A DNA stretch of 64,000 nt from an uncultured Phycisphaerales bacterium (GTDB lineage Bacteria; Planctomycetota; Phycisphaerae; Sedimentisphaerales; Anaerobacaceae): assembly GCA_963718665.1 (NCBI GenBank), contig OY970359.1:704001-768000 (forward strand). Reading direction: 5' to 3'. The notes under the pieces were generated by a model. It searched no databases. It was not told where the DNA came from and worked only from the letters and a program-made list of their open reading frames with translations. The number at the start of each line of letters is the position of its first letter. Positions within the stretch are counted from its first letter, which is position 1. Both the position numbers and the translations under genes were made by a program. Positions 1-64,000 of this stretch are shown here, one piece after another.

Positions 1-354
1 CTGAAAACCAATCTTATAAAGGATATCGCGGAACAGGCAGGCAAAACCCGAAGGTGGAACGAGAATCTTCATCGCGTAAACCCCGCCCCGCTCAATGCCC
101 GCAATGGGGCCGGTCGCGTTTTGAATATCGAGGATTTTAACCCTGTAAACCTGGCCCGCAAATCCGCCTCCGATGAATTTTTCTATCAGCAAACGCACGC
201 GGGCGGTTTCTGATTTTCCCAGGCCGGTAACATTGTAAATCAGCTCGGTTCCCGCGTCATACCGGCTGACCCGCATCGGACGATAAAGACCAAGACCCTG
301 ATACTTCTCCTGAAGCTTCCCGCAAATATCGGGGCTGTATTCCGTTGTCGCCAT
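1..354 (-). CDS. Partial (runs off window start) protein kinase-like protein
   Basis: My translation from ATG 354: MATTEYSPDICGKLQEKY...LIEKFIGGGFAGQVYRVK...GVYAMKIL. It has a Gly-rich loop plus an AxK motif and is open to position 1. Confidence 0.6.
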   Translation of the reverse strand, partial: MATTEYSPDICGKLQEKYQGLGLYRPMRVSRYDAGTELIYNVTGLGKSETARVRLLIEKFIGGGFAGQVYRVKILDIQNATGPIAGIERGGVYAMKILVPPSGFACLFRDILYKIGFQ

Positions 355-384
355 TAATGCTCCCTGTTACTGTTAACAGCAAAA

Positions 385-876
385 TTATTTGAGAATCCAG
401 AATTTAGCGGAAATGAACAACGCGATTCCCGCGTACACCCCCGCCATCAAATCATCGGCGAGAATCCCCCAGCCGGCGGGCAATTCTTCGAGCCGATACG
501 AAGGCCAGGGTTTGACCGTATCGAACAAACGAAACAAAAAATAACCGAGCGCGACAATCGAAACAATCTGACCGCCCGAGGCATCAGCCATCAGCAACGG
601 CATCGCCAGAAAAGTCAACGCCTGTCCCGCAACCTCGTCGGCCACCACCTCGTTGGGGTCTTCATTACCCGTTGCGGCGACGGCAACGTGTGAGAATTTA
701 ACGCATACAAACGAGCCGGCTATTATAAGCGCAATCATCAGCGATACCGGAATCGCCGCCGACCCGCCGAAATAACAGGCAAGACCAAAGATAATCGCGG
801 AAGGCAATGACCCCCACGACCCGGGCGCCACAGGCAACCAGCCAAGTCCGAAACAAGATGTAAGAAGACGTTTCAT
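385..876 (-). CDS. pgpA: Phosphatidylglycerophosphatase A
   Basis: GLGWLPVAPGSWGS, DPNEVVADE, LFRLFDTVKPWP and GILADDLMAG motifs. Confidence 0.93.
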   Translation of the reverse strand: MKRLLTSCFGLGWLPVAPGSWGSLPSAIIFGLACYFGGSAAIPVSLMIALIIAGSFVCVKFSHVAVAATGNEDPNEVVADEVAGQALTFLAMPLLMADASGGQIVSIVALGYFLFRLFDTVKPWPSYRLEELPAGWGILADDLMAGVYAGIALFISAKFWILK

Positions 877-880
877 AACT

Positions 881-957
881 ATTGATAACCGATAATTGAT
901 AATTGATTATTTTTCAAGGTTCACTCAATCATCAGTTATCAATAATCAATAATCAAT
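881..957. repeat. Inverted pair of heptamer tandem arrays, (ATAATTG)n / (CAATAAT)n-like
   Basis: attgataaccgataattgataattgattat (881-910) faces aatcatcagttatcaataatcaataatcaat (927-957). Confidence 0.8.
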
Positions 958-2057
958 TAAATTTCTTTTAATGTTTTCAGACAGAAACGGTCCGTCATAC
1001 CCGCGATGTAATCGCAGACGGCCCGCTGGAGGCCCTGTTTTGCAATGAAACGCTGGAAATAGCCCGGCATAAGCTGTGGCTGACTGCAAAGATGCTCGAA
1101 AAGCCGGGTAAGCCACTGCTCGACTTTCTTGCCGACGGAAAGCAGCGAAGGATGCTGATAAAAATTGGCGAGAAGGAATCGCTCCAGCTCTTCCAATTCA
1201 GCATTACTTTTTTCGGGCAGGATAATCAAACATTCCCGCCGGCGGTATATGTCATCGAGCGTTTTAATTTTCGCCTGACGAATTGCCTGATTGCTTTGCT
1301 CGATACAATCGCCTACGAGTATATCTATAATCGCCTTGGCGCTCCTTGTCCGGCGGACTATCCTGTCCTCAATCCTGTCTGCCTGTGCCCGTTTTTTGGC
1401 TTCCTGAAACAACCTTATATCTTTTAACTGCTCCGCTTCAATAAGCCCGGCCCGCATACCATCTTCGAGGTCGTGCGAATTAACGGCTATCATATCAGCG
1501 ATATTCGCTATTTGGCCTTCGAGCGAACAATTCAGCTCAGGAAAATCAACGTCCTGTGGCTTATCGTACAGGCTGCTGTGTTTTGCCAGCCCCAGCCGGG
1601 TTTCGTAAGTCAGGTTAAGTCCCGCGAAATCCGGATAAGGATGCTCAAGCAGGTCAACGACCCGCAGCGATTGCCTATTGTGCTCGAAGCCGCCGAAATC
1701 AGCCATCAGCTTATTGAGGACGCTTTCGCCAGTGTGGCCGAAAGGCGAATGACCCAAATCGTGCGCCAGGCATATCGCCTCGGTCAGTTGCTCGTTGAGA
1801 TCCAGCGCCCTGGCGATAGTTCTGCCAATCTGGGCGACCTCGATTGTATGAGTAAGACGTGTGCGGTAATGGTCATCAAGACCGGGCGTGAAGACCTGCG
1901 TTTTGCCTTCGAGCCGGCGAAACGCCGCACAGTGAATTATCCTGTCGCGGTCGCGGTCAAAATCCAGCCGATAGGGATGCGGCTCTTCGGCAAACAGCCG
2001 GCCTTTGCCGGATTTTTCACTGACCGCGTAAGGGGCAAGCTCTGAACGCATAATCAC
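957..2057 (-). CDS. dgt: Deoxyguanosinetriphosphate triphosphohydrolase (HD family)
   Basis: FRRLEGKTQVF, RTRLTH, AHDLGHSPFGH, FEHNRQS and DYIAGMTD motifs. Confidence 0.93.
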   Translation of the reverse strand: MIMRSELAPYAVSEKSGKGRLFAEEPHPYRLDFDRDRDRIIHCAAFRRLEGKTQVFTPGLDDHYRTRLTHTIEVAQIGRTIARALDLNEQLTEAICLAHDLGHSPFGHTGESVLNKLMADFGGFEHNRQSLRVVDLLEHPYPDFAGLNLTYETRLGLAKHSSLYDKPQDVDFPELNCSLEGQIANIADMIAVNSHDLEDGMRAGLIEAEQLKDIRLFQEAKKRAQADRIEDRIVRRTRSAKAIIDILVGDCIEQSNQAIRQAKIKTLDDIYRRRECLIILPEKSNAELEELERFLLANFYQHPSLLSVGKKVEQWLTRLFEHLCSQPQLMPGYFQRFIAKQGLQRAVCDYIAGMTDRFCLKTLKEI

Positions 2058-2578
2058 AGAATTGGAAGATTGTTTTGGGCGCTTATTTGTTTTAATACCG
2101 CAAGAAGCTCCTCGATGCTCTGGCTGATGAGGTATGTATCGCTACAAACCCGGACGAAATTGGTATCGCCGTTCCAGCGAGGGACAACGTGGATGTGCAT
2201 ATGGTCGGGCAGTCCCGCGCCAGCGCATCTGCCGAAATTGATGCCGATGTTGAATCCGTGGGGCTTAATCGCAAGAGAAAGCGCCTTCTGGGCGTCCCTT
2301 GTCAATTTGGTCATTTCGAGAAGCTCTTCGTCGTTCGCTTCGCCAAAATCGGGGATGTGCCGGACAGGCGCAATGAGCAGATGCCCGTTGTTATAAGGGA
2401 AGCGATTCATCACCGCGATGCAGTTTTTGGAACGCCACAGGACAAGATTCTTGTCGTCATCCTGCGGGGTTTTGATATTTTTACAGATGAAACACTCGTT
2501 TTTGTCGGCGAGGCCTTGAATGTAGCCGATTCGCCACGGAGCCCAGAGATTCTTTTTTCTCAAACTGATAACCTCCAA
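2054..2578 (-). CDS. HIT family hydrolase (Ap4A phosphorylase-like)
   Basis: LWAPWR, CFIC, NRFPYNNGH and the HMHIHVVPRW histidine triad. Confidence 0.92.
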   Translation of the reverse strand: MEVISLRKKNLWAPWRIGYIQGLADKNECFICKNIKTPQDDDKNLVLWRSKNCIAVMNRFPYNNGHLLIAPVRHIPDFGEANDEELLEMTKLTRDAQKALSLAIKPHGFNIGINFGRCAGAGLPDHMHIHVVPRWNGDTNFVRVCSDTYLISQSIEELLAVLKQISAQNNLPIL

Positions 2579-2597
2579 AACGCTTTCTTCCTGATTA

Positions 2598-3608
2598 TCA
2601 ATTCTTTTTCCCCGCGGCTATAAGCTGCATTGTTATTGTCTGCTCAATGGTTATCTTCGGATTTACGCCGCTAAGCCCCATAGGCATACCTGCCGTGGCA
2701 TGCATCGTGTATTTTTGAGTGTATTGCTCGGTTCTTCCGGCTTCTATATTGAAAAGTTCCTGTCCATGTCCCTGTATATCGAGCACTTTATATTCCCGCA
2801 GAAAACCAAATATCCCGCTCATCTGGAACACTTCTGTATAAGGAACAGGCCAATCCGAGGGATTTGGCCACAGCAGGGAATAGGAACCGCCTATTACTGC
2901 TATACGGTTATTGGGGTCATTGGGGTCCTGACGGATTTCTTCCAGCGTGTAATTCACGTTTCTGGCCGCAAAAAGAATCATCGTTGCGGGGGCAGAGAGC
3001 ACGGACTTCCACTTTTCGCCGACGGCAACACCTTTTGACGGGTTACTTATATGCGACACGGAATCCCACAGGAACCATTGCGTGGCAATGACATCATAAA
3101 GCATATCCGGCTCTTTGATGAGGCCATGGCTCCTGTCGGTCCTGAACGCCTGCTGACCCGCCTGATGAAGCACTTCAACAAACTGCGAGCCGTCCACAAT
3201 TTTGCCCCTCGCATCAACGGTGAACGTCCAGCTCTTGCCGGCGAAACTTTCCGCCGCCTCCTTCCAATTCTGCGGGCGGGCCGATTCCGAGGTGCGTTTT
3301 ACCCTCGCGGATTCACAACTTGCCTTGATTGTAGAAATACCGTATGGGTCCACTGTAACAGGCGTGTAAGAAACAACCATTTCCAGCGATTCCGACGACT
3401 TGTTTATCTTGTTTCCGCCGCCTCTCGCCGGGCCCCAGTCCACCGCCATCTCCCTGCTGCTGACAAACTTGTATTTAAAGGGCTGGTCGGGCTTGAAATC
3501 AACGGTCAACAGCGTTCTTTTTGAAGTCAACGCCGACTTTTGTGCCGGGGTGCAGCCGGCGATAATCCCGACAACAAGAACCGCAATAAGAATTTTCGTC
3601 TGGTTCAA
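2598..3608 (-). CDS. Hypothetical lipoprotein
   Basis: Signal peptide ending IIAGC (lipobox); similar layout to the neighbouring ORF. Confidence 0.75.
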   Translation of the reverse strand: MNQTKILIAVLVVGIIAGCTPAQKSALTSKRTLLTVDFKPDQPFKYKFVSSREMAVDWGPARGGGNKINKSSESLEMVVSYTPVTVDPYGISTIKASCESARVKRTSESARPQNWKEAAESFAGKSWTFTVDARGKIVDGSQFVEVLHQAGQQAFRTDRSHGLIKEPDMLYDVIATQWFLWDSVSHISNPSKGVAVGEKWKSVLSAPATMILFAARNVNYTLEEIRQDPNDPNNRIAVIGGSYSLLWPNPSDWPVPYTEVFQMSGIFGFLREYKVLDIQGHGQELFNIEAGRTEQYTQKYTMHATAGMPMGLSGVNPKITIEQTITMQLIAAGKKN

Positions 3609-3634
3609 TCCGGTCCCTTTCTCTTAAATCCGAA

Positions 3635-4663
3635 TTATTTAATTCTTTCAACGCTGTACCCGCGTTCCGCGGACATATTCAGCACCACCGGCTCCGAGGT
3701 ATCACCCTGCTTTGCCGGAAGCGCGACAGTCCAGGTTGCCTGGAGATTTTCATTGTAATTTTCTATCCTGCCCGCTTTCACGTCAAATTCGCCAGCTCCC
3801 GTATACAATTCCTTCGAGTCGAATTTCTGCGACGCACCTTCTTCAGCTTTCATGCCGGTGTATCTTGGCTCAACTTCGGAGGTTGGTATCGCGTTCATAT
3901 CGATAACCGCAATTTCCCGCCCATCGTTTCGCAGTTCCTTAAGGGTGTAAATTTTTTCGTAGGATTTAATCCCCATTTTCCCGAATACAAAGGTCTTTAT
4001 TGAGCTCCACTTGCCCCCCGGCTTAAGCATTTCCTGCCCCTGTTTGGGCAATTGTATTGTGCTGTGCCTTTCTATTATCGAATCCGGCAAAACTATCTCG
4101 CGTCCTTCCTTGTCGGAAACAGTTTCGCCTTTCATCATAGTCGTGACCGGCGGCAAATCATCAACAAAAGACACAATGTTCTGCGGATTGAATTCTATAG
4201 TATAGGTTTCGCCGATTAACTGTATTAACGGGTTTTTGGAATCCGAATTCCTTGTGCTGTCGAAATCCACGGTTGTCTGCCCCTTGCTCGTGAAAAAGCA
4301 TTTCAGCCTGTCGATTGACACTTTCGCGGTGGCTACGCCGTTGGCGTCAACGGTTTGTATCCGTCGCGTAACGGCCATTTCGACGCGTTCTTCACTGAAG
4401 CTCTCGTCAAATGCCGCTTTGTTGGGAACCGGCCCCTGCCATTTTGTGGTTCTGCGAGCTACGGTTGTAATCTTATATTTATCCAGCTCACCGACGGTCG
4501 ATTTCAACGCGATTTTAACCTGCCCATTCGCCTGTTTTTGTGGTTGCGCCGATGATTTGGCCTCGGCCTGGCCTGTCTGTGCCTGCTTTTCACAGCCCCA
4601 TGCGAACACTCCACAACATATCGCCGCTACCACTAAACCCCTGAAAACACCTTTTGTTGTCAT
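3635..4663 (-). CDS. Hypothetical lipoprotein
   Basis: Signal peptide ending AWGC; shares motifs with 2598-3608 (G(E/G)KW, YTL(E/K)E, IAVI, F(N/D)xxAGR). Confidence 0.75.
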   Translation of the reverse strand: MTTKGVFRGLVVAAICCGVFAWGCEKQAQTGQAEAKSSAQPQKQANGQVKIALKSTVGELDKYKITTVARRTTKWQGPVPNKAAFDESFSEERVEMAVTRRIQTVDANGVATAKVSIDRLKCFFTSKGQTTVDFDSTRNSDSKNPLIQLIGETYTIEFNPQNIVSFVDDLPPVTTMMKGETVSDKEGREIVLPDSIIERHSTIQLPKQGQEMLKPGGKWSSIKTFVFGKMGIKSYEKIYTLKELRNDGREIAVIDMNAIPTSEVEPRYTGMKAEEGASQKFDSKELYTGAGEFDVKAGRIENYNENLQATWTVALPAKQGDTSEPVVLNMSAERGYSVERIK

Positions 4664-4830
4664 AATTTTTTGTCTCCCAAATAGTTATTTTTTCTCAATT
4701 AAACGATATTATTATACCCGCCGGCGATACCGAAACAACCTATTTTTCTTCAACAACAGCCGCCTAAACGTTACAATATACGCTTTGAAAATGCCAGGGT
4801 TTGGGTATGATTTTGCAGAAAGGAAGATAA

Positions 4831-6498
4831 ATGAGAAGCGACAAAATAAAGAGCGGTTTTCAGAGAGCGCCCCACCGCGGGCTTCTTCACGCCTGCGGCG
4901 TAGCCGAGGCCGATATCAACAAGCCATTCATCGCCATCGCAAACAGCTTTTGCGAGATAGTTCCCGGCCACGTTCATCTCGACAAGGTAGCCCGGATTGT
5001 TAAGCAGGCCGTGCGTGAGGCGGGCGGCGTGCCCTTCGAGTTCAATACCATAGCCGTATGCGACGGAATCGCGATGGGACATACCGGTATGAAATACTCG
5101 CTTGCGTCGCGCGAAATAATCGCCGACTCGGTCGAGACGATGCTGCAGGCACACTGTTTCGACGGAATGATTTGTATCCCGAACTGTGACAAAATTATCC
5201 CCGGTATGCTGATGGCGTCTGTCCGGCTCAATATCCCCACGATTTTCGTCTCGGGCGGACCTATGGCAGCCGGAAAAACCAAAGACGGTAGGTCCGTTGA
5301 CCTTATCAGCGTCTTCGAGGGCGTCGCCAAATTCAACGCAGGCAAAATCACCGAAGAGCAGTTGAAAGAGCTTGAGGCCGCGGGCTGCCCCGGCTGCGGA
5401 AGCTGTTCAGGGATGTTCACCGCCAATTCGATGAACTGCCTGTGCGAGGCAATCGGCATCGCCCTGCCCGGCAACGGCACCGTATTGGCAGTCAACCCGA
5501 AACGTGAAGAGCTTTATAAACAGGCAGGCAGGCAAATCATCTCCCTGATTGAAAAAGACATCAAACCGTTAGACATAATCAGCACCAAATCGATGGATAA
5601 CGCCCTTGCGCTCGATATGGCGATGGGCGGCTCGACAAATACCGTCCTGCACACACTGGCGGTCGCAAGCGAAGCGGGCATCAAATATGACCTTGACCGG
5701 ATAAATAAAATCTCCGCGAAGTGCCCCAATATCTGCAAGGTCTCGCCTTCAAGTGCGTTCCACGTCGAAGACGTTGACGCCGCGGGCGGTATCAGCGCGA
5801 TACTAAAGGAAATAAGCAAGGTTCCCAAGCTGCTCAATCTCGATGCGCTTACCGTTACCGGCAAAAAACTCGGCGAAAATATCACGGACGCGAAAATAAA
5901 TAATACCGCAGTAATTCACACAATCGAAAACGCATACTCAAAAACAGGCGGGTTGGCAATTCTCAAGGGCAACCTCGCACCGAAAGGCGCGGTCATCAAA
6001 ACAGCGGGCGTCGCGCAGAATATGCTCACCCACAAAGGCCCTGCTGTCATTTTCGACAGCCAGGAAGAAGCAGGCGAAGGAATCCTCGCGGGCAAGGTCA
6101 AGGCCGGCGACGTGGTCGTCATCCGCTACGAAGGCCCCAAAGGCGGCCCGGGTATGCAGGAAATGCTCAGCCCGACAAGTTATATTGTTGGCGCAGGATT
6201 AGGCGAATCAGTCGCCCTCATAACCGACGGCAGGTTCAGCGGCGGCACACGCGGCGCCTGTATCGGCCACGTCAGCCCCGAAGCAGCCGTCGGCGGGCCA
6301 ATCGGACTGTTGAAAAAAGGTGACATAATCGAAATCGACATACCCCACAACAAGATGAATGTGAAACTGTCTGCCAAGGAACTCGCCGCCCGCAGGAAAA
6401 AATGGAAGCCGAGAAAACCAAATATCACCACCGGCTGCCTTGCCAAATACGCTTCTATGGCCACAAGCGCAGATACCGGTGCCGTGCTGAAGTGGTAA
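4831..6498 (+). CDS. ilvD: Dihydroxy-acid dehydratase
   Basis: [45 protein letters not shown] and TDGRFSG motifs. Confidence 0.98.
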
Positions 6499-6666
6499 GC
6501 CGGGATATTTGACGCGAAAAAAACTGATTTGAAATGCACCCTCAGGATTAACACCCAAGCCGGGATTGGGCAACTAAGTCCTATAAAATCTTTTGTGCTT
6601 GAAAATTCTGCGGGAAAATGATAGAAGAACGGAGCGGAGGAGTGGAAGTGAAATTTCACTCCCAGC

Positions 6667-6762
6667 TGCGACTCCCAGCACCTGTTTTGTAAACTGGGTA
6701 TCATTCGCCTACAGGCGATTTTGTCACCAAAACAGGTTCGGGCTATGCTCAGTCGAGTCGCA
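6667..6762 (+). other. Long nested stem-loop upstream of the coiled-coil gene (candidate cis-regulatory or small RNA)
   Basis: TGCGACTC (6667-74) pairs with GAGTCGCA (6755-62); ACCTGTTTTG (6680-89) with CAAAACAGGT (6728-37); TCGCCT (6705-10) with AGGCGA (6713-18). Confidence 0.5.
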
Positions 6763-6802
6763 ATCAGAATGGAAACTGATACAGAAGTTTTTTGGGCTGA
6801 CA

Positions 6803-9800
6803 ATGGACGTTGACAGGACAAGGGAAAAAGGGGGCTCCAACCCACAGGATGGTCAGGAGAAATTTGTCCCGACCTGCCCGATATGCGGAGACAAACACTG
6901 GCCGCATCATCCCCTTGCGCCATGCTTCAACGCCAAAAAAGTAAAAGAAAGAGCCAAGGCAGAAGCAGTAGCAAAGGCGCTCGCTGAAAAACAGGCGAGG
7001 ATTGATGCCAAACTTCAGGCAAAAGAGCAGGCCCGCGCGGAAAAACTCGCAAAAATCGAAGCTAAGGAGCAGGAAAAAGCCGATAAGCAGGCGTATTACG
7101 AAGCGATAAAAAAAGCGGATGAAATTGCCAATAACGAGGCGCAGGCAAGAGCCGAGGCACAGAGAATCGCCAAGGCGGAAACCAGGGCAAGAATCGTCGC
7201 AGAGGAAAAGGCGAGGACTGAAACCGAGGCCAGAATAAAGACCGAACAACAGACGAGAATCAAGCTCGAAGAAAAGACCCGCGATTTTCAGGAATCCCAG
7301 CGACAGCTCGAAGGGAGATTGCAGGCCGAATTATCGAACAAGGCCCAGTTGCAAAAGCAGATTGACGAATACCACCTGCTGATTAGCGAACTTCGGGAAA
7401 ACCTCGAGGCACAAACAAAAGCCCGCGGTATCGCAGAACAACAGTTTTACGCCGAATCGCAGGCCAGAAAACAAACCGAATCGGATTTGCACGAAAAGGC
7501 ACAAACCTTCGGCAAAGCGATAGAGGATATCCAGGCAAAATTGAACGCCCAGACGCAGTCGCTCCAGGATACGGAAGACAAGCTCAAACAATACGTCGGG
7601 AACCTGATTCAGACAGAAACCCGGCTGCGAGAAGAACAGCAAGCCCGGCGCGAAGCGGAAGAAAAATCAGAAAGGGAATCGCAGGCGAGAGCCATTGCCG
7701 AGGAGCAGGCAAAGCAACAGGGCGAACAGAGAATCAAAGCCGAGACCCGGGCCGAACAGGCCGAACACCAGATACAAATAGAAACACAGGAGAAAATCAG
7801 GGCCGAACAGCAGGCAAGAGCCGAATTAGAACAAAAAGCGACCGCATACGGGCAGGCAATCGCCTCAGCCGAAGAAAAAATACGTCAATACGCCGAATCG
7901 CTCGCCGAGGCAAGGCAGCAGACCGAGGCACAAACCGAAGAAGCCGGAAAATACCAACAACAACTAAACAGTCAGGCGGAAAAATCGGCCGCACTGGAAG
8001 CGAAATTCAAACAGGATATTGAAAAGCTGCAGGCACAATTAAACGAGACAAAACAGCAAATCATCCTCGAAACCAATGTCGCGCAGGACGCCGAAGACCG
8101 GCTAAAGGCGGAAATTGAAGCCAGGTTGAAAGCGGAAGAAAAAACTCAAAACGAGGCACTACAAAGAGCAAGAGCAGAGGCCCTTGCTGAAGCACAATCA
8201 AAAGAAACAGCACAGGCGCAATTAAGGGTCGAGGAACAGGCCCAAAAATGGCAGCAGGTCGAGCAGCAGATAAGGACTGAGCTTGAAGAAAAAGCGACAA
8301 GATACGGTCAGGCGATAGCGAAAGCCGAAGAAAAAACCAGGGCAATCGCTGAGTCATTTAAATCAGCACAGGATCGCCTGAAAGAGGAGACAGACCAGCG
8401 AAACCAAATCGAGGAAACACTGCGCAGTTACCAAAAAACGTTAGCCGACGCGCAGAACCAGTTAAACATAGAGGAACAAACAAGGGCGCAGACAGAGGAA
8501 CAGCTTGTCGCCGAACGCAAAGTTACGGCACAATTGCAGGAGCAGTTGTCGGCTTACGCTGAGCGTCTCAACCAGATAGAGCGAGACCTCAATAGCGAAG
8601 CCACGGGCAAAGCAAAAGCCCAGGAACAGCTCAAGACGATTCTCGAAGAAAGACAACAGCTCGAAGAAAAGGCGCAACTGGAAGCAATGGAAAGGGTCAG
8701 GGCACAGGCGATTGCGCAATCGCAGACCGAGGCGAGAGAAAAAGCGGAAAAGCAATTACGCAATTACGCCGGGCAGCTTGACGAGCTTAAGAGAAACCTT
8801 GAAACACAGGCCGCCGTTATGGCACAACTGCAAACAAACCTCGCAAACGAGACACAGCTAAAAATGGAATCGCAGACCCTTGCACAAAAACACGCCGAAG
8901 AAAAGGCACGAGCGGAAGCAATCGCGCAGGCCGAAACACAGGCGCGAGCCGAAACAGAGCAAAGGGCCAAAGAAACAATTGAGTCAGCAGAACGAAAAGC
9001 CAGAGAAGCAATCGAATCGGCAGAACAAAGGACCAAAGAGGCAATTGAATCAGCGGAGCAGACAAGACAGCAAACCAAAATCGAACTTCAGGAACAAATG
9101 AAAAGCTTCACCACAACACTGGCGAATATACAGGAACAGTTAAACCGCCAAATCGAAACTCGGGTCGCGGCGGAGCAGCAGATAAGAACGCTTGCCGCGA
9201 CAATCGAGGAATTAAAAGAACAGATATCCTCACAATCGCAGAACAGGGCCAAAGTAGAACGAAGCGTTAAAGACCTCGGCGACGCGCTTGCCGAAGCCCG
9301 TAGAAAACTCGATGCCGAAAGCCAGGCAAGAAACCGGGCAGAAGAACAACTCGAAGCCGAGGCAGCAACAAGGACAGATGCCGAAGAGAGATTGACCGGT
9401 TTGGCGGCCCAACTTGCTAAAGCCCAGGGCAGAGCAGAAGCCGAAGAAAAAGCGAGACGGTTGTCGGAGGAAAAAGCCCGCGTCGAAATCGAGGCAAAAG
9501 CGAAAGCCGAACAGCAGTCGCGCGCACAACTGGAAGAAAAAGCGAGAGTTTACGGCGAGGCAATAGCCACCGCACAGGAAAAAGCAAGGTATTACGCCGA
9601 AGCCCTTACCGAAGCGAAAAATAAGCTCGCCGAACGGGAAAAATCAACCGAAGACATTCGCAATCGGCTCAACAGTGAACTCCAGATACATCAGAAGCTC
9701 GAAGAGCAGGTCGAGCTTTATCGCCGGCAGATAGCGCAGGCCGAGGCACAGGCCAAAACACAGGCCTCGGAATTAACCGGCATCGAAAAACAACTGCGAA

Positions 9801-10651
9801 CCCAGTTGACCAGCCAGACAAAAGTTTACGAGGAACGAATCACCCAGCTCGAAGAAACGATTGTTGCGGAGACAGACGAAAAAGAAAAACTCCGCCGGCA
9901 ATACGAAACCGAATCCGAAGCCAAAAATGCCGCCGAACAGCAGTTGCAGCAAAAAACCGAGGCATACGAGCGGGTAATCGAAGCCGCGGAAGAACATCTA
10001 AAAAGCGAATCACAAAAGGTCTCGCAAATCGAGGCACAGTTGACGGCCTTGCAGCAGGCAAAAGCGGAAGCCGAACGCAAACTCGAAGCGGAAACCGAAT
10101 ACAGAATATCCGCACAGGAAAATCTCAGGACATACGCCGACCGATTAGCCGAGCTTGAAAAACATCAGGCGAATCTTGCCTCCACAAACGGCGAAACGCT
10201 GAAAAAAATCGTCGCCGAGACGCAGGCAAAAGAGCAAATGCAAAAGCAAATCGAGCTGCTGACCGCCGAGATAACAAAAACCGAACAACAATTGCGCGAG
10301 GAACGTCAGGCAAGAACAGAACTGGAGCAAAAACTCAAAGCCCAGATTGACGCCCGATTAAAAGCCGAAGAACAGGCCAGGATAGAATCTCAGAAACGCG
10401 CCGAAATCGAGGAAGAGCTTAGCATCCAGAAGGAATTAACGGCCCAGGCCAACGCCGAGGCCGGCGTGCAGGAAGAGGCAAACGCACAGCAGAGAAAAAC
10501 ACTGCCCTTCGATATCCGCGAGATACCCGCCCCGGAAAAGACACAGCCCTGCGACTGCTGTGGCCGAAACGACCTTATGCCGAGCGAGCTGCACAAAATT
10601 GATTCCGGCCACCTCTTCTGCCCCGACTGCTTCGCTGCTCTAAAAAGATAA
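6803..10651 (+). CDS. Very long coiled-coil protein (~1280 aa) with Cys/His Zn-finger-like motifs at both ends
   Basis: E/Q/A/K/R-rich heptad-like sequence; N-terminal CPICGDKHWPHHPLAPC; C-terminal CDCCG...HLFCPDC. Start placed at ATG 6803 (the ORF track extends to 6593). Confidence 0.85.
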   Translation: MDVDRTREKGGSNPQDGQEKFVPTCPICGDKHWPHHPLAPCFNAKKVKERAKAEAVAKALAEKQARIDAKLQAKEQARAEKLAKIEAKEQEKADKQAYYEAIKKADEIANNEAQARAEAQRIAKAETRARIVAEEKARTETEARIKTEQQTRIKLEEKTRDFQESQRQLEGRLQAELSNKAQLQKQIDEYHLLISELRENLEAQTKARGIAEQQFYAESQARKQTESDLHEKAQTFGKAIEDIQAKLNAQTQSLQDTEDKLKQYVGNLIQTETRLREEQQARREAEEKSERESQARAIAEEQAKQQGEQRIKAETRAEQAEHQIQIETQEKIRAEQQARAELEQKATAYGQAIASAEEKIRQYAESLAEARQQTEAQTEEAGKYQQQLNSQAEKSAALEAKFKQDIEKLQAQLNETKQQIILETNVAQDAEDRLKAEIEARLKAEEKTQNEALQRARAEALAEAQSKETAQAQLRVEEQAQKWQQVEQQIRTELEEKATRYGQAIAKAEEKTRAIAESFKSAQDRLKEETDQRNQIEETLRSYQKTLADAQNQLNIEEQTRAQTEEQLVAERKVTAQLQEQLSAYAERLNQIERDLNSEATGKAKAQEQLKTILEERQQLEEKAQLEAMERVRAQAIAQSQTEAREKAEKQLRNYAGQLDELKRNLETQAAVMAQLQTNLANETQLKMESQTLAQKHAEEKARAEAIAQAETQARAETEQRAKETIESAERKAREAIESAEQRTKEAIESAEQTRQQTKIELQEQMKSFTTTLANIQEQLNRQIETRVAAEQQIRTLAATIEELKEQISSQSQNRAKVERSVKDLGDALAEARRKLDAESQARNRAEEQLEAEAATRTDAEERLTGLAAQLAKAQGRAEAEEKARRLSEEKARVEIEAKAKAEQQSRAQLEEKARVYGEAIATAQEKARYYAEALTEAKNKLAEREKSTEDIRNRLNSELQIHQKLEEQVELYRRQIAQAEAQAKTQASELTGIEKQLRTQLTSQTKVYEERITQLEETIVAETDEKEKLRRQYETESEAKNAAEQQLQQKTEAYERVIEAAEEHLKSESQKVSQIEAQLTALQQAKAEAERKLEAETEYRISAQENLRTYADRLAELEKHQANLASTNGETLKKIVAETQAKEQMQKQIELLTAEITKTEQQLREERQARTELEQKLKAQIDARLKAEEQARIESQKRAEIEEELSIQKELTAQANAEAGVQEEANAQQRKTLPFDIREIPAPEKTQPCDCCGRNDLMPSELHKIDSGHLFCPDCFAALKR

Positions 10652-10689
10652 GGGCCTGCCCTTCGTAGTGAAACGAAGAAGGGCCTGCC
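10651..10689. repeat. Short palindromic element flanked by a 10-bp direct repeat
   Basis: agggcctgcc-cttcgtagtgaaacgaaga-agggcctgcc. Confidence 0.65.
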
Positions 10690-10723
10690 ACAGGAGGAAA
10701 GCGACAGACCCCATTTCGAAAAG

Positions 10724-11893
10724 TTACTTCGCAACCTTGAATTCGTATTTCTGAACGATGTCCTTATCGAGGTCTTTACCCTGACCGGTCAATGTGAACC
10801 CGGCGTCGGTCTTTTCGTATAGAAAGTCCTTGCCGCTAAATAGGTCCTTCGGCAATCCCGCCGGAAGCTCATCCGGCAACTTGCCTGTCTTTGCCCTGAT
10901 TATGTAAATTTCAATTCCCGCAATGACGGCATTGAATTGCGTTTTATCCCTTGTATCTATCATTAAAACCCGGTTAATCGCAGGAAGCAAAACTCCAGCT
11001 ATAACCGCCTCGGGCTTATCCTTGGCGGTTTTTTTGACCTCCCCGCATATATCATCAAGCTTCTGTTTTGCCTGGGCATAAGGCAAATCATAAGCAATCT
11101 GCATCCTGGCTATAATGCTTTGATAATACTCTCTTGCCCTGATGTAGAACTCATTATCACCCTGCTGGTGGAGAATCTGGTTCAGCTTATCTTGGTCGTC
11201 TCTGGATATACCACAGGCGTCAGCCACGATATCACGCAACCCTTCTTTGTTTTTCATAGAATTTCCACAAACTATCGCTTCATTACCAATCGCTGTTCTT
11301 ATTGAAGAATACCCGCTGTATACATCAGCAAGCTGCCCTCTAAGCCGCTGGAGCGCTTCGGTATCATTTGATATTTGCGGAAGTATTTCCACGATACGCT
11401 TGTTTGCCAGAACACCAGTTGCCCTGCCGACTAATCCCTGGACTATTATATCATCGCCAACGTGTCTGCCCATTTTGTGCATCGTAATGCACCTCTCAAG
11501 GGCTGTTTTGTAATCGCCTTTTTCGGCCAAGACCTTCGCATCGGCAGCGAGCAATTTCGCCATATCCCTGCACTTGGCAAGAGGTGGCAGAGGCATAGCG
11601 AATCCTTCTGATAAATCCATACCCCAGTCGCAGTTTTTAATATCTGCAGCCGTTACTATTTCTTTGATGAATTTCCGATTGTCTTCAAGGTAAAGTCGTA
11701 TTTGTGCATCCGACTCGGTATCACCCCTCAATACTTGCCCTATCATGTTTTGGTCGGCACTGTTCGGCTCCTTCATAAGCATAAAGACCTTATAGTAGAG
11801 AACCGCCGCGTTATCAGGCGGATATGCGAACGCCTGCCCAGCCGAAACCAACAACACTGCGCCAATCAAAATTACTTTTAATGTCGTTTTCAT
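10724..11893 (-). CDS. Secreted hypothetical protein, third gene of the ECF module
   Basis: Signal peptide (AFA/YPP), helical body, C-terminal GKLPDELP..PKDLFSG.DFLYEK..GFTL. Confidence 0.75.
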   Translation of the reverse strand: MKTTLKVILIGAVLLVSAGQAFAYPPDNAAVLYYKVFMLMKEPNSADQNMIGQVLRGDTESDAQIRLYLEDNRKFIKEIVTAADIKNCDWGMDLSEGFAMPLPPLAKCRDMAKLLAADAKVLAEKGDYKTALERCITMHKMGRHVGDDIIVQGLVGRATGVLANKRIVEILPQISNDTEALQRLRGQLADVYSGYSSIRTAIGNEAIVCGNSMKNKEGLRDIVADACGISRDDQDKLNQILHQQGDNEFYIRAREYYQSIIARMQIAYDLPYAQAKQKLDDICGEVKKTAKDKPEAVIAGVLLPAINRVLMIDTRDKTQFNAVIAGIEIYIIRAKTGKLPDELPAGLPKDLFSGKDFLYEKTDAGFTLTGQGKDLDKDIVQKYEFKVAK

Positions 11894-11922
11894 AAATCAT
11901 TCCTTTCCGGCTTTTGGCCGTT

Positions 11923-12348
11923 CTAATTCAGCAGTTCACCGATTGATACATTTGTGTTTTTTTGCCCCAATAATTCGTATGCCTTTTTACTCTGCTCATC
12001 CACCGCGTCCAAACCGCCCTGACGATACGCAAGCGACAGGGACAGCATAGACAGCATCTTCGCCGGAGATTGCTCGGACTTTTCGAAAACCACCGGTTCA
12101 ACGTGTCCGGGCCTGCGTGACATAAATAATACCACGAGCGCTGCGATTGCGATTACGGCAGCTATCCTGATAAGCGGATGCGCCAACGAAAATCGCTGAA
12201 CATTCGGACGCGTCCTTGCTCGCGAGATAAGCTTCTGATACTCGGCCGAGTATTTTTGCTTCCATTGTTCGCCGTCGAATTCGACCTTGCCGGAGTCAAT
12301 CGTCTTTTTGAGCTGCTCATCCAGCCATTTTTCATTTCGCTCGTTCAT
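11923..12348 (-). CDS. Putative membrane-anchored anti-sigma factor
   Basis: One TM helix; ATGA overlap with the upstream ECF sigma gene. Confidence 0.7.
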   Translation of the reverse strand: MNERNEKWLDEQLKKTIDSGKVEFDGEQWKQKYSAEYQKLISRARTRPNVQRFSLAHPLIRIAAVIAIAALVVLFMSRRPGHVEPVVFEKSEQSPAKMLSMLSLSLAYRQGGLDAVDEQSKKAYELLGQKNTNVSIGELLN

Positions 12349-12881
12349 AATTGGTCCTCGTAAAACCCGCTCTTTTTCAGATATTCAGCAATTTTCTCTT
12401 TGGCCCTTCGCAGCCGGCCGTTTATCGCCTGCTCCGAAATCCCCAGCGCCTTCGATATCCGCTCATAAGGCAATCCGTCATAGTAGCGAAGGTAAATCAC
12501 TTCTCTCGCCTCAGGCGCAAGACCGGCGACCGCTTCACGGACCGCCTCGGTATCAGGCGAATCCTCCTGCCAGGCCGGCAATTTCGAGAGCTTATCGACG
12601 TCACATATTCTCTGCTGCTTGCGACCAATATCGTTTGCCGAATTTCTGCATATCACCCCAAGCCAGCTTGCGAAACTGCCAGCCTGTCGCAATTCAGGCA
12701 GTTTCACCGCCGCAACCGCAAACGCCTGCTGGGCAGCATCCTCCGCAAGGTGTCTGTCTCCGATTATAGAGTGAGCAATCGCGACCATTGCCGGGTAATA
12801 CCGCCCGCACAGCTCGGTAAAGCTGTTGCCGTCGCCCCGCAGGGCCGATTCCACCAACTGCCTGTCCGGTCTTTCAGTCAT
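12345..12881 (-). CDS. ECF sigma-70 factor
   Basis: AEDAAQQAF, FASWL and region-4 YERISKALGISEQAINGRLRRAK; GGAG RBS before ATG 12881. Confidence 0.92.
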   Translation of the reverse strand: MTERPDRQLVESALRGDGNSFTELCGRYYPAMVAIAHSIIGDRHLAEDAAQQAFAVAAVKLPELRQAGSFASWLGVICRNSANDIGRKQQRICDVDKLSKLPAWQEDSPDTEAVREAVAGLAPEAREVIYLRYYDGLPYERISKALGISEQAINGRLRRAKEKIAEYLKKSGFYEDQL

Positions 12882-12984
12882 TAACTTGTCATCTCCAACG
12901 CATCGGAACTCGCCGGCGAGAGCCATGCTCTCATATTTAAGACGCCCAACACCCCCCAAAATGGGCGCAAAAAAACAATTTTCT

Positions 12985-13020
12985 CCTGCCCTGTCCTCCG
13001 TAGCCTTAGCGAAGGAGGAG
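12985..13020. repeat. Short palindromic repeat element
   Basis: cctgccctg-tcctccgtagccttagcgaaggagga imperfect hairpin, related to the element at 10651-10689. Confidence 0.6.
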
Positions 13021-13117
13021 TTTTTCATTATAATCACTGGTCTGGTGTGTGGAAAATAGATTTGACGCAACGGCGACGCATTACTATACTTATCCGTTTA
13101 ATAATGGCCAGACCGGA

Positions 13118-13170
13118 GTGGCACGGCCATCTTGGCCGTGTTTTTCACACGGGCTGGAAGCCCGTGCTAC
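13118..13170. repeat. REP doublet (REPIN-like)
   Basis: GTGGCACGGCCATCTTGGCCGTG ... CACGGGCTGGAAGCCCGTGCTAC: two inverted palindromes with GT(G/A)G feet. Confidence 0.75.
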
Positions 13171-13197
13171 ACAATGCAATAAACTTCGGAGAATAAG

Positions 13198-14670
13198 ATG
13201 GATAAGAACAAAATCATCGCAGAAGGTATAACATTCGATGATGTCCTGCTGATACCCGCCAAGAGCGACCTTGTGCCCAGCCAGGCCGACACAAGAACCC
13301 GCCTCACCAATAACATCATGATAAATATCCCCCTTGTCTCCGCGGCAATGGACACCGTTACAGAATCCTCGCTGGCAATCGCGCTCGCTCAGGAAGGCGG
13401 TATCGGCATAATCCACAAAAACCTGCCCGTCGCCGACCAGAAAAGAGAAGTCGTCAAGGTCAAACGCTCCGAAAACGGCGTCATAATAGACCCGATTACT
13501 CTCTCGCCCGATGAGCCGGTCCGAAAAGCACAACAGATGATGAACGAGCAGAACGTTTCCGGAATACCGATTGTCGAGGGCAGAAAACTGCGTGGCATCC
13601 TGACCAAAAGAGACCTCAAATTTCTCAAGGATTACGACGCCAAAATCAGCTCGGTAATGGTGAAGAACAATCTCGTAACAGCCCCGCCGAATACCACGCT
13701 CGAACAGGCCAAGGGAATCCTGCAGGAACATAAAGTCGAAAAGCTGTTGTTGGTCAATGATAATGGCGACCTGACGGGGCTGATAACGATGAGGGACATC
13801 GACCGGGTCGAGCGATACCCTCTTGCGGCCCGCGACCAGAGAGGCCGATTAAGAGTCGGCGCCGCCGTCGGCGTCCACGATTACGAAAGAGTCGAGGCCC
13901 TCATAGCCGCCGAAGTCGATGTAATCGTTGTCGATACCGCTCACGGCCATTCGCAAAACGTCATCGACACCGTAAAAACAATCAAAAGCAATTACAGCAT
14001 CGATGTCATCGCGGGCAATATCGCGACCGCCGATGCCGCCAAAGACCTCATTGAAGCAGGCGTAAACGCCGTCAAAGTCGGAATCGGCCCCGGCGCTATC
14101 TGCACAACAAGAATCATCTCCGGTGCAGGAATGCCCCAGGTCTCCGCGATAATGAACTGCCTCTCAGAGGCCTCCAAACACGATATCCCCGTCATCGCCG
14201 ATGGCGGTATCCGCCACTCAGGCGACATCACCAAGGCCATTGCCGCCGGCGCCTCAACCGTAATGCTCGGCTCGCTCTTCGCGGGCCTCCGCGAAAGCCC
14301 CGGCCAGTTGGTCATCTACAAGGGCAGGCAGTTCAAGGAATACAGAGGTATGGGCTCTCTCGGTGCGATGGTCAAAGGTTCCGCCGACAGATATGGCCAG
14401 AAAGCCGCCGCCTCCAAAGACAAGCTCGTCCCCGAAGGCGTCGAAGGTCGTGTCCCCTACCGCGGGGCGCTGAGCGATTTCGTTTACCAGCTCGTCGGCG
14501 GACTAAGGGCCGGTATGGGCTACTGCGGAACAAGAAATATCGAAGAGCTTCGGACCAAATCACGTTTCGTCCGCGTAAGCTCCGCCTCCGTCAGCGAATC
14601 GCACCCGCACGATATAAAAATAACCAAAGAATCGCCAAACTATTCAACCGTTGAACCACTTGAGGACTAA
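13198..14670 (+). CDS. guaB: IMP dehydrogenase
   Basis: [18 protein letters not shown] pair, [11 protein letters not shown] and YRGMGS motifs. Confidence 0.98.
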
Positions 14671-14675
14671 ACAAA

Positions 14676-14735
14676 TTGTTCATAGTCCATTGTTCGTAGT
14701 TCATTGCAACGAACAATGAACACAGAACAACGAAC
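14676..14735. repeat. Inverted pair of heptamer arrays between guaB and guaA
   Basis: ttgttca tagtcca ttgttcg tagttca, then cgaacaa tgaacac agaacaa cgaac. Confidence 0.75.
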
Positions 14736-14743
14736 GGAAGACA

Positions 14744-16285
14744 ATGAACCACGAAACAATTGCGATTCTCGACTTCGGCAGCCAATATGTGCAGCTTATC
14801 GCAAGGCGTGTCCGCGAGCATAATGTTTACTCCCAAATCTTCCCCGCCAATACGCCCGCGAAGACACTGGCGAAGGAAAACCTCAAAGGAATAATACTCT
14901 CAGGCGGCCCTGCCAGCGTCTATGACAAAGACGCAATCAAATGCGACGAGAAAATCTTCGACCTCGGCGTTCCCATCCTCGGCATCTGCTATGGCATGCA
15001 GCTTGGCTGCTCCGTCCTCGGCGCAAAGGTCGTCCCCGCCAAGAACAGGGAATTCGGCAGGACAAACCTCACCATCACGGGTAAATCTGGCCTCTTCGCA
15101 AACCTTCCCGATTCAACTACTGTCTGGGCAAGCCACGGCGACCAGATTGAGGACGCCGACCACAACTTCATCAAGCTCGCCCAAACAAAAACCTGTCCCT
15201 TCGCCGCCGTAAAACACAAAAAACGAAAATTCTTCGGCGTCCAGTTCCACCCAGAGGTCTCGCATACTCCCAAAGGCGCGATTATCCTGAAAAATTTCCT
15301 TTACGATATCTGCAGCTGCGCAGGCGACTGGAAAATGAGCGACTTCGTCGCCGATACCGTCAAAAAAATCGATAAACAGGTCGGCGACCACACCGTTATC
15401 TGCGGCCTCAGCGGAGGCGTCGATTCCTCCGTTACCGCCGCCCTGCTCCACAAAGCCGTAGGTGAACGCCTCGTCTGCATCTTCGTCGATAACGGCCTCC
15501 TCCGCAAAAACGAACGCCAGCAAGTCGAATCCACCTTCCGCGACCATTTCCACATCGACCTGCGCGTCGTTGACTGGTCAAAACAATTCCTCTCGAAACT
15601 CGTTGGCATAACCGACCCCCAGCAAAAACGCAAAATAATCGGCGCAGAATTCATCGCCGCCTTCAAATCCGAAGCGTCCAAAATCAAAAACGCCAAATTC
15701 CTCGCACAGGGAACCCTCTACCCCGACGTCATCGAGTCCGGCGCCAAAGATGGCAACCCCGCTGCGAATATAAAGCTGCACCACAACGTGGGCGGCCTCC
15801 CCAAAGAGCTTGGCTTTGAACTGGTCGAGCCGTTAAGGGATTTATTCAAAGACGAAGTTAGAGTTGTTGGCGAATACCTGGGTTTACCTGAACACATCGT
15901 CTGGCGTCATCCCTTCCCGGGGCCTGGATTAGCAGTGCGCGTAATCGGCGAAATTACACCCAAACGCCTCGAAGTCCTGCGTGCCGCCGACGAAATCCTC
16001 ATCGATGAAATCAAATCCGCAGGCCTGTACAGAAAAATCTCGCAGGCCCTCGCCGTCCTTGTCCCCGTCCAGACCGTCGGCGTTATGGGCGATGGCAGAA
16101 CCTTTGAAAACGTCATCGCTATCCGCGCCGTCGAAACCCCCGACTTTATGACCGCTGACTTTTCGCAGATACCTTATGAGGTGCTGGGGCTTATTTCGAG
16201 CAGAATCATAAACGAGGTCCGCGGCGTAAATCGCGTCGTTTACGACATCTCCAGCAAACCCCCCGCCACTATCGAATGGGAATAA
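14744..16285 (+). CDS. guaA: GMP synthase (glutamine-hydrolysing)
   Basis: [34 protein letters not shown] and KPPATIEWE motifs. Confidence 0.98.
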
Positions 16286-16520
16286 GTCCCCTTCCTCATC
16301 CGCCCTACTGCTCAACTGTTCCACTTTCCAATCTCTTGCGCAGCGCAGGGGACCCATTTTCAAACTACCCCCCTTGGTTGAAATTCCCTCTGAAATCGAA
16401 AGTTTGAAACATAAATTTTCTGTGCCCTCGGCATTATCTACGGTAAATATCGTCATAACCTCTGTGTCAGTCCGTGTTTAAGCCCGTGTCGGTCAGTGTT
16501 TAAAAAATGTTATATTTTTA

Positions 16521-16549
16521 TTGAACACGCCGTTCTTGTTTGATATAAT
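16521..16549 (+). promoter_or_regulatory. Sigma70-type promoter for the HNH-AP2 gene
   Basis: TTGAAC-17 bp-TATAAT. Confidence 0.7.
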
Positions 16550-16555
16550 ACCCCC

Positions 16556-16633
16556 CGCTGAGTCAGGAGCTCAGCGTAGTTGCACAGAAGTGCAAGGCAT
16601 CAGGAACAGGAGTTCCATTTCGAATTGTAACTA
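16556..16633 (+). ncRNA. Candidate structured leader or small RNA with AGGA-loop hairpins
   Basis: Hairpins CGCTGAG-tcaggag-CTCAGCG, TTGCAC-agaa-GTGCAA and GGAAC-agga-GTTCC; TAGTTGCA can also pair with TGTAACTA. It begins just after the -10 box. Confidence 0.45.
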
Positions 16634-16644
16634 AAACAATAAAA

Positions 16645-16690
16645 CTCTGTGAACTCTGTGGCCTCTGTGGCTAAAAAACTTGCTCTGTGG
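16645..16690. repeat. 9-mer (CTCTGTGnn) repeat element
   Basis: ctctgtgaactctgtggcctctgtggctaaa; the same family occurs at ~19451, 59061, 59269, 59464, 60250 and 60331. Confidence 0.8.
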
Positions 16691-16708
16691 CAAGAGAGGA
16701 GATGAAAG

Positions 16709-17317
16709 ATGACTACTATTCAAATCAAGGTTCCCAACTGGCTCGACAAAATTTTCGCCTGGCCCGTGATGCTTTATCGCAAACAAAAGTATGGCTATTC
16801 CTATCGAAGAATTTATCTGGGCGAGGATGAATGGACAATTCTCGACGCACAAGATTATTACCGCCTCAACCATTTCAAATGGTTCCTTACCGGCCGTCTG
16901 CATAAATTCTATGCCGCCAGAACCATTAAAATTGATGGTAGGACAAAATTTAGGCGTATGCACAGGGATATTATGAATCCCCCCGATAATCTTCTGGTTG
17001 ACCACAGAAACTGTGACGGCCTCGACAATCGCAGAGAAAATCTTCGCTTCGCGACTAAATCCCAGAATATTTGTAACAGTAGAAAGAGAAAAAATACCTC
17101 TTCCGTTTACATCGGCGTTCACCTTCGTAAAAAGCAAAACCGATGGGAAGCCGAAATTACGCACAATAGGAAAAAAATATGGCTCGGCTCTTTCGATAAC
17201 GAAATCGCCGCCGCACGCGCCTACGATAAAGCCGCGAAAAAATATCACGGAGAATTTGCGCGACTCAATTTTCCGGAGGAAAACAACAACGTCGAAATAC
17301 AAAATACGAACGACTAA
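16709..17317 (+). CDS. HNH endonuclease with C-terminal AP2 DNA-binding domain
   Basis: VDHRNCDGLDNRRENLRFAT..QN (HNH); YIGV..WEAEI....IWLGSF..EIAAARAYD..A...HGEFARLNF (AP2); AGGAG RBS. Confidence 0.92.
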   Translation: MTTIQIKVPNWLDKIFAWPVMLYRKQKYGYSYRRIYLGEDEWTILDAQDYYRLNHFKWFLTGRLHKFYAARTIKIDGRTKFRRMHRDIMNPPDNLLVDHRNCDGLDNRRENLRFATKSQNICNSRKRKNTSSVYIGVHLRKKQNRWEAEITHNRKKIWLGSFDNEIAAARAYDKAAKKYHGEFARLNFPEENNNVEIQNTND

Positions 17318-17351
17318 ATACGAATTGTCTGTCAATTTCCAAATAAAATGT

Positions 17352-19277
17352 TTAGCCGCCGGCGGCCGGCTGCTGCGATTGGCCGGATCGCATTTGAGTC
17401 AGGTGAATATTGTAAGCCGCCAAAATGTCCTGGCGGCTAATTATGCCGATTACAGAATTATGTTCTTTATCTCCGACTACCGGTAGCTCGTCATAGGGCA
17501 TCTTGGCGAATTGAATCATAGCAACAGAAAGGTCTGTATCAGGCCAGAGTGGTTCTATGTTTGTTATAAGTAAATCTTGAGCAATGGCAACTTGTTCAAA
17601 CTGATGGTCGTAGAGGAACTCTCGGACATCTGACAAGCTGATTAGACCTTTATATTTCCCATCGGAATCTATTACAGGAAAAATCGTTTGTGTTGTCTGG
17701 GGAATTAACTCCAGAAGCTTCTGAAGCGGCATATCCAGCGGAATGGTAACAATCTTTTTGTTTGCCGGCTGCCAGATTTTATCTATGGTCAAGCCATCGA
17801 GCACGCCGATAACAAGGTCCCCGCGATGAGCCGGAGAATCCAGGCGAGTAGAAACTTGTTCGTGATAAATGGTCCAGCCGTGACTAAGAGCATAAGCCAG
17901 TGCCGACACCCACATTGCAGGCAGGAGCAGTTCATAACCGGATGTCAGTTCCGACACCATTATAATGGTGCTGACGGGCGTTTTTGCGGCGGCTGAAAAA
18001 AAACCGGCCATTCCCAGTATTACGAACACATCTATCCGTGTGACTGTCGAAGGCATCCAGTACTGCAGTATCAGCCCCAGCGCTCCGCCGAGACTGCCGC
18101 CGATAACCATACTTGGCCCGAACACTCCGCCGGAACCGCCCGAGCCGATGGTTAGTGATGTCGTGAAAATCTTACCCAAACCCACAGCCAATAGCAGGAC
18201 AATCAGCGTTCCCGAACCATAATGCATCTGGTCGGAGAGCAGTTTTTGAAGTATGCCGTAACCGAACGACAACGTGCTGAGGCTGCTGTTGCTGACTTCC
18301 TGCCCTAATGGGAGAAGAAGATAAAAAATACCCAGTGCCAGCAGCCCCGTCGCCAGCGCTCCTATTGCCGGTTTAAAGTGAGGCGGTATCCTGAGTCGCT
18401 TGAACATACCCTGTACCCCATAGAACGACCGGACATATAACCACGACACGACCGCCATTAAAACAGCCAGCACAGTCAATGGGATAAGCAATAAAGGATT
18501 GTTGAACTTCAAACCGCTTTGAATGGTAAATATCGGTTCAAAGCCCATCCTCGTCCCAGAAATATAGAGTGTACACAGCCCGTATGTGCAGTAAGCCATT
18601 GTGCATGAGATGAAGGCTGGAATCAATGCCTCTGCCTCGAAATCCTCGTCACGGTACAATACTTCTATGGCGAAAATCGCGCCTGCTAACGGCGCTTTGA
18701 ATATAGCGGCTATGCCTGCCCCCATCCCCGCCGCAAGCAGTATGCGCCTCTGCGACTCTGAAAGTTTCAACATCCTCGCCAGATAAGACCCGAAACCGGC
18801 TCCTATTTGAGCAATAGGTCCTTCTCTTCCCCCTGAGCCGCCCGTGCCTATCGTGATGGCCGAGCAAATTATCTTGACTAACGGAACACGCACGCGAATC
18901 AGGCCTCTATCGTGGTGGTAGGCCCTGATGGCCGCATCAGTTCCATGGCCCTCTGCTTCAGGCGCCAGCGAATACACTATTATGCCGGATATTAATCCGC
19001 CGATGGTAATGACAACGAGTAACATCCATGGCACAAAGGTGCCGAATAAAGGATGAAGGTGTTTGTACATATCCCATTCGCCCAGAGGGGCAGTCGGCTT
19101 ATAGCCCGCCGCAAGTTCCAGAGTATAATTTATGACCAGATGCGACAGCAGTTGAAACACTACCGCACCAAGTCCTGCTACTATGCCGACCACGCTGACC
19201 ATAGCAATGAGTTTTCCCATCGAGCGAAGATGGCTGGTCCTAACATGCGGGTGTTGCTTGATTTTTGCTTCTTTCAT
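17352..19277 (-). CDS. ClC family chloride channel/antiporter with CBS pair
   Basis: GHGTD, GREGP and GGVFGP signatures; C-terminal CBS domains. Confidence 0.95.
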   Translation of the reverse strand: MKEAKIKQHPHVRTSHLRSMGKLIAMVSVVGIVAGLGAVVFQLLSHLVINYTLELAAGYKPTAPLGEWDMYKHLHPLFGTFVPWMLLVVITIGGLISGIIVYSLAPEAEGHGTDAAIRAYHHDRGLIRVRVPLVKIICSAITIGTGGSGGREGPIAQIGAGFGSYLARMLKLSESQRRILLAAGMGAGIAAIFKAPLAGAIFAIEVLYRDEDFEAEALIPAFISCTMAYCTYGLCTLYISGTRMGFEPIFTIQSGLKFNNPLLLIPLTVLAVLMAVVSWLYVRSFYGVQGMFKRLRIPPHFKPAIGALATGLLALGIFYLLLPLGQEVSNSSLSTLSFGYGILQKLLSDQMHYGSGTLIVLLLAVGLGKIFTTSLTIGSGGSGGVFGPSMVIGGSLGGALGLILQYWMPSTVTRIDVFVILGMAGFFSAAAKTPVSTIIMVSELTSGYELLLPAMWVSALAYALSHGWTIYHEQVSTRLDSPAHRGDLVIGVLDGLTIDKIWQPANKKIVTIPLDMPLQKLLELIPQTTQTIFPVIDSDGKYKGLISLSDVREFLYDHQFEQVAIAQDLLITNIEPLWPDTDLSVAMIQFAKMPYDELPVVGDKEHNSVIGIISRQDILAAYNIHLTQMRSGQSQQPAAGG

Positions 19278-19542
19278 CTAACGCATTTTACAAGCGAGAC
19301 CGATTCCCGGCAACTAACCTTTTGTCCAAATTTCTCCTGGATTAGTAGAAAAAACCGAGACGTCTGTGGCAAAGAAAAATAATTGCTTCTTTTTGTCTAA
19401 CCGCCTATTATTTTATGAACTTTTTGTGCATTTTTGTGGTTATATAAATTTCTCTGTGACCTCTGTGTGCTCTGTGGCTAAAACACGGAGCGAAGCGACG
19501 AGCCCGTTTCGGAAACTCTGTGGCTAAACAATGGAGACGCAA

Positions 19543-19824
19543 ATGTTCAAGGTAAATGAATACTTCGGCGGAAAGGTTAAATCCATCACCTTCAAGACAA
19601 ATCAATCCCCCGCCACCGTCGGCGTCATCGCCCCGGGCGAATACGAGTTCGGCACATCAACCGTCGAAATTATGACCGTCATCACAGGCAAACTCTCCGC
19701 ACTTTTACCTGATAGCGCAAAATGGGCCGACTTCGGCCCCGGCAAATCATTCACCGTCCCCGCCAACAAGAAATTCAAGGTAAAAGCCGACGAGGATACA
19801 AGCTACCTTTGCCTCTATTCGTAG
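19543..19824 (+). CDS. ppnP: Pyrimidine/purine nucleoside phosphorylase
   Basis: [15 protein letters not shown]...GEYEFGT...SYLCLY. Confidence 0.9.
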
Positions 19825-19959
19825 CGTAGCGAAGACCCCCGCGTCTCGTTTTACGAAGCCACGCCTTGCGGGGCAAAGTAAAACGGCGGGGGGGTAGCAT
19901 TGCCTCCCCCGCCAAACACTCAAGCCAACCAATTTCTACTGGTGCTTGATTAAAATGCT

Positions 19960-19991
19960 CATAGTCCTTTTGACTAATCAAAAGGACTATG
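19960..19991. repeat. 32-bp palindrome, copy 1
   Basis: CATAGTCCTTTTGA-ctaa-TCAAAAGGACTATG. Confidence 0.9.
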
Positions 19992-20056
19992 GATAATATA
20001 TTCACATCTATTTATGAATATGCCTGTTTGGTAAAGTGTCCAATAGTGCCGGCGAT

Positions 20057-20299
20057 TTAAATTCCCGCTCTCTGCGTCATTTGAATAAATTCCAGGATAA
20101 TCCTCGCCTTACCCTTGACCCCCGCCTTGCGAAAAATATTCCCAAGATGAGCACGCACCGTATTATACTCAATGCGAAGTTCTTTTCCTATCTGCTCATT
20201 GTCCATGCCGTCGCAGACCAGTTTGGCAACCTCCACCTCTCGCCGCGTCAAATGCCATATCTTACTCAGATACTCCCACTGCTTTGCCGTGAAGACCAT
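20057..20299 (-). CDS. Stand-alone LuxR-type HTH protein (80 aa)
   Basis: LTRREVEVAKLVCDGMDNEQIGKELRIEYNTVRAHLGNIFRK. Confidence 0.9.
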   Translation of the reverse strand: MVFTAKQWEYLSKIWHLTRREVEVAKLVCDGMDNEQIGKELRIEYNTVRAHLGNIFRKAGVKGKARIILEFIQMTQRAGI

Positions 20300-20326
20300 A
20301 TCTCAATCCCCATAATATAAAAAGTT

Positions 20327-20358
20327 CATAGTCCTTTTGATTAGTCAAAAGGACTATG
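20327..20358. repeat. 32-bp palindrome, copy 2 (exact reverse complement of copy 1)
   Basis: CATAGTCCTTTTGA-ttag-TCAAAAGGACTATG; the stem extends to 20324-20361. Confidence 0.9.
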
Positions 20359-20538
20359 AACATAATACACTTCCATGCTGTGAGTATCCATATTTGTTTT
20401 TAAATAAATGAACTGCCTTTTCTCAATCCCCAAAAACGCGACACGAAGCAAAACGAAGAGCCCCCCTCGGGAATCCGCGTAATTCGTGGCTTAAAATATC
20501 GCTGCGGTCTCAGCGTCCTCTGCGGTAAGATGAATTCA

Positions 20539-21174
20539 TCAACACGGTAAGTTCTGAACATACCGTTTGGCGATTTCGATAATCGCTTTCCAGTCGCCCT
20601 TCTCGATAAATTCTTTTCTCACGACTGATGTGCCGATGCCGATAGCCACGCATCCCACTGCGAAAAATTCCGCCATATTCTCAGGCCGCACCCCATCGAC
20701 CGCCACAAAATCCACATCGTCAATCGGCCCCCGCAGCGCCTTTATGTAATTTACGCCGAGAGCGGAGGCGGGGAAGATTTTGACCATTTTCGCTCCGTGC
20801 CTTTTGGCGGCGAGAATCTCGGTAGCTGTCGCGGCCCCAGGCAAAATCGCAATATCATTTTTGACGCAATAATCAATCACCTCAGTATTGGTATCCGGCG
20901 CAATGATAAATTCCGCACCCGCCTTGAGCGCCTTTTGGGCTAATTGCGTCGTTATTACGGTCCCAGCGCCGATGCACATTTTGCCGCCCATCTTATCGCG
21001 GAGCATCTTTACCATTTCAAAGACGCCGTCGGTGTTGCAGGTAACTTCGAGCATTTTGATGCCGCCCGCGAGAATCGCTTCCGCAAGATTAACAACCTGG
21101 TCAATCCTGACGCCTCTCGCTATGGCGATTATCTTCTCTTCGCGTATGAGTTTGTAAACCTTTTCCGCCCGCAT
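20539..21174 (-). CDS. eda: KDPG/KHG aldolase
   Basis: IAIARG, LEVT, IGAGTV, PGAATATE and VKIFPA motifs. Confidence 0.88.
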   Translation of the reverse strand: MRAEKVYKLIREEKIIAIARGVRIDQVVNLAEAILAGGIKMLEVTCNTDGVFEMVKMLRDKMGGKMCIGAGTVITTQLAQKALKAGAEFIIAPDTNTEVIDYCVKNDIAILPGAATATEILAAKRHGAKMVKIFPASALGVNYIKALRGPIDDVDFVAVDGVRPENMAEFFAVGCVAIGIGTSVVRKEFIEKGDWKAIIEIAKRYVQNLPC

Positions 21175-21288
21175 ATAATCTCCAACAAATTTCTTAACTG
21201 CCCATTTTGCCAACGATTATACCCACCTCTTGCCAAACGTCAATTTCCGCCAGTCCTCCGCAATTGCGAGTGCGATTCGAGTTTGATT

Positions 21289-21361
21289 CGGCGGGGCCCT
21301 TCGACGACTGTTCGACTTTGCTCACAACAGGCAAGCTCAGGGTAAACAAGCCCCGCCCTAC
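21289..21361. repeat. Triple-nested short repeat elements
   Basis: The outer REP cggcggggc|aagccccgccctac is interrupted by ccttcgac|aagctcagggtaaac, which is itself interrupted by the 27-nt gactgttcgactttgctcacaacaggc. Confidence 0.65.
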
Positions 21362-21518
21362 GATTATTATGAAAACTCTCAAAAGGTCTTATAAAAACAG
21401 CGTAATCATCGAAATAATGCGGGCTTATCGACGAAAAACCACAAGGCATATCGATACCCCCTATAAAACACCGTGCAATTGCACTAAAAAACGGGTTTTC
21501 ATAATAATTTTTTTATGC

Positions 21519-21548
21519 TTGACAAACCCCCTATCCGACAGTTAAATT
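21519..21548 (+). promoter_or_regulatory. Sigma70-type promoter
   Basis: TTGACA-17/18 bp-TTAAAT/TAAATT upstream of the response regulator. Confidence 0.5.
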
Positions 21549-21611
21549 AGGGCAATGAGGTAATTTAGATAGACCGGTGAAGCAAGGGTAAATAAAACAG
21601 GAGAGTGTGAT

Positions 21612-22190
21612 ATGAAGGAGCTATTCACAACTGGAGAGGCAGCAGAAATTTGCCGGGTCAGCCAACAGACAATAATTCGCTGTTTTGATTCGGGTCGGCT
21701 GGAGGGTTTCCGTGTGCCCGGGTCGAAGTTCAGAAGAATCCCCCGCGAAAGCTTAGTAAAATTCATGAAGGACAATGCCATACCATTGGACGGTATGGAG
21801 ACGGGGAAAAAGAAGGTGTTGGTCGTCGATGATGACGCTGAAATCGTCGATTTGCTGGTTGAGGTGCTGTCGCATGACGGCCGATTCGACGTCAAGACGG
21901 CCACCAGCGGATATGAAGCCGGGATACAGACGCAGCGGTTCAGGCCTGATTGCATACTGCTGGATTATATGCTGCCTGATGTAAACGGGAACGTGGTTTG
22001 CCATACCATCCGGAAAAACCCGGAGTTCGAGAACATAAAGATTATCATCGTAAGCGGGGTAATAAAGCAGGAAGAAATAGACCAGCTATTGAAGTCCGGG
22101 GCACAGGATTTTGTGAAGAAGCCGTTCGATATTAATGATTTGATAAATAGAATTTGTGCTACGCTTGAAATGCTGCAAAAAAGCGCATAG
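21612..22190 (+). CDS. Response regulator with N-terminal excisionase-like HTH and C-terminal receiver
   Basis: FTTGEAAEICRVSQQTIIRCFDSG; VVDDD, LLDYMLP and KPF receiver motifs. Confidence 0.92.
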   Translation: MKELFTTGEAAEICRVSQQTIIRCFDSGRLEGFRVPGSKFRRIPRESLVKFMKDNAIPLDGMETGKKKVLVVDDDAEIVDLLVEVLSHDGRFDVKTATSGYEAGIQTQRFRPDCILLDYMLPDVNGNVVCHTIRKNPEFENIKIIIVSGVIKQEEIDQLLKSGAQDFVKKPFDINDLINRICATLEMLQKSA

Positions 22191-22269
22191 TGCCGGCTGG
22201 TTGGCACATCTGTAAAAACCTGCTTGGGGAAGCACCGAAAATTGTCAAGAAAGCAGCGATAGCTGATAT

Positions 22270-24543
22270 GTGAGGATGGGCAATATGCCGGAACAAAATC
22301 CGGACAATTCCGCCGGCCGCAGGGTCGAGCTTGCGGTGGGTCAGTGTGAATCAATCTCAATTCTGCCCTCGGTGGCGTCGCGGTTTCTGACGCAGCTTGG
22401 CAGGATGGAGCTTACCCCAGGGTCGCTGGCAGAGCTTGTGGAATCCGACCCGGCGATTACGGCGTTGATACTGCGATTCTGCCACAACAAGGGAATCGTA
22501 ATCAAACAATGCGATACGTGGCTTTTGCAGGTAATGGAAAACATATCACTGCGGGAGATTCGGGACGCGGTTTTGTCGGCAGAGGTTTTCGGGGGATTGT
22601 CGGACGACGGGGGGAGCGATTTCAGGAAAGAATTGACCCGTCATTCATTAGCGTCGGCCTGCTGCGCCAAACAATTAGCGAAACTTGTATCGCCTGCAAT
22701 TGACGGTGATACCGCTTACTTAGCAGGTTTGCTGCACGATATAGGCAAATTCCTGCTCGATGAAGTGATGCCGAAAAGTTTCGATACGCTGCTTGAACAG
22801 GCGAAGACAGGCAAAACGAGTTTTTGCCAGGTCGAGCAGGCCAATTTCGGTATTGACCATACGATATTAGCCAAGCGATTCGCGCAGAGTATTCGTCTGC
22901 CGAGCGATATTATATTGGGGGTTTGGCTGCATCACAGTCACGCGGGGGCGATACCGCGGATGCCGCAGGCGAGGATAGCCGGAATTGTGGAGGTTGCGGA
23001 TATTATCGTTCGCGGGGCGGGTATCGGCGAATCGGGCAATTACGAGGAGCAGCTCTCGGCTGAAGTAATTGCGGGGACATTGGGGCTAACAGCCGAACAG
23101 GTGAAACAGGTTGAGCAACAGCTGCCCGATCTGGTCCAGCAAAAAAGCGAAGCGGTGGGGCTGAACATCCTGAAGCCGGGGTGGGCATATTGCGACGCAT
23201 TGCGAACCACGGCGGGACAATTAGCTTCCGACAGCTCGAAATTATTCGAGGAAAGCTCACGGCTGCAAAGCAGCGCGAGTTATTTCGATTTTATAAAAGA
23301 GCTGACACCAAAAATCAACTCATCCATGCCTGCGATCGAGCTGGCGAAAAATTACGCATTAGTATGGCAGAATTTTTATCATACAGGACCTGTGTGTGTT
23401 TATCTTACCGACCAGCTCGAAGAAGGCATCGTCGAAGGGGTAGTTGCTGAGAACCAAGCAAGCGCAAAAACAATTTTGCTTGAAGTGCCCGGCGACGCGG
23501 AATTAATCCCGCAGCCGATGAGTGAAAAATTTGTAGTATTGGACGCTGAAGATAATATCGATTGGCTGTTCGAGCAGTGCGACGTCAAGTTCGACCTGAG
23601 CCGGACCAAGATTGCCCCACTTCAGGCAGATGAACGAACTGTTGGAATAATCATATTCGAGCTTCGCCACCCAGCGGGAGGCGATATCGCTGAACGATTC
23701 GGGCCTGCGGCGAGATTTGGGGGCACAATCCTCGATATGCTGGAGACAATCGGCAGCCAGCAATGGTATGCGGAACGGTTTGCGCAAGCGATGGGAAGCC
23801 AGCGTTCAGCGGACAGCGTTCAGCGGACAGCGTTCAGCGGGCAGCGTACAGCGGACAGGGAACTGAAAACAGAAAACGGTTCGGAGGCGATGGTGGAAAT
23901 GGCGGCGGGAGCAGCACACGAATTGAATAATCCGCTGTCGGTTATTTCGGGACGGGCACAGTTATTAGCCAAAAGCGAAAACGACCCAGACAGAAAACGC
24001 ATCTTAGAGCAGATTCAGCAAAACGCGGGCGAACTTTCGGCGATTATCGACGACCTGATGAGCTACGCAAACCCGGAACAGCCGAGGGCAACCGAAACAG
24101 CCGTGGGACAAATAATCAATGACGCGATTGATTTGACAAAACAGAAAAAGCAAATGAATCAACTCGATATCAAAATTGATATTACGACTGATACGCCGGT
24201 GGTTTTTGTTGACTCGGCGCAGATTGCCTGCGCGATATCAAACATTCTCTGCAATGGTCTTGAGGCATATCCGTCTCAAGCGGGTCCGATTGTAATAGAG
24301 GTTACAGCCGACAAAACAAATAATACTGTGAGTATGCAGGTGATTGACTCAGGCGGGGGTATGGATGAGCAGACGCTTGCCAAAGCGACGCATCCGTTCT
24401 TTTCGGCAAGGCCTGCGGGCAGGAAACGCGGAATGGGCCTTGCACATGCGCAACGGCTGATAGAGATTAACCACGGAAAACTTTCATTAGCGAGCCAGCC
24501 GGATAAAGGAACGACGGCTACTGTGACGCTACCCAGCGTATAG
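22270..24543 (+). CDS. HDOD-domain sensor histidine kinase
   Basis: ESDPAITALIL, AGLLHDIGK, AHELNNPL (H box), NILCNG, DSGGG, PFFS and GMGL motifs. Confidence 0.92.
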   Translation: MRMGNMPEQNPDNSAGRRVELAVGQCESISILPSVASRFLTQLGRMELTPGSLAELVESDPAITALILRFCHNKGIVIKQCDTWLLQVMENISLREIRDAVLSAEVFGGLSDDGGSDFRKELTRHSLASACCAKQLAKLVSPAIDGDTAYLAGLLHDIGKFLLDEVMPKSFDTLLEQAKTGKTSFCQVEQANFGIDHTILAKRFAQSIRLPSDIILGVWLHHSHAGAIPRMPQARIAGIVEVADIIVRGAGIGESGNYEEQLSAEVIAGTLGLTAEQVKQVEQQLPDLVQQKSEAVGLNILKPGWAYCDALRTTAGQLASDSSKLFEESSRLQSSASYFDFIKELTPKINSSMPAIELAKNYALVWQNFYHTGPVCVYLTDQLEEGIVEGVVAENQASAKTILLEVPGDAELIPQPMSEKFVVLDAEDNIDWLFEQCDVKFDLSRTKIAPLQADERTVGIIIFELRHPAGGDIAERFGPAARFGGTILDMLETIGSQQWYAERFAQAMGSQRSADSVQRTAFSGQRTADRELKTENGSEAMVEMAAGAAHELNNPLSVISGRAQLLAKSENDPDRKRILEQIQQNAGELSAIIDDLMSYANPEQPRATETAVGQIINDAIDLTKQKKQMNQLDIKIDITTDTPVVFVDSAQIACAISNILCNGLEAYPSQAGPIVIEVTADKTNNTVSMQVIDSGGGMDEQTLAKATHPFFSARPAGRKRGMGLAHAQRLIEINHGKLSLASQPDKGTTATVTLPSV
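23800..23862 (+). repeat. In-frame heptamer tandem array (9 x CAGCG-type unit)
   Basis: cagcgtt cagcgga cagcgtt cagcgga cagcgtt cagcggg cagcgta cagcgga cagggaa = 63 nt. Confidence 0.9.
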
Positions 24544-24900
24544 CGGACAGCGTTCAAAAAAGACACCAGACCATAAAGAGCGTACAGCGGGCAGTCCTTC
24601 AATTCAAAAATCAAAATGCAAAAAGTAAAAATGTGGTATCCTTAAGGGATGATTTTGCAACTGTGTAAAGCGGATAGCGGGCAGTGGGTAGGATGTCAGT
24701 TTTAAGTGTTTAGTGTTTAGTGTTTAGTTTTGAGTTAGGAGGATGCGGAAGATTAAAAAACTTGCTTTTATTGCCGGTTTGACGATATATTGGCAATTTA
24801 TGGCTGGAATAAATATCTTTTGACACTGATTAACACGGATTGACACGGTCTTATTAACAACGGAAATAAAACTTAGTGCCTTAGGGGCTTTGTGGTAGTA
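24534..24900. repeat. Cluster of mixed 7-mer and 9-mer short tandem repeats
   Basis: cagcgta tagcgga cagcgtt; ttcaaaaatcaaaatgcaaaaagtaaaa; (tgtttag)3; acactgattaacacggattgacacgg; cttagtgccttaggggctttgtgg. Confidence 0.7.
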
Positions 24901-24992
24901 GAAGATAAAAATTACGGCAGGATGAAAAATGGCGAAAATAGGAAATCGCCCTTAGTTTTCCTATTTTCAACAAAAAGAGGATTTTTGGCAAG

Positions 24993-25895
24993 ATGACGAA
25001 AAACGGTAACAATCAATTACTTCGAGAATTTAGTAATGAGGACATTAAGAACGCGGTGTATAATATGTTCAAATTTTTGCGGCCCGTAAGTGATGAAAGA
25101 ATATATCATTATACTACACTCAGTGCTTTTAAAGGAATTTTAGAAAGTCGGTCATTGCACTTAAGTCACATTTTATGCTCAAATGATTATACCGAGTTTG
25201 AAAATGGGATCAAATTTTTTTGGGAAGACTGGTTAAGTTCAGCAAAAGAAAAATTTAGTAATCTGACTAGCTGCATTAAAAATCATGAGTCACTTAAAGA
25301 AACTCTTTTGAACGCACACAACAAAACCAACCATTCTTGTTTTTTCTCCTGTTGTTTTGGTGAAAAAGGCAACGATAAGTTAAATCAATGGAGAGTTTAT
25401 GCACAGGACGGATTTGGGGTTGCTATAGGGTTTGATACGCAGGTAATGTTAGAAATATGTAGATTAAAGGGTTTTTTTCTTGGAAAATGTCTCTACCTGA
25501 AAGACGATAAAATCAAGGCGTGCGATACGTTAGCCGAGCAATTGCAACATGATATCAAGAATAAGAATTTTCGAGACCTTTTAATGATAGACACGCAAAT
25601 TTTCAGTTTGTTTGCTAAAGATGAATGTTTTGAGGAAGAACGAGAAGCACGGATCGCAACGCACCCCATAAATATAAGTCTGGATATTAAAGAAAGAAAC
25701 AATCGGTTAGTGGCATTTTATGCTTTAGACATAAAAGAAGTAATGACGAATCTTATAAGAGAAGTGAGAATAGGTCCCTCCCATAAATCTTACGAAATAC
25801 GTAAAATGATAGAAATCCTATTAGAAAAAGCAGGAATTGTTAATTGCGTTATAAAAGAATCAAATATCCCATACCGAAGTTATAAGATCCAATGA
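24993..25895 (+). CDS. DUF2971-like protein, AT-rich
   Basis: IYHYTT, NDYTE, LNQWRVYA..G.GVAIGF, K...F.EE.EAR and IREVRIGP motifs; visibly more AT-rich than the flanks. Confidence 0.8.
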   Translation: MTKNGNNQLLREFSNEDIKNAVYNMFKFLRPVSDERIYHYTTLSAFKGILESRSLHLSHILCSNDYTEFENGIKFFWEDWLSSAKEKFSNLTSCIKNHESLKETLLNAHNKTNHSCFFSCCFGEKGNDKLNQWRVYAQDGFGVAIGFDTQVMLEICRLKGFFLGKCLYLKDDKIKACDTLAEQLQHDIKNKNFRDLLMIDTQIFSLFAKDECFEEEREARIATHPINISLDIKERNNRLVAFYALDIKEVMTNLIREVRIGPSHKSYEIRKMIEILLEKAGIVNCVIKESNIPYRSYKIQ

Positions 25896-25984
25896 AGTAT
25901 ACTATCTTATATGAAGAGATAGCCAGTACAACAATCATAATCCAACCATTTTCCCAACTTGGCACTGCGCGATGGGGTTGAGAA

Positions 25985-26475
25985 AGTAATCCGCCTGCGG
26001 CAGATAAACCCTGCCACTCGCAGAGTAACCCCTTAATAAATTGAGGGGCTAAATTTCTGGATTCCGCAACAGGTGCGGAGTGACAAAAACCCCTGTGAGA
26101 TAGGCAAGGCCATCTAGCCCCGGCCTACGAATTTTAAGACCCTGCCCACCCCTGCCAACGACATGCTGGGACAGGCAGGAGGCAGGACTAACCAAAAAGT
26201 AATCCTCGCGAGTGCAACCCCGGCCAGAGACCGGGGCTATATACAAACACCCGATGGGGGCGTTGAAGAGAAAATATCGCCGCCGTTCCGGCGGCGGCTA
26301 AACAATAAGAAATAAACCTCTGTGAGACAGGCCACAGTGGGATAACGGAAACCGTATCCCACGTGGTAAACAATCTCACGGGGTAAGCCCCGGCATACGA
26401 ATTACCCCCAGGCGGGCCTGGGGGCTAACCGATAAGAAATAACCCCGGCCGCAGGAGCCGGGGCTAACCGAAACA
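25985..26475. repeat. Dense mosaic of GC-rich hairpins / REP-like elements
   Basis: About a dozen inverted repeats, several ending GGGGCTA; internal direct repeats. Confidence 0.7.
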
Positions 26476-26689
26476 GTTAAGTCCTAAAAACAGTGAGTTT
26501 GGGGGGGAAACAAACCGCAAACGATACAATCGGCATAGGGGTAACGCAATAAAACTGATAGGACGTTAGTTATGGGGCTGGTGTGGCTTAAAACAGGCGG
26601 GTAAAGCCAAGGGCGGGAAAGGTCGATTTTTAAGGTGTGGGAAGGGACACCGACCATCAATAACTTTATGATTTTTAAGCGAGGACGCG

Positions 26690-27338
26690 GTGAACGACGA
26701 AAGACGAAATAAACGGCTGCGCCTGTTGATCAGGAAATTTAACAAGCAGCGTAAAAAGCAGGCAAAGCAAATTGATATTCTTTGCAATGATATTATGACG
26801 GCGCACAAGGACTTTCTAAAGGCGCTGCGCAATCGGCTTCGCAGCGGACTTTTACAACGCGATAATCGGTATTACCGACCTGAACGAATTACTTTGCACC
26901 GCGGGCAGCTACATCCAGAAGCATACGCCTGACGTACATATAGCGTTTTTCCTGCTTGCCCAGAGCGGAGTCGAGGGGGCGCAGCCGGATAATTTCGAGC
27001 TGCATGTGTTCGAGAGCGACTTAGCCATTGACCTCGATGACAGGCGGGTGGAAAACTTTTTTAACACCGAATTAGTCACCAATATCAGCAAATCCAACCA
27101 GATTTGCACAGTCGAAGATATGGTGGGAATGGGACTTCAATGCTCTCCCGTGTTCTTAGAGAAAATCTCGACGGCTGCGATACCATTAGCGACGGCGGGC
27201 AGCTCAATGGGTTTTATGCTCGTCTATCGGTCATCGCGTAATCCGCTGACAGCCGAAGAGCTTAAATCCTTGGCGCAGATTACACCCGGACTGGCACGTT
27301 CAATCGCATCCTGCCGGAACCTTATCAGCAGTATCTAA
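26690..27338 (+). pseudogene. Frameshifted GAF-like regulatory protein (or assembly indel)
   Basis: The coding frame switches near 26828 (ctgcgc aatc); the second frame reads AIGFAADFYNAIIGITDLNELL...FELHVFESD into ORF 27006-27338. Confidence 0.7.
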
Positions 27339-27441
27339 TTGTTTCTGAAACGCCAAAAGCCCTCCCCAAAACAGTTGCACAAACCCCAATATCCTGCGCA
27401 TAATAACGGCGTAAAATAACTGACGCCGGAGAGCTTCAAAT

Positions 27442-27762
27442 ATGGCAGGCAAAAACGAAACAAGCGAAGAGGCCTTTGAGACGGTCGAGCCGGTAGGCAA
27501 ACGAGTGCTTATCCGCAAAGACGAGGACAAAAAACAGACCAAGGGCGGGATTCAACTGCCGGACAATATCGAGATTCCCACAATAACGGGCAGAATCGTG
27601 GCGATATCGGCTGAGGTTGAAAATATGCCGGAGATACCGCTTGCAAAATACGACAAGGTGCTGTTCAATCCCAAGGGGGCCATACCTGTTGACTTCGAGG
27701 GAAATAACCGGCTGTTTGTGGTAGAGGTTGAGAACGTCGTGGCGGTATTCAGAAAGACATAG
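27442..27762 (+). CDS. Co-chaperonin GroES family protein
   Basis: VEPVGKRVLI, TKGGIQLPD and GRIVAI motifs; no groEL adjacent. Confidence 0.85.
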   Translation: MAGKNETSEEAFETVEPVGKRVLIRKDEDKKQTKGGIQLPDNIEIPTITGRIVAISAEVENMPEIPLAKYDKVLFNPKGAIPVDFEGNNRLFVVEVENVVAVFRKT

Positions 27763-27794
27763 CCGGCTTATCGCGGCAATTATTGAAACGCGGA

Positions 27795-27836
27795 TAAAAA
27801 AATATGCCAGAAGGCGCTTGAATCCTTCTGGCATTT
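27795..27836 (-). terminator. Intrinsic terminator between convergent genes
   Basis: ATGCCAGAAGG / CCTTCTGGCAT stem with an A-run on its left. Confidence 0.75.
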
Positions 27837-27884
27837 CCGGGTTGCCTGACCGAAATCGGCAAACAGGGGGATAAGCTCTGATTA

Positions 27885-28508
27885 TTACATTTTGTCTGTT
27901 AGATTTACGCCATTTTTGCGGCGATTGACCAGCATAAGGAACGCTGTAAAGAACAATGTTACCGTCGCCGGCTCAGGAGTCGGAACCGGGGGCGGCTCAG
28001 GAGCAGGGGGCGGGGCCGGAGTGTAGTGGTACGTCGGATACGTATATTTTTGTTGGGCCTCTTCAAGAGACGAGTCAGATAACCCTTCACTTCGCACCAT
28101 CCCGCCGCCATTGTCGCCGCCACCACCCAAATAACCACTTTCCACTCCGGGCGTCTCATATTCGGACCGCTCAAAAACAGCGATGACCATTTTGGGCGAA
28201 TTAAGAAATACGGTGGTGGAGCTGGTTACAGAGTTGCTGACGCTGCCCAGCCAGCAAACGAACTGATAGCCGGGCTTAGGTGTGGCTTTCAGCGTAACAT
28301 CCGAGTATATGTCGTAAGCATGAACACCTGTCGGGATGTTAAGAAAGCCACCTTCCACGGGACTCGCCTCCAACATTAAAGATGTCCCGTTTTCCTGAAC
28401 TGATGCCTGCGCGGAAAAACAAAAAAGCAGCGTTGCACAGCAAATAATCACCGCAGAACACCAGGATTTCGAATTATTTCTTTTCATCTTATTCATCATC
28501 CCTCGCAC
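27885..28508 (-). CDS. PEP-CTERM protein with B-repeat-like domain
   Basis: Signal peptide, LKATPKPGYQFVCW, Pro-rich linker, TPEPATVTLFF...RRK. Confidence 0.85.
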   Translation of the reverse strand: MRGMMNKMKRNNSKSWCSAVIICCATLLFCFSAQASVQENGTSLMLEASPVEGGFLNIPTGVHAYDIYSDVTLKATPKPGYQFVCWLGSVSNSVTSSTTVFLNSPKMVIAVFERSEYETPGVESGYLGGGGDNGGGMVRSEGLSDSSLEEAQQKYTYPTYHYTPAPPPAPEPPPVPTPEPATVTLFFTAFLMLVNRRKNGVNLTDKM

Positions 28509-28550
28509 GATTGCAATTACCCGCCCAACAAAACCAGGCGTGTGTCGGCT

Positions 28551-29186
28551 CTACACCGCCTGGCGTTTTCTACCCCGCTTCGCTGCATATAAAGCCGATG
28601 CGATGCCAAATAATGCCATTGTGCACGGTTCCGGAGTCGGAACAGGCGGCGGAGTTGTGGAAGCGGCGTTAACTGCAAAATCACCCGTGGTTGGTGCATA
28701 GTTGCTGCTATATACCAAATACCATGAATGGTCGTTGGCAAGCAAATAACCGACGCCGGAGGACCATACCCACACTCCCGGAGTTACACTAACAGACGGA
28801 TCCGGCGAAATACCGCCGCTACCGTCCGACTGTGAGCAGGTCTGGTGCATCAGCGATGATGCAACAGCGCTTTTGTCGCTATTCAGCACGCTAAAGCTTT
28901 CGACGCTTTCGGTGCTGCTGCTTTCATTGAACAACTGGTAAACGTAGATGTATGGGTCGGTGCTGGGCATAGGCACTCCACCTCCCCAGGTAAACTCGCC
29001 GGAACTCGCAGTATAAACATTAAACACCACTTCCACATTAAGCCCGGCACCATCCGAGTAGGTATTGTAGCCCCCCCACTTTCCTCCATCGAGAGAGCTG
29101 GAAGGCAAAGCCAACGCATTCTGCGCCAGCACGGTTATGACCATTATTACAGAGAGTACAGCAACTATGTTTTTCATCACCTTCAT
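28551..29186 (-). CDS. PEP-CTERM protein
   Basis: Signal peptide; TPEPCTMALFGIASALYAAKRGRKR. Confidence 0.9.
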   Translation of the reverse strand: MKVMKNIVAVLSVIMVITVLAQNALALPSSSLDGGKWGGYNTYSDGAGLNVEVVFNVYTASSGEFTWGGGVPMPSTDPYIYVYQLFNESSSTESVESFSVLNSDKSAVASSLMHQTCSQSDGSGGISPDPSVSVTPGVWVWSSGVGYLLANDHSWYLVYSSNYAPTTGDFAVNAASTTPPPVPTPEPCTMALFGIASALYAAKRGRKRQAV

Positions 29187-29257
29187 CGTTTCCTTTCACA
29201 CACACTTTACTTTTTCGCCAAATTACACAAAAACCGGATACAATTCGTCTTCTCCGG

Positions 29258-29920
29258 TTAAGCTTTCTTTTGTTTTCTTCGGACAGCCATAAAAGCCCCG
29301 CCGATTAACAGGCCAAACGTTGCCGGCTCGGGAATGCAAATGGTATTGATAGTAACGCTGTCAACCATGATGTCGCCCTTGAGAACAAGCCATTCGCTTG
29401 AAGGATTGGGATAAACGTTGAGTTTGAAAAGCGTAGTTGTCCAGCCGTCATTAAGTGGGGTTTCCTGGCGTGAAATCAGCACACTGTCATAATCGCACTC
29501 GATTCCCAAAAGCGGCTTATCCGGCACAAAACTACTAAGGCCCGCGCCTTGCCACGTTACCTCAACCCATATATCTTTTTCGGGCTGAGCAACCGGGTAA
29601 TTGGGGATAATAAAATCCATTTCGCCATTAAGCGTCCAAACGCCGCTGTGCTGCCCAACGGAACTATTCCATTGAGAACTGGTACTAACAACCAGCTGCG
29701 GGGTACCGAAAGGATTATTCCAGCCGTTATCCGGCAGCACCGGGCCATAATTCCACGCCGAAAACGACCACTGCTCAAAAGTAGTCGTAGGCCCTGGGCT
29801 CCAGGGCGGCGATGTGTAAGCACTGACATCCGCGACAACCACCGTACTCAGAACAACCAAAGATATGAACGCCATCCCGGCTCGCAACCAATTTTTTTGT
29901 ACTTTTTTACTATTCATCAC
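29258..29920 (-). CDS. PEP-CTERM protein
   Basis: Signal peptide; IPEPATFGLLIGGAFMAVRRK. Confidence 0.9.
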   Translation of the reverse strand: MMNSKKVQKNWLRAGMAFISLVVLSTVVVADVSAYTSPPWSPGPTTTFEQWSFSAWNYGPVLPDNGWNNPFGTPQLVVSTSSQWNSSVGQHSGVWTLNGEMDFIIPNYPVAQPEKDIWVEVTWQGAGLSSFVPDKPLLGIECDYDSVLISRQETPLNDGWTTTLFKLNVYPNPSSEWLVLKGDIMVDSVTINTICIPEPATFGLLIGGAFMAVRRKQKKA

Positions 29921-30300
29921 CAGGCCTCCTTGTTGACTCTTCGCCTTTCTTTATTTTTACATCAAAGCACAACGGCAGACCGTGTGCATAACGCCTCGAC
30001 CTGCGCACCGTCCGCAATCTGCGCGCAGAATCGGCGCACAATTCTTCTCAATTCTCTTCTCGTAAAATTCCCCTGCCCTACCCCAATAGCAAGACCCCTT
30101 GCCCGGCTATTGGCTCGAATGGCTGTAAGCTGCTAAAAATAAAGCACTTACAATGCCTTCACTATGTGATTTCCCTCTTCCCCCGCTTCTCAAACGGTAC
30201 TACTGTGACACATAATGAGAAATCACTCACTGTCAAAGAGCATATACAACTACCCTTACTACTAGTGAGTTTTCTCGTCAGCCCCCAAGCTGATAGTTGC

Positions 30301-30329
30301 ATTAAACCATATTGCCTAAATGAAGTCAA
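30301..30329 (-). promoter_or_regulatory. Sigma70-type promoter for the PEP-CTERM trio
   Basis: Minus strand TTGACT-17 bp-TTTAAT, preceded by an A-tract. Confidence 0.5.
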
Positions 30330-30524
30330 GAGTTTTTTTGGAATTTTTTAAAATTTTTTTTCAGCCCCAAAATGCCGTCAAGGTCCTAATAAATTGTAAA
30401 GGTCCCAAAATAACAGCGGATTACAGAGTTAATTTGCCTATTATACCAAAAGATGGTTGCGGCAATCAGCCCCAAATACGTCAACGCACGGCTTTAAAGC
30501 CGACCGTTCTTAATCGAGGACGTT

Positions 30525-32042
30525 CTATTTAGGCGGCAATAATTGATAGCTTACAAACGCGACGCGTTTGCTGTCGGGCGACCAGGACGGGACGTTTATA
30601 GTTCCCTGCCCGCCAAATAAATTTGCCAGAATTTTCGGTTTTCCTCCGCTAAGCGGCAAATATCTCAGGAGAACGTCCTGGTTCGCGGGATGCCCCTTGA
30701 CACTTTTGTCGTAGGACACAAACACAAGCCCTTTGCCGTCTGGTGAAGGATGGGCGAACCAGTCGGCGTAATCTTTATCGGAAGTAACCTGCTGCTGGTC
30801 GCTGCCGTCGGCGTTCATGCGCCAGATTTTCATCAGGCCTGTTCGCTCGGAATTGAAGAAAATATATTTGCCATCGGGCGAATAATCAGAGCCGTCGTCT
30901 TTGCCCGGAGCATTGGTCAACCGGGTTTCTTCGCCGCCTGCAACGGGAATCGTGTAAATATCAAATTCATTGTTTCTTTCGGCACAATAGGCAAGGGTCT
31001 TGCCATCGGGAGACCAGCCGTGCCAGTAAGAAGGTCCCTTCGGGGTTACAAGGCGAGCTGTGCCGCCCGTGATTGGCAGGACGTAAATCCGGGATTTGCC
31101 GTCGGGATTATGCTGGCTGCTGACAGCGAGAAATTTGCCGTCGGGCGAGAGGCCGTGGTCGTTGTTGCATTTTTTGGCTTCGCCGGTATCGAGCAATTGA
31201 GGTTTGCCGCCTTCGACGAGAATCGTATAGATAAGCCCATTGTTGTTAAACACGAGTGTTTTGCCGTCCGGGGTCCAGTTTGGCGCCTCAAAATGCTGTC
31301 GGGCACGATATATGGTTTTTCGTTCGCCGTTTTCGACGGAGATTGTTTCGAGTGTGCTTTCGAGGACGCGTCCTTTCATATTTACCACCCCTTGTTTTTC
31401 AAGTTTAACATTGGTGAATACAGCCGTTTCTGCGGTGTTGACATCGTGAGAGCAAACCACCAAACCCGCATAAACCGGGTCGGTCAGCTTCATTGTTACC
31501 GAGCCGACAATCTCGAATGTTTTGCCGTCAGGAGCGATGGAAAGCGTGTAATTATCGGCGTGGCGTTCGAGCTTTATTGTTATTGACGTGAAACCTTTTA
31601 CTGTTCGGACGATTTCAAGGTCGTCGCTCATTTCGCCGCCTTTGACTGGACGCCACTGCAAAGCGATAAGGCCGTCGCCGTGGACTATTGCGCCGATAAA
31701 AGCAGAATCCTTGTCAAGCGTCTGGCGGACAATCCAGCCGGCCTTGCGGTGTGCGACTTTGCCTTTTCCGACAAAGTTAATGTCCGCAACCATAGTCAGG
31801 TCGCCTTCGAGCCGATTATAGAGGAAATAAAAAGCGTCCCTGTTAAACCACATATTGTAGCCGCTGGCGGTGATTCTGTATTCGTTTTTAGCAGCGTCAA
31901 ATGACGCGGAGCCGGGTATGCCGATATCGCAGGCATCGCCAACGTCGCCCTGTCCTTCGAACTGACCAACCGCCGCCATTGAGATATTAGTAAGAATCGC
32001 CATAAAGCAAATCGTAACACAACACAACATCCCTCGCACCAT
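30525..32042 (-). CDS. Secreted TolB-like beta-propeller protein with N-terminal lectin-like domain
   Basis: Signal peptide; repeated (W/Y)SPDGK PD40-type motifs. Confidence 0.85.
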   Translation of the reverse strand: MVRGMLCCVTICFMAILTNISMAAVGQFEGQGDVGDACDIGIPGSASFDAAKNEYRITASGYNMWFNRDAFYFLYNRLEGDLTMVADINFVGKGKVAHRKAGWIVRQTLDKDSAFIGAIVHGDGLIALQWRPVKGGEMSDDLEIVRTVKGFTSITIKLERHADNYTLSIAPDGKTFEIVGSVTMKLTDPVYAGLVVCSHDVNTAETAVFTNVKLEKQGVVNMKGRVLESTLETISVENGERKTIYRARQHFEAPNWTPDGKTLVFNNNGLIYTILVEGGKPQLLDTGEAKKCNNDHGLSPDGKFLAVSSQHNPDGKSRIYVLPITGGTARLVTPKGPSYWHGWSPDGKTLAYCAERNNEFDIYTIPVAGGEETRLTNAPGKDDGSDYSPDGKYIFFNSERTGLMKIWRMNADGSDQQQVTSDKDYADWFAHPSPDGKGLVFVSYDKSVKGHPANQDVLLRYLPLSGGKPKILANLFGGQGTINVPSWSPDSKRVAFVSYQLLPPK

Positions 32043-32069
32043 TTCTACACCTCATTTTTTTTATTATCT

Positions 32070-33284
32070 TTACTGCTTGGTTTTTCTTACCGGTTTTTCA
32101 CGGACGAACCTGCTTATATTGCGAACCGCCTGGCGGAGGCGTTGCTCGTTTTCAACCAGCGCAATCCTGACGTATCCTTCGCCGTTTTCGCCGAATGCAC
32201 CGCCAGCCGCGACTGCAACTTCCGCATATTCCACAAGGTCCATAGAATAATCTATGGTGTTTTTGCCTTTGAGATGCTCCTGGGGGATTTTCGCCCAGAC
32301 GAACATACCGGCACGTGGTTTTGGGGCTTCCCAGCCGATGCGAGTAAGGCCGTCGCAGAGAACATCGCGCCGGGACTGGTATTTTTTGTTCTGTTCAATA
32401 ATATCCTTTGCGCAGTGCCTCATCGCGATAATGCCGGCAATTTGCACCGCCTGGAAAATGCCGTAATCGTAATAGCCCTTTATGGTGGCCAGGTAGTCAA
32501 TCATATCCTTGTTGCCCGCGGCGAAGCCGATTCTGAACCCTGCCATACTGTAGGGCTTGCTCATAGTGGTAAATTCGACGCCCACGTCTTTTGCACCTTT
32601 GGCGGAAAGGAAACTCGGGGCTTTATAGCCATTGAAGCAGGTTTCGCCATAGGCAAAATCGTGAATGACAGCAATACCGAATCGCTTGGCGATATCGATG
32701 ATTGGCTCAAAAAAACCCTCATCGACCGTCATCGCAGTCGGGTTATGCGGATAGTTCAAAATTAACAGCTTGGGCTTGGGATACAGATGCTCACAGACCA
32801 TAACTATATTATCTATGAACTTCTGGTCGCAGCCAAGCGGAAGGGATATGACATTTGCGCCAGCAAGAGCGACGGCGTAATTATGAATCGGGAACGCGGG
32901 GTCGGGCACAATGGCCGTATCGCCAGGCCCGAGCATTGCCAGACACATATGGCTGAACCCTTCCTTCGACCCGATACAGGCAAGCACCTCTTTTTCGGGG
33001 TCAAGCTCGACATTCCAGTTTTTGGCATATTTTTTCGCCATTTCGTTTCGCAGTCCCTTGATACCGCGGGATGCGCTATAACGGTGGTTCCTGGGGTCTC
33101 TGGCGGCCTCGCAAAGCTTATCAACAACAATCTGCGGGGCCCCGTCAACGGGGTTACCCATACCGAGGTCAATAAGGTCGGCTCCTGCCTGGCGTTTTGC
33201 GTGCTTCAGGGCATTCAGCCGGGCAAACAAATATGGCGGTAATCTTGTTATCCTTTGCGATGGCTCAATCTTAAATTCGCTCAT
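32070..33284 (-). CDS. PLP-dependent aminotransferase class I/II (AlaC/DapL-like)
   Basis: DLGMGNP, GSKEG, NYPHNPT, DFAY and SKPYSMAGFRIG motifs. Confidence 0.92.
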   Translation of the reverse strand: MSEFKIEPSQRITRLPPYLFARLNALKHAKRQAGADLIDLGMGNPVDGAPQIVVDKLCEAARDPRNHRYSASRGIKGLRNEMAKKYAKNWNVELDPEKEVLACIGSKEGFSHMCLAMLGPGDTAIVPDPAFPIHNYAVALAGANVISLPLGCDQKFIDNIVMVCEHLYPKPKLLILNYPHNPTAMTVDEGFFEPIIDIAKRFGIAVIHDFAYGETCFNGYKAPSFLSAKGAKDVGVEFTTMSKPYSMAGFRIGFAAGNKDMIDYLATIKGYYDYGIFQAVQIAGIIAMRHCAKDIIEQNKKYQSRRDVLCDGLTRIGWEAPKPRAGMFVWAKIPQEHLKGKNTIDYSMDLVEYAEVAVAAGGAFGENGEGYVRIALVENEQRLRQAVRNISRFVREKPVRKTKQ

Positions 33285-33389
33285 AATAATCTTCTCACAA
33301 GTTAAAAAGGGATATTCAAATATAATCGACAAGCATACCGTAAAGGGGTTAATTTTCAAAGGATTTTGTAGGAGAAGTAAACCGCCGAA

Positions 33390-34763
33390 TCAGACAATGT
33401 CGCCGAACAAGGTAAGCGGGGTTGTTCTGGTGATTTTGACGTTTGCGAACTGACCTGCAAGGGTTTCCGGGCCGTTGAAGACGGCAATCCAATCGCCTGC
33501 GGTCCTGCCGATAAGCTGAGGCAGGTTGCCGGGCTGATGTGCTTTTTTGCTTGGTCCTTCGACGAGGACTTTGACGGTTTGGCCTATGAATTCAGCGGCA
33601 AGAGTCCTGCTGATTTCCTCCTGCACCTTTAGAAGCTCGTGGTTTCGCTGTTCCTTGATTTCCTTGGGGACGTTATCTTCGAGGCGTTTATCCGCGATAG
33701 TACCGGGTCTGGGCGAATATTTGAAAATGAAGGAGTTTTTGTATCGTGCCTTTTTGACAAGATCAGCGGTTTGGGAAAAGTCGTCATCTGTTTCGCCGGG
33801 GAAGCCGACGATAAAGTCGCCCGCAATGGCGATATCGGGCACGATTTGCCGGGCCAAATCAATCAACTCAAGATATTCCGCCGAGGTGTAGCCGCGGTTC
33901 ATCGCCTTGAGGATTTGGTCTGAGCCGCTTTGTGCGGGGATATGAAGGTATCGGCAGACCTTTGGCAGATTTACCATCGCCTGCATAATCTCTTTGAAAT
34001 ACTTTTTAGACGGGTAACTTGTAACGAACTTTATCCATTCGACGCCGTCGATTTTGCTTATCATTTCGAGCAGGTCGGCAAGGCAACAGGTTTTATCGCC
34101 CGCTTTGTATTCGTAAGCGTTGATTCTCTGGCCAAGCAGGGTAATCTGTTTGATACCATTCTGGGCAAAGCGTTTGGTCTGTTCCATTATGGCTTCGGGG
34201 GGGCGTGATGTTTCAGGCCCGCGGACGTAAGGCACAACGCAGTAAGAACAGAATTTGTCGCAGCCGTGCATAGCCCGCACATACGCCTGAGCCGGTATAT
34301 CCGTGTCATCACCGCTGTATTCGATTTCAAACCGTTCGAGTGATTGAGCATCAGGCGATATTTGGCGAATCTTTTCAGTAACGGCAACCACCTTTTTCTT
34401 TTCCTGCAAGGCCTCGGCTATCAGCCGGGGTATTTCGGCGATTTGTGCGGGGCCGCAGACGATATCCACTGCCGACTGTTTAAATAACTCATCACCTAAT
34501 CGCTGTGCCATACAGCCGATTATGCCCACCACTAAATCAGGCCTGGTTTCCTTGATATGCTTGAGATTTCCGAGATGCGACATAACCCGCTGTTCTGCGT
34601 GGTCGCGCACCGAACAGGTATTGAGCAGGACAACATCCGCGTCTTTGGCATTATCGACGAACTGACAGCCGGCATCCCTAAGGGAGGATTCAACAATCGC
34701 CGAATCCAGCTTATTCATCTGACAGCCGAAGGTTTGGAGGAACACTTTTCCATTCATAGTCAT
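33390..34763 (-). CDS. miaB: tRNA i6A37 methylthiotransferase
   Basis: [26 protein letters not shown] and [10 protein letters not shown] motifs; TRAM domain. Confidence 0.95.
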
Positions 34764-35305
34764 AAACCCGCAAGCCAATTTTTGGTAGTTATTACCTTAC
34801 TAAAACGCATTGCCTGGGTTACGAGAATTGCCCGATACAGCTCTTCGGCAGTAACAGAGCCCGCCGGATTGGAAAATGCAAGTGTGCCCGTAGCATCTGA
34901 AAGGAACTCGACCGCAAAACCGAGGTGAAACGCCTGGCGGGCGGTAGTATCACAGCACATCTGAGTCATATAGCCGGCAATGACAACCGTATCGACTTGC
35001 CGTTCCCAGAGCCATGATTCAAGAATTGTTCCGGTAAAGCTGCCGGGGAACGTTTTTTCGATAAGGACATCTCGTTTGCGGCGCTCTATCTGGTGGTGCA
35101 GCATCCAACTTTCGCTTCCTTTCTGGAATCTTTTGGAAAGCGGAGTAATCGCAGAATGCTGAATAACAACAATGGAGATGCCATGGGAGGCGGCTTCGTC
35201 CATTACCTTAAGGATATTCTCGAAGCTTCCCGGCGGGTAAACCACCTTGAGACCTTCGGCGAAATATACGTTCTGCACATCGATGACTAATAACGCTCTT
35301 TTCAT
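34760..35305 (-). CDS. Isochorismatase-family cysteine hydrolase
   Basis: [14 protein letters not shown] and [10 protein letters not shown] motifs. Confidence 0.92.
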
Positions 35306-35955
35306 ATTTTTTCCTTCGCGGCAAGCCGAACGCCCATCTCAAAGGCCTTTTGACAATCCTGGGGGAATATTTCTTTTCGTCTTTTTAATTTCTGCACGGG
35401 GTCAAACCGCGGCGCTACTACTTTTGAATAATCCTCGAACTGATAAGTGTCAAAACTTAACAGCGTCTCACCTGAGCCGAAGATTATTTTCATAAGGCGT
35501 TCAATATTTTCGAAGCGATGCTGATAGCCGAACTCGTTCATTGCTTCTTCAGTAACGCCCATCGTATAAATAAACCCGGTGTGAATCTTTTTCGGAAAAA
35601 GAGACGCCGGCGGGGCGCTATAAATAATATACGGGAATATGAGCCGCTCCATAAACGACTGCATTTGGCCGGTGACAGTTCCCAGATAAACAGGCGAACC
35701 AAAAATAACAGCATTGGCCGTTTCCACCTTTTCAAAAATCGGCGTCAGAACGTCCTTTACCGCGCATTTGCCGTAGCTAACGCCGCCTTTCTTTTTGCAG
35801 GCAAAACAACTGATACAGCCCTTATATTTTAAATCGTATAAATGTATAAGCTCCGTTTCTGCACCCTGTGATGATGCGCCTTCGAGGGCTTTTTTAAGCA
35901 GGGTTGCTGTATTCCATTCTTTTCTTGGGCTGCCGTTAAATGCAATTATTTTCAT
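35302..35955 (-). CDS. Flavodoxin-like / iron-sulfur flavoprotein
   Basis: [17 protein letters not shown]...C and GSPVY motifs. Confidence 0.9.
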
Positions 35956-35995
35956 TGGAATATACCTCCGGTCATTGATTTCGCGATTTTGGGCT

Positions 35996-36286
35996 TCAAA
36001 CTCCGTTTACAACAACGGCATTCGTTTTGGCGGATTGCTCTCGCAGAGGGGCGACTGCCCTATATTCCGGCGAGCGCCACCAGGCGTGGAATTTCTCCAT
36101 CGAGGCAAATTCGACAACGATAAGCCGGGCGGGTTTCCAGTCGCCGGAAACAACCGTTACCTGGCCTCCGCGGGCGAGATACTTACCGCCGAACTTTTCG
36201 ATAATCCGCGGGACTTTCTCGATATACTCACCGTATTTGGCCCTATCCATAACTTCTTTGGCTTCGATAATCATATAGACCGACAT
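35996..36286 (-). CDS. DUF1330 family protein
   Basis: GGKYLARGG...VVEF.S...WW.SPEY. Confidence 0.88.
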   Translation of the reverse strand: MSVYMIIEAKEVMDRAKYGEYIEKVPRIIEKFGGKYLARGGQVTVVSGDWKPARLIVVEFASMEKFHAWWRSPEYRAVAPLREQSAKTNAVVVNGV

Positions 36287-36318
36287 AATTTTACCCTTTC
36301 CTTCCGTAACAATTCTGT

Positions 36319-37113
36319 TTAATAACCGAATGCGTAATAATGGCCTTTTTCTTTTTTTATGCGCACCGGCACCCTGAAAAGCTCACCGATATTCCTGCTG
36401 GTGAGAATGGCCGCTTTGGGGCCGTCTTTATAAAATCTGCCTTTGCGCATCAAAATGACGCGGTTAATCTGCGGGATAATATCCTGGATGTTCTGAGTAA
36501 TAAGAATGATGCCCGTTCCCGACTTCGATATTTTTCGCATAATTTTTCGGAACTTGTGCTGCGCGTGCAAATCCAGTGCGATTGTCGGCTCGTCAAGGAT
36601 TAGCGTCCGTGGGTTATGTATCAGCGCCCTTGCGATAAGAAAACGTCTCGCCTCGCCCGATGACATCTCGGTCATAAACCTGTCCCTGAGGTGATAAATT
36701 TCCAGGAACCTGAGAATTTTTTCCGTCCTTTTTTTCATTTCCCGGCTCACCCTGTGGCCGTATAACCCGATGCTGCTGAAGAACCCTGACAGCACAACTT
36801 CCATCCCGGACATCTGGCGAGCAAAGGCGCTCTGCAAATCGCTCGATACAATGCCCAACAGGAACCGCAAATCGAAGATGTCCCATCTGTCCCGTCCCCA
36901 AATCCTGAACGAGAAATCCTTTTTGCGGGGCAGCGGGTAATACTCCCTTGTTATTGCCCTGATAAAAGACGATTTTCCTGCCCCGTTGGGGCCGAGTATC
37001 GCGACGTTTTCGCCCGCGCGTATGGTAAGCGACAGGGAATCGAGGATTTTCTTTCGTCTTCTGACGATGGTAACGTTTTTAAACTCCAGCAGCGGAATTT
37101 GCTTTTTAGCCAT
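36319..37113 (-). CDS. ABC transporter ATP-binding protein (ModF-like)
   Basis: GPNGAGKS, MSSGE and LILDEP motifs. Confidence 0.9.
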   Translation of the reverse strand: MAKKQIPLLEFKNVTIVRRRKKILDSLSLTIRAGENVAILGPNGAGKSSFIRAITREYYPLPRKKDFSFRIWGRDRWDIFDLRFLLGIVSSDLQSAFARQMSGMEVVLSGFFSSIGLYGHRVSREMKKRTEKILRFLEIYHLRDRFMTEMSSGEARRFLIARALIHNPRTLILDEPTIALDLHAQHKFRKIMRKISKSGTGIILITQNIQDIIPQINRVILMRKGRFYKDGPKAAILTSRNIGELFRVPVRIKKEKGHYYAFGY

Positions 37114-37240
37114 AAGCCCCACTATACAAATTAGCACCATCCGAATCAACATACCGAAAGCCCCCGAAGGTTGTTTATTTTACACAGGCGGGCGATTATA
37201 TTGTTAAGAGCGAAGACCATACGCAATTAAGGGTTCAGGA

Positions 37241-39943
37241 ATGACGCAGTGGTGGCAAATCGGCATCGAGCAGATATCCAAAAATCTTGGGACGGATTTA
37301 TCCAGCGGTCTGACCTCTCAGGAAGCAGCCGGCAGATTAACGAAATACGGCCCCAACCAACTGCAGGAGAAGAAAGCCATTTCTCCCTGGAGGATTTTCT
37401 TAGGCCAGTTCGAGGATTTTATTATCTGGGTGCTTATCGTAGCGGCAATTGTATCGGGTTTCCTGCAGGAATGGGTTGACGCGTTAGCGATTATAGCAAT
37501 CGTGGTTCTCAACGCGATACTGGGCTTTATACAGGAATACCGCGCCGAGAAATCGCTTGCTGCATTGAAGAAACTCTCAAGCCCGTCATCCAAAGTCATC
37601 TGCGACGGCCAGCACGCGGTCATATCATCTTTCGAGCTTGTGCCGGGCGACCTTATTGAGCTTGAGGCGGGCGACAACATACCCGCTGACAGCCGGGTGG
37701 TCTGGATAACCGCCAATTTCACCGTGCAGGAGGCAAGCTTGACGGGCGAATCGACGCCGGTGGCGAAAACAACCAAGGCGCTGGAAGCAAAAGACGTTCC
37801 ACTGGCCGACAGGGTCAACATGGTTTATATGGGGACATCGGTCGCGGGAGGCAAGGCGAGGGCCGTTGTCGCGGAAACAGCGATGCGGACCGAGCTTGGT
37901 AAAATCGCGGGTATGATTCAGGAAATCGAGCGGGATTCAACACCTTTGCAGAAAAAGCTCGAACAGTTCAGCAAGTGGATAGTTTACGCATGTTTTGTGC
38001 TTGTGGCGATGGTTTTTGTGCTGGGCGTTATGCGGGGCGGGAAATGGCTGGATATGTTCCTTACCTCGGTGAGTTTGGCAGTCGCTGCTATCCCGGAGGG
38101 AATGCCCGCGGTGGTAACGATAGCGCTTGCGATTGGGGTTCAGAGAATGGTCGCACGCCACGCACTCATCCGCAAACTGCCCTCAGTTGAGACGCTTGGC
38201 TGTGCGACCGTTATATGCTCCGACAAAACAGGCACCCTTACCAAGAACGAAATGACGGTCCAGGCGGTTTACGCGGACAGCAAACAATTCAAAGTAACCG
38301 GCATCGGCTACGAGCCAAAGGGCGATTTCCTTTTGGACGGCAAATCAATAAAACCAGCCGATTACCCGACGCTTGCCAAGGCATTACTTTGCGGAACGCT
38401 CTGCAACGGCGCGCAACTGATTCGTGAAGGCAACAGGTTCAAAATTTTCGGCGACCCGACGGAGGCGGCCATACTCACCGCCGCGGCCAAAGCGGATATA
38501 TGGAAGGAAAAGGCGGAAACCGACTGGCAGTTCGTTACAGAGATACCATTCGACTCCGAACGAAAGAAAATGACCATAATCCGGGAAAATTCAGGCAGGC
38601 GAATCGCCTTTGTAAAAGGAGCGCCGGATATCCTGCTCGGCGACTGCACAAAAATCGAATTAGCCGGGGCAATTAGAAACCTGCTCCCGAAAGACACGGA
38701 ATATATTTTGAACGCCAACAATCACATGGCAAACGACGCGATGAGAGTCCTGGGGCTGGCATATAAAGAATTGGACGATGCCGATACAAACTACCAGGCC
38801 GATACAATTGAAAAGGACCTGATTTTCGCGGGACTTGTTGCGATGATTGACCCGCCGAGAGAAGAGGTCAAAAAGGCGATACAGGACTGCAAGACCGCTT
38901 CGATAAGAACCGTGATGATTACGGGCGACCACAAGAATACCGCGGTTGCCATAGCGAAGGATTTGGGATTTTTCCAGGCGGATTCGGTTGCCCTCACCGG
39001 CGAAGAATTGGACAAGATAACCGACGAACAGCTTGCGCAGCAGGTGCAAAAGGCAAGCGTTTACGCACGTGTGTCGCCTGAGCATAAACTGCGGGTTGTG
39101 CGTGCGCTTCGGCGCCAAAACGAGGTGGTCGCGATGACGGGCGACGGCGTCAACGATGCGCCTGCGCTCAAAGAGGCCGACATCGGAGTAGCAATGGGTA
39201 TCACCGGAACCGACGTTACCAAAGAGGTCTCCGATATGATTGTTACCGACGATAATTTTGCGTCAATCGTGGCTGCCGTCGAGGAAGGCAGGGGCATTTA
39301 CGACAATATCAAAAAATTCATTCACTACCTGCTCTCCTGCAACACGGGCGAAATCCTTGTTATGTTCGTTTCGTCGCTCATCGGCTGGCCCGTGCCGCTA
39401 TTACCGATTCAAATCCTGTGGGTGAATTTAGTAACCGACGGCCTGCCCGCTCTTGCGCTGGGTGTTGACCCAATCGACCCCAACGTTATGAAACGCAGGC
39501 CACGCCCGCCAAAAGAGCCGGTCGTTACCAGACAAAGGGCATTCCTGATGCTCGCACAGGGCATTTTTATCGCTTTTTGCAGTCTGGCGGCGTTTTACTT
39601 TGTGATGTTTATTGAAAAGGAAGGTCTGCAGCGGGCCAAGACAGCCGCGTTTTTGGTGCTCTCGTGCAGCCAGTTGTTCCACGCCTTTAACTGCCGAAGT
39701 CAAACCGAATCGCTTTTCAAAATCGGCGTATTTACAAACCCTAAACTAATCTGGGCAACCGTAATATCCTTCCTGCTGCAAATGATGGTTGTTTATGTAC
39801 CCTTCTTCCAGACGATTTTCAAGACGAAGATGTTGACGACATTCGACTGGTGTATTGTAATCGCTATTTCGTCGCTGCCCCTGTGGGCGATGGAAATTAT
39901 CAAGACGATAACAAAACAAACTGGCGTTATGCAGCCAGCATAA
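37241..39943 (+). CDS. Ca2+-transporting-type P-type ATPase
   Basis: [29 protein letters not shown] and NLVTDG motifs. Confidence 0.95.
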
Positions 39944-39968
39944 TTATTCGCTCAACTATATTTTCGAT

Positions 39969-41060
39969 TCAGTCGCCGAAGCAGGTGCCGACCGAACGAG
40001 CCGATGTTATCAACGGGTGTTCGACAGGGATATTTCGCGGACCTTTCGCGGCCTCTTCAATGGGGACGGCTGCTATATCATTGCCCTTAACCGCAGCCAT
40101 ATACCCAAACTGCCCCGCTTCAATCAACTCAACCGCTTTTGTCCCTAAGCGGGTTGCGAGAACCCTGTCTGTCGGGGTGGGAGTGCCGCCCCTTTGCAAA
40201 TGGCCGAGAACAACCTGGCGTGTCTCTATACCGCTTGCCTGTTCAATCTGATGACCAAGCACAAAACTTATGCCGCCAAGACGCACCTGTTCGGGGCTGT
40301 TTTTCACGATTTGCCGGACGACGACATCGCCGCCTTTGGGCTTTGCTCCTTCCGAAACAACCACGATGCTGAATTTCTTGCCCATTCTATTTCTGGCTTT
40401 GACTTTGCGGACGACGGATTCGATGTCGTAGGGAATTTCAGGCATAAGGATTATGTCGCCCCCGCCCGCGACACCTGAATAAAGCGCAATCCAGCCCGCG
40501 GTCCTGCCCATTACTTCAACAATCATCACTCTATGGTGCGACTGGGCGGTGGTATGCACGCGGTCAATTGCCTCGGTCGCGATTGAAACAGCGGTATCAA
40601 AACCAAAAGTAACGTCCGTACCGCGCAGGTCATTATCAATTGTTTTGGGAACAGCCACAATTGGGACGCCTTCTTTGTGAAATTTGTTCGAAACAAACAA
40701 CGTGCCGTCGCCGCCTATGCAGACAAGGCACTCGACACCAAGTTTTTTAATGTTGGCGATAACCGTTTTCGAGACGTCGCAGAACTGAAGTTTCTTTCCC
40801 CGGCCTGTGGCGTATCTGTATGGGTCCGATTTGTTTGAGGTGCCGAGAATTGTGCCGCCTTCGGTCAAAATGCCTGATACATCCTCGTAATGGAGCTTTC
40901 GCCATCTGCGGTGGATAAGCCCTTCGTAGCCATCTTCTATGCCTATGACGTCCATTCCGAACTGAATAATCGCTTTCTTGGCGACCGCCCTGATTACCGC
41001 GTTTGTGCCGGGACAGTCCCCGCCGCCTGAAAGTATCGCAATCGACCTTGCTCTTCTCAT
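39969..41060 (-). CDS. pfkA: 6-phosphofructokinase
   Basis: GGDCPG, GGTILGT, GGDGT, PKTIDND, EVMGR and LGHLQRGG motifs. Confidence 0.95.
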   Translation of the reverse strand: MRRARSIAILSGGGDCPGTNAVIRAVAKKAIIQFGMDVIGIEDGYEGLIHRRWRKLHYEDVSGILTEGGTILGTSNKSDPYRYATGRGKKLQFCDVSKTVIANIKKLGVECLVCIGGDGTLFVSNKFHKEGVPIVAVPKTIDNDLRGTDVTFGFDTAVSIATEAIDRVHTTAQSHHRVMIVEVMGRTAGWIALYSGVAGGGDIILMPEIPYDIESVVRKVKARNRMGKKFSIVVVSEGAKPKGGDVVVRQIVKNSPEQVRLGGISFVLGHQIEQASGIETRQVVLGHLQRGGTPTPTDRVLATRLGTKAVELIEAGQFGYMAAVKGNDIAAVPIEEAAKGPRNIPVEHPLITSARSVGTCFGD

Positions 41061-41140
41061 AACGTCGCTCCAAAAAACTTTCCACATTCGTAGTAAGTAT
41101 ATCATCTGCATCAGGTGATACAACCTCTGAAGTTATCGAC

Positions 41141-42469
41141 TTATCTCTGACTGATGCCCCGATTTAACTGTCTTTGCAGGTCTTTGAGGCGGTTTGTTTC
41201 GTCAAAGCCGAGCAGGATAACAGGAAAAGCGGTCTTATTGTGCAATAACGGCTCATCGATATCGACCCATTTGCGGCAAAGCTCGCCGTCGGGTGTACCC
41301 GGTATAGGCGAAAAATCGGCGAGCATTCCCTTTATGCCAAGGTGATTCACAAAACGCATCGATTCTTCCAAATCAGCAACGTTGGTTTTCGGATGGCCCA
41401 GAATCTGGTAAGCAGTGATATTATTCGGCTCCGTGCCCGCCTGCCCTGAGTATAATCGAAGGGCGGATTTCAGATTCGCCACCGCCTCCGCTAACTCCTC
41501 CGAAAAGACCTTTGAGCCGGTTTGCTTCTGCCAATCTCTCGAACTGCTTTCAAAACCAAGATAAAAACATTTGAAGCCCGCACGCACCATTAAATCCGCG
41601 AGTTCTTTTGTTAAAAAGCGGACATTAATGGCGTTGGGGCTGTGAAAATTTACTTTTATATCTCGCTGAATGACTTCATTAAAAAACGGAGTCAAAACAT
41701 TTTTTGCGTCGAATAACAAAGCATCATCATAAAACGCGACATTTCTCGCTCCAAGTTTCACAAGAAGCTCCAGCTCCGCCAGCGATCTCTGCAATGAGCG
41801 GGGCCGAAATTTGCCATACACTTTTGGCACAAGACAATACGTACATTCAAACGGACAGCCATCGCTGAGCTTCAATACCCCGACGCTTAATTTGTCGTAT
41901 GCCTCCCATAGTCCCGGCTGACTCAAATCCGATTCAAGACCAACGAAATCCCAAAGCAGCCCAAGGTTATTCCCCTCGACAAGCAAATCCGCTCCAAGTT
42001 TTTCGGCGTGGCTATGACACAGCGTTACATAGTTGCCACCGACGATTATTTTAGCGGCCGGCATCGCCCGGCGAATGTCCTCAATTACCTCCCGCACGCC
42101 CGGATACCAGTAGGTCATTACGGTGCCGACAAAAACAAAGTCGTAACCCGTGTGTTTAGCGAGAAAATCCTGAAAGACCGACCTCGGCAGACCAAACCGC
42201 CTGAATGAACGCGGGATATCTCTCAAACAATCAGGATTGGGGATTTTCTCGAAATAAAACCTGCCCCTGCCCCACTGGTCGGCCTCGATTTCCTTGTGAG
42301 TCGAACAAAAAGGATGCAGGCGGTCGAGGTAATCGAAAAGGGTAGATTCCGCCCTGCCGCGAAGGTATCCCGCGATGCTCAACAGGCCGTAGGGTTTGAG
42401 CCAGAAATCATACGCGGCGAAATCGTATATCGGCGGATTTACAAGTAATATCCTTGGCGTCGCTGACAC
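41141..42469 (-). CDS. B12-binding radical SAM protein
   Basis: CPFECTYC; N-terminal cobalamin-binding-like region (MTYWYPG, IIVGG.Y). Confidence 0.88.
   Translation of the reverse strand: MSATPRILLVNPPIYDFAAYDFWLKPYGLLSIAGYLRGRAESTLFDYLDRLHPFCSTHKEIEADQWGRGRFYFEKIPNPDCLRDIPRSFRRFGLPRSVFQDFLAKHTGYDFVFVGTVMTYWYPGVREVIEDIRRAMPAAKIIVGGNYVTLCHSHAEKLGADLLVEGNNLGLLWDFVGLESDLSQPGLWEAYDKLSVGVLKLSDGCPFECTYCLVPKVYGKFRPRSLQRSLAELELLVKLGARNVAFYDDALLFDAKNVLTPFFNEVIQRDIKVNFHSPNAINVRFLTKELADLMVRAGFKCFYLGFESSSRDWQKQTGSKVFSEELAEAVANLKSALRLYSGQAGTEPNNITAYQILGHPKTNVADLEESMRFVNHLGIKGMLADFSPIPGTPDGELCRKWVDIDEPLLHNKTAFPVILLGFDETNRLKDLQRQLNRGISQR
41438..41464 (-). repeat. In-frame ~24-nt palindromic element inside the radical SAM gene
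   Basis: cccttcgattatactcagggcaggc, encoding LRLYSGQA; resembles the cccttcgac..gctcaggg element at 21297-21347. Confidence 0.6.
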
Positions 42470-42563
42470 GGTTCGATTGCCCTAAAAACAATATCAAAAA
42501 TAATCAACAAGCATCGGCAATCGGCGTTTTTTGTCAATAGTTTTCTGACAGGAGAAGAACAAC

Positions 42564-43346
42564 TTAATGGTGATGGGAATCCGCGGGTTTTTGGGGACGA
42601 TTAGGCCAGCCAAGAATATCGAACAGAAAATAACTCGACCGCTTTATCATTTCGACCGGCGTGCAGGGCGTCATCTCGAGCGAACCGATAACATCGTTAT
42701 TATATTTTTCCAGCGACTTCAGCAGATAATCAAAATCATTCTGATTCGCCCCGCCTGAACAGCCAAGAGGCCTGTGGTCATCGCAACTGCCGTTGTGGTC
42801 GGTAAGATGCAAATGAGTGGTCCTTTTGGCAAGCGTATCGACATACTCATTGAAACTGTGCCCGGCGTCGCATCTCGCAAAGCCGGTGTCAAAGCAATAC
42901 CATATCGACTTGAAACGACGGCCGATATCTTTGAGCATATCCAGCGGCCCCGTTTCGATACAAAGTTTTACGCCCTCATCTTTTGCCATCCCGACGACAT
43001 CGGCAATAAAATCGCCATCGTCGGCGTTTTTGCCCTGCATACGCAAACTCTGCAAATCAGCGACGATATTGGCCTTGAGGAGTTTCGCGCAGCCGATTTG
43101 CTCGGCCCACTGCTCAATGCTCGGATTATCATTGCGGGAACGCATCGAGACAAGCATACCCTCGGTAGCGGTCTCAAGCCGGGGCCAGTCACGCTTGTCG
43201 TACCGGCACTCGTCAAGCCCCCCTATATTAGGCCCAAGTTCAACGCCCAAACCGAGCGTCCGCAGCAGGTCACATTCCTGCTCCAGAGACAACCGGCTCT
43301 GCTTACCCCAAAACGCCATTGTCGAGACAACGTATCTTATCTTCAT
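42564..43346 (-). CDS. Sugar phosphate isomerase/epimerase (TIM barrel) family
   Basis: LCIET, CFDTG, HLHLTD, DHRPLG and SLEM motifs. Confidence 0.8.
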   Translation of the reverse strand: MKIRYVVSTMAFWGKQSRLSLEQECDLLRTLGLGVELGPNIGGLDECRYDKRDWPRLETATEGMLVSMRSRNDNPSIEQWAEQIGCAKLLKANIVADLQSLRMQGKNADDGDFIADVVGMAKDEGVKLCIETGPLDMLKDIGRRFKSIWYCFDTGFARCDAGHSFNEYVDTLAKRTTHLHLTDHNGSCDDHRPLGCSGGANQNDFDYLLKSLEKYNNDVIGSLEMTPCTPVEMIKRSSYFLFDILGWPNRPQKPADSHHH

Positions 43347-43569
43347 CCAGGCACCACTGTAAAAAGTCGAAACCCCATCCCCTATTAAAGTGTGGGTAAT
43401 CTTTTATCGATTAAAAAACGAGCAATCTTCAGCTATTTCCCAAAGCTACCCTTCTGGTCCGGTAATAGCCCAAATATCAACGTCAAACTACACCCTAAAA
43501 TCCTTCCAAAACCTGATTATTCAGGCAAAAATCACGCATACATAATCATTAAACTTGTCAAAAATCCTA

Positions 43570-43597
43570 TTGATTTATACGCGGATTACGGTAAAAT
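43570..43597 (+). promoter_or_regulatory. Putative rpmE promoter
   Basis: TTGATT-16 bp-TAAAAT. Confidence 0.45.
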
Positions 43598-43625
43598 AGT
43601 GCTTTTGATTGTTCTGGAGTAAATT

Positions 43626-43847
43626 ATGAAGAAAGACATACATCCGAAATATGACAAAGTCGTGGTTCACTGCGGCTGCGGAAATACCTTTGAAACCCGC
43701 AGCACCGCAAGCGAAATCCACGCGGAAATCTGCTCTGCCTGCCATCCTTTCTACACAGGCAAGCAGAAGTACGTCGATACCGCCGGCCGGGTCGAGCGTT
43801 TCCAGAAGAAATACGGCACCGACTACTTCAAAAAACAGAAAAAGTAG
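43626..43847 (+). CDS. rpmE: 50S ribosomal protein L31 (Zn-binding type)
   Basis: [23 protein letters not shown] and DTAGRVERF motifs. Confidence 0.98.
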
Positions 43848-43867
43848 TTCCTACGCAGAATCACTAT

Positions 43868-43913
43868 CAGGGCTCCTTTTTTGGTCGTTTGTTCGCAAAA
43901 GCGGAGCCCTGAT
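43868..43913. other. Stem-loop between rpmE and prfA
   Basis: ATCAGGGCTCC / GGAGCCCTGAT 11-bp stem. Confidence 0.6.
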
Positions 43914-43955
43914 TGTTTTACTCCCTTTCTAAAAGTAAATTACCGGAACAATACT

Positions 43956-45044
43956 ATGCCCCAAGCAAATACGCCTTTAATTACGAAACTGACCGAGATT
44001 GAGGCCCGTTTCGACGAGCTGCAAAAGCAGATGGAAAACCCTGACATCGCATGCGAATCCACCAAGCTTATTGCGATGGCGAAGGAACAGGGCAAAATCA
44101 AGGGACTGGTTGCAAAATTTCGCGACTATAAGAAAGCTACGGGGGAAGCGGAGCACGCCGAGCAGCTTATAAACAGCGACTCAACCGAGGCAGAGCTTAA
44201 GGAAATGGCGAAAGAGGAGCTCCAGCAGCTCAATGCCAAAAAGACAACGCTTCTGGCGGAACTACAGGACAAGCTGCTTACCGCCGACGACGATTCAATC
44301 GGTTCGGTCATTATGGAAATACGCGCGGGTACAGGCGGTGAAGAAGCAGCCCTGTTCGCACGCGACCTTTATACGATGTACACAAAATACGCGACCGACC
44401 GCGGGTGGAAAGTCGAAGACCTGGATTTCAGCACCACAGACAGGGGCGGGTTCCGCGAAGTAATATTCGGAATCAAGGGCGAAGGGGTATGGACGGAACT
44501 GGGCTATGAAGGCGGAGGCCACCGGGTCCAGAGAGTGCCGGAAACCGAGGCACAGGGCAGAATTCATACGTCCGCGGCTACTGTCGCGGTTTTGCCTGAG
44601 CCGGAAGAAGTGGATATCCAGATAAATCCCGAAGACGTTGTCGAGCAGGTGTGCAGGTCAAGCGGCCCCGGCGGTCAAAAGGTCAACAAAACAAGCAGCG
44701 CGATACGACTCGAACATATCCCGACGGGAATCACCGTCCGTATGCAGGAAGAAAAAAGTCAGCATAAAAACCGCGCAAAGGCGTGGCGAATATTGCGAAG
44801 CCGGCTTTATGAATTTCACGAGAGCAAGAGAGTAGCCGAACGCGACGCAAAACGCAAAACGATGATTGGCTCGGGCGACCGCAGCGAGAAAATCAGAACA
44901 TATAACTTCCCGCAGAACCGCGTTACCGACCACAGAATCAACCTGTCGCTTTACACATTGGACAAGATACTCGCAGGCGAAGCGGGCGAACTGTTCAAAT
45001 CGCTGAAAGAACACGATATTCAGGAACGGCTGAAAAACCTCTAA
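43956..45044 (+). CDS. prfA: Peptide chain release factor 1
   Basis: [18 protein letters not shown] (PxT), GPGGQ and RTYNFPQNR motifs. Confidence 0.96.
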
Positions 45045-45049
45045 CCTTT

Positions 45050-45072
45050 GTAGGGCGGGGTTTACCCCGCCG
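45050..45072. repeat. GTAG-foot REP palindrome
   Basis: GTAGGGCGGGGTTTACCCCGCCG. Confidence 0.75.
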
Positions 45073-45081
45073 AGCAAAACT

Positions 45082-46170
45082 ATGGTAATCGTCGTAACAG
45101 GATTGGTCGGGCTGGACAAAAAAAGCTACCTTAAGAAGGTGTGCGATTATGCGGGCCTTCAAGGCAAAGAGGTGATGCTGTGCAACGTCGGCGATATGAT
45201 GTATGAGGAGGCGCCCGATATAACGCCGGGGAAAATTTTAGATATACCGCTTAAACGGCTGCACTCGCTTCGCAGAAGTGTTTTCAAGGATGTCATCGCA
45301 AAAGCGAAAAAGGCCCCGAACCTGATTGTCAATACACACGCGACTTTCCGCTGGAGGCACGGTTTGTTCCCGGCAGTTGATTTTGACCAGATGCGCCAGC
45401 TCGACGCGAGCATCTATATCTGCCTGATTGACGGCGTCGCCGCACTGCATAGCCGACTGCTCAGCGAACATTTCACCGAACACACACTCAAAGACCTTAT
45501 CGTCTGGCGGGAAGAGGAAATAATCGGCACCGAAATGCTCTGCAAAGGCATCAACGACGATATGCCATTTTACTGCCTCGCCCACGGGGGAACCGAAGAA
45601 ACAATCGAAGCGTTTTACCGACTGGTATTTGAGCCGAAAATCAAACGCGCGTATCTTAGCTTCCCGATGACCGCAGTCACAGACCTCGAAGACGTAAAAA
45701 AAGAAATCGGCGAGTTCAGACAGACGATGAAAAAACACTTCACCTGCTTTGACCCCGGCGATTTGGAAGAGGCGTTCCTGCCGCGTATGGCCCTTGAGGC
45801 CGCTGAAGACGGCAAGGATTTTCTCGAAATCGAGGCGGGCGGCAAAACCGTCCGGCTGAACCTCGACCAGATTCGTCAAATCGAACGCGATATATACAGC
45901 CAGACCTACGCGCGTGACTTTCTGCTTATCGACCAGTCCGATATGATTATCAGCTTTATCCCCACCCTGCCCGACGGCCGGGCGGCCATCTCAAGCGGCG
46001 TCGAACGCGAATTGCAGCACGCACACGAGGCAGCCAAGGACGTTTATGTAATCTGGACCGCGAAACAAACGCCATCGGTGTTTGTAACGCAGACCGCGAC
46101 AAAGCTTTTTGACAACACCAAAAGCGCACTGGAATTTTTCAATAAGAAAAAACTAACCCCGTCCGTTTGA
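45082..46170 (+). CDS. NMP-kinase-like P-loop domain fused to a nucleoside deoxyribosyltransferase-like domain
   Basis: N-terminal VVTGLVGLDKK, NTHATF and WREEE; C-terminal AYLSFPMT, DP, RDFLLIDQSD and SSGVERELQHA. Confidence 0.6.
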   Translation: MVIVVTGLVGLDKKSYLKKVCDYAGLQGKEVMLCNVGDMMYEEAPDITPGKILDIPLKRLHSLRRSVFKDVIAKAKKAPNLIVNTHATFRWRHGLFPAVDFDQMRQLDASIYICLIDGVAALHSRLLSEHFTEHTLKDLIVWREEEIIGTEMLCKGINDDMPFYCLAHGGTEETIEAFYRLVFEPKIKRAYLSFPMTAVTDLEDVKKEIGEFRQTMKKHFTCFDPGDLEEAFLPRMALEAAEDGKDFLEIEAGGKTVRLNLDQIRQIERDIYSQTYARDFLLIDQSDMIISFIPTLPDGRAAISSGVERELQHAHEAAKDVYVIWTAKQTPSVFVTQTATKLFDNTKSALEFFNKKKLTPSV

Positions 46171-46244
46171 CAACGCCCAATGAATTTTGAAAACACATTT
46201 ATTGTTTTGCTTGCGGCCGACAGCACAAGAATGAGGCAGCCAAA

Positions 46245-47672
46245 ATGACTATCGCCATATTCAAGACAGTCAAAAAGCAAACCGCCTGTGATTTACACAG
46301 CAAAATTAAATCAGCCGAAATCAACCTTGATTCACTTAGCGAAGTTTTCTCCGCCCTGCCTAGAGTAGCAATCCTCGGCGGCAATTCCTCAAAAGAAACT
46401 GCCGACGGATTTTCATACTGGATGGCAATGCCTAAAGAGGTCTTTGAATTTCGTGCGGGCCAGGTTGAGCCGCTTGAAAAATTACAAAAAATTCTGGATA
46501 AATACAAACCCGCAAAGCCCCCCCTGCCTAATGGTATGTTCACAGGCGGATGGGTCGGCTTCTTCGGCTACGAACTCGGTGAATATTTAGAACCAGTCCC
46601 CCGCTCAAAAACCGATGAGCTGCAACTGCCCTTAATTCGCCTGTGTTTTTATGACCGGCTGATTGCTTATGACCACAAGAAAAAAACCTTCCAACTGATT
46701 ACCCTCGAACTCGATAACGATGCCGAAACCCTCCAGCAAAAATTATCATTCCTCGAAACCCTTCTCAACAAGGCCCGCAATATACGAGTGCCGACACCAA
46801 AATCTACCGATATCGAGAATACCGACTTTTCGCGGATTCGGTCGAATATGACCAAGTATTATTACCTCAGGGCCTTCGAGAAAATCAAACGCCACATATA
46901 CGACGGCGATGTATATCAGATAAATTTCTCGCAGCGCTTTTGTTGCGAATATAACGCCCGGCCAATCGACCTCTTCCACTGGCAGAACCGCTACAATCCA
47001 AGTCCATATTCCGCCTATATCGACGCGGGCGATTTCCAAATCGTAAGTACCTCGCCCGAAATGTTCATAACCGTAAAAGACGGCATAATCAGCACAAAAC
47101 CAATCAAGGGAACCCGCAAACGGCTCGAAGAAGCTTCCACCGAGGCGAAGCGAATCAACGCGGAAAATCTTCAGCAGCTTATCGACAGCGTTAAGGAAAA
47201 AGCTGAATTGAATATGATTATCGACCTTAAGCGAAACGACCTCGCCCGACTCTGCGTCCCAGGAACAAGAAAGGTCGCCCAGCCAAGGACTATCGAGACC
47301 TACAGAAGCGTTTTTCACGCGGTAGCAACTATCACGGGAAAACTCCGGGACAACGTAAATTTCCGTGATATTCTAAAGGCGGTATTTCCCGGCGGGTCAA
47401 TCACGGGCGCACCAAAAATTCGCTCGATGCAAATCATAAACGAAACTGAGCCGACCGCGCGAGGCGTTTACACGGGCAGCATCGGCTATATCGGCCTCGA
47501 TGGCAGTGTGTGCTTGAATATCGCCATACGCACGATTATCATTAAAAACAAATCGGCTTACGTCCAGACGGGCGGCGGCATCGTCGCCGACTCCAACCCG
47601 ATAGCTGAATGGAACGAAACTTTGGTAAAAGCACGGGCACTATTAGCAGGAATAGCTGCGGTGAATCACTGA
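46245..47672 (+). CDS. pabB: Aminodeoxychorismate synthase component I
   Basis: GDVYQIN, SPEMF, PIKGT, FPGGSITGAPK, LNIAIRT and GGGIVADS motifs. Confidence 0.88.
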   Translation: MTIAIFKTVKKQTACDLHSKIKSAEINLDSLSEVFSALPRVAILGGNSSKETADGFSYWMAMPKEVFEFRAGQVEPLEKLQKILDKYKPAKPPLPNGMFTGGWVGFFGYELGEYLEPVPRSKTDELQLPLIRLCFYDRLIAYDHKKKTFQLITLELDNDAETLQQKLSFLETLLNKARNIRVPTPKSTDIENTDFSRIRSNMTKYYYLRAFEKIKRHIYDGDVYQINFSQRFCCEYNARPIDLFHWQNRYNPSPYSAYIDAGDFQIVSTSPEMFITVKDGIISTKPIKGTRKRLEEASTEAKRINAENLQQLIDSVKEKAELNMIIDLKRNDLARLCVPGTRKVAQPRTIETYRSVFHAVATITGKLRDNVNFRDILKAVFPGGSITGAPKIRSMQIINETEPTARGVYTGSIGYIGLDGSVCLNIAIRTIIIKNKSAYVQTGGGIVADSNPIAEWNETLVKARALLAGIAAVNH

Positions 47673-48535
47673 TGGCAGATACGGTTTACCTAAATGACAA
47701 ACTGATAAACATCGATGAAGCCGGCATATCGGTCGGCGACAGCGGATTTTTATATGGGGCCGGGCTGTTTGAAACGATGCGGGCATATAACAGCATCGTC
47801 TTTCGGCTCAATGACCACTCAGACAGATTATTAGCAAGCGCAAAGACCTTGTTCATTGAACATTCTTATAACAAAGAATACCTCAAAGAAGCCGTTTATA
47901 AAGTTATCGAAGCAAATAACCTCACAGATGCCCGGATTCGGCTGACACTTTCAGCAGGGGCAATTCCACAGGCGCAGGCAAAACCGAATCCAACATTGCT
48001 CGTAACCGCGACAAAATTCCAACCCTACCCGGCTGAATATTACAAAAAAGGCGTGCTTATTGTGCTGTGCCCGACAAGACAAAACACAAGCGACCCGGCC
48101 TGCGGACACAAGACAACAAGTTACTTATCGCGTATGCTTGCGTTAAAACAAGCTCATGAAAAAATGGCCGCTGAGGCGATATGGTTCACAACCGATGGGC
48201 GATTAGCAGAGGGGTGTGTCAGCAACGTATTTTTGGTAAAGGATTCCAAATTATTCACGCCGAGGATTAATACACCTGTGCTGCCCGGCATCGCAAGGAA
48301 AACCGTTTGCGAACTGGCAATCGCCAATAAAATTGAATTAATCGAAAAAGACCTTACAATTGACGACCTGCTCGGCGCAGATGAGGTATTTATCACAAAC
48401 GTTATTATGCAGGTAATGCCCGTCGTTGGAATCGAAAAACACAACGTCGGCGAGAGTAAGCCGGGGACAGTAACAAAAAAAATACAGGAGCATTACGACG
48501 AATTTGCGAAAAACAATTGCAGAGGTAAAAAATGA
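47672..48535 (+). CDS. Class IV aminotransferase / aminodeoxychorismate lyase-like
   Basis: YGAGLFET, HKTTSY, AEGCVSNVF and LPGIAR motifs; translationally coupled to pabB. Confidence 0.88.
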   Translation: MADTVYLNDKLINIDEAGISVGDSGFLYGAGLFETMRAYNSIVFRLNDHSDRLLASAKTLFIEHSYNKEYLKEAVYKVIEANNLTDARIRLTLSAGAIPQAQAKPNPTLLVTATKFQPYPAEYYKKGVLIVLCPTRQNTSDPACGHKTTSYLSRMLALKQAHEKMAAEAIWFTTDGRLAEGCVSNVFLVKDSKLFTPRINTPVLPGIARKTVCELAIANKIELIEKDLTIDDLLGADEVFITNVIMQVMPVVGIEKHNVGESKPGTVTKKIQEHYDEFAKNNCRGKK

Positions 48536-49644
48536 AGGTTAAAGATATAGCGGCACAAATCGAAAAAATAATCCCGCTTGGTTTAGCGCAGAGCTGGGAC
48601 AACGTAGGCCTGCTTCTCGGAAGCGCGGATAAAAACGTAAAACGCGTCCTGCTCACAATCGATATCACAGCAGACGTTCTCGCTGAGGCCAAACGGCTCA
48701 AAACCGACCTTATCGTTGCCTATCACCCTATCATCTGGGACGGCCTGAAAAAAATAAACACGCAAGGCCCGACAAGCGTCGTTTATGAGCTGATTCGTTC
48801 GGGCATACCCGTCTTTTGCATCCACACCGCACTGGATGCCGTCGAGGGAGGCGTAAATGACAGGCTTGCGGAAATAGTCGGCATACAAAACGGCCATCCG
48901 CTCGGCGATTACGTGTCCGCACCCGTCGGCAACAACTATAAACTCGCGGTTTTTGTCCCCGTGGAATCCGCGGCGAAAGTAGCCGATGCCGTATTCGCGG
49001 CAGGCGCGGGACACATCGGCAATTACAGTCATTGCAGCTTCTCATCACAGGGACAGGGAAGTTTCCTGCCCCTCGAAGGAGCGAGGCCCGCAATAGGCAA
49101 AAGAGGCGTCCTTGAAAAAGTGCCGGAATTGAAATTTGAGGCGATTGTCCCCGCGGAAAAACTCGCAGGCGTAGTAACCGCGATGCTAAATGCACATCCC
49201 TACGAGGTGCCCGCTTACGACATTTATAAACTTGTCGATGAGCAGGCAAAATTCGGCTTAGGCAGAATGGGCAAACTCGCAAAGCCAACGGCGCTATCTG
49301 AAATCATTAAAAAACTAAAGAAACATACCGGCGCAAAGGCAGTCGGCGTCGTAGGCCCCGAAAAACGCACCGTCAGGACCGCCGCCGTATGTGCCGGCTC
49401 CTGCGGCAAACTCATAAACCTCATTATCGCCGAAAATACCGACCTTTACGTTACAGGCGAGCTAAAGCACCATCAGGCCCTTGCGGCCCAGGAAGCGGGG
49501 CTTACCTGCCTGTGCCTGTCGCATACGGTTTCTGAACGATTTATCCTCAAAAAGTTAGCCAAACAGTTGCAAAAACCGCTTCAAACCGTCACAATAAGGG
49601 TAAGCACTAAAGACGCAGACCCATTTAGATGGACGAAAATATGA
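48532..49644 (+). CDS. Nif3-like dinuclear metal centre protein
   Basis: WDNVGL, HTALD, GAGHIGNYSHCSF, HPYEVPAYD and TGELKHH motifs. Confidence 0.93.
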   Translation: MKVKDIAAQIEKIIPLGLAQSWDNVGLLLGSADKNVKRVLLTIDITADVLAEAKRLKTDLIVAYHPIIWDGLKKINTQGPTSVVYELIRSGIPVFCIHTALDAVEGGVNDRLAEIVGIQNGHPLGDYVSAPVGNNYKLAVFVPVESAAKVADAVFAAGAGHIGNYSHCSFSSQGQGSFLPLEGARPAIGKRGVLEKVPELKFEAIVPAEKLAGVVTAMLNAHPYEVPAYDIYKLVDEQAKFGLGRMGKLAKPTALSEIIKKLKKHTGAKAVGVVGPEKRTVRTAAVCAGSCGKLINLIIAENTDLYVTGELKHHQALAAQEAGLTCLCLSHTVSERFILKKLAKQLQKPLQTVTIRVSTKDADPFRWTKI

Positions 49645-50408
49645 CAGAAGAAAATTTGGCAGCATCGACAGGCGAATCCGCACAAGAAACCGGCGCCGCC
49701 GATGAGCAGAACGATATAGTCGAACAAACAAACGATTCAGAACCTGCAACTGAACCGGCAAACGAACAGCCGGCACAGGATGTCGGGGCACAGGCCGAAA
49801 CTGAACCATCGGACGCTCAGCAACCACAGGAAGAACCCGAAACACCGAGCGACCAGCAGCCGCAGACAACCGACCTGCCACCAGGATTTGAGCCGACGGT
49901 TGAGTCGGTACTGGAGGCGGTGCTTTTCGCCAGCGATGAGTCGCTTACGCCCGCGCACCTGTCCGAGATTGTCGGCACAAACGTCCGCCAGCTCCGCAAG
50001 CACATTGACGACCTCAACGAAAAATACAAGGCCAACAACAACGCCTTTAGAATCGAGCAAATCGCGGGCGGTTACCAGATGCTGACGCTCAGCAAATACA
50101 ACCACTGGCTCAAGAAACTCGTCCGCGCACGCGACGACGGCAAACTCAGCCAGCCGGCCCTCGAAACACTGGCAATCATCGCCTACAAGCAGCCCATTAT
50201 CCGCGCCGATATCGAAGCGATAAGGGGCGTCGCGGCAGGCGAGATGATTCGCAACCTGATGTATAAAGGGCTGGTAAAAATAACGGGCAGGGCCGAGATT
50301 GTGGGCAGACCAATGCTTTACGGCACAACCAAAAAATTCCTCGAGGTCTTCGGCCTAAACGCCCTAAAGGACCTCCCCAAAGCCGAAGAACTCAAAAAGC
50401 CCGAGTAA
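49629..50408 (+). CDS. scpB: SMC-Scp complex subunit ScpB (long acidic N-terminal extension)
   Basis: LEAVLFAS, ALETLAIIAYKQP, IRGV and GRPMLYGTT..FL..FGL motifs. Confidence 0.95.
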   Translation: MDENMTEENLAASTGESAQETGAADEQNDIVEQTNDSEPATEPANEQPAQDVGAQAETEPSDAQQPQEEPETPSDQQPQTTDLPPGFEPTVESVLEAVLFASDESLTPAHLSEIVGTNVRQLRKHIDDLNEKYKANNNAFRIEQIAGGYQMLTLSKYNHWLKKLVRARDDGKLSQPALETLAIIAYKQPIIRADIEAIRGVAAGEMIRNLMYKGLVKITGRAEIVGRPMLYGTTKKFLEVFGLNALKDLPKAEELKKPE

Positions 50409-50435
50409 GTAAACATCCTGTGCAAAACAGTTGTT

Positions 50436-50846
50436 CTACTTCCAGACATGGCCGCAGTCCAAACATTTGTATTCTTCCTTCAGCCATGTCACCGGCAGCC
50501 GAAACAGCAGTATTGAAATAATGGCCATTTTCCAGGAATATCGCTCGTACTCGATATTCTCAGAATTGCACTTCGGGCAGGTCAGGTCATATTCACCAAG
50601 TTCGGATGGCTGTTGTGTATCGGATGATATTTCTTTTCTCGCAAGAATCTCAATTGCGGCTTTTGAGTCGGCTTCCCTTACCTTAAGTTTGATACCGCCC
50701 TCGGCCCGTGAAAGGAGCCAGTAGGTCGCCACAAAATTCTCTCCGCTAAGAAAGCACTTAATACCTTCTGATTCGAGCTTCGCCTTGGCAATATTCGCCT
50801 TATACGGCTCATCAAAACTGGCGACTGTTACTAATGTGTCGCTCAT
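50436..50846 (-). CDS. DUF2007-like protein with C-terminal zinc ribbon
   Basis: ANIAKAKLESEGI, GGIKLKV and CPKCNS...CLDCG motifs. Confidence 0.8.
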   Translation of the reverse strand: MSDTLVTVASFDEPYKANIAKAKLESEGIKCFLSGENFVATYWLLSRAEGGIKLKVREADSKAAIEILARKEISSDTQQPSELGEYDLTCPKCNSENIEYERYSWKMAIISILLFRLPVTWLKEEYKCLDCGHVWK

Positions 50847-50989
50847 ATTTTTTACCTCCCTAAAACAGACCTTATTTAACACCACCACCACTCAAAAAAC
50901 AACCCTAATCCCGCGATACCCTCGACCCGGGCTTTCCCAAAAGCAATCTCCTTGTTAGCGACCCATCAATCTGGTATATTTACCGGATT

Positions 50990-53214
50990 ATGCCGAATGA
51001 AGAACCGCTAAAATCCAGAAGTTTTTTATCAATTTCCGTCCCTGTCGCGACGGTATTCATCTCAAGTTTCTGCCTTATGGTCCTTGAGATGGTGGCGGGC
51101 CGGCTTATAGCACGATATCTTGGCTCGTCATTATATACCTGGACTGCCGTCATAGAGGTGGTCCTCGCGGGCATCACCATAGGTTATTACATAGGCGGCC
51201 GTATAGCGGACAAGTTCAATACCCAAAAAGCGCTTCCCGTGCTGTTCATCGCCGGCTCAATCGCCTGTGTGCTGATTACTGTCTTGGGCAACGCAATACG
51301 CGAATGGCTGTTTCTCTGGCAGTTCGGCTGGCCGGTTCGGGTGTTCAGCACTATGGCGATTATGTTCCTGCTGCCCTGCACCGTGCTCGGTGCTATTACG
51401 CCCGTGGTGGCCAAAAACGCCCTCGAAAAGGGGCTGCCTAAGGGCAGAACGGTAGGCGATATATACGCCTGGGGGGCCGCCGGAAGCATCGCAGGAACAC
51501 TGGCCGCCGGCTATTACCTCATCCCGGCAATGGGAACGATGGCCCTGATTTGGCTGGTAGCGGGAATTATGGCGATACTTGCCATAATCTGCCGGCTGCG
51601 ATTCCGGCCGGCGTATCTGTGGCTGGCGGTATTCGCTTTCCTGCTTATTACGGCTGCCGCTCCGATGCAGTGGTGTATAACCCTGGGCGCAGGCCTTATG
51701 CTGCGAGAACCAATTGACCCGAGAGTGATTTACCAGGATGAAAGCCAATATTGCTACATCGCCGTCAAACAGCTTTCGGCATTTCCTGACAGGCGAATCT
51801 TTGTCCAGGATACGCTCAGGCACAGTGAAATAATTATGGGCGATATCAATGACCTGCAGTATGAATACACAATGGTTTACGAAAAAATCACCCGCCTGAT
51901 GAGTCAAAACAGGAATAACCTCAATGTAATGTTTATAGGCGGCGGCGGCTACGTCTTTCCGAGATATATCCAGGCCAACTGGCCCGGCAGCAGGATAGAC
52001 GTCGTTGAAATCGACCCCGCAGTTACTAAGGCCGCCATAGAGGAATTTGGTCTTGAAAAAGACACCACCATCAATACATTCACTATGGACGCGAGAAATT
52101 ACGTCGATAAGCTGCTCGAAGACCGGCGTAATGGTAAACCAATACCGAAATATGACTTCATTTATGAAGACGCCTTCAACGATTATTCCGTGCCGTATCA
52201 ATTGGTAACTCGTGAATTCAACGATAAAATCGCCGAGATTCTTTCCGATGACGGCGTGTATATTATGAACCTGATAGATACGCACGAAAGCACCAATTCC
52301 TCGGTGCCGTTATCAATACACTGCAGAAGACATTCCCTTACGTTTACGTCACCGCGGAACAAAACACCCACCCCGTCATACGAGAGACATTTGTCGTAGT
52401 GGCCGCTAAAAAGCCAATCGATATGATGGCCCTTCGAGACGACAAAAAAATAAAAATATGGCATCCCACCGAGTCGGAAATGGAGCATTTCAGGAAAAGT
52501 TCGCATGGAATTGTGCTTACGGACGATTACACCCCGGTGGAAAACCTGCTCGCCCCCGTAATCAATCAAAGCGCGAGAGAAGCACTGGGCCAAAGATATT
52601 TAGACGACGCAAAAACGCTTAAGGCCGAGGGTAAACTGGACCAGAGCATAGTGGCATTTGAAAACGCCTCCATAGTTAGTCCGATCCTGGCCTTTAATGA
52701 AATAGCACTGATGAAGGTGGCGCAAAACAAACCTCTGGAAGCGATTAAGGCCTTCCAAAAAGCCATTGATTCTTATGACCCCAATATCGTAAAAGAACGA
52801 TTAAGAGGCCCTATTTATCTCAATCTGGGCATACTCCTGAAGCAGATGGGCAGGGAAGAAGAATCCCGCCGGCACCTTGCCATGGCCATTGAAGAATTCC
52901 GCCTCGACCTGGCTAACGACCCGAATTCCGCCCTTACATGGTCCCGGCTTGGTGAAACTTTTGGTATGATTGGCGACCTTAACGAGGCATCAAACGCCTT
53001 CGAAAAAGCGATAGCCCTGGAACCGGGAAATATAGCCCATCGATATAATTTGGCGCAGGTGTTTGAGTTCCAGGACCGGCTGGCCGATGCCATTGCGGTA
53101 GTTCAAAAAGCGATAGAACTGGCGCCTTTATCGGGCGACAGCGATGCCACAGCAGACCTCAAAGAATATCTTAGCTCTTTAGAGCGAAAACAAGCAGCAA
53201 AAGCCCCAAAGTAA
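50990..53214 (+). pseudogene. Fused membrane domain / spermidine synthase-like / TPR protein, split by a frameshift near 52292
   Basis: FIGGGGY, VEIDP, DAR and DAF motifs; the other frame continues QFLGAVINTLQKTFPYV...ETFVVVAAKKP...LTDDYTPVE into the TPR ORF 52399-53214. Confidence 0.75.
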
Positions 53215-53234
53215 GCAAATATCGCCTGTTTTTG

Positions 53235-53263
53235 GGAACTTATTTTGCCCCCCGAATGTCAAA
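53235..53263 (+). promoter_or_regulatory. ECF (RpoE-like) promoter candidate
   Basis: GGAACTT-16 bp-GTCAAA just upstream of ATG 53279. Confidence 0.5.
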
Positions 53264-53278
53264 TAACAGAGAAACTCT

Positions 53279-54397
53279 ATGATTAAGACATTGCGCATAA
53301 CGAGTATCATAGCGGCCATAGCGGCGACTGGTTTGCTCGTATTGCCTGCGGTTTATGGCGTGCGCAGCAACCCTAAAATAGAGGAGCTTCTCAAATCACC
53401 CGGCGTAGTCGAGAAATTCACGTCCGCCAAGGGGCAACAGACCTCTAAAGACCAAAGCCAAAATTCGCCTCTGGTAAAAGAGGCAGTGGCCATAGGTACT
53501 TATTTCAATCCGCCTCCCCCGCCCAAACCTGCACCGAGCGCACAACCGTCTGGTCCTTCGCAACCGGTTCCGCCTGCGCCCGTCGCTGTCAAATTCGACC
53601 TGATAGCAACCTCCTATTTTGCTTCACATCCTGAACAGTCGTTCGTCCTGATAGATGAGCCGGGAAAAGGCCAACACTGGGTCAAACAGGGCACAACTAT
53701 AGGCCATTTGACAATCGAGACGGTCAAAGACGGCTCGATAGTGTTACGGGAGGGCCAGAAAACATCAGAAATGACCGTCAAAGTTCAGGAATCGTGGAGA
53801 AAGCTGTTAAAGAATCCGCCGCCTTCGACGCGTTCGTCCTCAGAGGAAGAACCTGTCGCAGCCAGCCCGGCTGTGCAGACACCGGCCAGCCCTAAAGGGC
53901 CTGAAAACGCTGCTCGCCCTTCGCCTGTTACCACGAATAGGCCGGCAGGCATTATCGGCCCGCCCAACTCTCGCCGGAATCCAAGGCAGGGCGCAACGCC
54001 TCCCGCGTCTGAACGAATTACCTCTCCGAACCAGCCCCCCCCGGCAATTGGGCAACCCAAACCGGCGGAAACTGTGAAAACCCCGCCCGCTTCCGAAGTT
54101 AGCCAGCCGCCTACACCTCCGGTTTTATCAACTCCACCGGCGGCGCAACCTCAGCCGGAGGAGGTACCGAAAACAGCGCCTGCTCCTGAAATTGCCCAGC
54201 CGCCGCCCCAGCCGGAAATCCCGGACTCACCCGCTGTAAAGGAAAAAGCCGCCCAGATAGATAAGCTTATATCCGAAATGAACTCATCATCTGATGAAAA
54301 GGAAACAGATGAGTTATTTAAGCAGATAGAGGAGCTTGGTGGGATGAGGGAAGCGGAAAGCCCAAAAGACGCTAACGCAAAAGACGTCAATAAGTAG
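53279..54397 (+). CDS. Membrane-anchored Pro-rich protein with GspC/PilP-like beta domain
   Basis: N-terminal TM; FDLIAT...SFVLI...WVKQG..IG.L.I..V..GSIV; long Pro-rich tail. Confidence 0.6.
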   Translation: MIKTLRITSIIAAIAATGLLVLPAVYGVRSNPKIEELLKSPGVVEKFTSAKGQQTSKDQSQNSPLVKEAVAIGTYFNPPPPPKPAPSAQPSGPSQPVPPAPVAVKFDLIATSYFASHPEQSFVLIDEPGKGQHWVKQGTTIGHLTIETVKDGSIVLREGQKTSEMTVKVQESWRKLLKNPPPSTRSSSEEEPVAASPAVQTPASPKGPENAARPSPVTTNRPAGIIGPPNSRRNPRQGATPPASERITSPNQPPPAIGQPKPAETVKTPPASEVSQPPTPPVLSTPPAAQPQPEEVPKTAPAPEIAQPPPQPEIPDSPAVKEKAAQIDKLISEMNSSSDEKETDELFKQIEELGGMREAESPKDANAKDVNK

Positions 54398-54441
54398 TTC
54401 GCCTCAAAATTAACTTCGCCGTGGATTTCTGCGGGCAAAAC

Positions 54442-55137
54442 TTACTTTTCTTCCTCTTTCTTAACGCCCGCCTGCCCCGCCTTTAATTGCTCGATTTCAG
54501 CCGACAATTCCGCGGCCCAGTTCAATAAATTTGACACTGTTTCCTCGCACTGCTTGTCAATTTCTTTCGCCACCCTCTCATCCCTGCTATTTTCACACTG
54601 TTCAAGCTGACTTCTGACGCCCCGCATATCTTCGTCACTTTTTTTCATCTGGGCCTGGAGCTTCGCGTTGAGCTCCTTTATCTGGTCATCTCGCTTTGTT
54701 ATTTCCGCCTGGGTCAACGCCTGGGCTTTTTTAAGCTGCTCACGCTCACTAAGTTTTTTTATCCCGTCATCTCTCTTTGCTATTTCCGTCTGGACCAACG
54801 CCTGGGCTTTTTTAAGCTGCTCGCTTAGTTTTTTTATCTCGTTACCTTTTTGTGCTATTTCCGCTAAGAGCGGCGCCTGGGCTTTTTTAAGCTGCTCGCT
54901 TAGTTTTTTTATCTCGTCATCCTTCTTTTTAAATTCGGCCTGGAACTGCGTATTGAGATTCTTTATATCATCATCTTTCTTCTTTTTTTCGGCCTGAAGC
55001 TGCGATTGCAGGTTTATATTTTCGGCCGCTGTCAGCCGGGCCATTTTGTCTCCTGATGATGCCTGCTCTTCCTGGCAGCCGCCTGCCCAAACAGCCGCCA
55101 TACTAATTGCCAAAACCGCCGCAAATATCTTTTTCAT
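54442..55137 (-). CDS. Coiled-coil lipoprotein with internal repeats
   Basis: Lipobox AGGC; IKKLSE(RE)QLKKAQA x3; DNA repeat cgcctgggcttttttaagctgctc at ~54718, 54799 and 54874. Confidence 0.8.
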   Translation of the reverse strand: MKKIFAAVLAISMAAVWAGGCQEEQASSGDKMARLTAAENINLQSQLQAEKKKKDDDIKNLNTQFQAEFKKKDDEIKKLSEQLKKAQAPLLAEIAQKGNEIKKLSEQLKKAQALVQTEIAKRDDGIKKLSEREQLKKAQALTQAEITKRDDQIKELNAKLQAQMKKSDEDMRGVRSQLEQCENSRDERVAKEIDKQCEETVSNLLNWAAELSAEIEQLKAGQAGVKKEEEK

Positions 55138-55189
55138 TTCTGTCGCCCCTTTCAATTCGCTTATACAAAATTAATTCCGCCCGCCAAAG

Positions 55190-55837
55190 TTATTCCATAA
55201 CCTGCTCAGCCCTTGGCTGGGTCGGGTCGAGCTTGATAAACACCAATGGCATAGGATGGGCCTTTATCCCCTTTATATTCGGCGGGGTCGCCCCCTTAAG
55301 CCATCTGAAGCTGAACCACTGGGTGTCCCACCTGCTGCCATCTTCTGAGACGAAGCCCTCGAAATAATCCTCCATCCGGCCTTCCAGCTCGCCTGATGGC
55401 ATTTTCATTATGAAGTAATCGATTACAATTTTCGCCCGGAGCATCCGCGCATCCGGAAAATACTTCGCCTCGCAGGGGCCAAGCTTAAAGACATAGTAGG
55501 AATTATCCGGGCCGTTGGCTTCTGCTCCCCCTTGTTCAACCTTTAGCGCCCCTGCCTCAGGGTGAACAATCCTCAACATCGAGCCATTCGATTCAAACTT
55601 GATGTCCCATAAAATATCGGGTATCTCCGCCTCCCATACGCCGACCATTGATTCAGGGAACAGGCCGGATTTACCCTGGAAAAAGTCCGGTATCGCCCCG
55701 CCTTCGGGAGCATTGCCGTCCCAGATTGAATTCGGGTCCCAGGGTTTTTCCCATTGTTTAAGATTATGATTCCCGCACCCGCCGGCAAAACCAAGAGCAG
55801 ACACCGCACAAACTAAAACAATCAATTGTCGTTTCAT
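55190..55837 (-). CDS. Hypothetical lipoprotein
   Basis: Signal peptide with lipobox AGGC. Confidence 0.75.
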   Translation of the reverse strand: MKRQLIVLVCAVSALGFAGGCGNHNLKQWEKPWDPNSIWDGNAPEGGAIPDFFQGKSGLFPESMVGVWEAEIPDILWDIKFESNGSMLRIVHPEAGALKVEQGGAEANGPDNSYYVFKLGPCEAKYFPDARMLRAKIVIDYFIMKMPSGELEGRMEDYFEGFVSEDGSRWDTQWFSFRWLKGATPPNIKGIKAHPMPLVFIKLDPTQPRAEQVME

Positions 55838-55986
55838 TTTAAGTAACCTCACCTGACACCAATTAATGCTATTTTTTTAGACACTGATTTACACAGATTA
55901 ACACGGTTTTTATTTTTTTTACAGTGTTAATCCACGTCAAAAAATTACTGCGTCTAAATTATAACACACACTGCGTCTAAATAAAC

Positions 55987-56027
55987 AAAAAAAGAGGCAT
56001 CCCTTACTTAGGGATGCCTTTGTTTTT
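55987..56027 (-). terminator. Intrinsic terminator
   Basis: AGGCATCCCT / AGGGATGCCT stem flanked by A/T runs. Confidence 0.8.
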
Positions 56028-56064
56028 AAAAAACTAATTCTTAGCGCAAACTGCGTCTATATAT

Positions 56065-57318
56065 TTAATTACTGACAACCGGCACCTTATTATATCCGCT
56101 AAACATGATGTATTTGGTTATGTTTGTCAATAAATAGTTCGGGTCGGCATAATGTGTGACCGCTTCACTCCATCCTGAGCCGCCCTGTGTGATTGCGCCG
56201 GAGGTATTGGAATATATTATGTTTTGTACGGCAATCGTTCCAGTCGAATTTAAGTTGTATATATCTGTACTGCTGCCTGAACCAGTCGTAGCGGCCGAAA
56301 TGACCCCATTCGAGAGTATTATGTTTCCTCCTGTTTTATTGATGTAAACGCCATATACATTACCGGCAACATTCTTTCCGGCAGACACGGAGATTGTGAA
56401 ATTTTCCACAACGACCATCGCGGAAATGCCTGTGAAATTTCCCACAACTGCCACTGTGGAAGTGCCGCCGAGAAATTCTATTCCGCTGGTCATTGCCGAC
56501 GCCGCCCCGGCATCGTTTCTGTAAACAAATATACAAACATCCCTGCATACCCCTCTGCTGTTATTATAGAATATCAAAGCTCTCATTGGCGTTATTGTTG
56601 AATATGAGTTTGAGACCTCAAGAATGCAGTTGTCCACCAAAAAATCAGTAGCGCCACCAAGAAATAATGCGTCATAGCCGGATGAAATCCTGCAATTTTT
56701 TATAATAGGTTTGACTGCGTAGGGCATATGAAGACCATCGTATGCACCCGTTATGTCACAATCTTCGATAGTGCAGTTGCTTTTACTAATTCCCACAACG
56801 GCTTGCGTGTATGGACCATTGCCCGGAGGGCCGGTAAGAATCACAGATAGATTTTTAATAACACACCCGTTTCCAAGTTTTATTCCCGGGGAGTTGTTAT
56901 AGTGTGTAATCCTGCTGGCAGACCGGCTCATACCAATAAGCGTAAGGGCTTTATTACTGGCGTCGAGGTCAACTGTTTCGTTATAATCTCCGGGCCAGAT
57001 ATAAATAGTATCACCGTCGGCAGATGCTGCTACCGCGGCGTTTATCGTCGCTAATCCTGTTTGATAACTGTGCCCCTCGTTATTATCATCGCCATCGACA
57101 CGGACATGCCAGGCATTAGGCAGATTCTGGTCAACCGCGGCAAAGCAGGGTGTTGACAATAAAACGAAAGCCAAAATTAAGATAACATGACCTTTTTGAC
57201 GGCAGGGATTTGCAAAACGCCGGAACACAGACGGGATAGCCGCCATAGAAGAAAGGATTATCTTTTCATCAAACATAATTTTTTGCACTCTTTTGTCAGA
57301 GAACTTCCGTTTAAACAA
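56065..57318 (-). CDS. Secreted right-handed beta-helix (pectin-lyase-fold) protein; start uncertain
   Basis: TINAAV...DGDTIYIWPGDYNE; repeated I.NC.I beta-helix units; hydrophobic signal-like segment. Confidence 0.78.
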   Translation of the reverse strand: MFKRKFSDKRVQKIMFDEKIILSSMAAIPSVFRRFANPCRQKGHVILILAFVLLSTPCFAAVDQNLPNAWHVRVDGDDNNEGHSYQTGLATINAAVAASADGDTIYIWPGDYNETVDLDASNKALTLIGMSRSASRITHYNNSPGIKLGNGCVIKNLSVILTGPPGNGPYTQAVVGISKSNCTIEDCDITGAYDGLHMPYAVKPIIKNCRISSGYDALFLGGATDFLVDNCILEVSNSYSTITPMRALIFYNNSRGVCRDVCIFVYRNDAGAASAMTSGIEFLGGTSTVAVVGNFTGISAMVVVENFTISVSAGKNVAGNVYGVYINKTGGNIILSNGVISAATTGSGSSTDIYNLNSTGTIAVQNIIYSNTSGAITQGGSGWSEAVTHYADPNYLLTNITKYIMFSGYNKVPVVSN

Positions 57319-57357
57319 CAGTCATCCTCAACACCCCTTCTTCACGGGCTGTATAAT

Positions 57358-57386
57358 AGATTAATCGATTGTAAGAAGAATGTCAA
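57358..57386 (-). promoter_or_regulatory. Sigma70-type promoter
   Basis: Minus strand TTGACA-17 bp-TAATCT. Confidence 0.6.
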
Positions 57387-57399
57387 GTTAAAAGTGAGT

Positions 57400-57440
57400 A
57401 AAAAATAGAGGCAGGCCTTTTGGCCTGCCTCTCTATTTTT
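57400..57440 (-). terminator. Intrinsic (bidirectional-type) terminator
   Basis: AGAGGCAGGCC / GGCCTGCCTCT stem with A/T tails. Confidence 0.85.
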
Positions 57441-57458
57441 AAACCTTTACCCGTTTAA

Positions 57459-59018
57459 CTACGGCGTATTCGGGCAAGTCCCAGCAGGTGCGCAAACTTG
57501 TCCGGACGGGCACGTTCCGCCTGTCGGGTTGCACCAATACCAGAAGTTCGGGTCCGCTGTTGTGGATGTATCTCCGCAAAGCGGTACGCTCGATGCCGCC
57601 TTGTTGAAATATGCTCTCAAGAGTGTCAAATCATTGGAGCCAACCCAATACAACGACAACTGTTTCTTGTGGTCGAACGCAGCGCAGATGCCGGTACCAG
57701 CAGGAACCGGGTTCTTGTTGAATGCGCCTCTCAAGATAGTCAACTCATTGGAACCGACCCAATACAACGACAACTGCTGCTTGCCGTCTGCATTGCCGTG
57801 GCACTGTCTCGGATAAGCCCAGCAAGCTGGTTTGTTATTGGCTACCCAGTTGGCATAGAAGCTATTCGTTGTAGCCGTATCCTTAATGGGATAGCTGACG
57901 ATGCTAAGAGTAACCGTCGTGCCGCAACCTAATGTTCCGGCAACGGGGCTCTGAGCATATACATTGCCCACAGCCATAACGCCATCGCCGGGGACATTAA
58001 CATCCGTGCCGACAACAAAACCGGCATTGGTAAGAGCTGTAACAGCAGCGGCCCGTGTCAATCCAGTAACGACCGGCTCAGGCGGCGCAACGCCATACGT
58101 GTAGTTGACAGCGTAACCCTGAGCTTTGCAGCCGGTGTCCTGACTGATAATTACGCCCAGATGGTTGCAATCAACAACGGCTGTACCTGTGCAAGTAAAT
58201 CCTTGAGCTGTCCACACCGTACATGAGTTCGATACTATCTGGCCAACCTCGTTGGTGATGGTTTGGCCTGTCTCATACGAATAGTTGACCGTAGAACCCG
58301 GATTTACGCAGCCGGTGTTCTGGCTGCAAACCGTATTATAGGTGCATGCGCAAGTAGCTGAACCTGTGCCGTTCGGCGTAAAGCCGGCAGTTGTAAGTGC
58401 TGTATCAGCAGCCGCCTTCGTCAGACCGGTGATAGTCGGGATAGTGGTGCATGTCAGGAACACCAGCTTGGTTCCAGTCAAAACCGGCGACGGGGCAAGA
58501 GAGGCGTCCTCAAGAACTATACCGCCGCGTGTGTTGTTCAAGGCAATCGACAGGTTGCCGTCGTGTGCGCCGTTACCGTTGACGTCGAGCCGGAACAACA
58601 GGCCCGAAGTGCCCGGTGCATTGCCATCGACGTATAATGTGCCCAATTCAACGGTAATCGCGCTCGTACCCAGACCTGATTTGGTGTTCGGGTCGCTCGT
58701 CCGAGCAACCGGGGTGTAATTTGTGTCGGCCCAGTTGGGACTGGAGGCATTGATATAGTTCGCGAACTTACCGGGGAATATACCATAGCCGCCGCCCGGG
58801 ACATTGCTCTCGCCAGTGTTAAAATCACGGATATCGCTGATAGTCAGGCCGTTATCAACCGTTATATCAAGCGCAAACGCCCGCACCTTTTCAGCTGCCG
58901 AGCAATTATACCTGAACTCAACGACCCCGCTGCCCTTGTCGGTCGCTGTAACGCTTACCGTCGCCAGAACGGGCGCAGCGATAATCAGCATTGCAATAAC
59001 TAATAAAATCTTCTTCAT
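57459..59018 (-). CDS. Secreted protein: cohesin-like domain + 3 PASTA-like repeats + dockerin-like C-terminus
   Basis: Signal peptide; VRAFALDITVD...GLLFRL; P.V.GLT...A...L..AGF...V..QSP..G repeats; duplicated KQLSLYWVGSN(E/D)LT.LR..FNK. Confidence 0.75.
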   Translation of the reverse strand: MKKILLVIAMLIIAAPVLATVSVTATDKGSGVVEFRYNCSAAEKVRAFALDITVDNGLTISDIRDFNTGESNVPGGGYGIFPGKFANYINASSPNWADTNYTPVARTSDPNTKSGLGTSAITVELGTLYVDGNAPGTSGLLFRLDVNGNGAHDGNLSIALNNTRGGIVLEDASLAPSPVLTGTKLVFLTCTTIPTITGLTKAAADTALTTAGFTPNGTGSATCACTYNTVCSQNTGCVNPGSTVNYSYETGQTITNEVGQIVSNSCTVWTAQGFTCTGTAVVDCNHLGVIISQDTGCKAQGYAVNYTYGVAPPEPVVTGLTRAAAVTALTNAGFVVGTDVNVPGDGVMAVGNVYAQSPVAGTLGCGTTVTLSIVSYPIKDTATTNSFYANWVANNKPACWAYPRQCHGNADGKQQLSLYWVGSNELTILRGAFNKNPVPAGTGICAAFDHKKQLSLYWVGSNDLTLLRAYFNKAASSVPLCGDTSTTADPNFWYWCNPTGGTCPSGQVCAPAGTCPNTP

Positions 59019-59060
59019 AATCAAATCCTCCAAATTAAAGCCCCAGAGTAATTGTTTTTA

Positions 59061-59492
59061 AGCCACAGAGGACACAGAGCACACAGAGAATAATAAAAAC
59101 AGTGTTAATCTGTGTCCGCCTTTGGCGAGACCTCGCTGAAGGCGGGTAAATCCGTGTCTGATATTAACTTATCGGTATAATAGAGCACTGCCATTTGCGT
59201 AATCCGGATTATACCATATCAAAACCCTAAAGTCCAATAAAAACCAAGCCACAGGGTGTTTTTTTACCTTAGCCACAGAGCACACAGAGAGCACAGAGAA
59301 TAATAAAAATTCCAATATCGACATCTTTGCAATTTCGGATTCTTTATTCTTCCGCCGCAATACTACGGCTGGTAACCCATAGATGAAGTTATCCGACGAT
59401 GGCGAACAGGCAGAATCCTGAAACCCAAATGCTATGGGTGTTAACCCATAGTAGTTTACTTAACTCTGTGTCCTCTGTGCTCTCTGTGGCTA
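59061..59492. repeat. 9-mer CACAGAG arrays (direct and inverted) enclosing palindromic elements
   Basis: agccacagag..cacagag..cacagagaataataaaaa at ~59061 and ~59270; inverted copy at 59464-59492; taacccatag/ctatgggt palindromes between them. Confidence 0.8.
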
Positions 59493-59498
59493 AACCGC

Positions 59499-60077
59499 TT
59501 ATTTTCGACGACGCAGGAGCAGGCCGCCAAGGCCGAGTAGCGCTATTGTCATCGGCTCAGGAACCTGGTGAATGACCACGGTGTCCGATACTGCCATCAA
59601 ATAGCTGCCCTGGCCGTCATCAACGACGCTGCCAAGTATAATGGTCGAGTCGCCGACGATTTCGGCGCGATATGTAATGCCGTCAACCACTGTGCCGTTC
59701 ATAACCAGCGACGGAGTTGTTTTACCGATTAGATTGATGTAATACGTCTGGGTTACATCCAGCCAGTCATATTCATATTGACGGACGGCATTGACAATCT
59801 GGTCGCCTGCGCCCTTATGGAGTGTTATCTCGCCGGCGGTAGCGCTGAAATCCGGCCATATAACACTGCCGCCCGATACCGTTCCCAAGCTGCCTTCTGT
59901 AACGAACAAATACAGGTTCGATGGGCTTTGTTCATCAGCAGCGATGATACTGATTGTCGCTGTTTCGCCGGGGCCAATACTTGCCCCACCAGTTTTACCA
60001 TTCACATTGATTACCACCGCCGCATTGGCTATTGCGGCCATTGACAGAATCATTAAAACCGCCAATAATTTTTTCAT
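59499..60077 (-). CDS. PEP-CTERM protein (single beta-sandwich-like domain)
   Basis: Signal peptide; IHQVPEPMTIALLGLGGLLLRRRK. Confidence 0.93.
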   Translation of the reverse strand: MKKLLAVLMILSMAAIANAAVVINVNGKTGGASIGPGETATISIIAADEQSPSNLYLFVTEGSLGTVSGGSVIWPDFSATAGEITLHKGAGDQIVNAVRQYEYDWLDVTQTYYINLIGKTTPSLVMNGTVVDGITYRAEIVGDSTIILGSVVDDGQGSYLMAVSDTVVIHQVPEPMTIALLGLGGLLLRRRK

Positions 60078-60249
60078 ATTGTCCTCCTTTCAATTTTATT
60101 CGACCTTCCAGCATAGCCGGCCAACCGGGAAAGACGCCTCTCCTCGAACCGGCTAAATTTATGGAAGTACCTTCTTCGGGGAGAATTATGCCAGATTATA
60201 AACGCCGTTGTCCAGTAAAAAACAGGCCGCAGAGCGTTTTTTTTATCTT

Positions 60250-60358
60250 GGCCACAGAGGGCACAGAGGACACAGAGTGAACTTTAAAAAATAACTCTCA
60301 AAAACGAACCCGCCGAAGGCGGACAAATTCTCTCTGCTCTCTATGTGCTCTGTGGCTT
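60250..60358. repeat. Inverted 9-mer arrays (MITE-like) enclosing cccgccgaaggcggac
   Basis: gccacagagggcacagaggacacagag ... ctctgctctctatgtgctctgtggc. Confidence 0.75.
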
Positions 60359-60363
60359 AAACA

Positions 60364-60398
60364 AAAAAAAAGAGGCAAGCCAAACCGGCTTGCCTCTC
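60364..60398 (-). terminator. Intrinsic terminator
   Basis: AGAGGCAAGCC / GGCTTGCCTCT stem with an A-run on its left. Confidence 0.8.
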
Positions 60399-60430
60399 TG
60401 TAAAGCTAAAACGTGTTCTGTCGTTATCGC

Positions 60431-60994
60431 TTATTTGCTGCGACGACGAAGGAACAGACCGCCAAGACCGAGCAGACACATTGTCATCGGCTCTGGTATC
60501 TGGGTAATAGTCATGGTGCTAGTAGTGTTAAATGTTGCGCCATCTGTCTCAATAAGTGACAATGTCTGAGTACCAGCCGCAATAGCTGTATACTTAATAT
60601 TGTCAAATATTTGCTGGCCAGCAGCCAACGAGGACAACTGGAACAGTGTTACGCCAAAAAGGGGTCCGTCCTCATTTGCAGGAAACATTCCCGTAGCACC
60701 AGCATTCGTTAAGATTCCCAGACCGGAATCAACGGGAACAACAGTACCAGCGCTAAAGTCAAACGTGCCGAGCGAGGTATCACCAATTAACACAGCGTAG
60801 AAGTTATCACCAGTACCGGGCCAACCTGCACCCGCTGTAATCATAGTACCTGCCTGGACACCCAAATCACTGATCACCCCGGTCGCAGTAATTGTGGCTG
60901 CCGTGGTCACAACATCACCAGAAGTAATTACCAGCCCTGCGTTGGCCATTGTGGCCATCGACAAAACTAATGCTAAAACTAACAACTTTTTCAT
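60431..60994 (-). CDS. PEP-CTERM protein (paralog of 59499-60077)
   Basis: MKKLLVLALVLSMATMANA; ITQIPEPMTMCLLGLGGLFLRRRSK. Confidence 0.93.
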   Translation of the reverse strand: MKKLLVLALVLSMATMANAGLVITSGDVVTTAATITATGVISDLGVQAGTMITAGAGWPGTGDNFYAVLIGDTSLGTFDFSAGTVVPVDSGLGILTNAGATGMFPANEDGPLFGVTLFQLSSLAAGQQIFDNIKYTAIAAGTQTLSLIETDGATFNTTSTMTITQIPEPMTMCLLGLGGLFLRRRSK

Positions 60995-61075
60995 CTTAAT
61001 CCTCCTTACGGATTCAATAAAGTTTTTAACATTCAAAGTTAAACACATAAATCATTTACTTTCAAAAACACTCTT

Positions 61076-62899
61076 TTAAGGCGTATTCGGGCAAATCGGG
61101 GCAGTAGCGCAAGTTACTCCGGCCGGACATGCTACACCAGTCGGATTGCAGAAATACCAGAAGTTCGGGTCTGATGCGCCTGTAACTCCGCAAACTGGGA
61201 CCAAGCTTGCCGCCTTGTTGAAATATGCTCTCAAGAGTGTCAAATCATTGGAGCCAACCCAATACAACGACAACTGTTTCTTGTGGTCGAACGCAGCGCA
61301 AATGCCGGTACCAGCAGGAACCGGGTTCTTGTTGAATGCGCCTCTCAAGATAGTCAACTCATTGGAACCGACCCAATACAACGACAACTGCTCCTTGCCG
61401 TCTGCATTACCATGGCACTGTCTCGGATAAGCCCAGCACTGCGGTTTGCCAAGGCTAACCCAGTTGGCATAGAAGCTATTCGTCGTAGCAGTCGGTTTAA
61501 TCGGATAGACGACAACGCTAAGAGTTACCGTCGTACCGCAACCTGGTGTTGCTCCTACAGCCGGGCTCGTATTAAATACATTACCTACCGTGTTAACTGT
61601 AGCAGTACCCCAGCTACAAACATCCGTTGAGCTGGCGCCGGCAACAAAACCGGCATTGGTAAGAGCTGTAACAGCATTGGCCCGTGTCATACCGACAACG
61701 TTCGGAACAGCCGGCACAGAGCCATACGAGTAGTTGACAGCATAGCCCTGAGCTTTGCAGCCGGTGTCCTGGCTGATAATAAGACCAGCCGGGCAAGTAG
61801 GAACGGGTGTTCCGGTGCCATTAGCAAACCCTTGACCTGTCCACGCCGATTGCGCGTTCGCTACTGTCTGGCCAACCTCGTTGGCGATGGTTTTGCCTGC
61901 CTCATACGTATAGTTGACAACGTAACCCTGAGCTTTGCAACCGGTGTCCTGGGTGAGAACTGCGTTGTAAGTGCCCGTGCACGATACTGAAGGCGTGCCG
62001 CTGACACCAAATCCTTGAGCTATCCACGCTGCTTCCGCGGTCGCCCTGTCTACACCGACCTCGCCGGTGATGCTTTTTCCTGCCTCATACGTATAGTTGA
62101 CTGTGTGAGGCGGACTAAAGCAGCCGGTGTCAAAGCCGGGGAGAACTATGCCGTAAGTGCCCGTGCAACCTACTACAGGTGCGCCATTCGGCGTAAAGCC
62201 GGCATTGGCAGCGATAATCGCCGCATCAGCCTGCGCCTTCGTCATCCCGGTGAGATCCGGGATATTGGTGCAGGATGACGGGAAACAAACATCAATCGTA
62301 AACGGCATATTTGTCGTCACCGAGTTTGTACATACGTCCACCACTCCGCCACGCATCGCGTCAGCAGCAACAGTCAAGTTTGCGTCACCACGGAATGCAT
62401 AGGCATTGACATCGATTCTGAACAAGGTGCCTGACAGGGGCGGTGCATTCATGTCGGTTCCGCCAACAATGTTCGGAGCTCCCAGATAACCCAACTCAGC
62501 TATAATTGAGCCATAGCCGATACCGGTGCCTAATGCGCCTGGATCGTTGTAGTATGGGGTCGGGTTGTAGTTGCTGTCGCTCCAGTTGTAATTCGTCGGG
62601 GAGACGTACTGACGGAATCTGCCTGGAAATATCCCGTAACCACTCGGCGTGTTTGGATAGTTGTTTTCGCCGATGTTGAAGTCGCGGATATTACCAAAGG
62701 TGCAGCCGCTGTCAACGTTTATATCGAGAGCAAATGCCCTGATACTTAAGCCGGTGCCAGTGTAGCCGATCCTGATAATCGCCGCTATATTGCCGTCAGG
62801 AGTAGCGTATGTCCCTTCCTGGACGGCTGTGATTGTAACGCTCGCCATTAACGGTGAAACCGCTAACAGCATCGCAACAATCAGTAAAGCTTTCCTCAT
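61076..62899 (-). CDS. Secreted protein: cohesin-like domain + 4 PASTA-like repeats + dockerin-like C-terminus
   Basis: Paralog of 57459-59018; IRAFALDINVD...GTLFRI; VPNVVGMTRANAVTALTNAGF; same duplicated C-terminal motif. Confidence 0.75.
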   Translation of the reverse strand: MRKALLIVAMLLAVSPLMASVTITAVQEGTYATPDGNIAAIIRIGYTGTGLSIRAFALDINVDSGCTFGNIRDFNIGENNYPNTPSGYGIFPGRFRQYVSPTNYNWSDSNYNPTPYYNDPGALGTGIGYGSIIAELGYLGAPNIVGGTDMNAPPLSGTLFRIDVNAYAFRGDANLTVAADAMRGGVVDVCTNSVTTNMPFTIDVCFPSSCTNIPDLTGMTKAQADAAIIAANAGFTPNGAPVVGCTGTYGIVLPGFDTGCFSPPHTVNYTYEAGKSITGEVGVDRATAEAAWIAQGFGVSGTPSVSCTGTYNAVLTQDTGCKAQGYVVNYTYEAGKTIANEVGQTVANAQSAWTGQGFANGTGTPVPTCPAGLIISQDTGCKAQGYAVNYSYGSVPAVPNVVGMTRANAVTALTNAGFVAGASSTDVCSWGTATVNTVGNVFNTSPAVGATPGCGTTVTLSVVVYPIKPTATTNSFYANWVSLGKPQCWAYPRQCHGNADGKEQLSLYWVGSNELTILRGAFNKNPVPAGTGICAAFDHKKQLSLYWVGSNDLTLLRAYFNKAASLVPVCGVTGASDPNFWYFCNPTGVACPAGVTCATAPICPNTP

Positions 62900-63181
62900 A
62901 AAAACCTTCCTTTCTTTCCTTCCCCGCGGAGCCACACGCCCCACGGTGTTTTGGTTTTCCCTGCTGAAAAATACTTTCGCAAAACTACGCTCGCTCATTA
63001 ATTTCAATCTGACAATCTACTTTATCTGAGCTTGGCTACTCGGCCGGCAGGACAGCCGAAAGAAAAAGAGAAAATAGAAACTACTTATTCACTCCTCCGT
63101 TGACTCCTTTCTGCCATAAAAGGCGTAATCGTGCGAATTCAACTACTATGCACAAGGTTACTATTAGTGAAAGTCAAGTGT

Positions 63182-63211
63182 ATATTAACATAGAAAACCG
63201 TGTTTAGTCAA
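63182..63211 (-). promoter_or_regulatory. Sigma70-type promoter for the surface-protein locus
   Basis: Minus strand TTGACT-18 bp-TAATAT with extended TG; a second CACTTGACT copy lies at 63172-63180. Confidence 0.5.
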
Positions 63212-63440
63212 GTGTTTTTTTCGTTAAAATGCAGATAAAATTCGATTAAGCGTCCGATAACGGCGCAACACCCCATAAAAACCCCTTTTACAATGCTAAC
63301 CTCTGTTTTGACAACAACTTAGGCAATTGGTAATATAGGGAAAACCGGCCATATAGGCATTTTTTTGATATGACTTTTCAGTACTGGCAGGTTGAATTTG
63401 GTAAATTTACACATTTTAGGGATTTACCGCCTGCCCCGCC

Positions 63441-63499
63441 ATCTGTCCTCTGTTCTCCGTCATCCGTCTTCTGTCATTCCTGCGGAAGCAGGAATCCAG
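63441..63499. repeat. Heptamer array plus GTCATTCC..GGAATCCAG palindromic element
   Basis: tctgtcc tctgttc tccgtca tccgtct tct + gtcattcctgcggaagcaggaatccag; a related inverted copy lies at 26057-26084. Confidence 0.7.
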
Positions 63500-63534
63500 T
63501 TTTACTTTTCTGATTTGTTTGTTATCCTTCTGCT

Positions 63535-64000
63535 ATGCTTGGTTTACTAAAAGGCCGACTGGTTCCTGTGAGAGTCATTCTCCTGATAGCGATGTTGTCG
63601 CTTGTCCTCATCGGCATTGCGACCATTTACGCAGTCGGGCATCCGGCACAGCCCGAAGTCGAAATAACAGATTCACCAGACCAGCCCGCACCTCAATCAA
63701 CGGAGCAATCAGGGGACCTCGCCGGCTTGTGGAAAAAACAGGTTGCTTTCGCGGGTCTGGGCATCGGGGCGTTAATCCTTGTCAATCTTGTTAATTGCCG
63801 GCGGCTCGGCGAGGCCGGCTACTGGATTTACGCGGGAGTACTGCTGCTGCTGGCAGTGCTGCTGATTTCAAGATACATTGTGGAACTGCCCTTTGCGCCG
63901 GAAACCAAAGGCGCGTTCCGGTGGATAAGAATATCAATAGCGGGATTCGAACTGCCGAGCATCCAGCCCTCAGAATTGTGCAAACCAGCGTATATCATCG
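63535..64000 (+). CDS. Partial SEDS family protein (RodA/FtsW)
   Basis: My translation: MLGLLKGRLVPVRVILLIAMLSLVLIGIATIYAV...WKKQ...KGAFRWI...SIQPSELCK; runs off the window end. Confidence 0.88.
   Translation, partial: MLGLLKGRLVPVRVILLIAMLSLVLIGIATIYAVGHPAQPEVEITDSPDQPAPQSTEQSGDLAGLWKKQVAFAGLGIGALILVNLVNCRRLGEAGYWIYAGVLLLLAVLLISRYIVELPFAPETKGAFRWIRISIAGFELPSIQPSELCKPAYII

Follow-up and report, generated by a model that had tools for sequence, protein, structure and literature searches.

Organization of the locus

The window, a 64,000-nucleotide stretch from an uncultured Phycisphaerales bacterium, contains four open reading frames on the minus strand, termed here A, p1, p2 and B. Gene A (61076..62899, 607 residues) encodes a signal peptide, a head domain (62285..62842, residues 20–205), a spacer of four Cys-containing PASTA repeats (61508..62269, residues about 211–464) and a tail (61079..61507, residues 465–607) with a duplicated, putatively dockerin-type core at about residues 497–562 and a Cys-rich extension. 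It is the conserved first gene of a pair with p1 (60431..60994, 187 residues), which lies 82 nt downstream and is predicted to comprise one cohesin/CnaA-type beta-sandwich and a PEP-CTERM signal, and to anchor the tail. The two remaining genes are accessory: p2 (59499..60077, 192 residues) belongs to the small-domain family of p1 and likewise ends in PEP-CTERM, and B (57459..59018, 519 residues) is a paralog of A with a head (residues 20–187), three PASTA repeats and a tail. A and B are 52% identical, with 42% identity between the heads, and contain 20 and 19 Cys residues, respectively. On the plus strand, divergent from A, is the start of a rodA/ftsW-family gene (63535..64000, PF01098) with murJ beyond it; a lipoprotein-like gene with no Pfam family (55190..55852, minus strand) is a conserved downstream neighbour.

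The original prediction described four co-oriented secreted-protein genes without a catalytic motif. All four are indeed on one strand and begin with hydrophobic, signal-peptide-like N-termini (judged from the sequence by eye), and none matched a catalytic family in Pfam or NCBIfam. The layout ascribed to the large paralogs, in which a signal peptide, a beta domain and three or four Cys-rich PASTA repeats are followed by a C-terminal motif occurring twice, was found in both A and B. The small paralogs have the single beta domain and the PEP-CTERM ends foreseen for them, with the refinement that p1 and p2 are just 24% identical over the domain.

The 5′ leader of A (62900..63178, minus strand) is a conserved element of about 280 nt, in which two hairpins covary and a long-range helix and perhaps a pseudoknot are also present. 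Rfam returned no family for the leader and, elsewhere, one chance match (E 0.89). A longer form of A (643 residues from 63007) was rejected, since the upstream stretch shows indels and the conservation of an RNA, and has a ribosome-binding-like site at its end, before 62899. A promoter-like site on the minus strand (63182..63211) combines a −35 with an extended −10 element, the latter at the same place in relatives. Intrinsic-terminator-like hairpins follow p1 (60369..60399, minus strand), closing the A–p1 unit, and B (57407..57432, minus strand). From these promoter- and terminator-like consensus matches, the locus is probably divided into three transcription units, namely A with p1, p2, and B. 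Transcript-shaped contigs were found for the locus, and their shape suggests that A and p1 are co-transcribed and highly expressed.

Predicted structures of the head, spacer and tail

The folds of A are taken over from the model of its paralog B. In this model the head is predicted to adopt the nine-stranded jelly-roll of cohesins, which provided the best structural matches (2vn5, Z 11.5, rmsd 3.1, 131 aligned residues; 2vo8, Z 11.5, rmsd 2.5, 124 aligned). Non-cohesin sandwiches scored Z 8.8 or less, except for PASTA chains and one CLIPPER adhesin domain (Z 9.9). Foldseek matched the head to cohesins (E 6e-6) and an Atlas search was concordant, so that the cohesin-like head of the original prediction holds as a predicted fold. 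At the sequence level, PF00963 was unmatched by A, B and 118 aligned family members, and searches of Pfam, NCBIfam and PDB sequences identified no cohesin for the head or p1; divergent cohesins escape profiles, according to passages of PMC11557425. Homology between the head and small-domain profiles was undetectable (hhalign 1%). Two heads occur together in none of 253 head-family proteins.

The fifth strand is not clear in the head model, and an insertion of about 55 residues (47–100) is found in its place. The alignment available for the head is shallow (Neff 250), and within it the insertion is coupled with residues that point outward from strands 3, 6 and 8 (A30–Y59, K94–T103, A86–T103 and N92–N142). 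The dockerin-binding face of cohesins is named 8-3-6-5, and the couplings suggest that the insertion lies on or beside it, so that the usual docking face of the head may be covered. The most conserved insertion residues are G58–F66, W77, Y82 and P84, accompanied by E105 and R145.

The spacer scores above the Pfam cut-off for PASTA (PF03793) in both proteins (A 41 bits, B 39 bits, versus 23.2), and its model resembles PASTA chains of PknB, PrkC and StkP (Z 9–11). The expected variation in copy number is seen between A (four) and B (three), and extends to loss: PASTA is missing in 54 of 96 paired family members, and is thus a dispensable spacer.

Within the B model the tail forms two helices (404–413 and 442–451), and these, with the duplicated loop–helix pattern, indicate that it is probably of dockerin type. 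The tail profile aligned with the genome's canonical dockerins (hhalign probability 74%, E 2.7e-5), which match PDB dockerins at E 4e-14. Among the 61 of 96 tails that could be parsed, Asp occupies loop positions 1 and 12 in 59 and 60 tails for repeat 1 and in 60 and 61 for repeat 2, and most tails have Asp at positions 1, 3 and 12. A loop segment spans 8–13 residues in most parsed tails, versus 4 in canonical-type members. The calcium loops at the locus itself are degenerate (Asn...Glu, Ala...Asp) and lengthened, making them outliers among parsed family tails. Dockerin_1 was matched at E≤0.05 by 10 of 118 homologs, and PF00404 was not matched above cut-off in A or B. Whole-chain fold searches ranked no dockerin chain on its own, a result that barely tests the tail, since it was modelled only within the whole chain. 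On this evidence the dockerin-like C-terminus of the original prediction stands. In a set of 41 thinned tails, the repeats are 75% alike when they come from one protein and 29% alike when they come from different proteins, so each half is probably usable. The tail cores of A and B have been homogenised although the heads have diverged: 178 of 180 nt are identical over B residues 410–469, with most other stretches at about 60–85%.

The PEP-CTERM proteins

Against the TIGR02595 PEP-CTERM model p1 scored 16.1 and p2 22.1 (cut-off 16); in Pfam both fell slightly below the PEP-CTERM cut-off. Each has the C-terminal PEP-TM-basic motif of an exosortase substrate, and the genome has two exosortase genes (PF09721) over cut-off. 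From the PEP-CTERM literature, we infer that the proteins would be processed by exosortase and located at the surface.

Cohesins rank first for the p1 model (2w1n, Z 11.3, rmsd 3.5, 126 aligned; next cohesin Z 11.1), and CnaA-type pilin and adhesin domains are within 1 Z (10.8, 10.6 and 10.4); in Foldseek the two groups are interleaved. The predicted fold is therefore described as cohesin/CnaA-type, and in this wider form the idea of a cohesin-like PEP-CTERM domain holds for p1. An isopeptide-bonded CnaA pilin was considered and rejected, the conserved Lys/Asn being absent from the family consensus by eye. Complex prediction of p1 (20–166) with the A tail (465–607), run without controls, scored 0.18, below the mark of 0.32, and speaks neither for nor against a contact.

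Co-divergence of tail and partner

Between genomes, B-type heads are 81–88% identical, the tails 22–58% and the protein in the p1 slot 21–31%; the tails have been swapped wholesale beneath near-identical heads. Over 96 pairs, divergence correlates at 0.51 between tail and partner, 0.18 between head and partner and 0.17 between head and tail. With rodA controlled (n = 56) the values are 0.53, 0.09 and 0.28, and in 48 head-disjoint pairs the partial correlations are 0.68 for tail–partner versus 0.10 for head–tail. Most tests show the tail diverging in step with the PEP-CTERM protein next to it. The exception is a set of 28 disjoint rodA-nearest pairs, in which all three correlations stand at the same level (0.81, 0.84 and 0.84) and the partials are 0.38 for tail–partner and 0.49 for head–tail. 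Head–tail correlation is −0.04 in 42 spacer-bearing pairs and 0.49 in the spacer-less subset, and 25 of 186 close-head pairs have a tail distance above 0.6. One close pair of genomes (G008/G014) has similar tails (distance 0.34) and very different partners (0.85). Both tail and partner saturate at a rodA difference of just 3–8%. As they are adjacent in the DNA, joint transfer alone could produce covariation.

p2, by comparison, is 69–78% identical between genomes under unrelated tails; its sequence is independent of tail type, so that p2 is unlikely to be what the tail binds. The anchoring role assigned earlier to both PEP-CTERM proteins is thus retained as likely for p1, on the basis of pairing and co-divergence, and becomes improbable for p2.

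Distribution and dockerin-tagged proteins

The head family was found in 233 of 295 genomes of Sedimentisphaerales, mostly in single copy, and its profile had no match in a phylum-wide sample of 200 further genomes, which included two Sedimentisphaerales. The family comprises 1,167 clusters at 50% identity. Synteny in relatives agrees with the pairing: a PEP-CTERM gene lies within 250 nt downstream of 96 of 129 scorable head-family genes, and the rodA side is conserved (rodA in 66 and murJ in 50 of 78 genome loci), with the lipoprotein-like gene downstream in 34 of the 78. The other 33 scorable genes have no adjacent PEP-CTERM gene, and of 19 such loci inspected, 15 have the lipoprotein gene in the next position. 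Shuffled combinations also exist (head with PEP-CTERM, small domain with tail, small domain with PASTA).

A canonical dockerin motif was identified in 27 open reading frames of the genome, including peptidases, a GH5 and lectin-like proteins. PF00404 gave 19 matches, 16 of them over cut-off, and the Pfam cohesin PF00963 gave none. Domains on the 25 motif frames scanned are S8, C10, GH5, nuclease, LamG, CBM4_9 and GLUG. The 27 proteins may be cargo of the head; the description of the system as non-enzymatic then applies to A, B, p1 and p2 themselves and not to this possible cargo.

A candidate surface tether and its alternatives

The reading we favour, though tentatively and with slightly less than even confidence, is that p1 is a PEP-CTERM anchor for A, a monovalent adaptor and stalk whose head captures dockerin-tagged secreted proteins. 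After export, p1 would be held at the envelope by its sorting signal, and the dockerin tail of A, as well as the near-identical tail of B, would bind its cohesin-like domain; gene pairing and co-divergence make this contact probable. The PASTA repeats would then keep the cohesin-fold head at a distance from the cell, one cargo per stalk. Capture of clients by the head is the weakest step, and we place it just short of an even chance. Anchoring would thus fall to a fast-changing, private dockerin/cohesin pair and shared cargo to a conserved cohesin, and with the tail clipped onto p1 the cell would display the head, possibly with docked enzymes, in the manner of a minimal cellulosome.

The same tether could instead carry a head that binds ligands or self-associates, forming an abundant, antigenically variable coat or adhesin layer. 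This is unlikely. In its favour, the most conserved insertion residues may sit on the docking face, adhesin domains belong to the same fold class, and the near-universal, mostly single-copy locus beside rodA–murJ has a long structured leader, transcript-shaped contigs and a tail and partner that saturate early. However, cohesins match the head better than adhesin folds do, and a coat would leave some 27 canonical dockerins without an evident cohesin beyond three small-domain proteins of the genome. Less probable again is that these are co-expressed surface proteins without specific tail–p1 contact, covarying through cassette transfer of adjacent DNA. The inseparable correlations in the disjoint-pair test, the genes without an adjacent partner, the possibly CnaA-like fold of p1 and the shuffled domains are consistent with such transfer, but one tail type per genome in A, B and further paralogs would have no evident reason without a shared partner, and the tails on either side of p2, which lies between p1 and B, change together, with p2 itself conserved.

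The head-to-tail polymer of the original prediction, in which the PEP-CTERM proteins would nucleate filaments or a lattice, is very unlikely. In its favour, a cohesin-fold head and a dockerin tail occur once each per chain, the tail with two similar, probably usable repeats, and head–tail correlation is appreciable in the spacer-less subset and the disjoint pairs. Nevertheless, polymerization is unsupported because tails are swapped under near-identical heads and head–tail divergence is only weakly coupled in most tests, despite the two sharing one chain; furthermore, a single tail type would have to bind two diverged heads, and spacer-less forms could cap themselves intramolecularly. A polymorphic toxin–immunity cassette was rejected, as what varies at the C-terminus is a dockerin-type domain and the adjacent protein has signals for export and sorting.

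Relation to known systems

Complex cellulosomes include monovalent adaptor scaffoldins and non-SLH anchoring scaffoldins, as defined in passages of PMC11557425. With one predicted cohesin and one dockerin A resembles the former, and p1, with a single cohesin-like domain and a sorting signal, the latter; as in cellulosome genomes, dockerin-tagged secreted proteins are many. We take ScaC/ScaE of Ruminococcus flavefaciens and CipA–SdbA to be examples of such scaffoldins, and structural matches of the head and p1 include ScaC and ScaE cohesins. Differences are the planctomycete host, a PEP-CTERM/exosortase signal in place of SLH or LPXTG, the PASTA spacer, the Cys-flanked dockerin with long loop inserts, the hypervariable tail and partner, and putative cargo that is mostly non-cellulolytic. 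In the strict sense this is no cellulosome: the head family includes no multi-cohesin scaffoldin, PF00963 has no match in the genome, where divergent cohesins may escape the profile, and the 25 scanned frames include one GH5.

A comparable system is the 'Planctosome' of Nemodlikiaceae, presented in passages of PMC6461901 as a purely genomic, non-cellulosomal planctomycete cohesin/dockerin system, with a 2,210-aa lamin-tail/P-domain/TSP anchor and a dockerin–hyaline–cohesin adaptor; parts of PMC8542988 make a similar proposal for Ca. Stygibacter. Shared features are an adaptor with one dockerin, a spacer and one cohesin, dockerin-tagged peptidases, and knowledge from genomes alone. Here, in contrast, the predicted anchor is a PEP-CTERM protein of about 190 residues and the adaptor is cohesin–PASTA–dockerin, and no Planctosome family (lamin-tail/P-domain/TSP anchor, hyaline adaptor) was found on A, p1, p2 or B. 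Most PEP-CTERM substrates described in passages of PMC12188702 have a link to EPS adhesion and no recognised domain; p1 and p2 share their signal peptide and C-terminal motif, but across this order a gene for such a substrate is paired with one for a dockerin. Cohesin and PEP-CTERM are annotated elsewhere too, in an Atlas cluster of 94 (PEP-CTERM 37%, Cohesin 32%, commonest in Pseudomonadota). The tandem PASTA fold and the position beside rodA–murJ recall PknB/PrkC/StkP kinases and PBPs, although A and B have no kinase or PBP domain and their repeats are Cys-rich.

Planctomycete genomes encode many dockerin-tagged secreted proteins and few or no recognisable cohesins, and to our knowledge most PEP-CTERM proteins lack a known partner. 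For both, this locus of a widespread anaerobic order suggests an answer that can be tested. It supplies a cohesin-fold family undetected by Pfam, a protein that looks like an anchor, and a collection of naturally diverged tail/partner pairs, which, if orthogonal, could serve as parts for designed enzyme scaffolds. More speculatively, and on balance doubtfully, it may represent an order-wide display layer, in which a rodA-linked core bicistron, encoding an exosortase-sorted cohesin anchor and a PASTA-stalk adaptor, has its anchor and tail swapped as a private lock-and-key and a conserved head taking any of dozens of dockerin-tagged enzymes and lectins. If so, a PEP-CTERM protein would gain a defined protein partner, the scaffold would have its own undescribed structured leader RNA, and a diderm order would share a scaffold with 'one cargo per stalk', which would explain the many orphan dockerins in Sedimentisphaerales genomes.

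Genes and domain folds

The four genes on the minus strand that the original prediction had described were confirmed as A (61076–62899, 607 aa) and B (57459–59018, 519 aa), each with an N-terminal head, a PASTA spacer and a C-terminal tail, and the small proteins p1 (60431–60994, 187 aa, directly after A) and p2 (59499–60077, 192 aa). In Pfam searches, A and B each matched PASTA, and p1 and p2 each matched the PEP-CTERM motif; none of the four matched a catalytic family, in agreement with the absence of a catalytic motif noted from the sequence, and neither the cohesin nor the dockerin family was matched. The source genome is a single contig of 2.61 Mb. A family of short intergenic repeats occurs in both orientations among the four genes (59052–59108, 59259–59309, 59455–59494 and 60237–60370), and these REP-like elements might aid recombination.

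Mature B was modelled with AlphaFold2 from a 118-row alignment (pLDDT 92.9, pTM 0.55), giving a beta head (1–166) followed by three PASTA units and a two-helix tail. Against 48,161 representative chains the highest scores for the head were for cohesins (Z 11.5, rmsd 2.5–3.1, 124–131 aligned), versus Z 9.9 for one CLIPPER adhesin domain and at most 8.8 for the remaining non-cohesin sandwiches. Foldseek with the B model returned PASTA chains first and next mostly cohesins, and an Atlas search placed a cluster whose members are 45% Cohesin at 0.93. The proposed cohesin-like fold of the head is upheld by Foldseek and structure comparison for the predicted model. For the p1 model (pLDDT 91.3) cohesins likewise ranked first (Z 11.3), level with pilin and adhesin domains of the CnaA type, and p2 belongs to the same profile family as p1 (E 6e-18), p2 being itself a row of the alignment behind the profile.

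The tail of A and B is a divergent dockerin. The dockerin-like C-terminus expected from the sequence is supported by Dockerin_1 matches in 10 of 118 homologs, by a profile alignment to the canonical dockerins of the genome at 74% probability, and by the two-helix model; textbook dockerins form the C-terminus of several family members. The match of the family profile to the solved dockerin 4fl4_A is weak (E 0.22), and structural similarity to dockerin clusters in the Atlas is modest (TM about 0.40 over 73–80 residues). In the 61 of 96 tails that could be parsed by the search pattern, Asp is retained almost throughout at loop positions 1 and 12 and the loop is mostly lengthened, the copies in the window being degenerate outliers. 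The two repeats are 75% alike inside one tail versus 29% across tails (41 thinned tails).

Pairing of the tail

The original prediction is partly supported: its cohesin, dockerin and PASTA domains stand, and its head-to-tail pairing is unlikely. In most tests the tail tracks the downstream-encoded PEP-CTERM partner more closely than its own head. Comparative sequence evidence favours a predicted tail–p1 pairing over tail–head. Across 96 pairs, tail distances correlate with the partner at 0.51 and with the head at 0.17; the corresponding values are 0.68 versus 0.49 for spacer-less members, 0.43 versus −0.04 for spacer-bearing members, 0.44 versus 0.05 after thinning and 0.53 versus 0.28 with control for rodA (n=56), all being all-against-all correlations whose values are mutually non-independent. 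With disjoint pairs, a test of 48 pairs gave partial correlations of 0.68 (tail–partner) and 0.10 (tail–head), and one of 28 pairs was non-discriminating (0.81 versus 0.84; partials 0.38 versus 0.49). Joint transfer of neighbouring DNA can also produce tail–partner covariation, and in one pair of relatives (G008 and G014) similar tails accompany unlike partners. The clearest apparent case of tail and p1-slot divergence under a constant head is the B-type paralog, for which heads are 81–88% identical across genomes, tails 22–58%, the p1-slot protein 21–31% and p2 69–78%. Paralogs of one genome have a common tail type. Within the tail core, A and B are identical at 178 of 180 nt, versus about 60–85% in most other stretches, which suggests that gene conversion may have drawn both tails toward a single common partner.

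Possible cargo of the head

In the source genome, PF00404 is matched 19 times, and a canonical dockerin motif occurs in 27 ORFs. Among the 25 scanned are two S8 peptidases, one C10 peptidase, one GH5 and one nuclease/phosphatase; others have LamG, CBM4_9, GLUG or beta-helix domains. As a genome-wide Pfam search found no cohesin, the conserved head is the natural predicted receptor for these dockerin-tagged proteins. A serious rival is that the head is a coat or adhesin component with no enzyme-docking role. The head model has no clear fifth strand, and mean-field couplings from a shallow alignment (378 sequences, Neff 250) link the head insertion at residues 47–100 to outward positions on strands 3, 6 and 8, the dockerin-binding face of cohesins in solved complexes; it is on account of the indistinct strand and this coupling that the rival keeps its weight beside the receptor reading. 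About 8 kb from the locus, a dockerin match also lies in a secreted protein of 963 aa (source genome contig C1, 775069–777960, plus strand), whose N-terminus appears GH9-like by eye.

Distribution and neighbourhood

The head profile matches 233 of the order's 295 genomes and 175 of 189 in the family of the source genome, mostly in one copy, and none of 200 other genomes sampled across the phylum (two from the order) at E≤1e-5; 1,167 clusters were matched at 50% identity. Named relatives are mostly labelled Sedimentisphaerales, Phycisphaerae or Planctomycetota, with 'Pirellulales' in many MAG titles. No two-head protein was found among 253 head-family proteins. The PASTA spacer is dispensable, with fewer than 45 residues between head and tail in 54 of 96 paired members and 57–306 in the other 42.

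Among 160 distinct complete genes, 31 were left out for short downstream flanks; a PEP-CTERM gene lies within 250 nt downstream in 96 of the 129 scorable genes, a count biased upward by a rule that retains short contigs when the partner is seen. Six of the other 33 are second or third paralogs of a cluster. At 78 genome loci, rodA stands beside the gene in 66, murJ in 50 and a lipoprotein-like gene in 34 (here 55190–55852, minus strand, downstream of the locus and outside any Pfam family); the lipoprotein gene directly follows the adaptor at 15 of 19 partner-less loci inspected. A secreted beta-helix-like protein with weak pectinesterase/NosD matches (56065–57276, minus strand; paralog at 1665902 in the source genome) adjoins the locus in just one of the 78. 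Further away on the plus strand, a membrane-plus-methyltransferase-like ORF (50990–52399) and an overlapping TPR-like ORF (52399–53214), both assigned by eye, may be a single gene broken by a frameshift.

The domains also occur in shuffled architectures. In relatives, the head is fused straight to PEP-CTERM and the small domain to a dockerin tail (loci L047, 406–1050; L055, 4242–4961 and 6535–7368; L082, 1474–2304). In the source genome, a p1 paralog (about 50% identical) carries four canonical PASTA repeats and neither PEP-CTERM nor dockerin (locus L259; contig C1, 1805578–1806915, minus strand). A short ORF nearby (1805212–1805424) resembles a PEP-CTERM remnant.

Leader and transcription

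Upstream of A lies a leader of about 280 nt, and before it a conserved extended −10 element. The structured leader, with repeated GGAG motifs (62900–63178, minus strand), is conserved and had no match in Rfam. Its 33 pairs, drawn from the window sequence and scored over 49 distinct leaders, are 96% paired, with 52 two-sided changes versus 15.6 in shuffles, an excess that kinship can also produce. These changes fall almost entirely in two hairpins; a long-range helix and possible pseudoknot vary mostly one-sidedly. The leader is a candidate cis-regulatory or mRNA-stabilising RNA.

In a hand-picked sample of 56 short whole contigs out of 79 metagenome loci, 34 start no more than 34 nt before the common leader motif, and 23 of the 27 with a complete PEP-CTERM gene stop within 44 nt of its stop codon. 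The contigs are shaped like an assembled bicistronic transcript, which suggests strong expression. Promoter-like sites of their own precede p2 and B and a terminator-like hairpin follows p1, as consensus matches only (13 versus 8 by chance).

Relation to known systems

Under the definitions of PMC11557425, A and B are built like monovalent adaptor scaffoldins and p1 like an anchoring scaffoldin of the non-SLH kind; for the order Sedimentisphaerales, the available text of that paper mentions only a two-cohesin protein in Limihaloglobus. The planctosome (PMC6461901) and the Ca. Stygibacter complex (PMC8542988) were both proposed from genomes and have anchors that differ from p1. The processing and surface location assumed for the PEP-CTERM proteins follow PMC12188702, which terms the export route unclear. 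A literature search, with most subscription papers and supplements outside its coverage, returned no publication joining PEP-CTERM with cohesin and no title devoted to the A/p1/p2/B locus; cohesin–PEP-CTERM and cohesin–dockerin proteins are already present as Atlas clusters. The locus does not qualify as a strict cellulosome. Most likely, it is predicted to work like an anchor-plus-adaptor cohesin–dockerin tether, in which p1 would serve as the anchor and A and B as adaptors joined to it through their tails.
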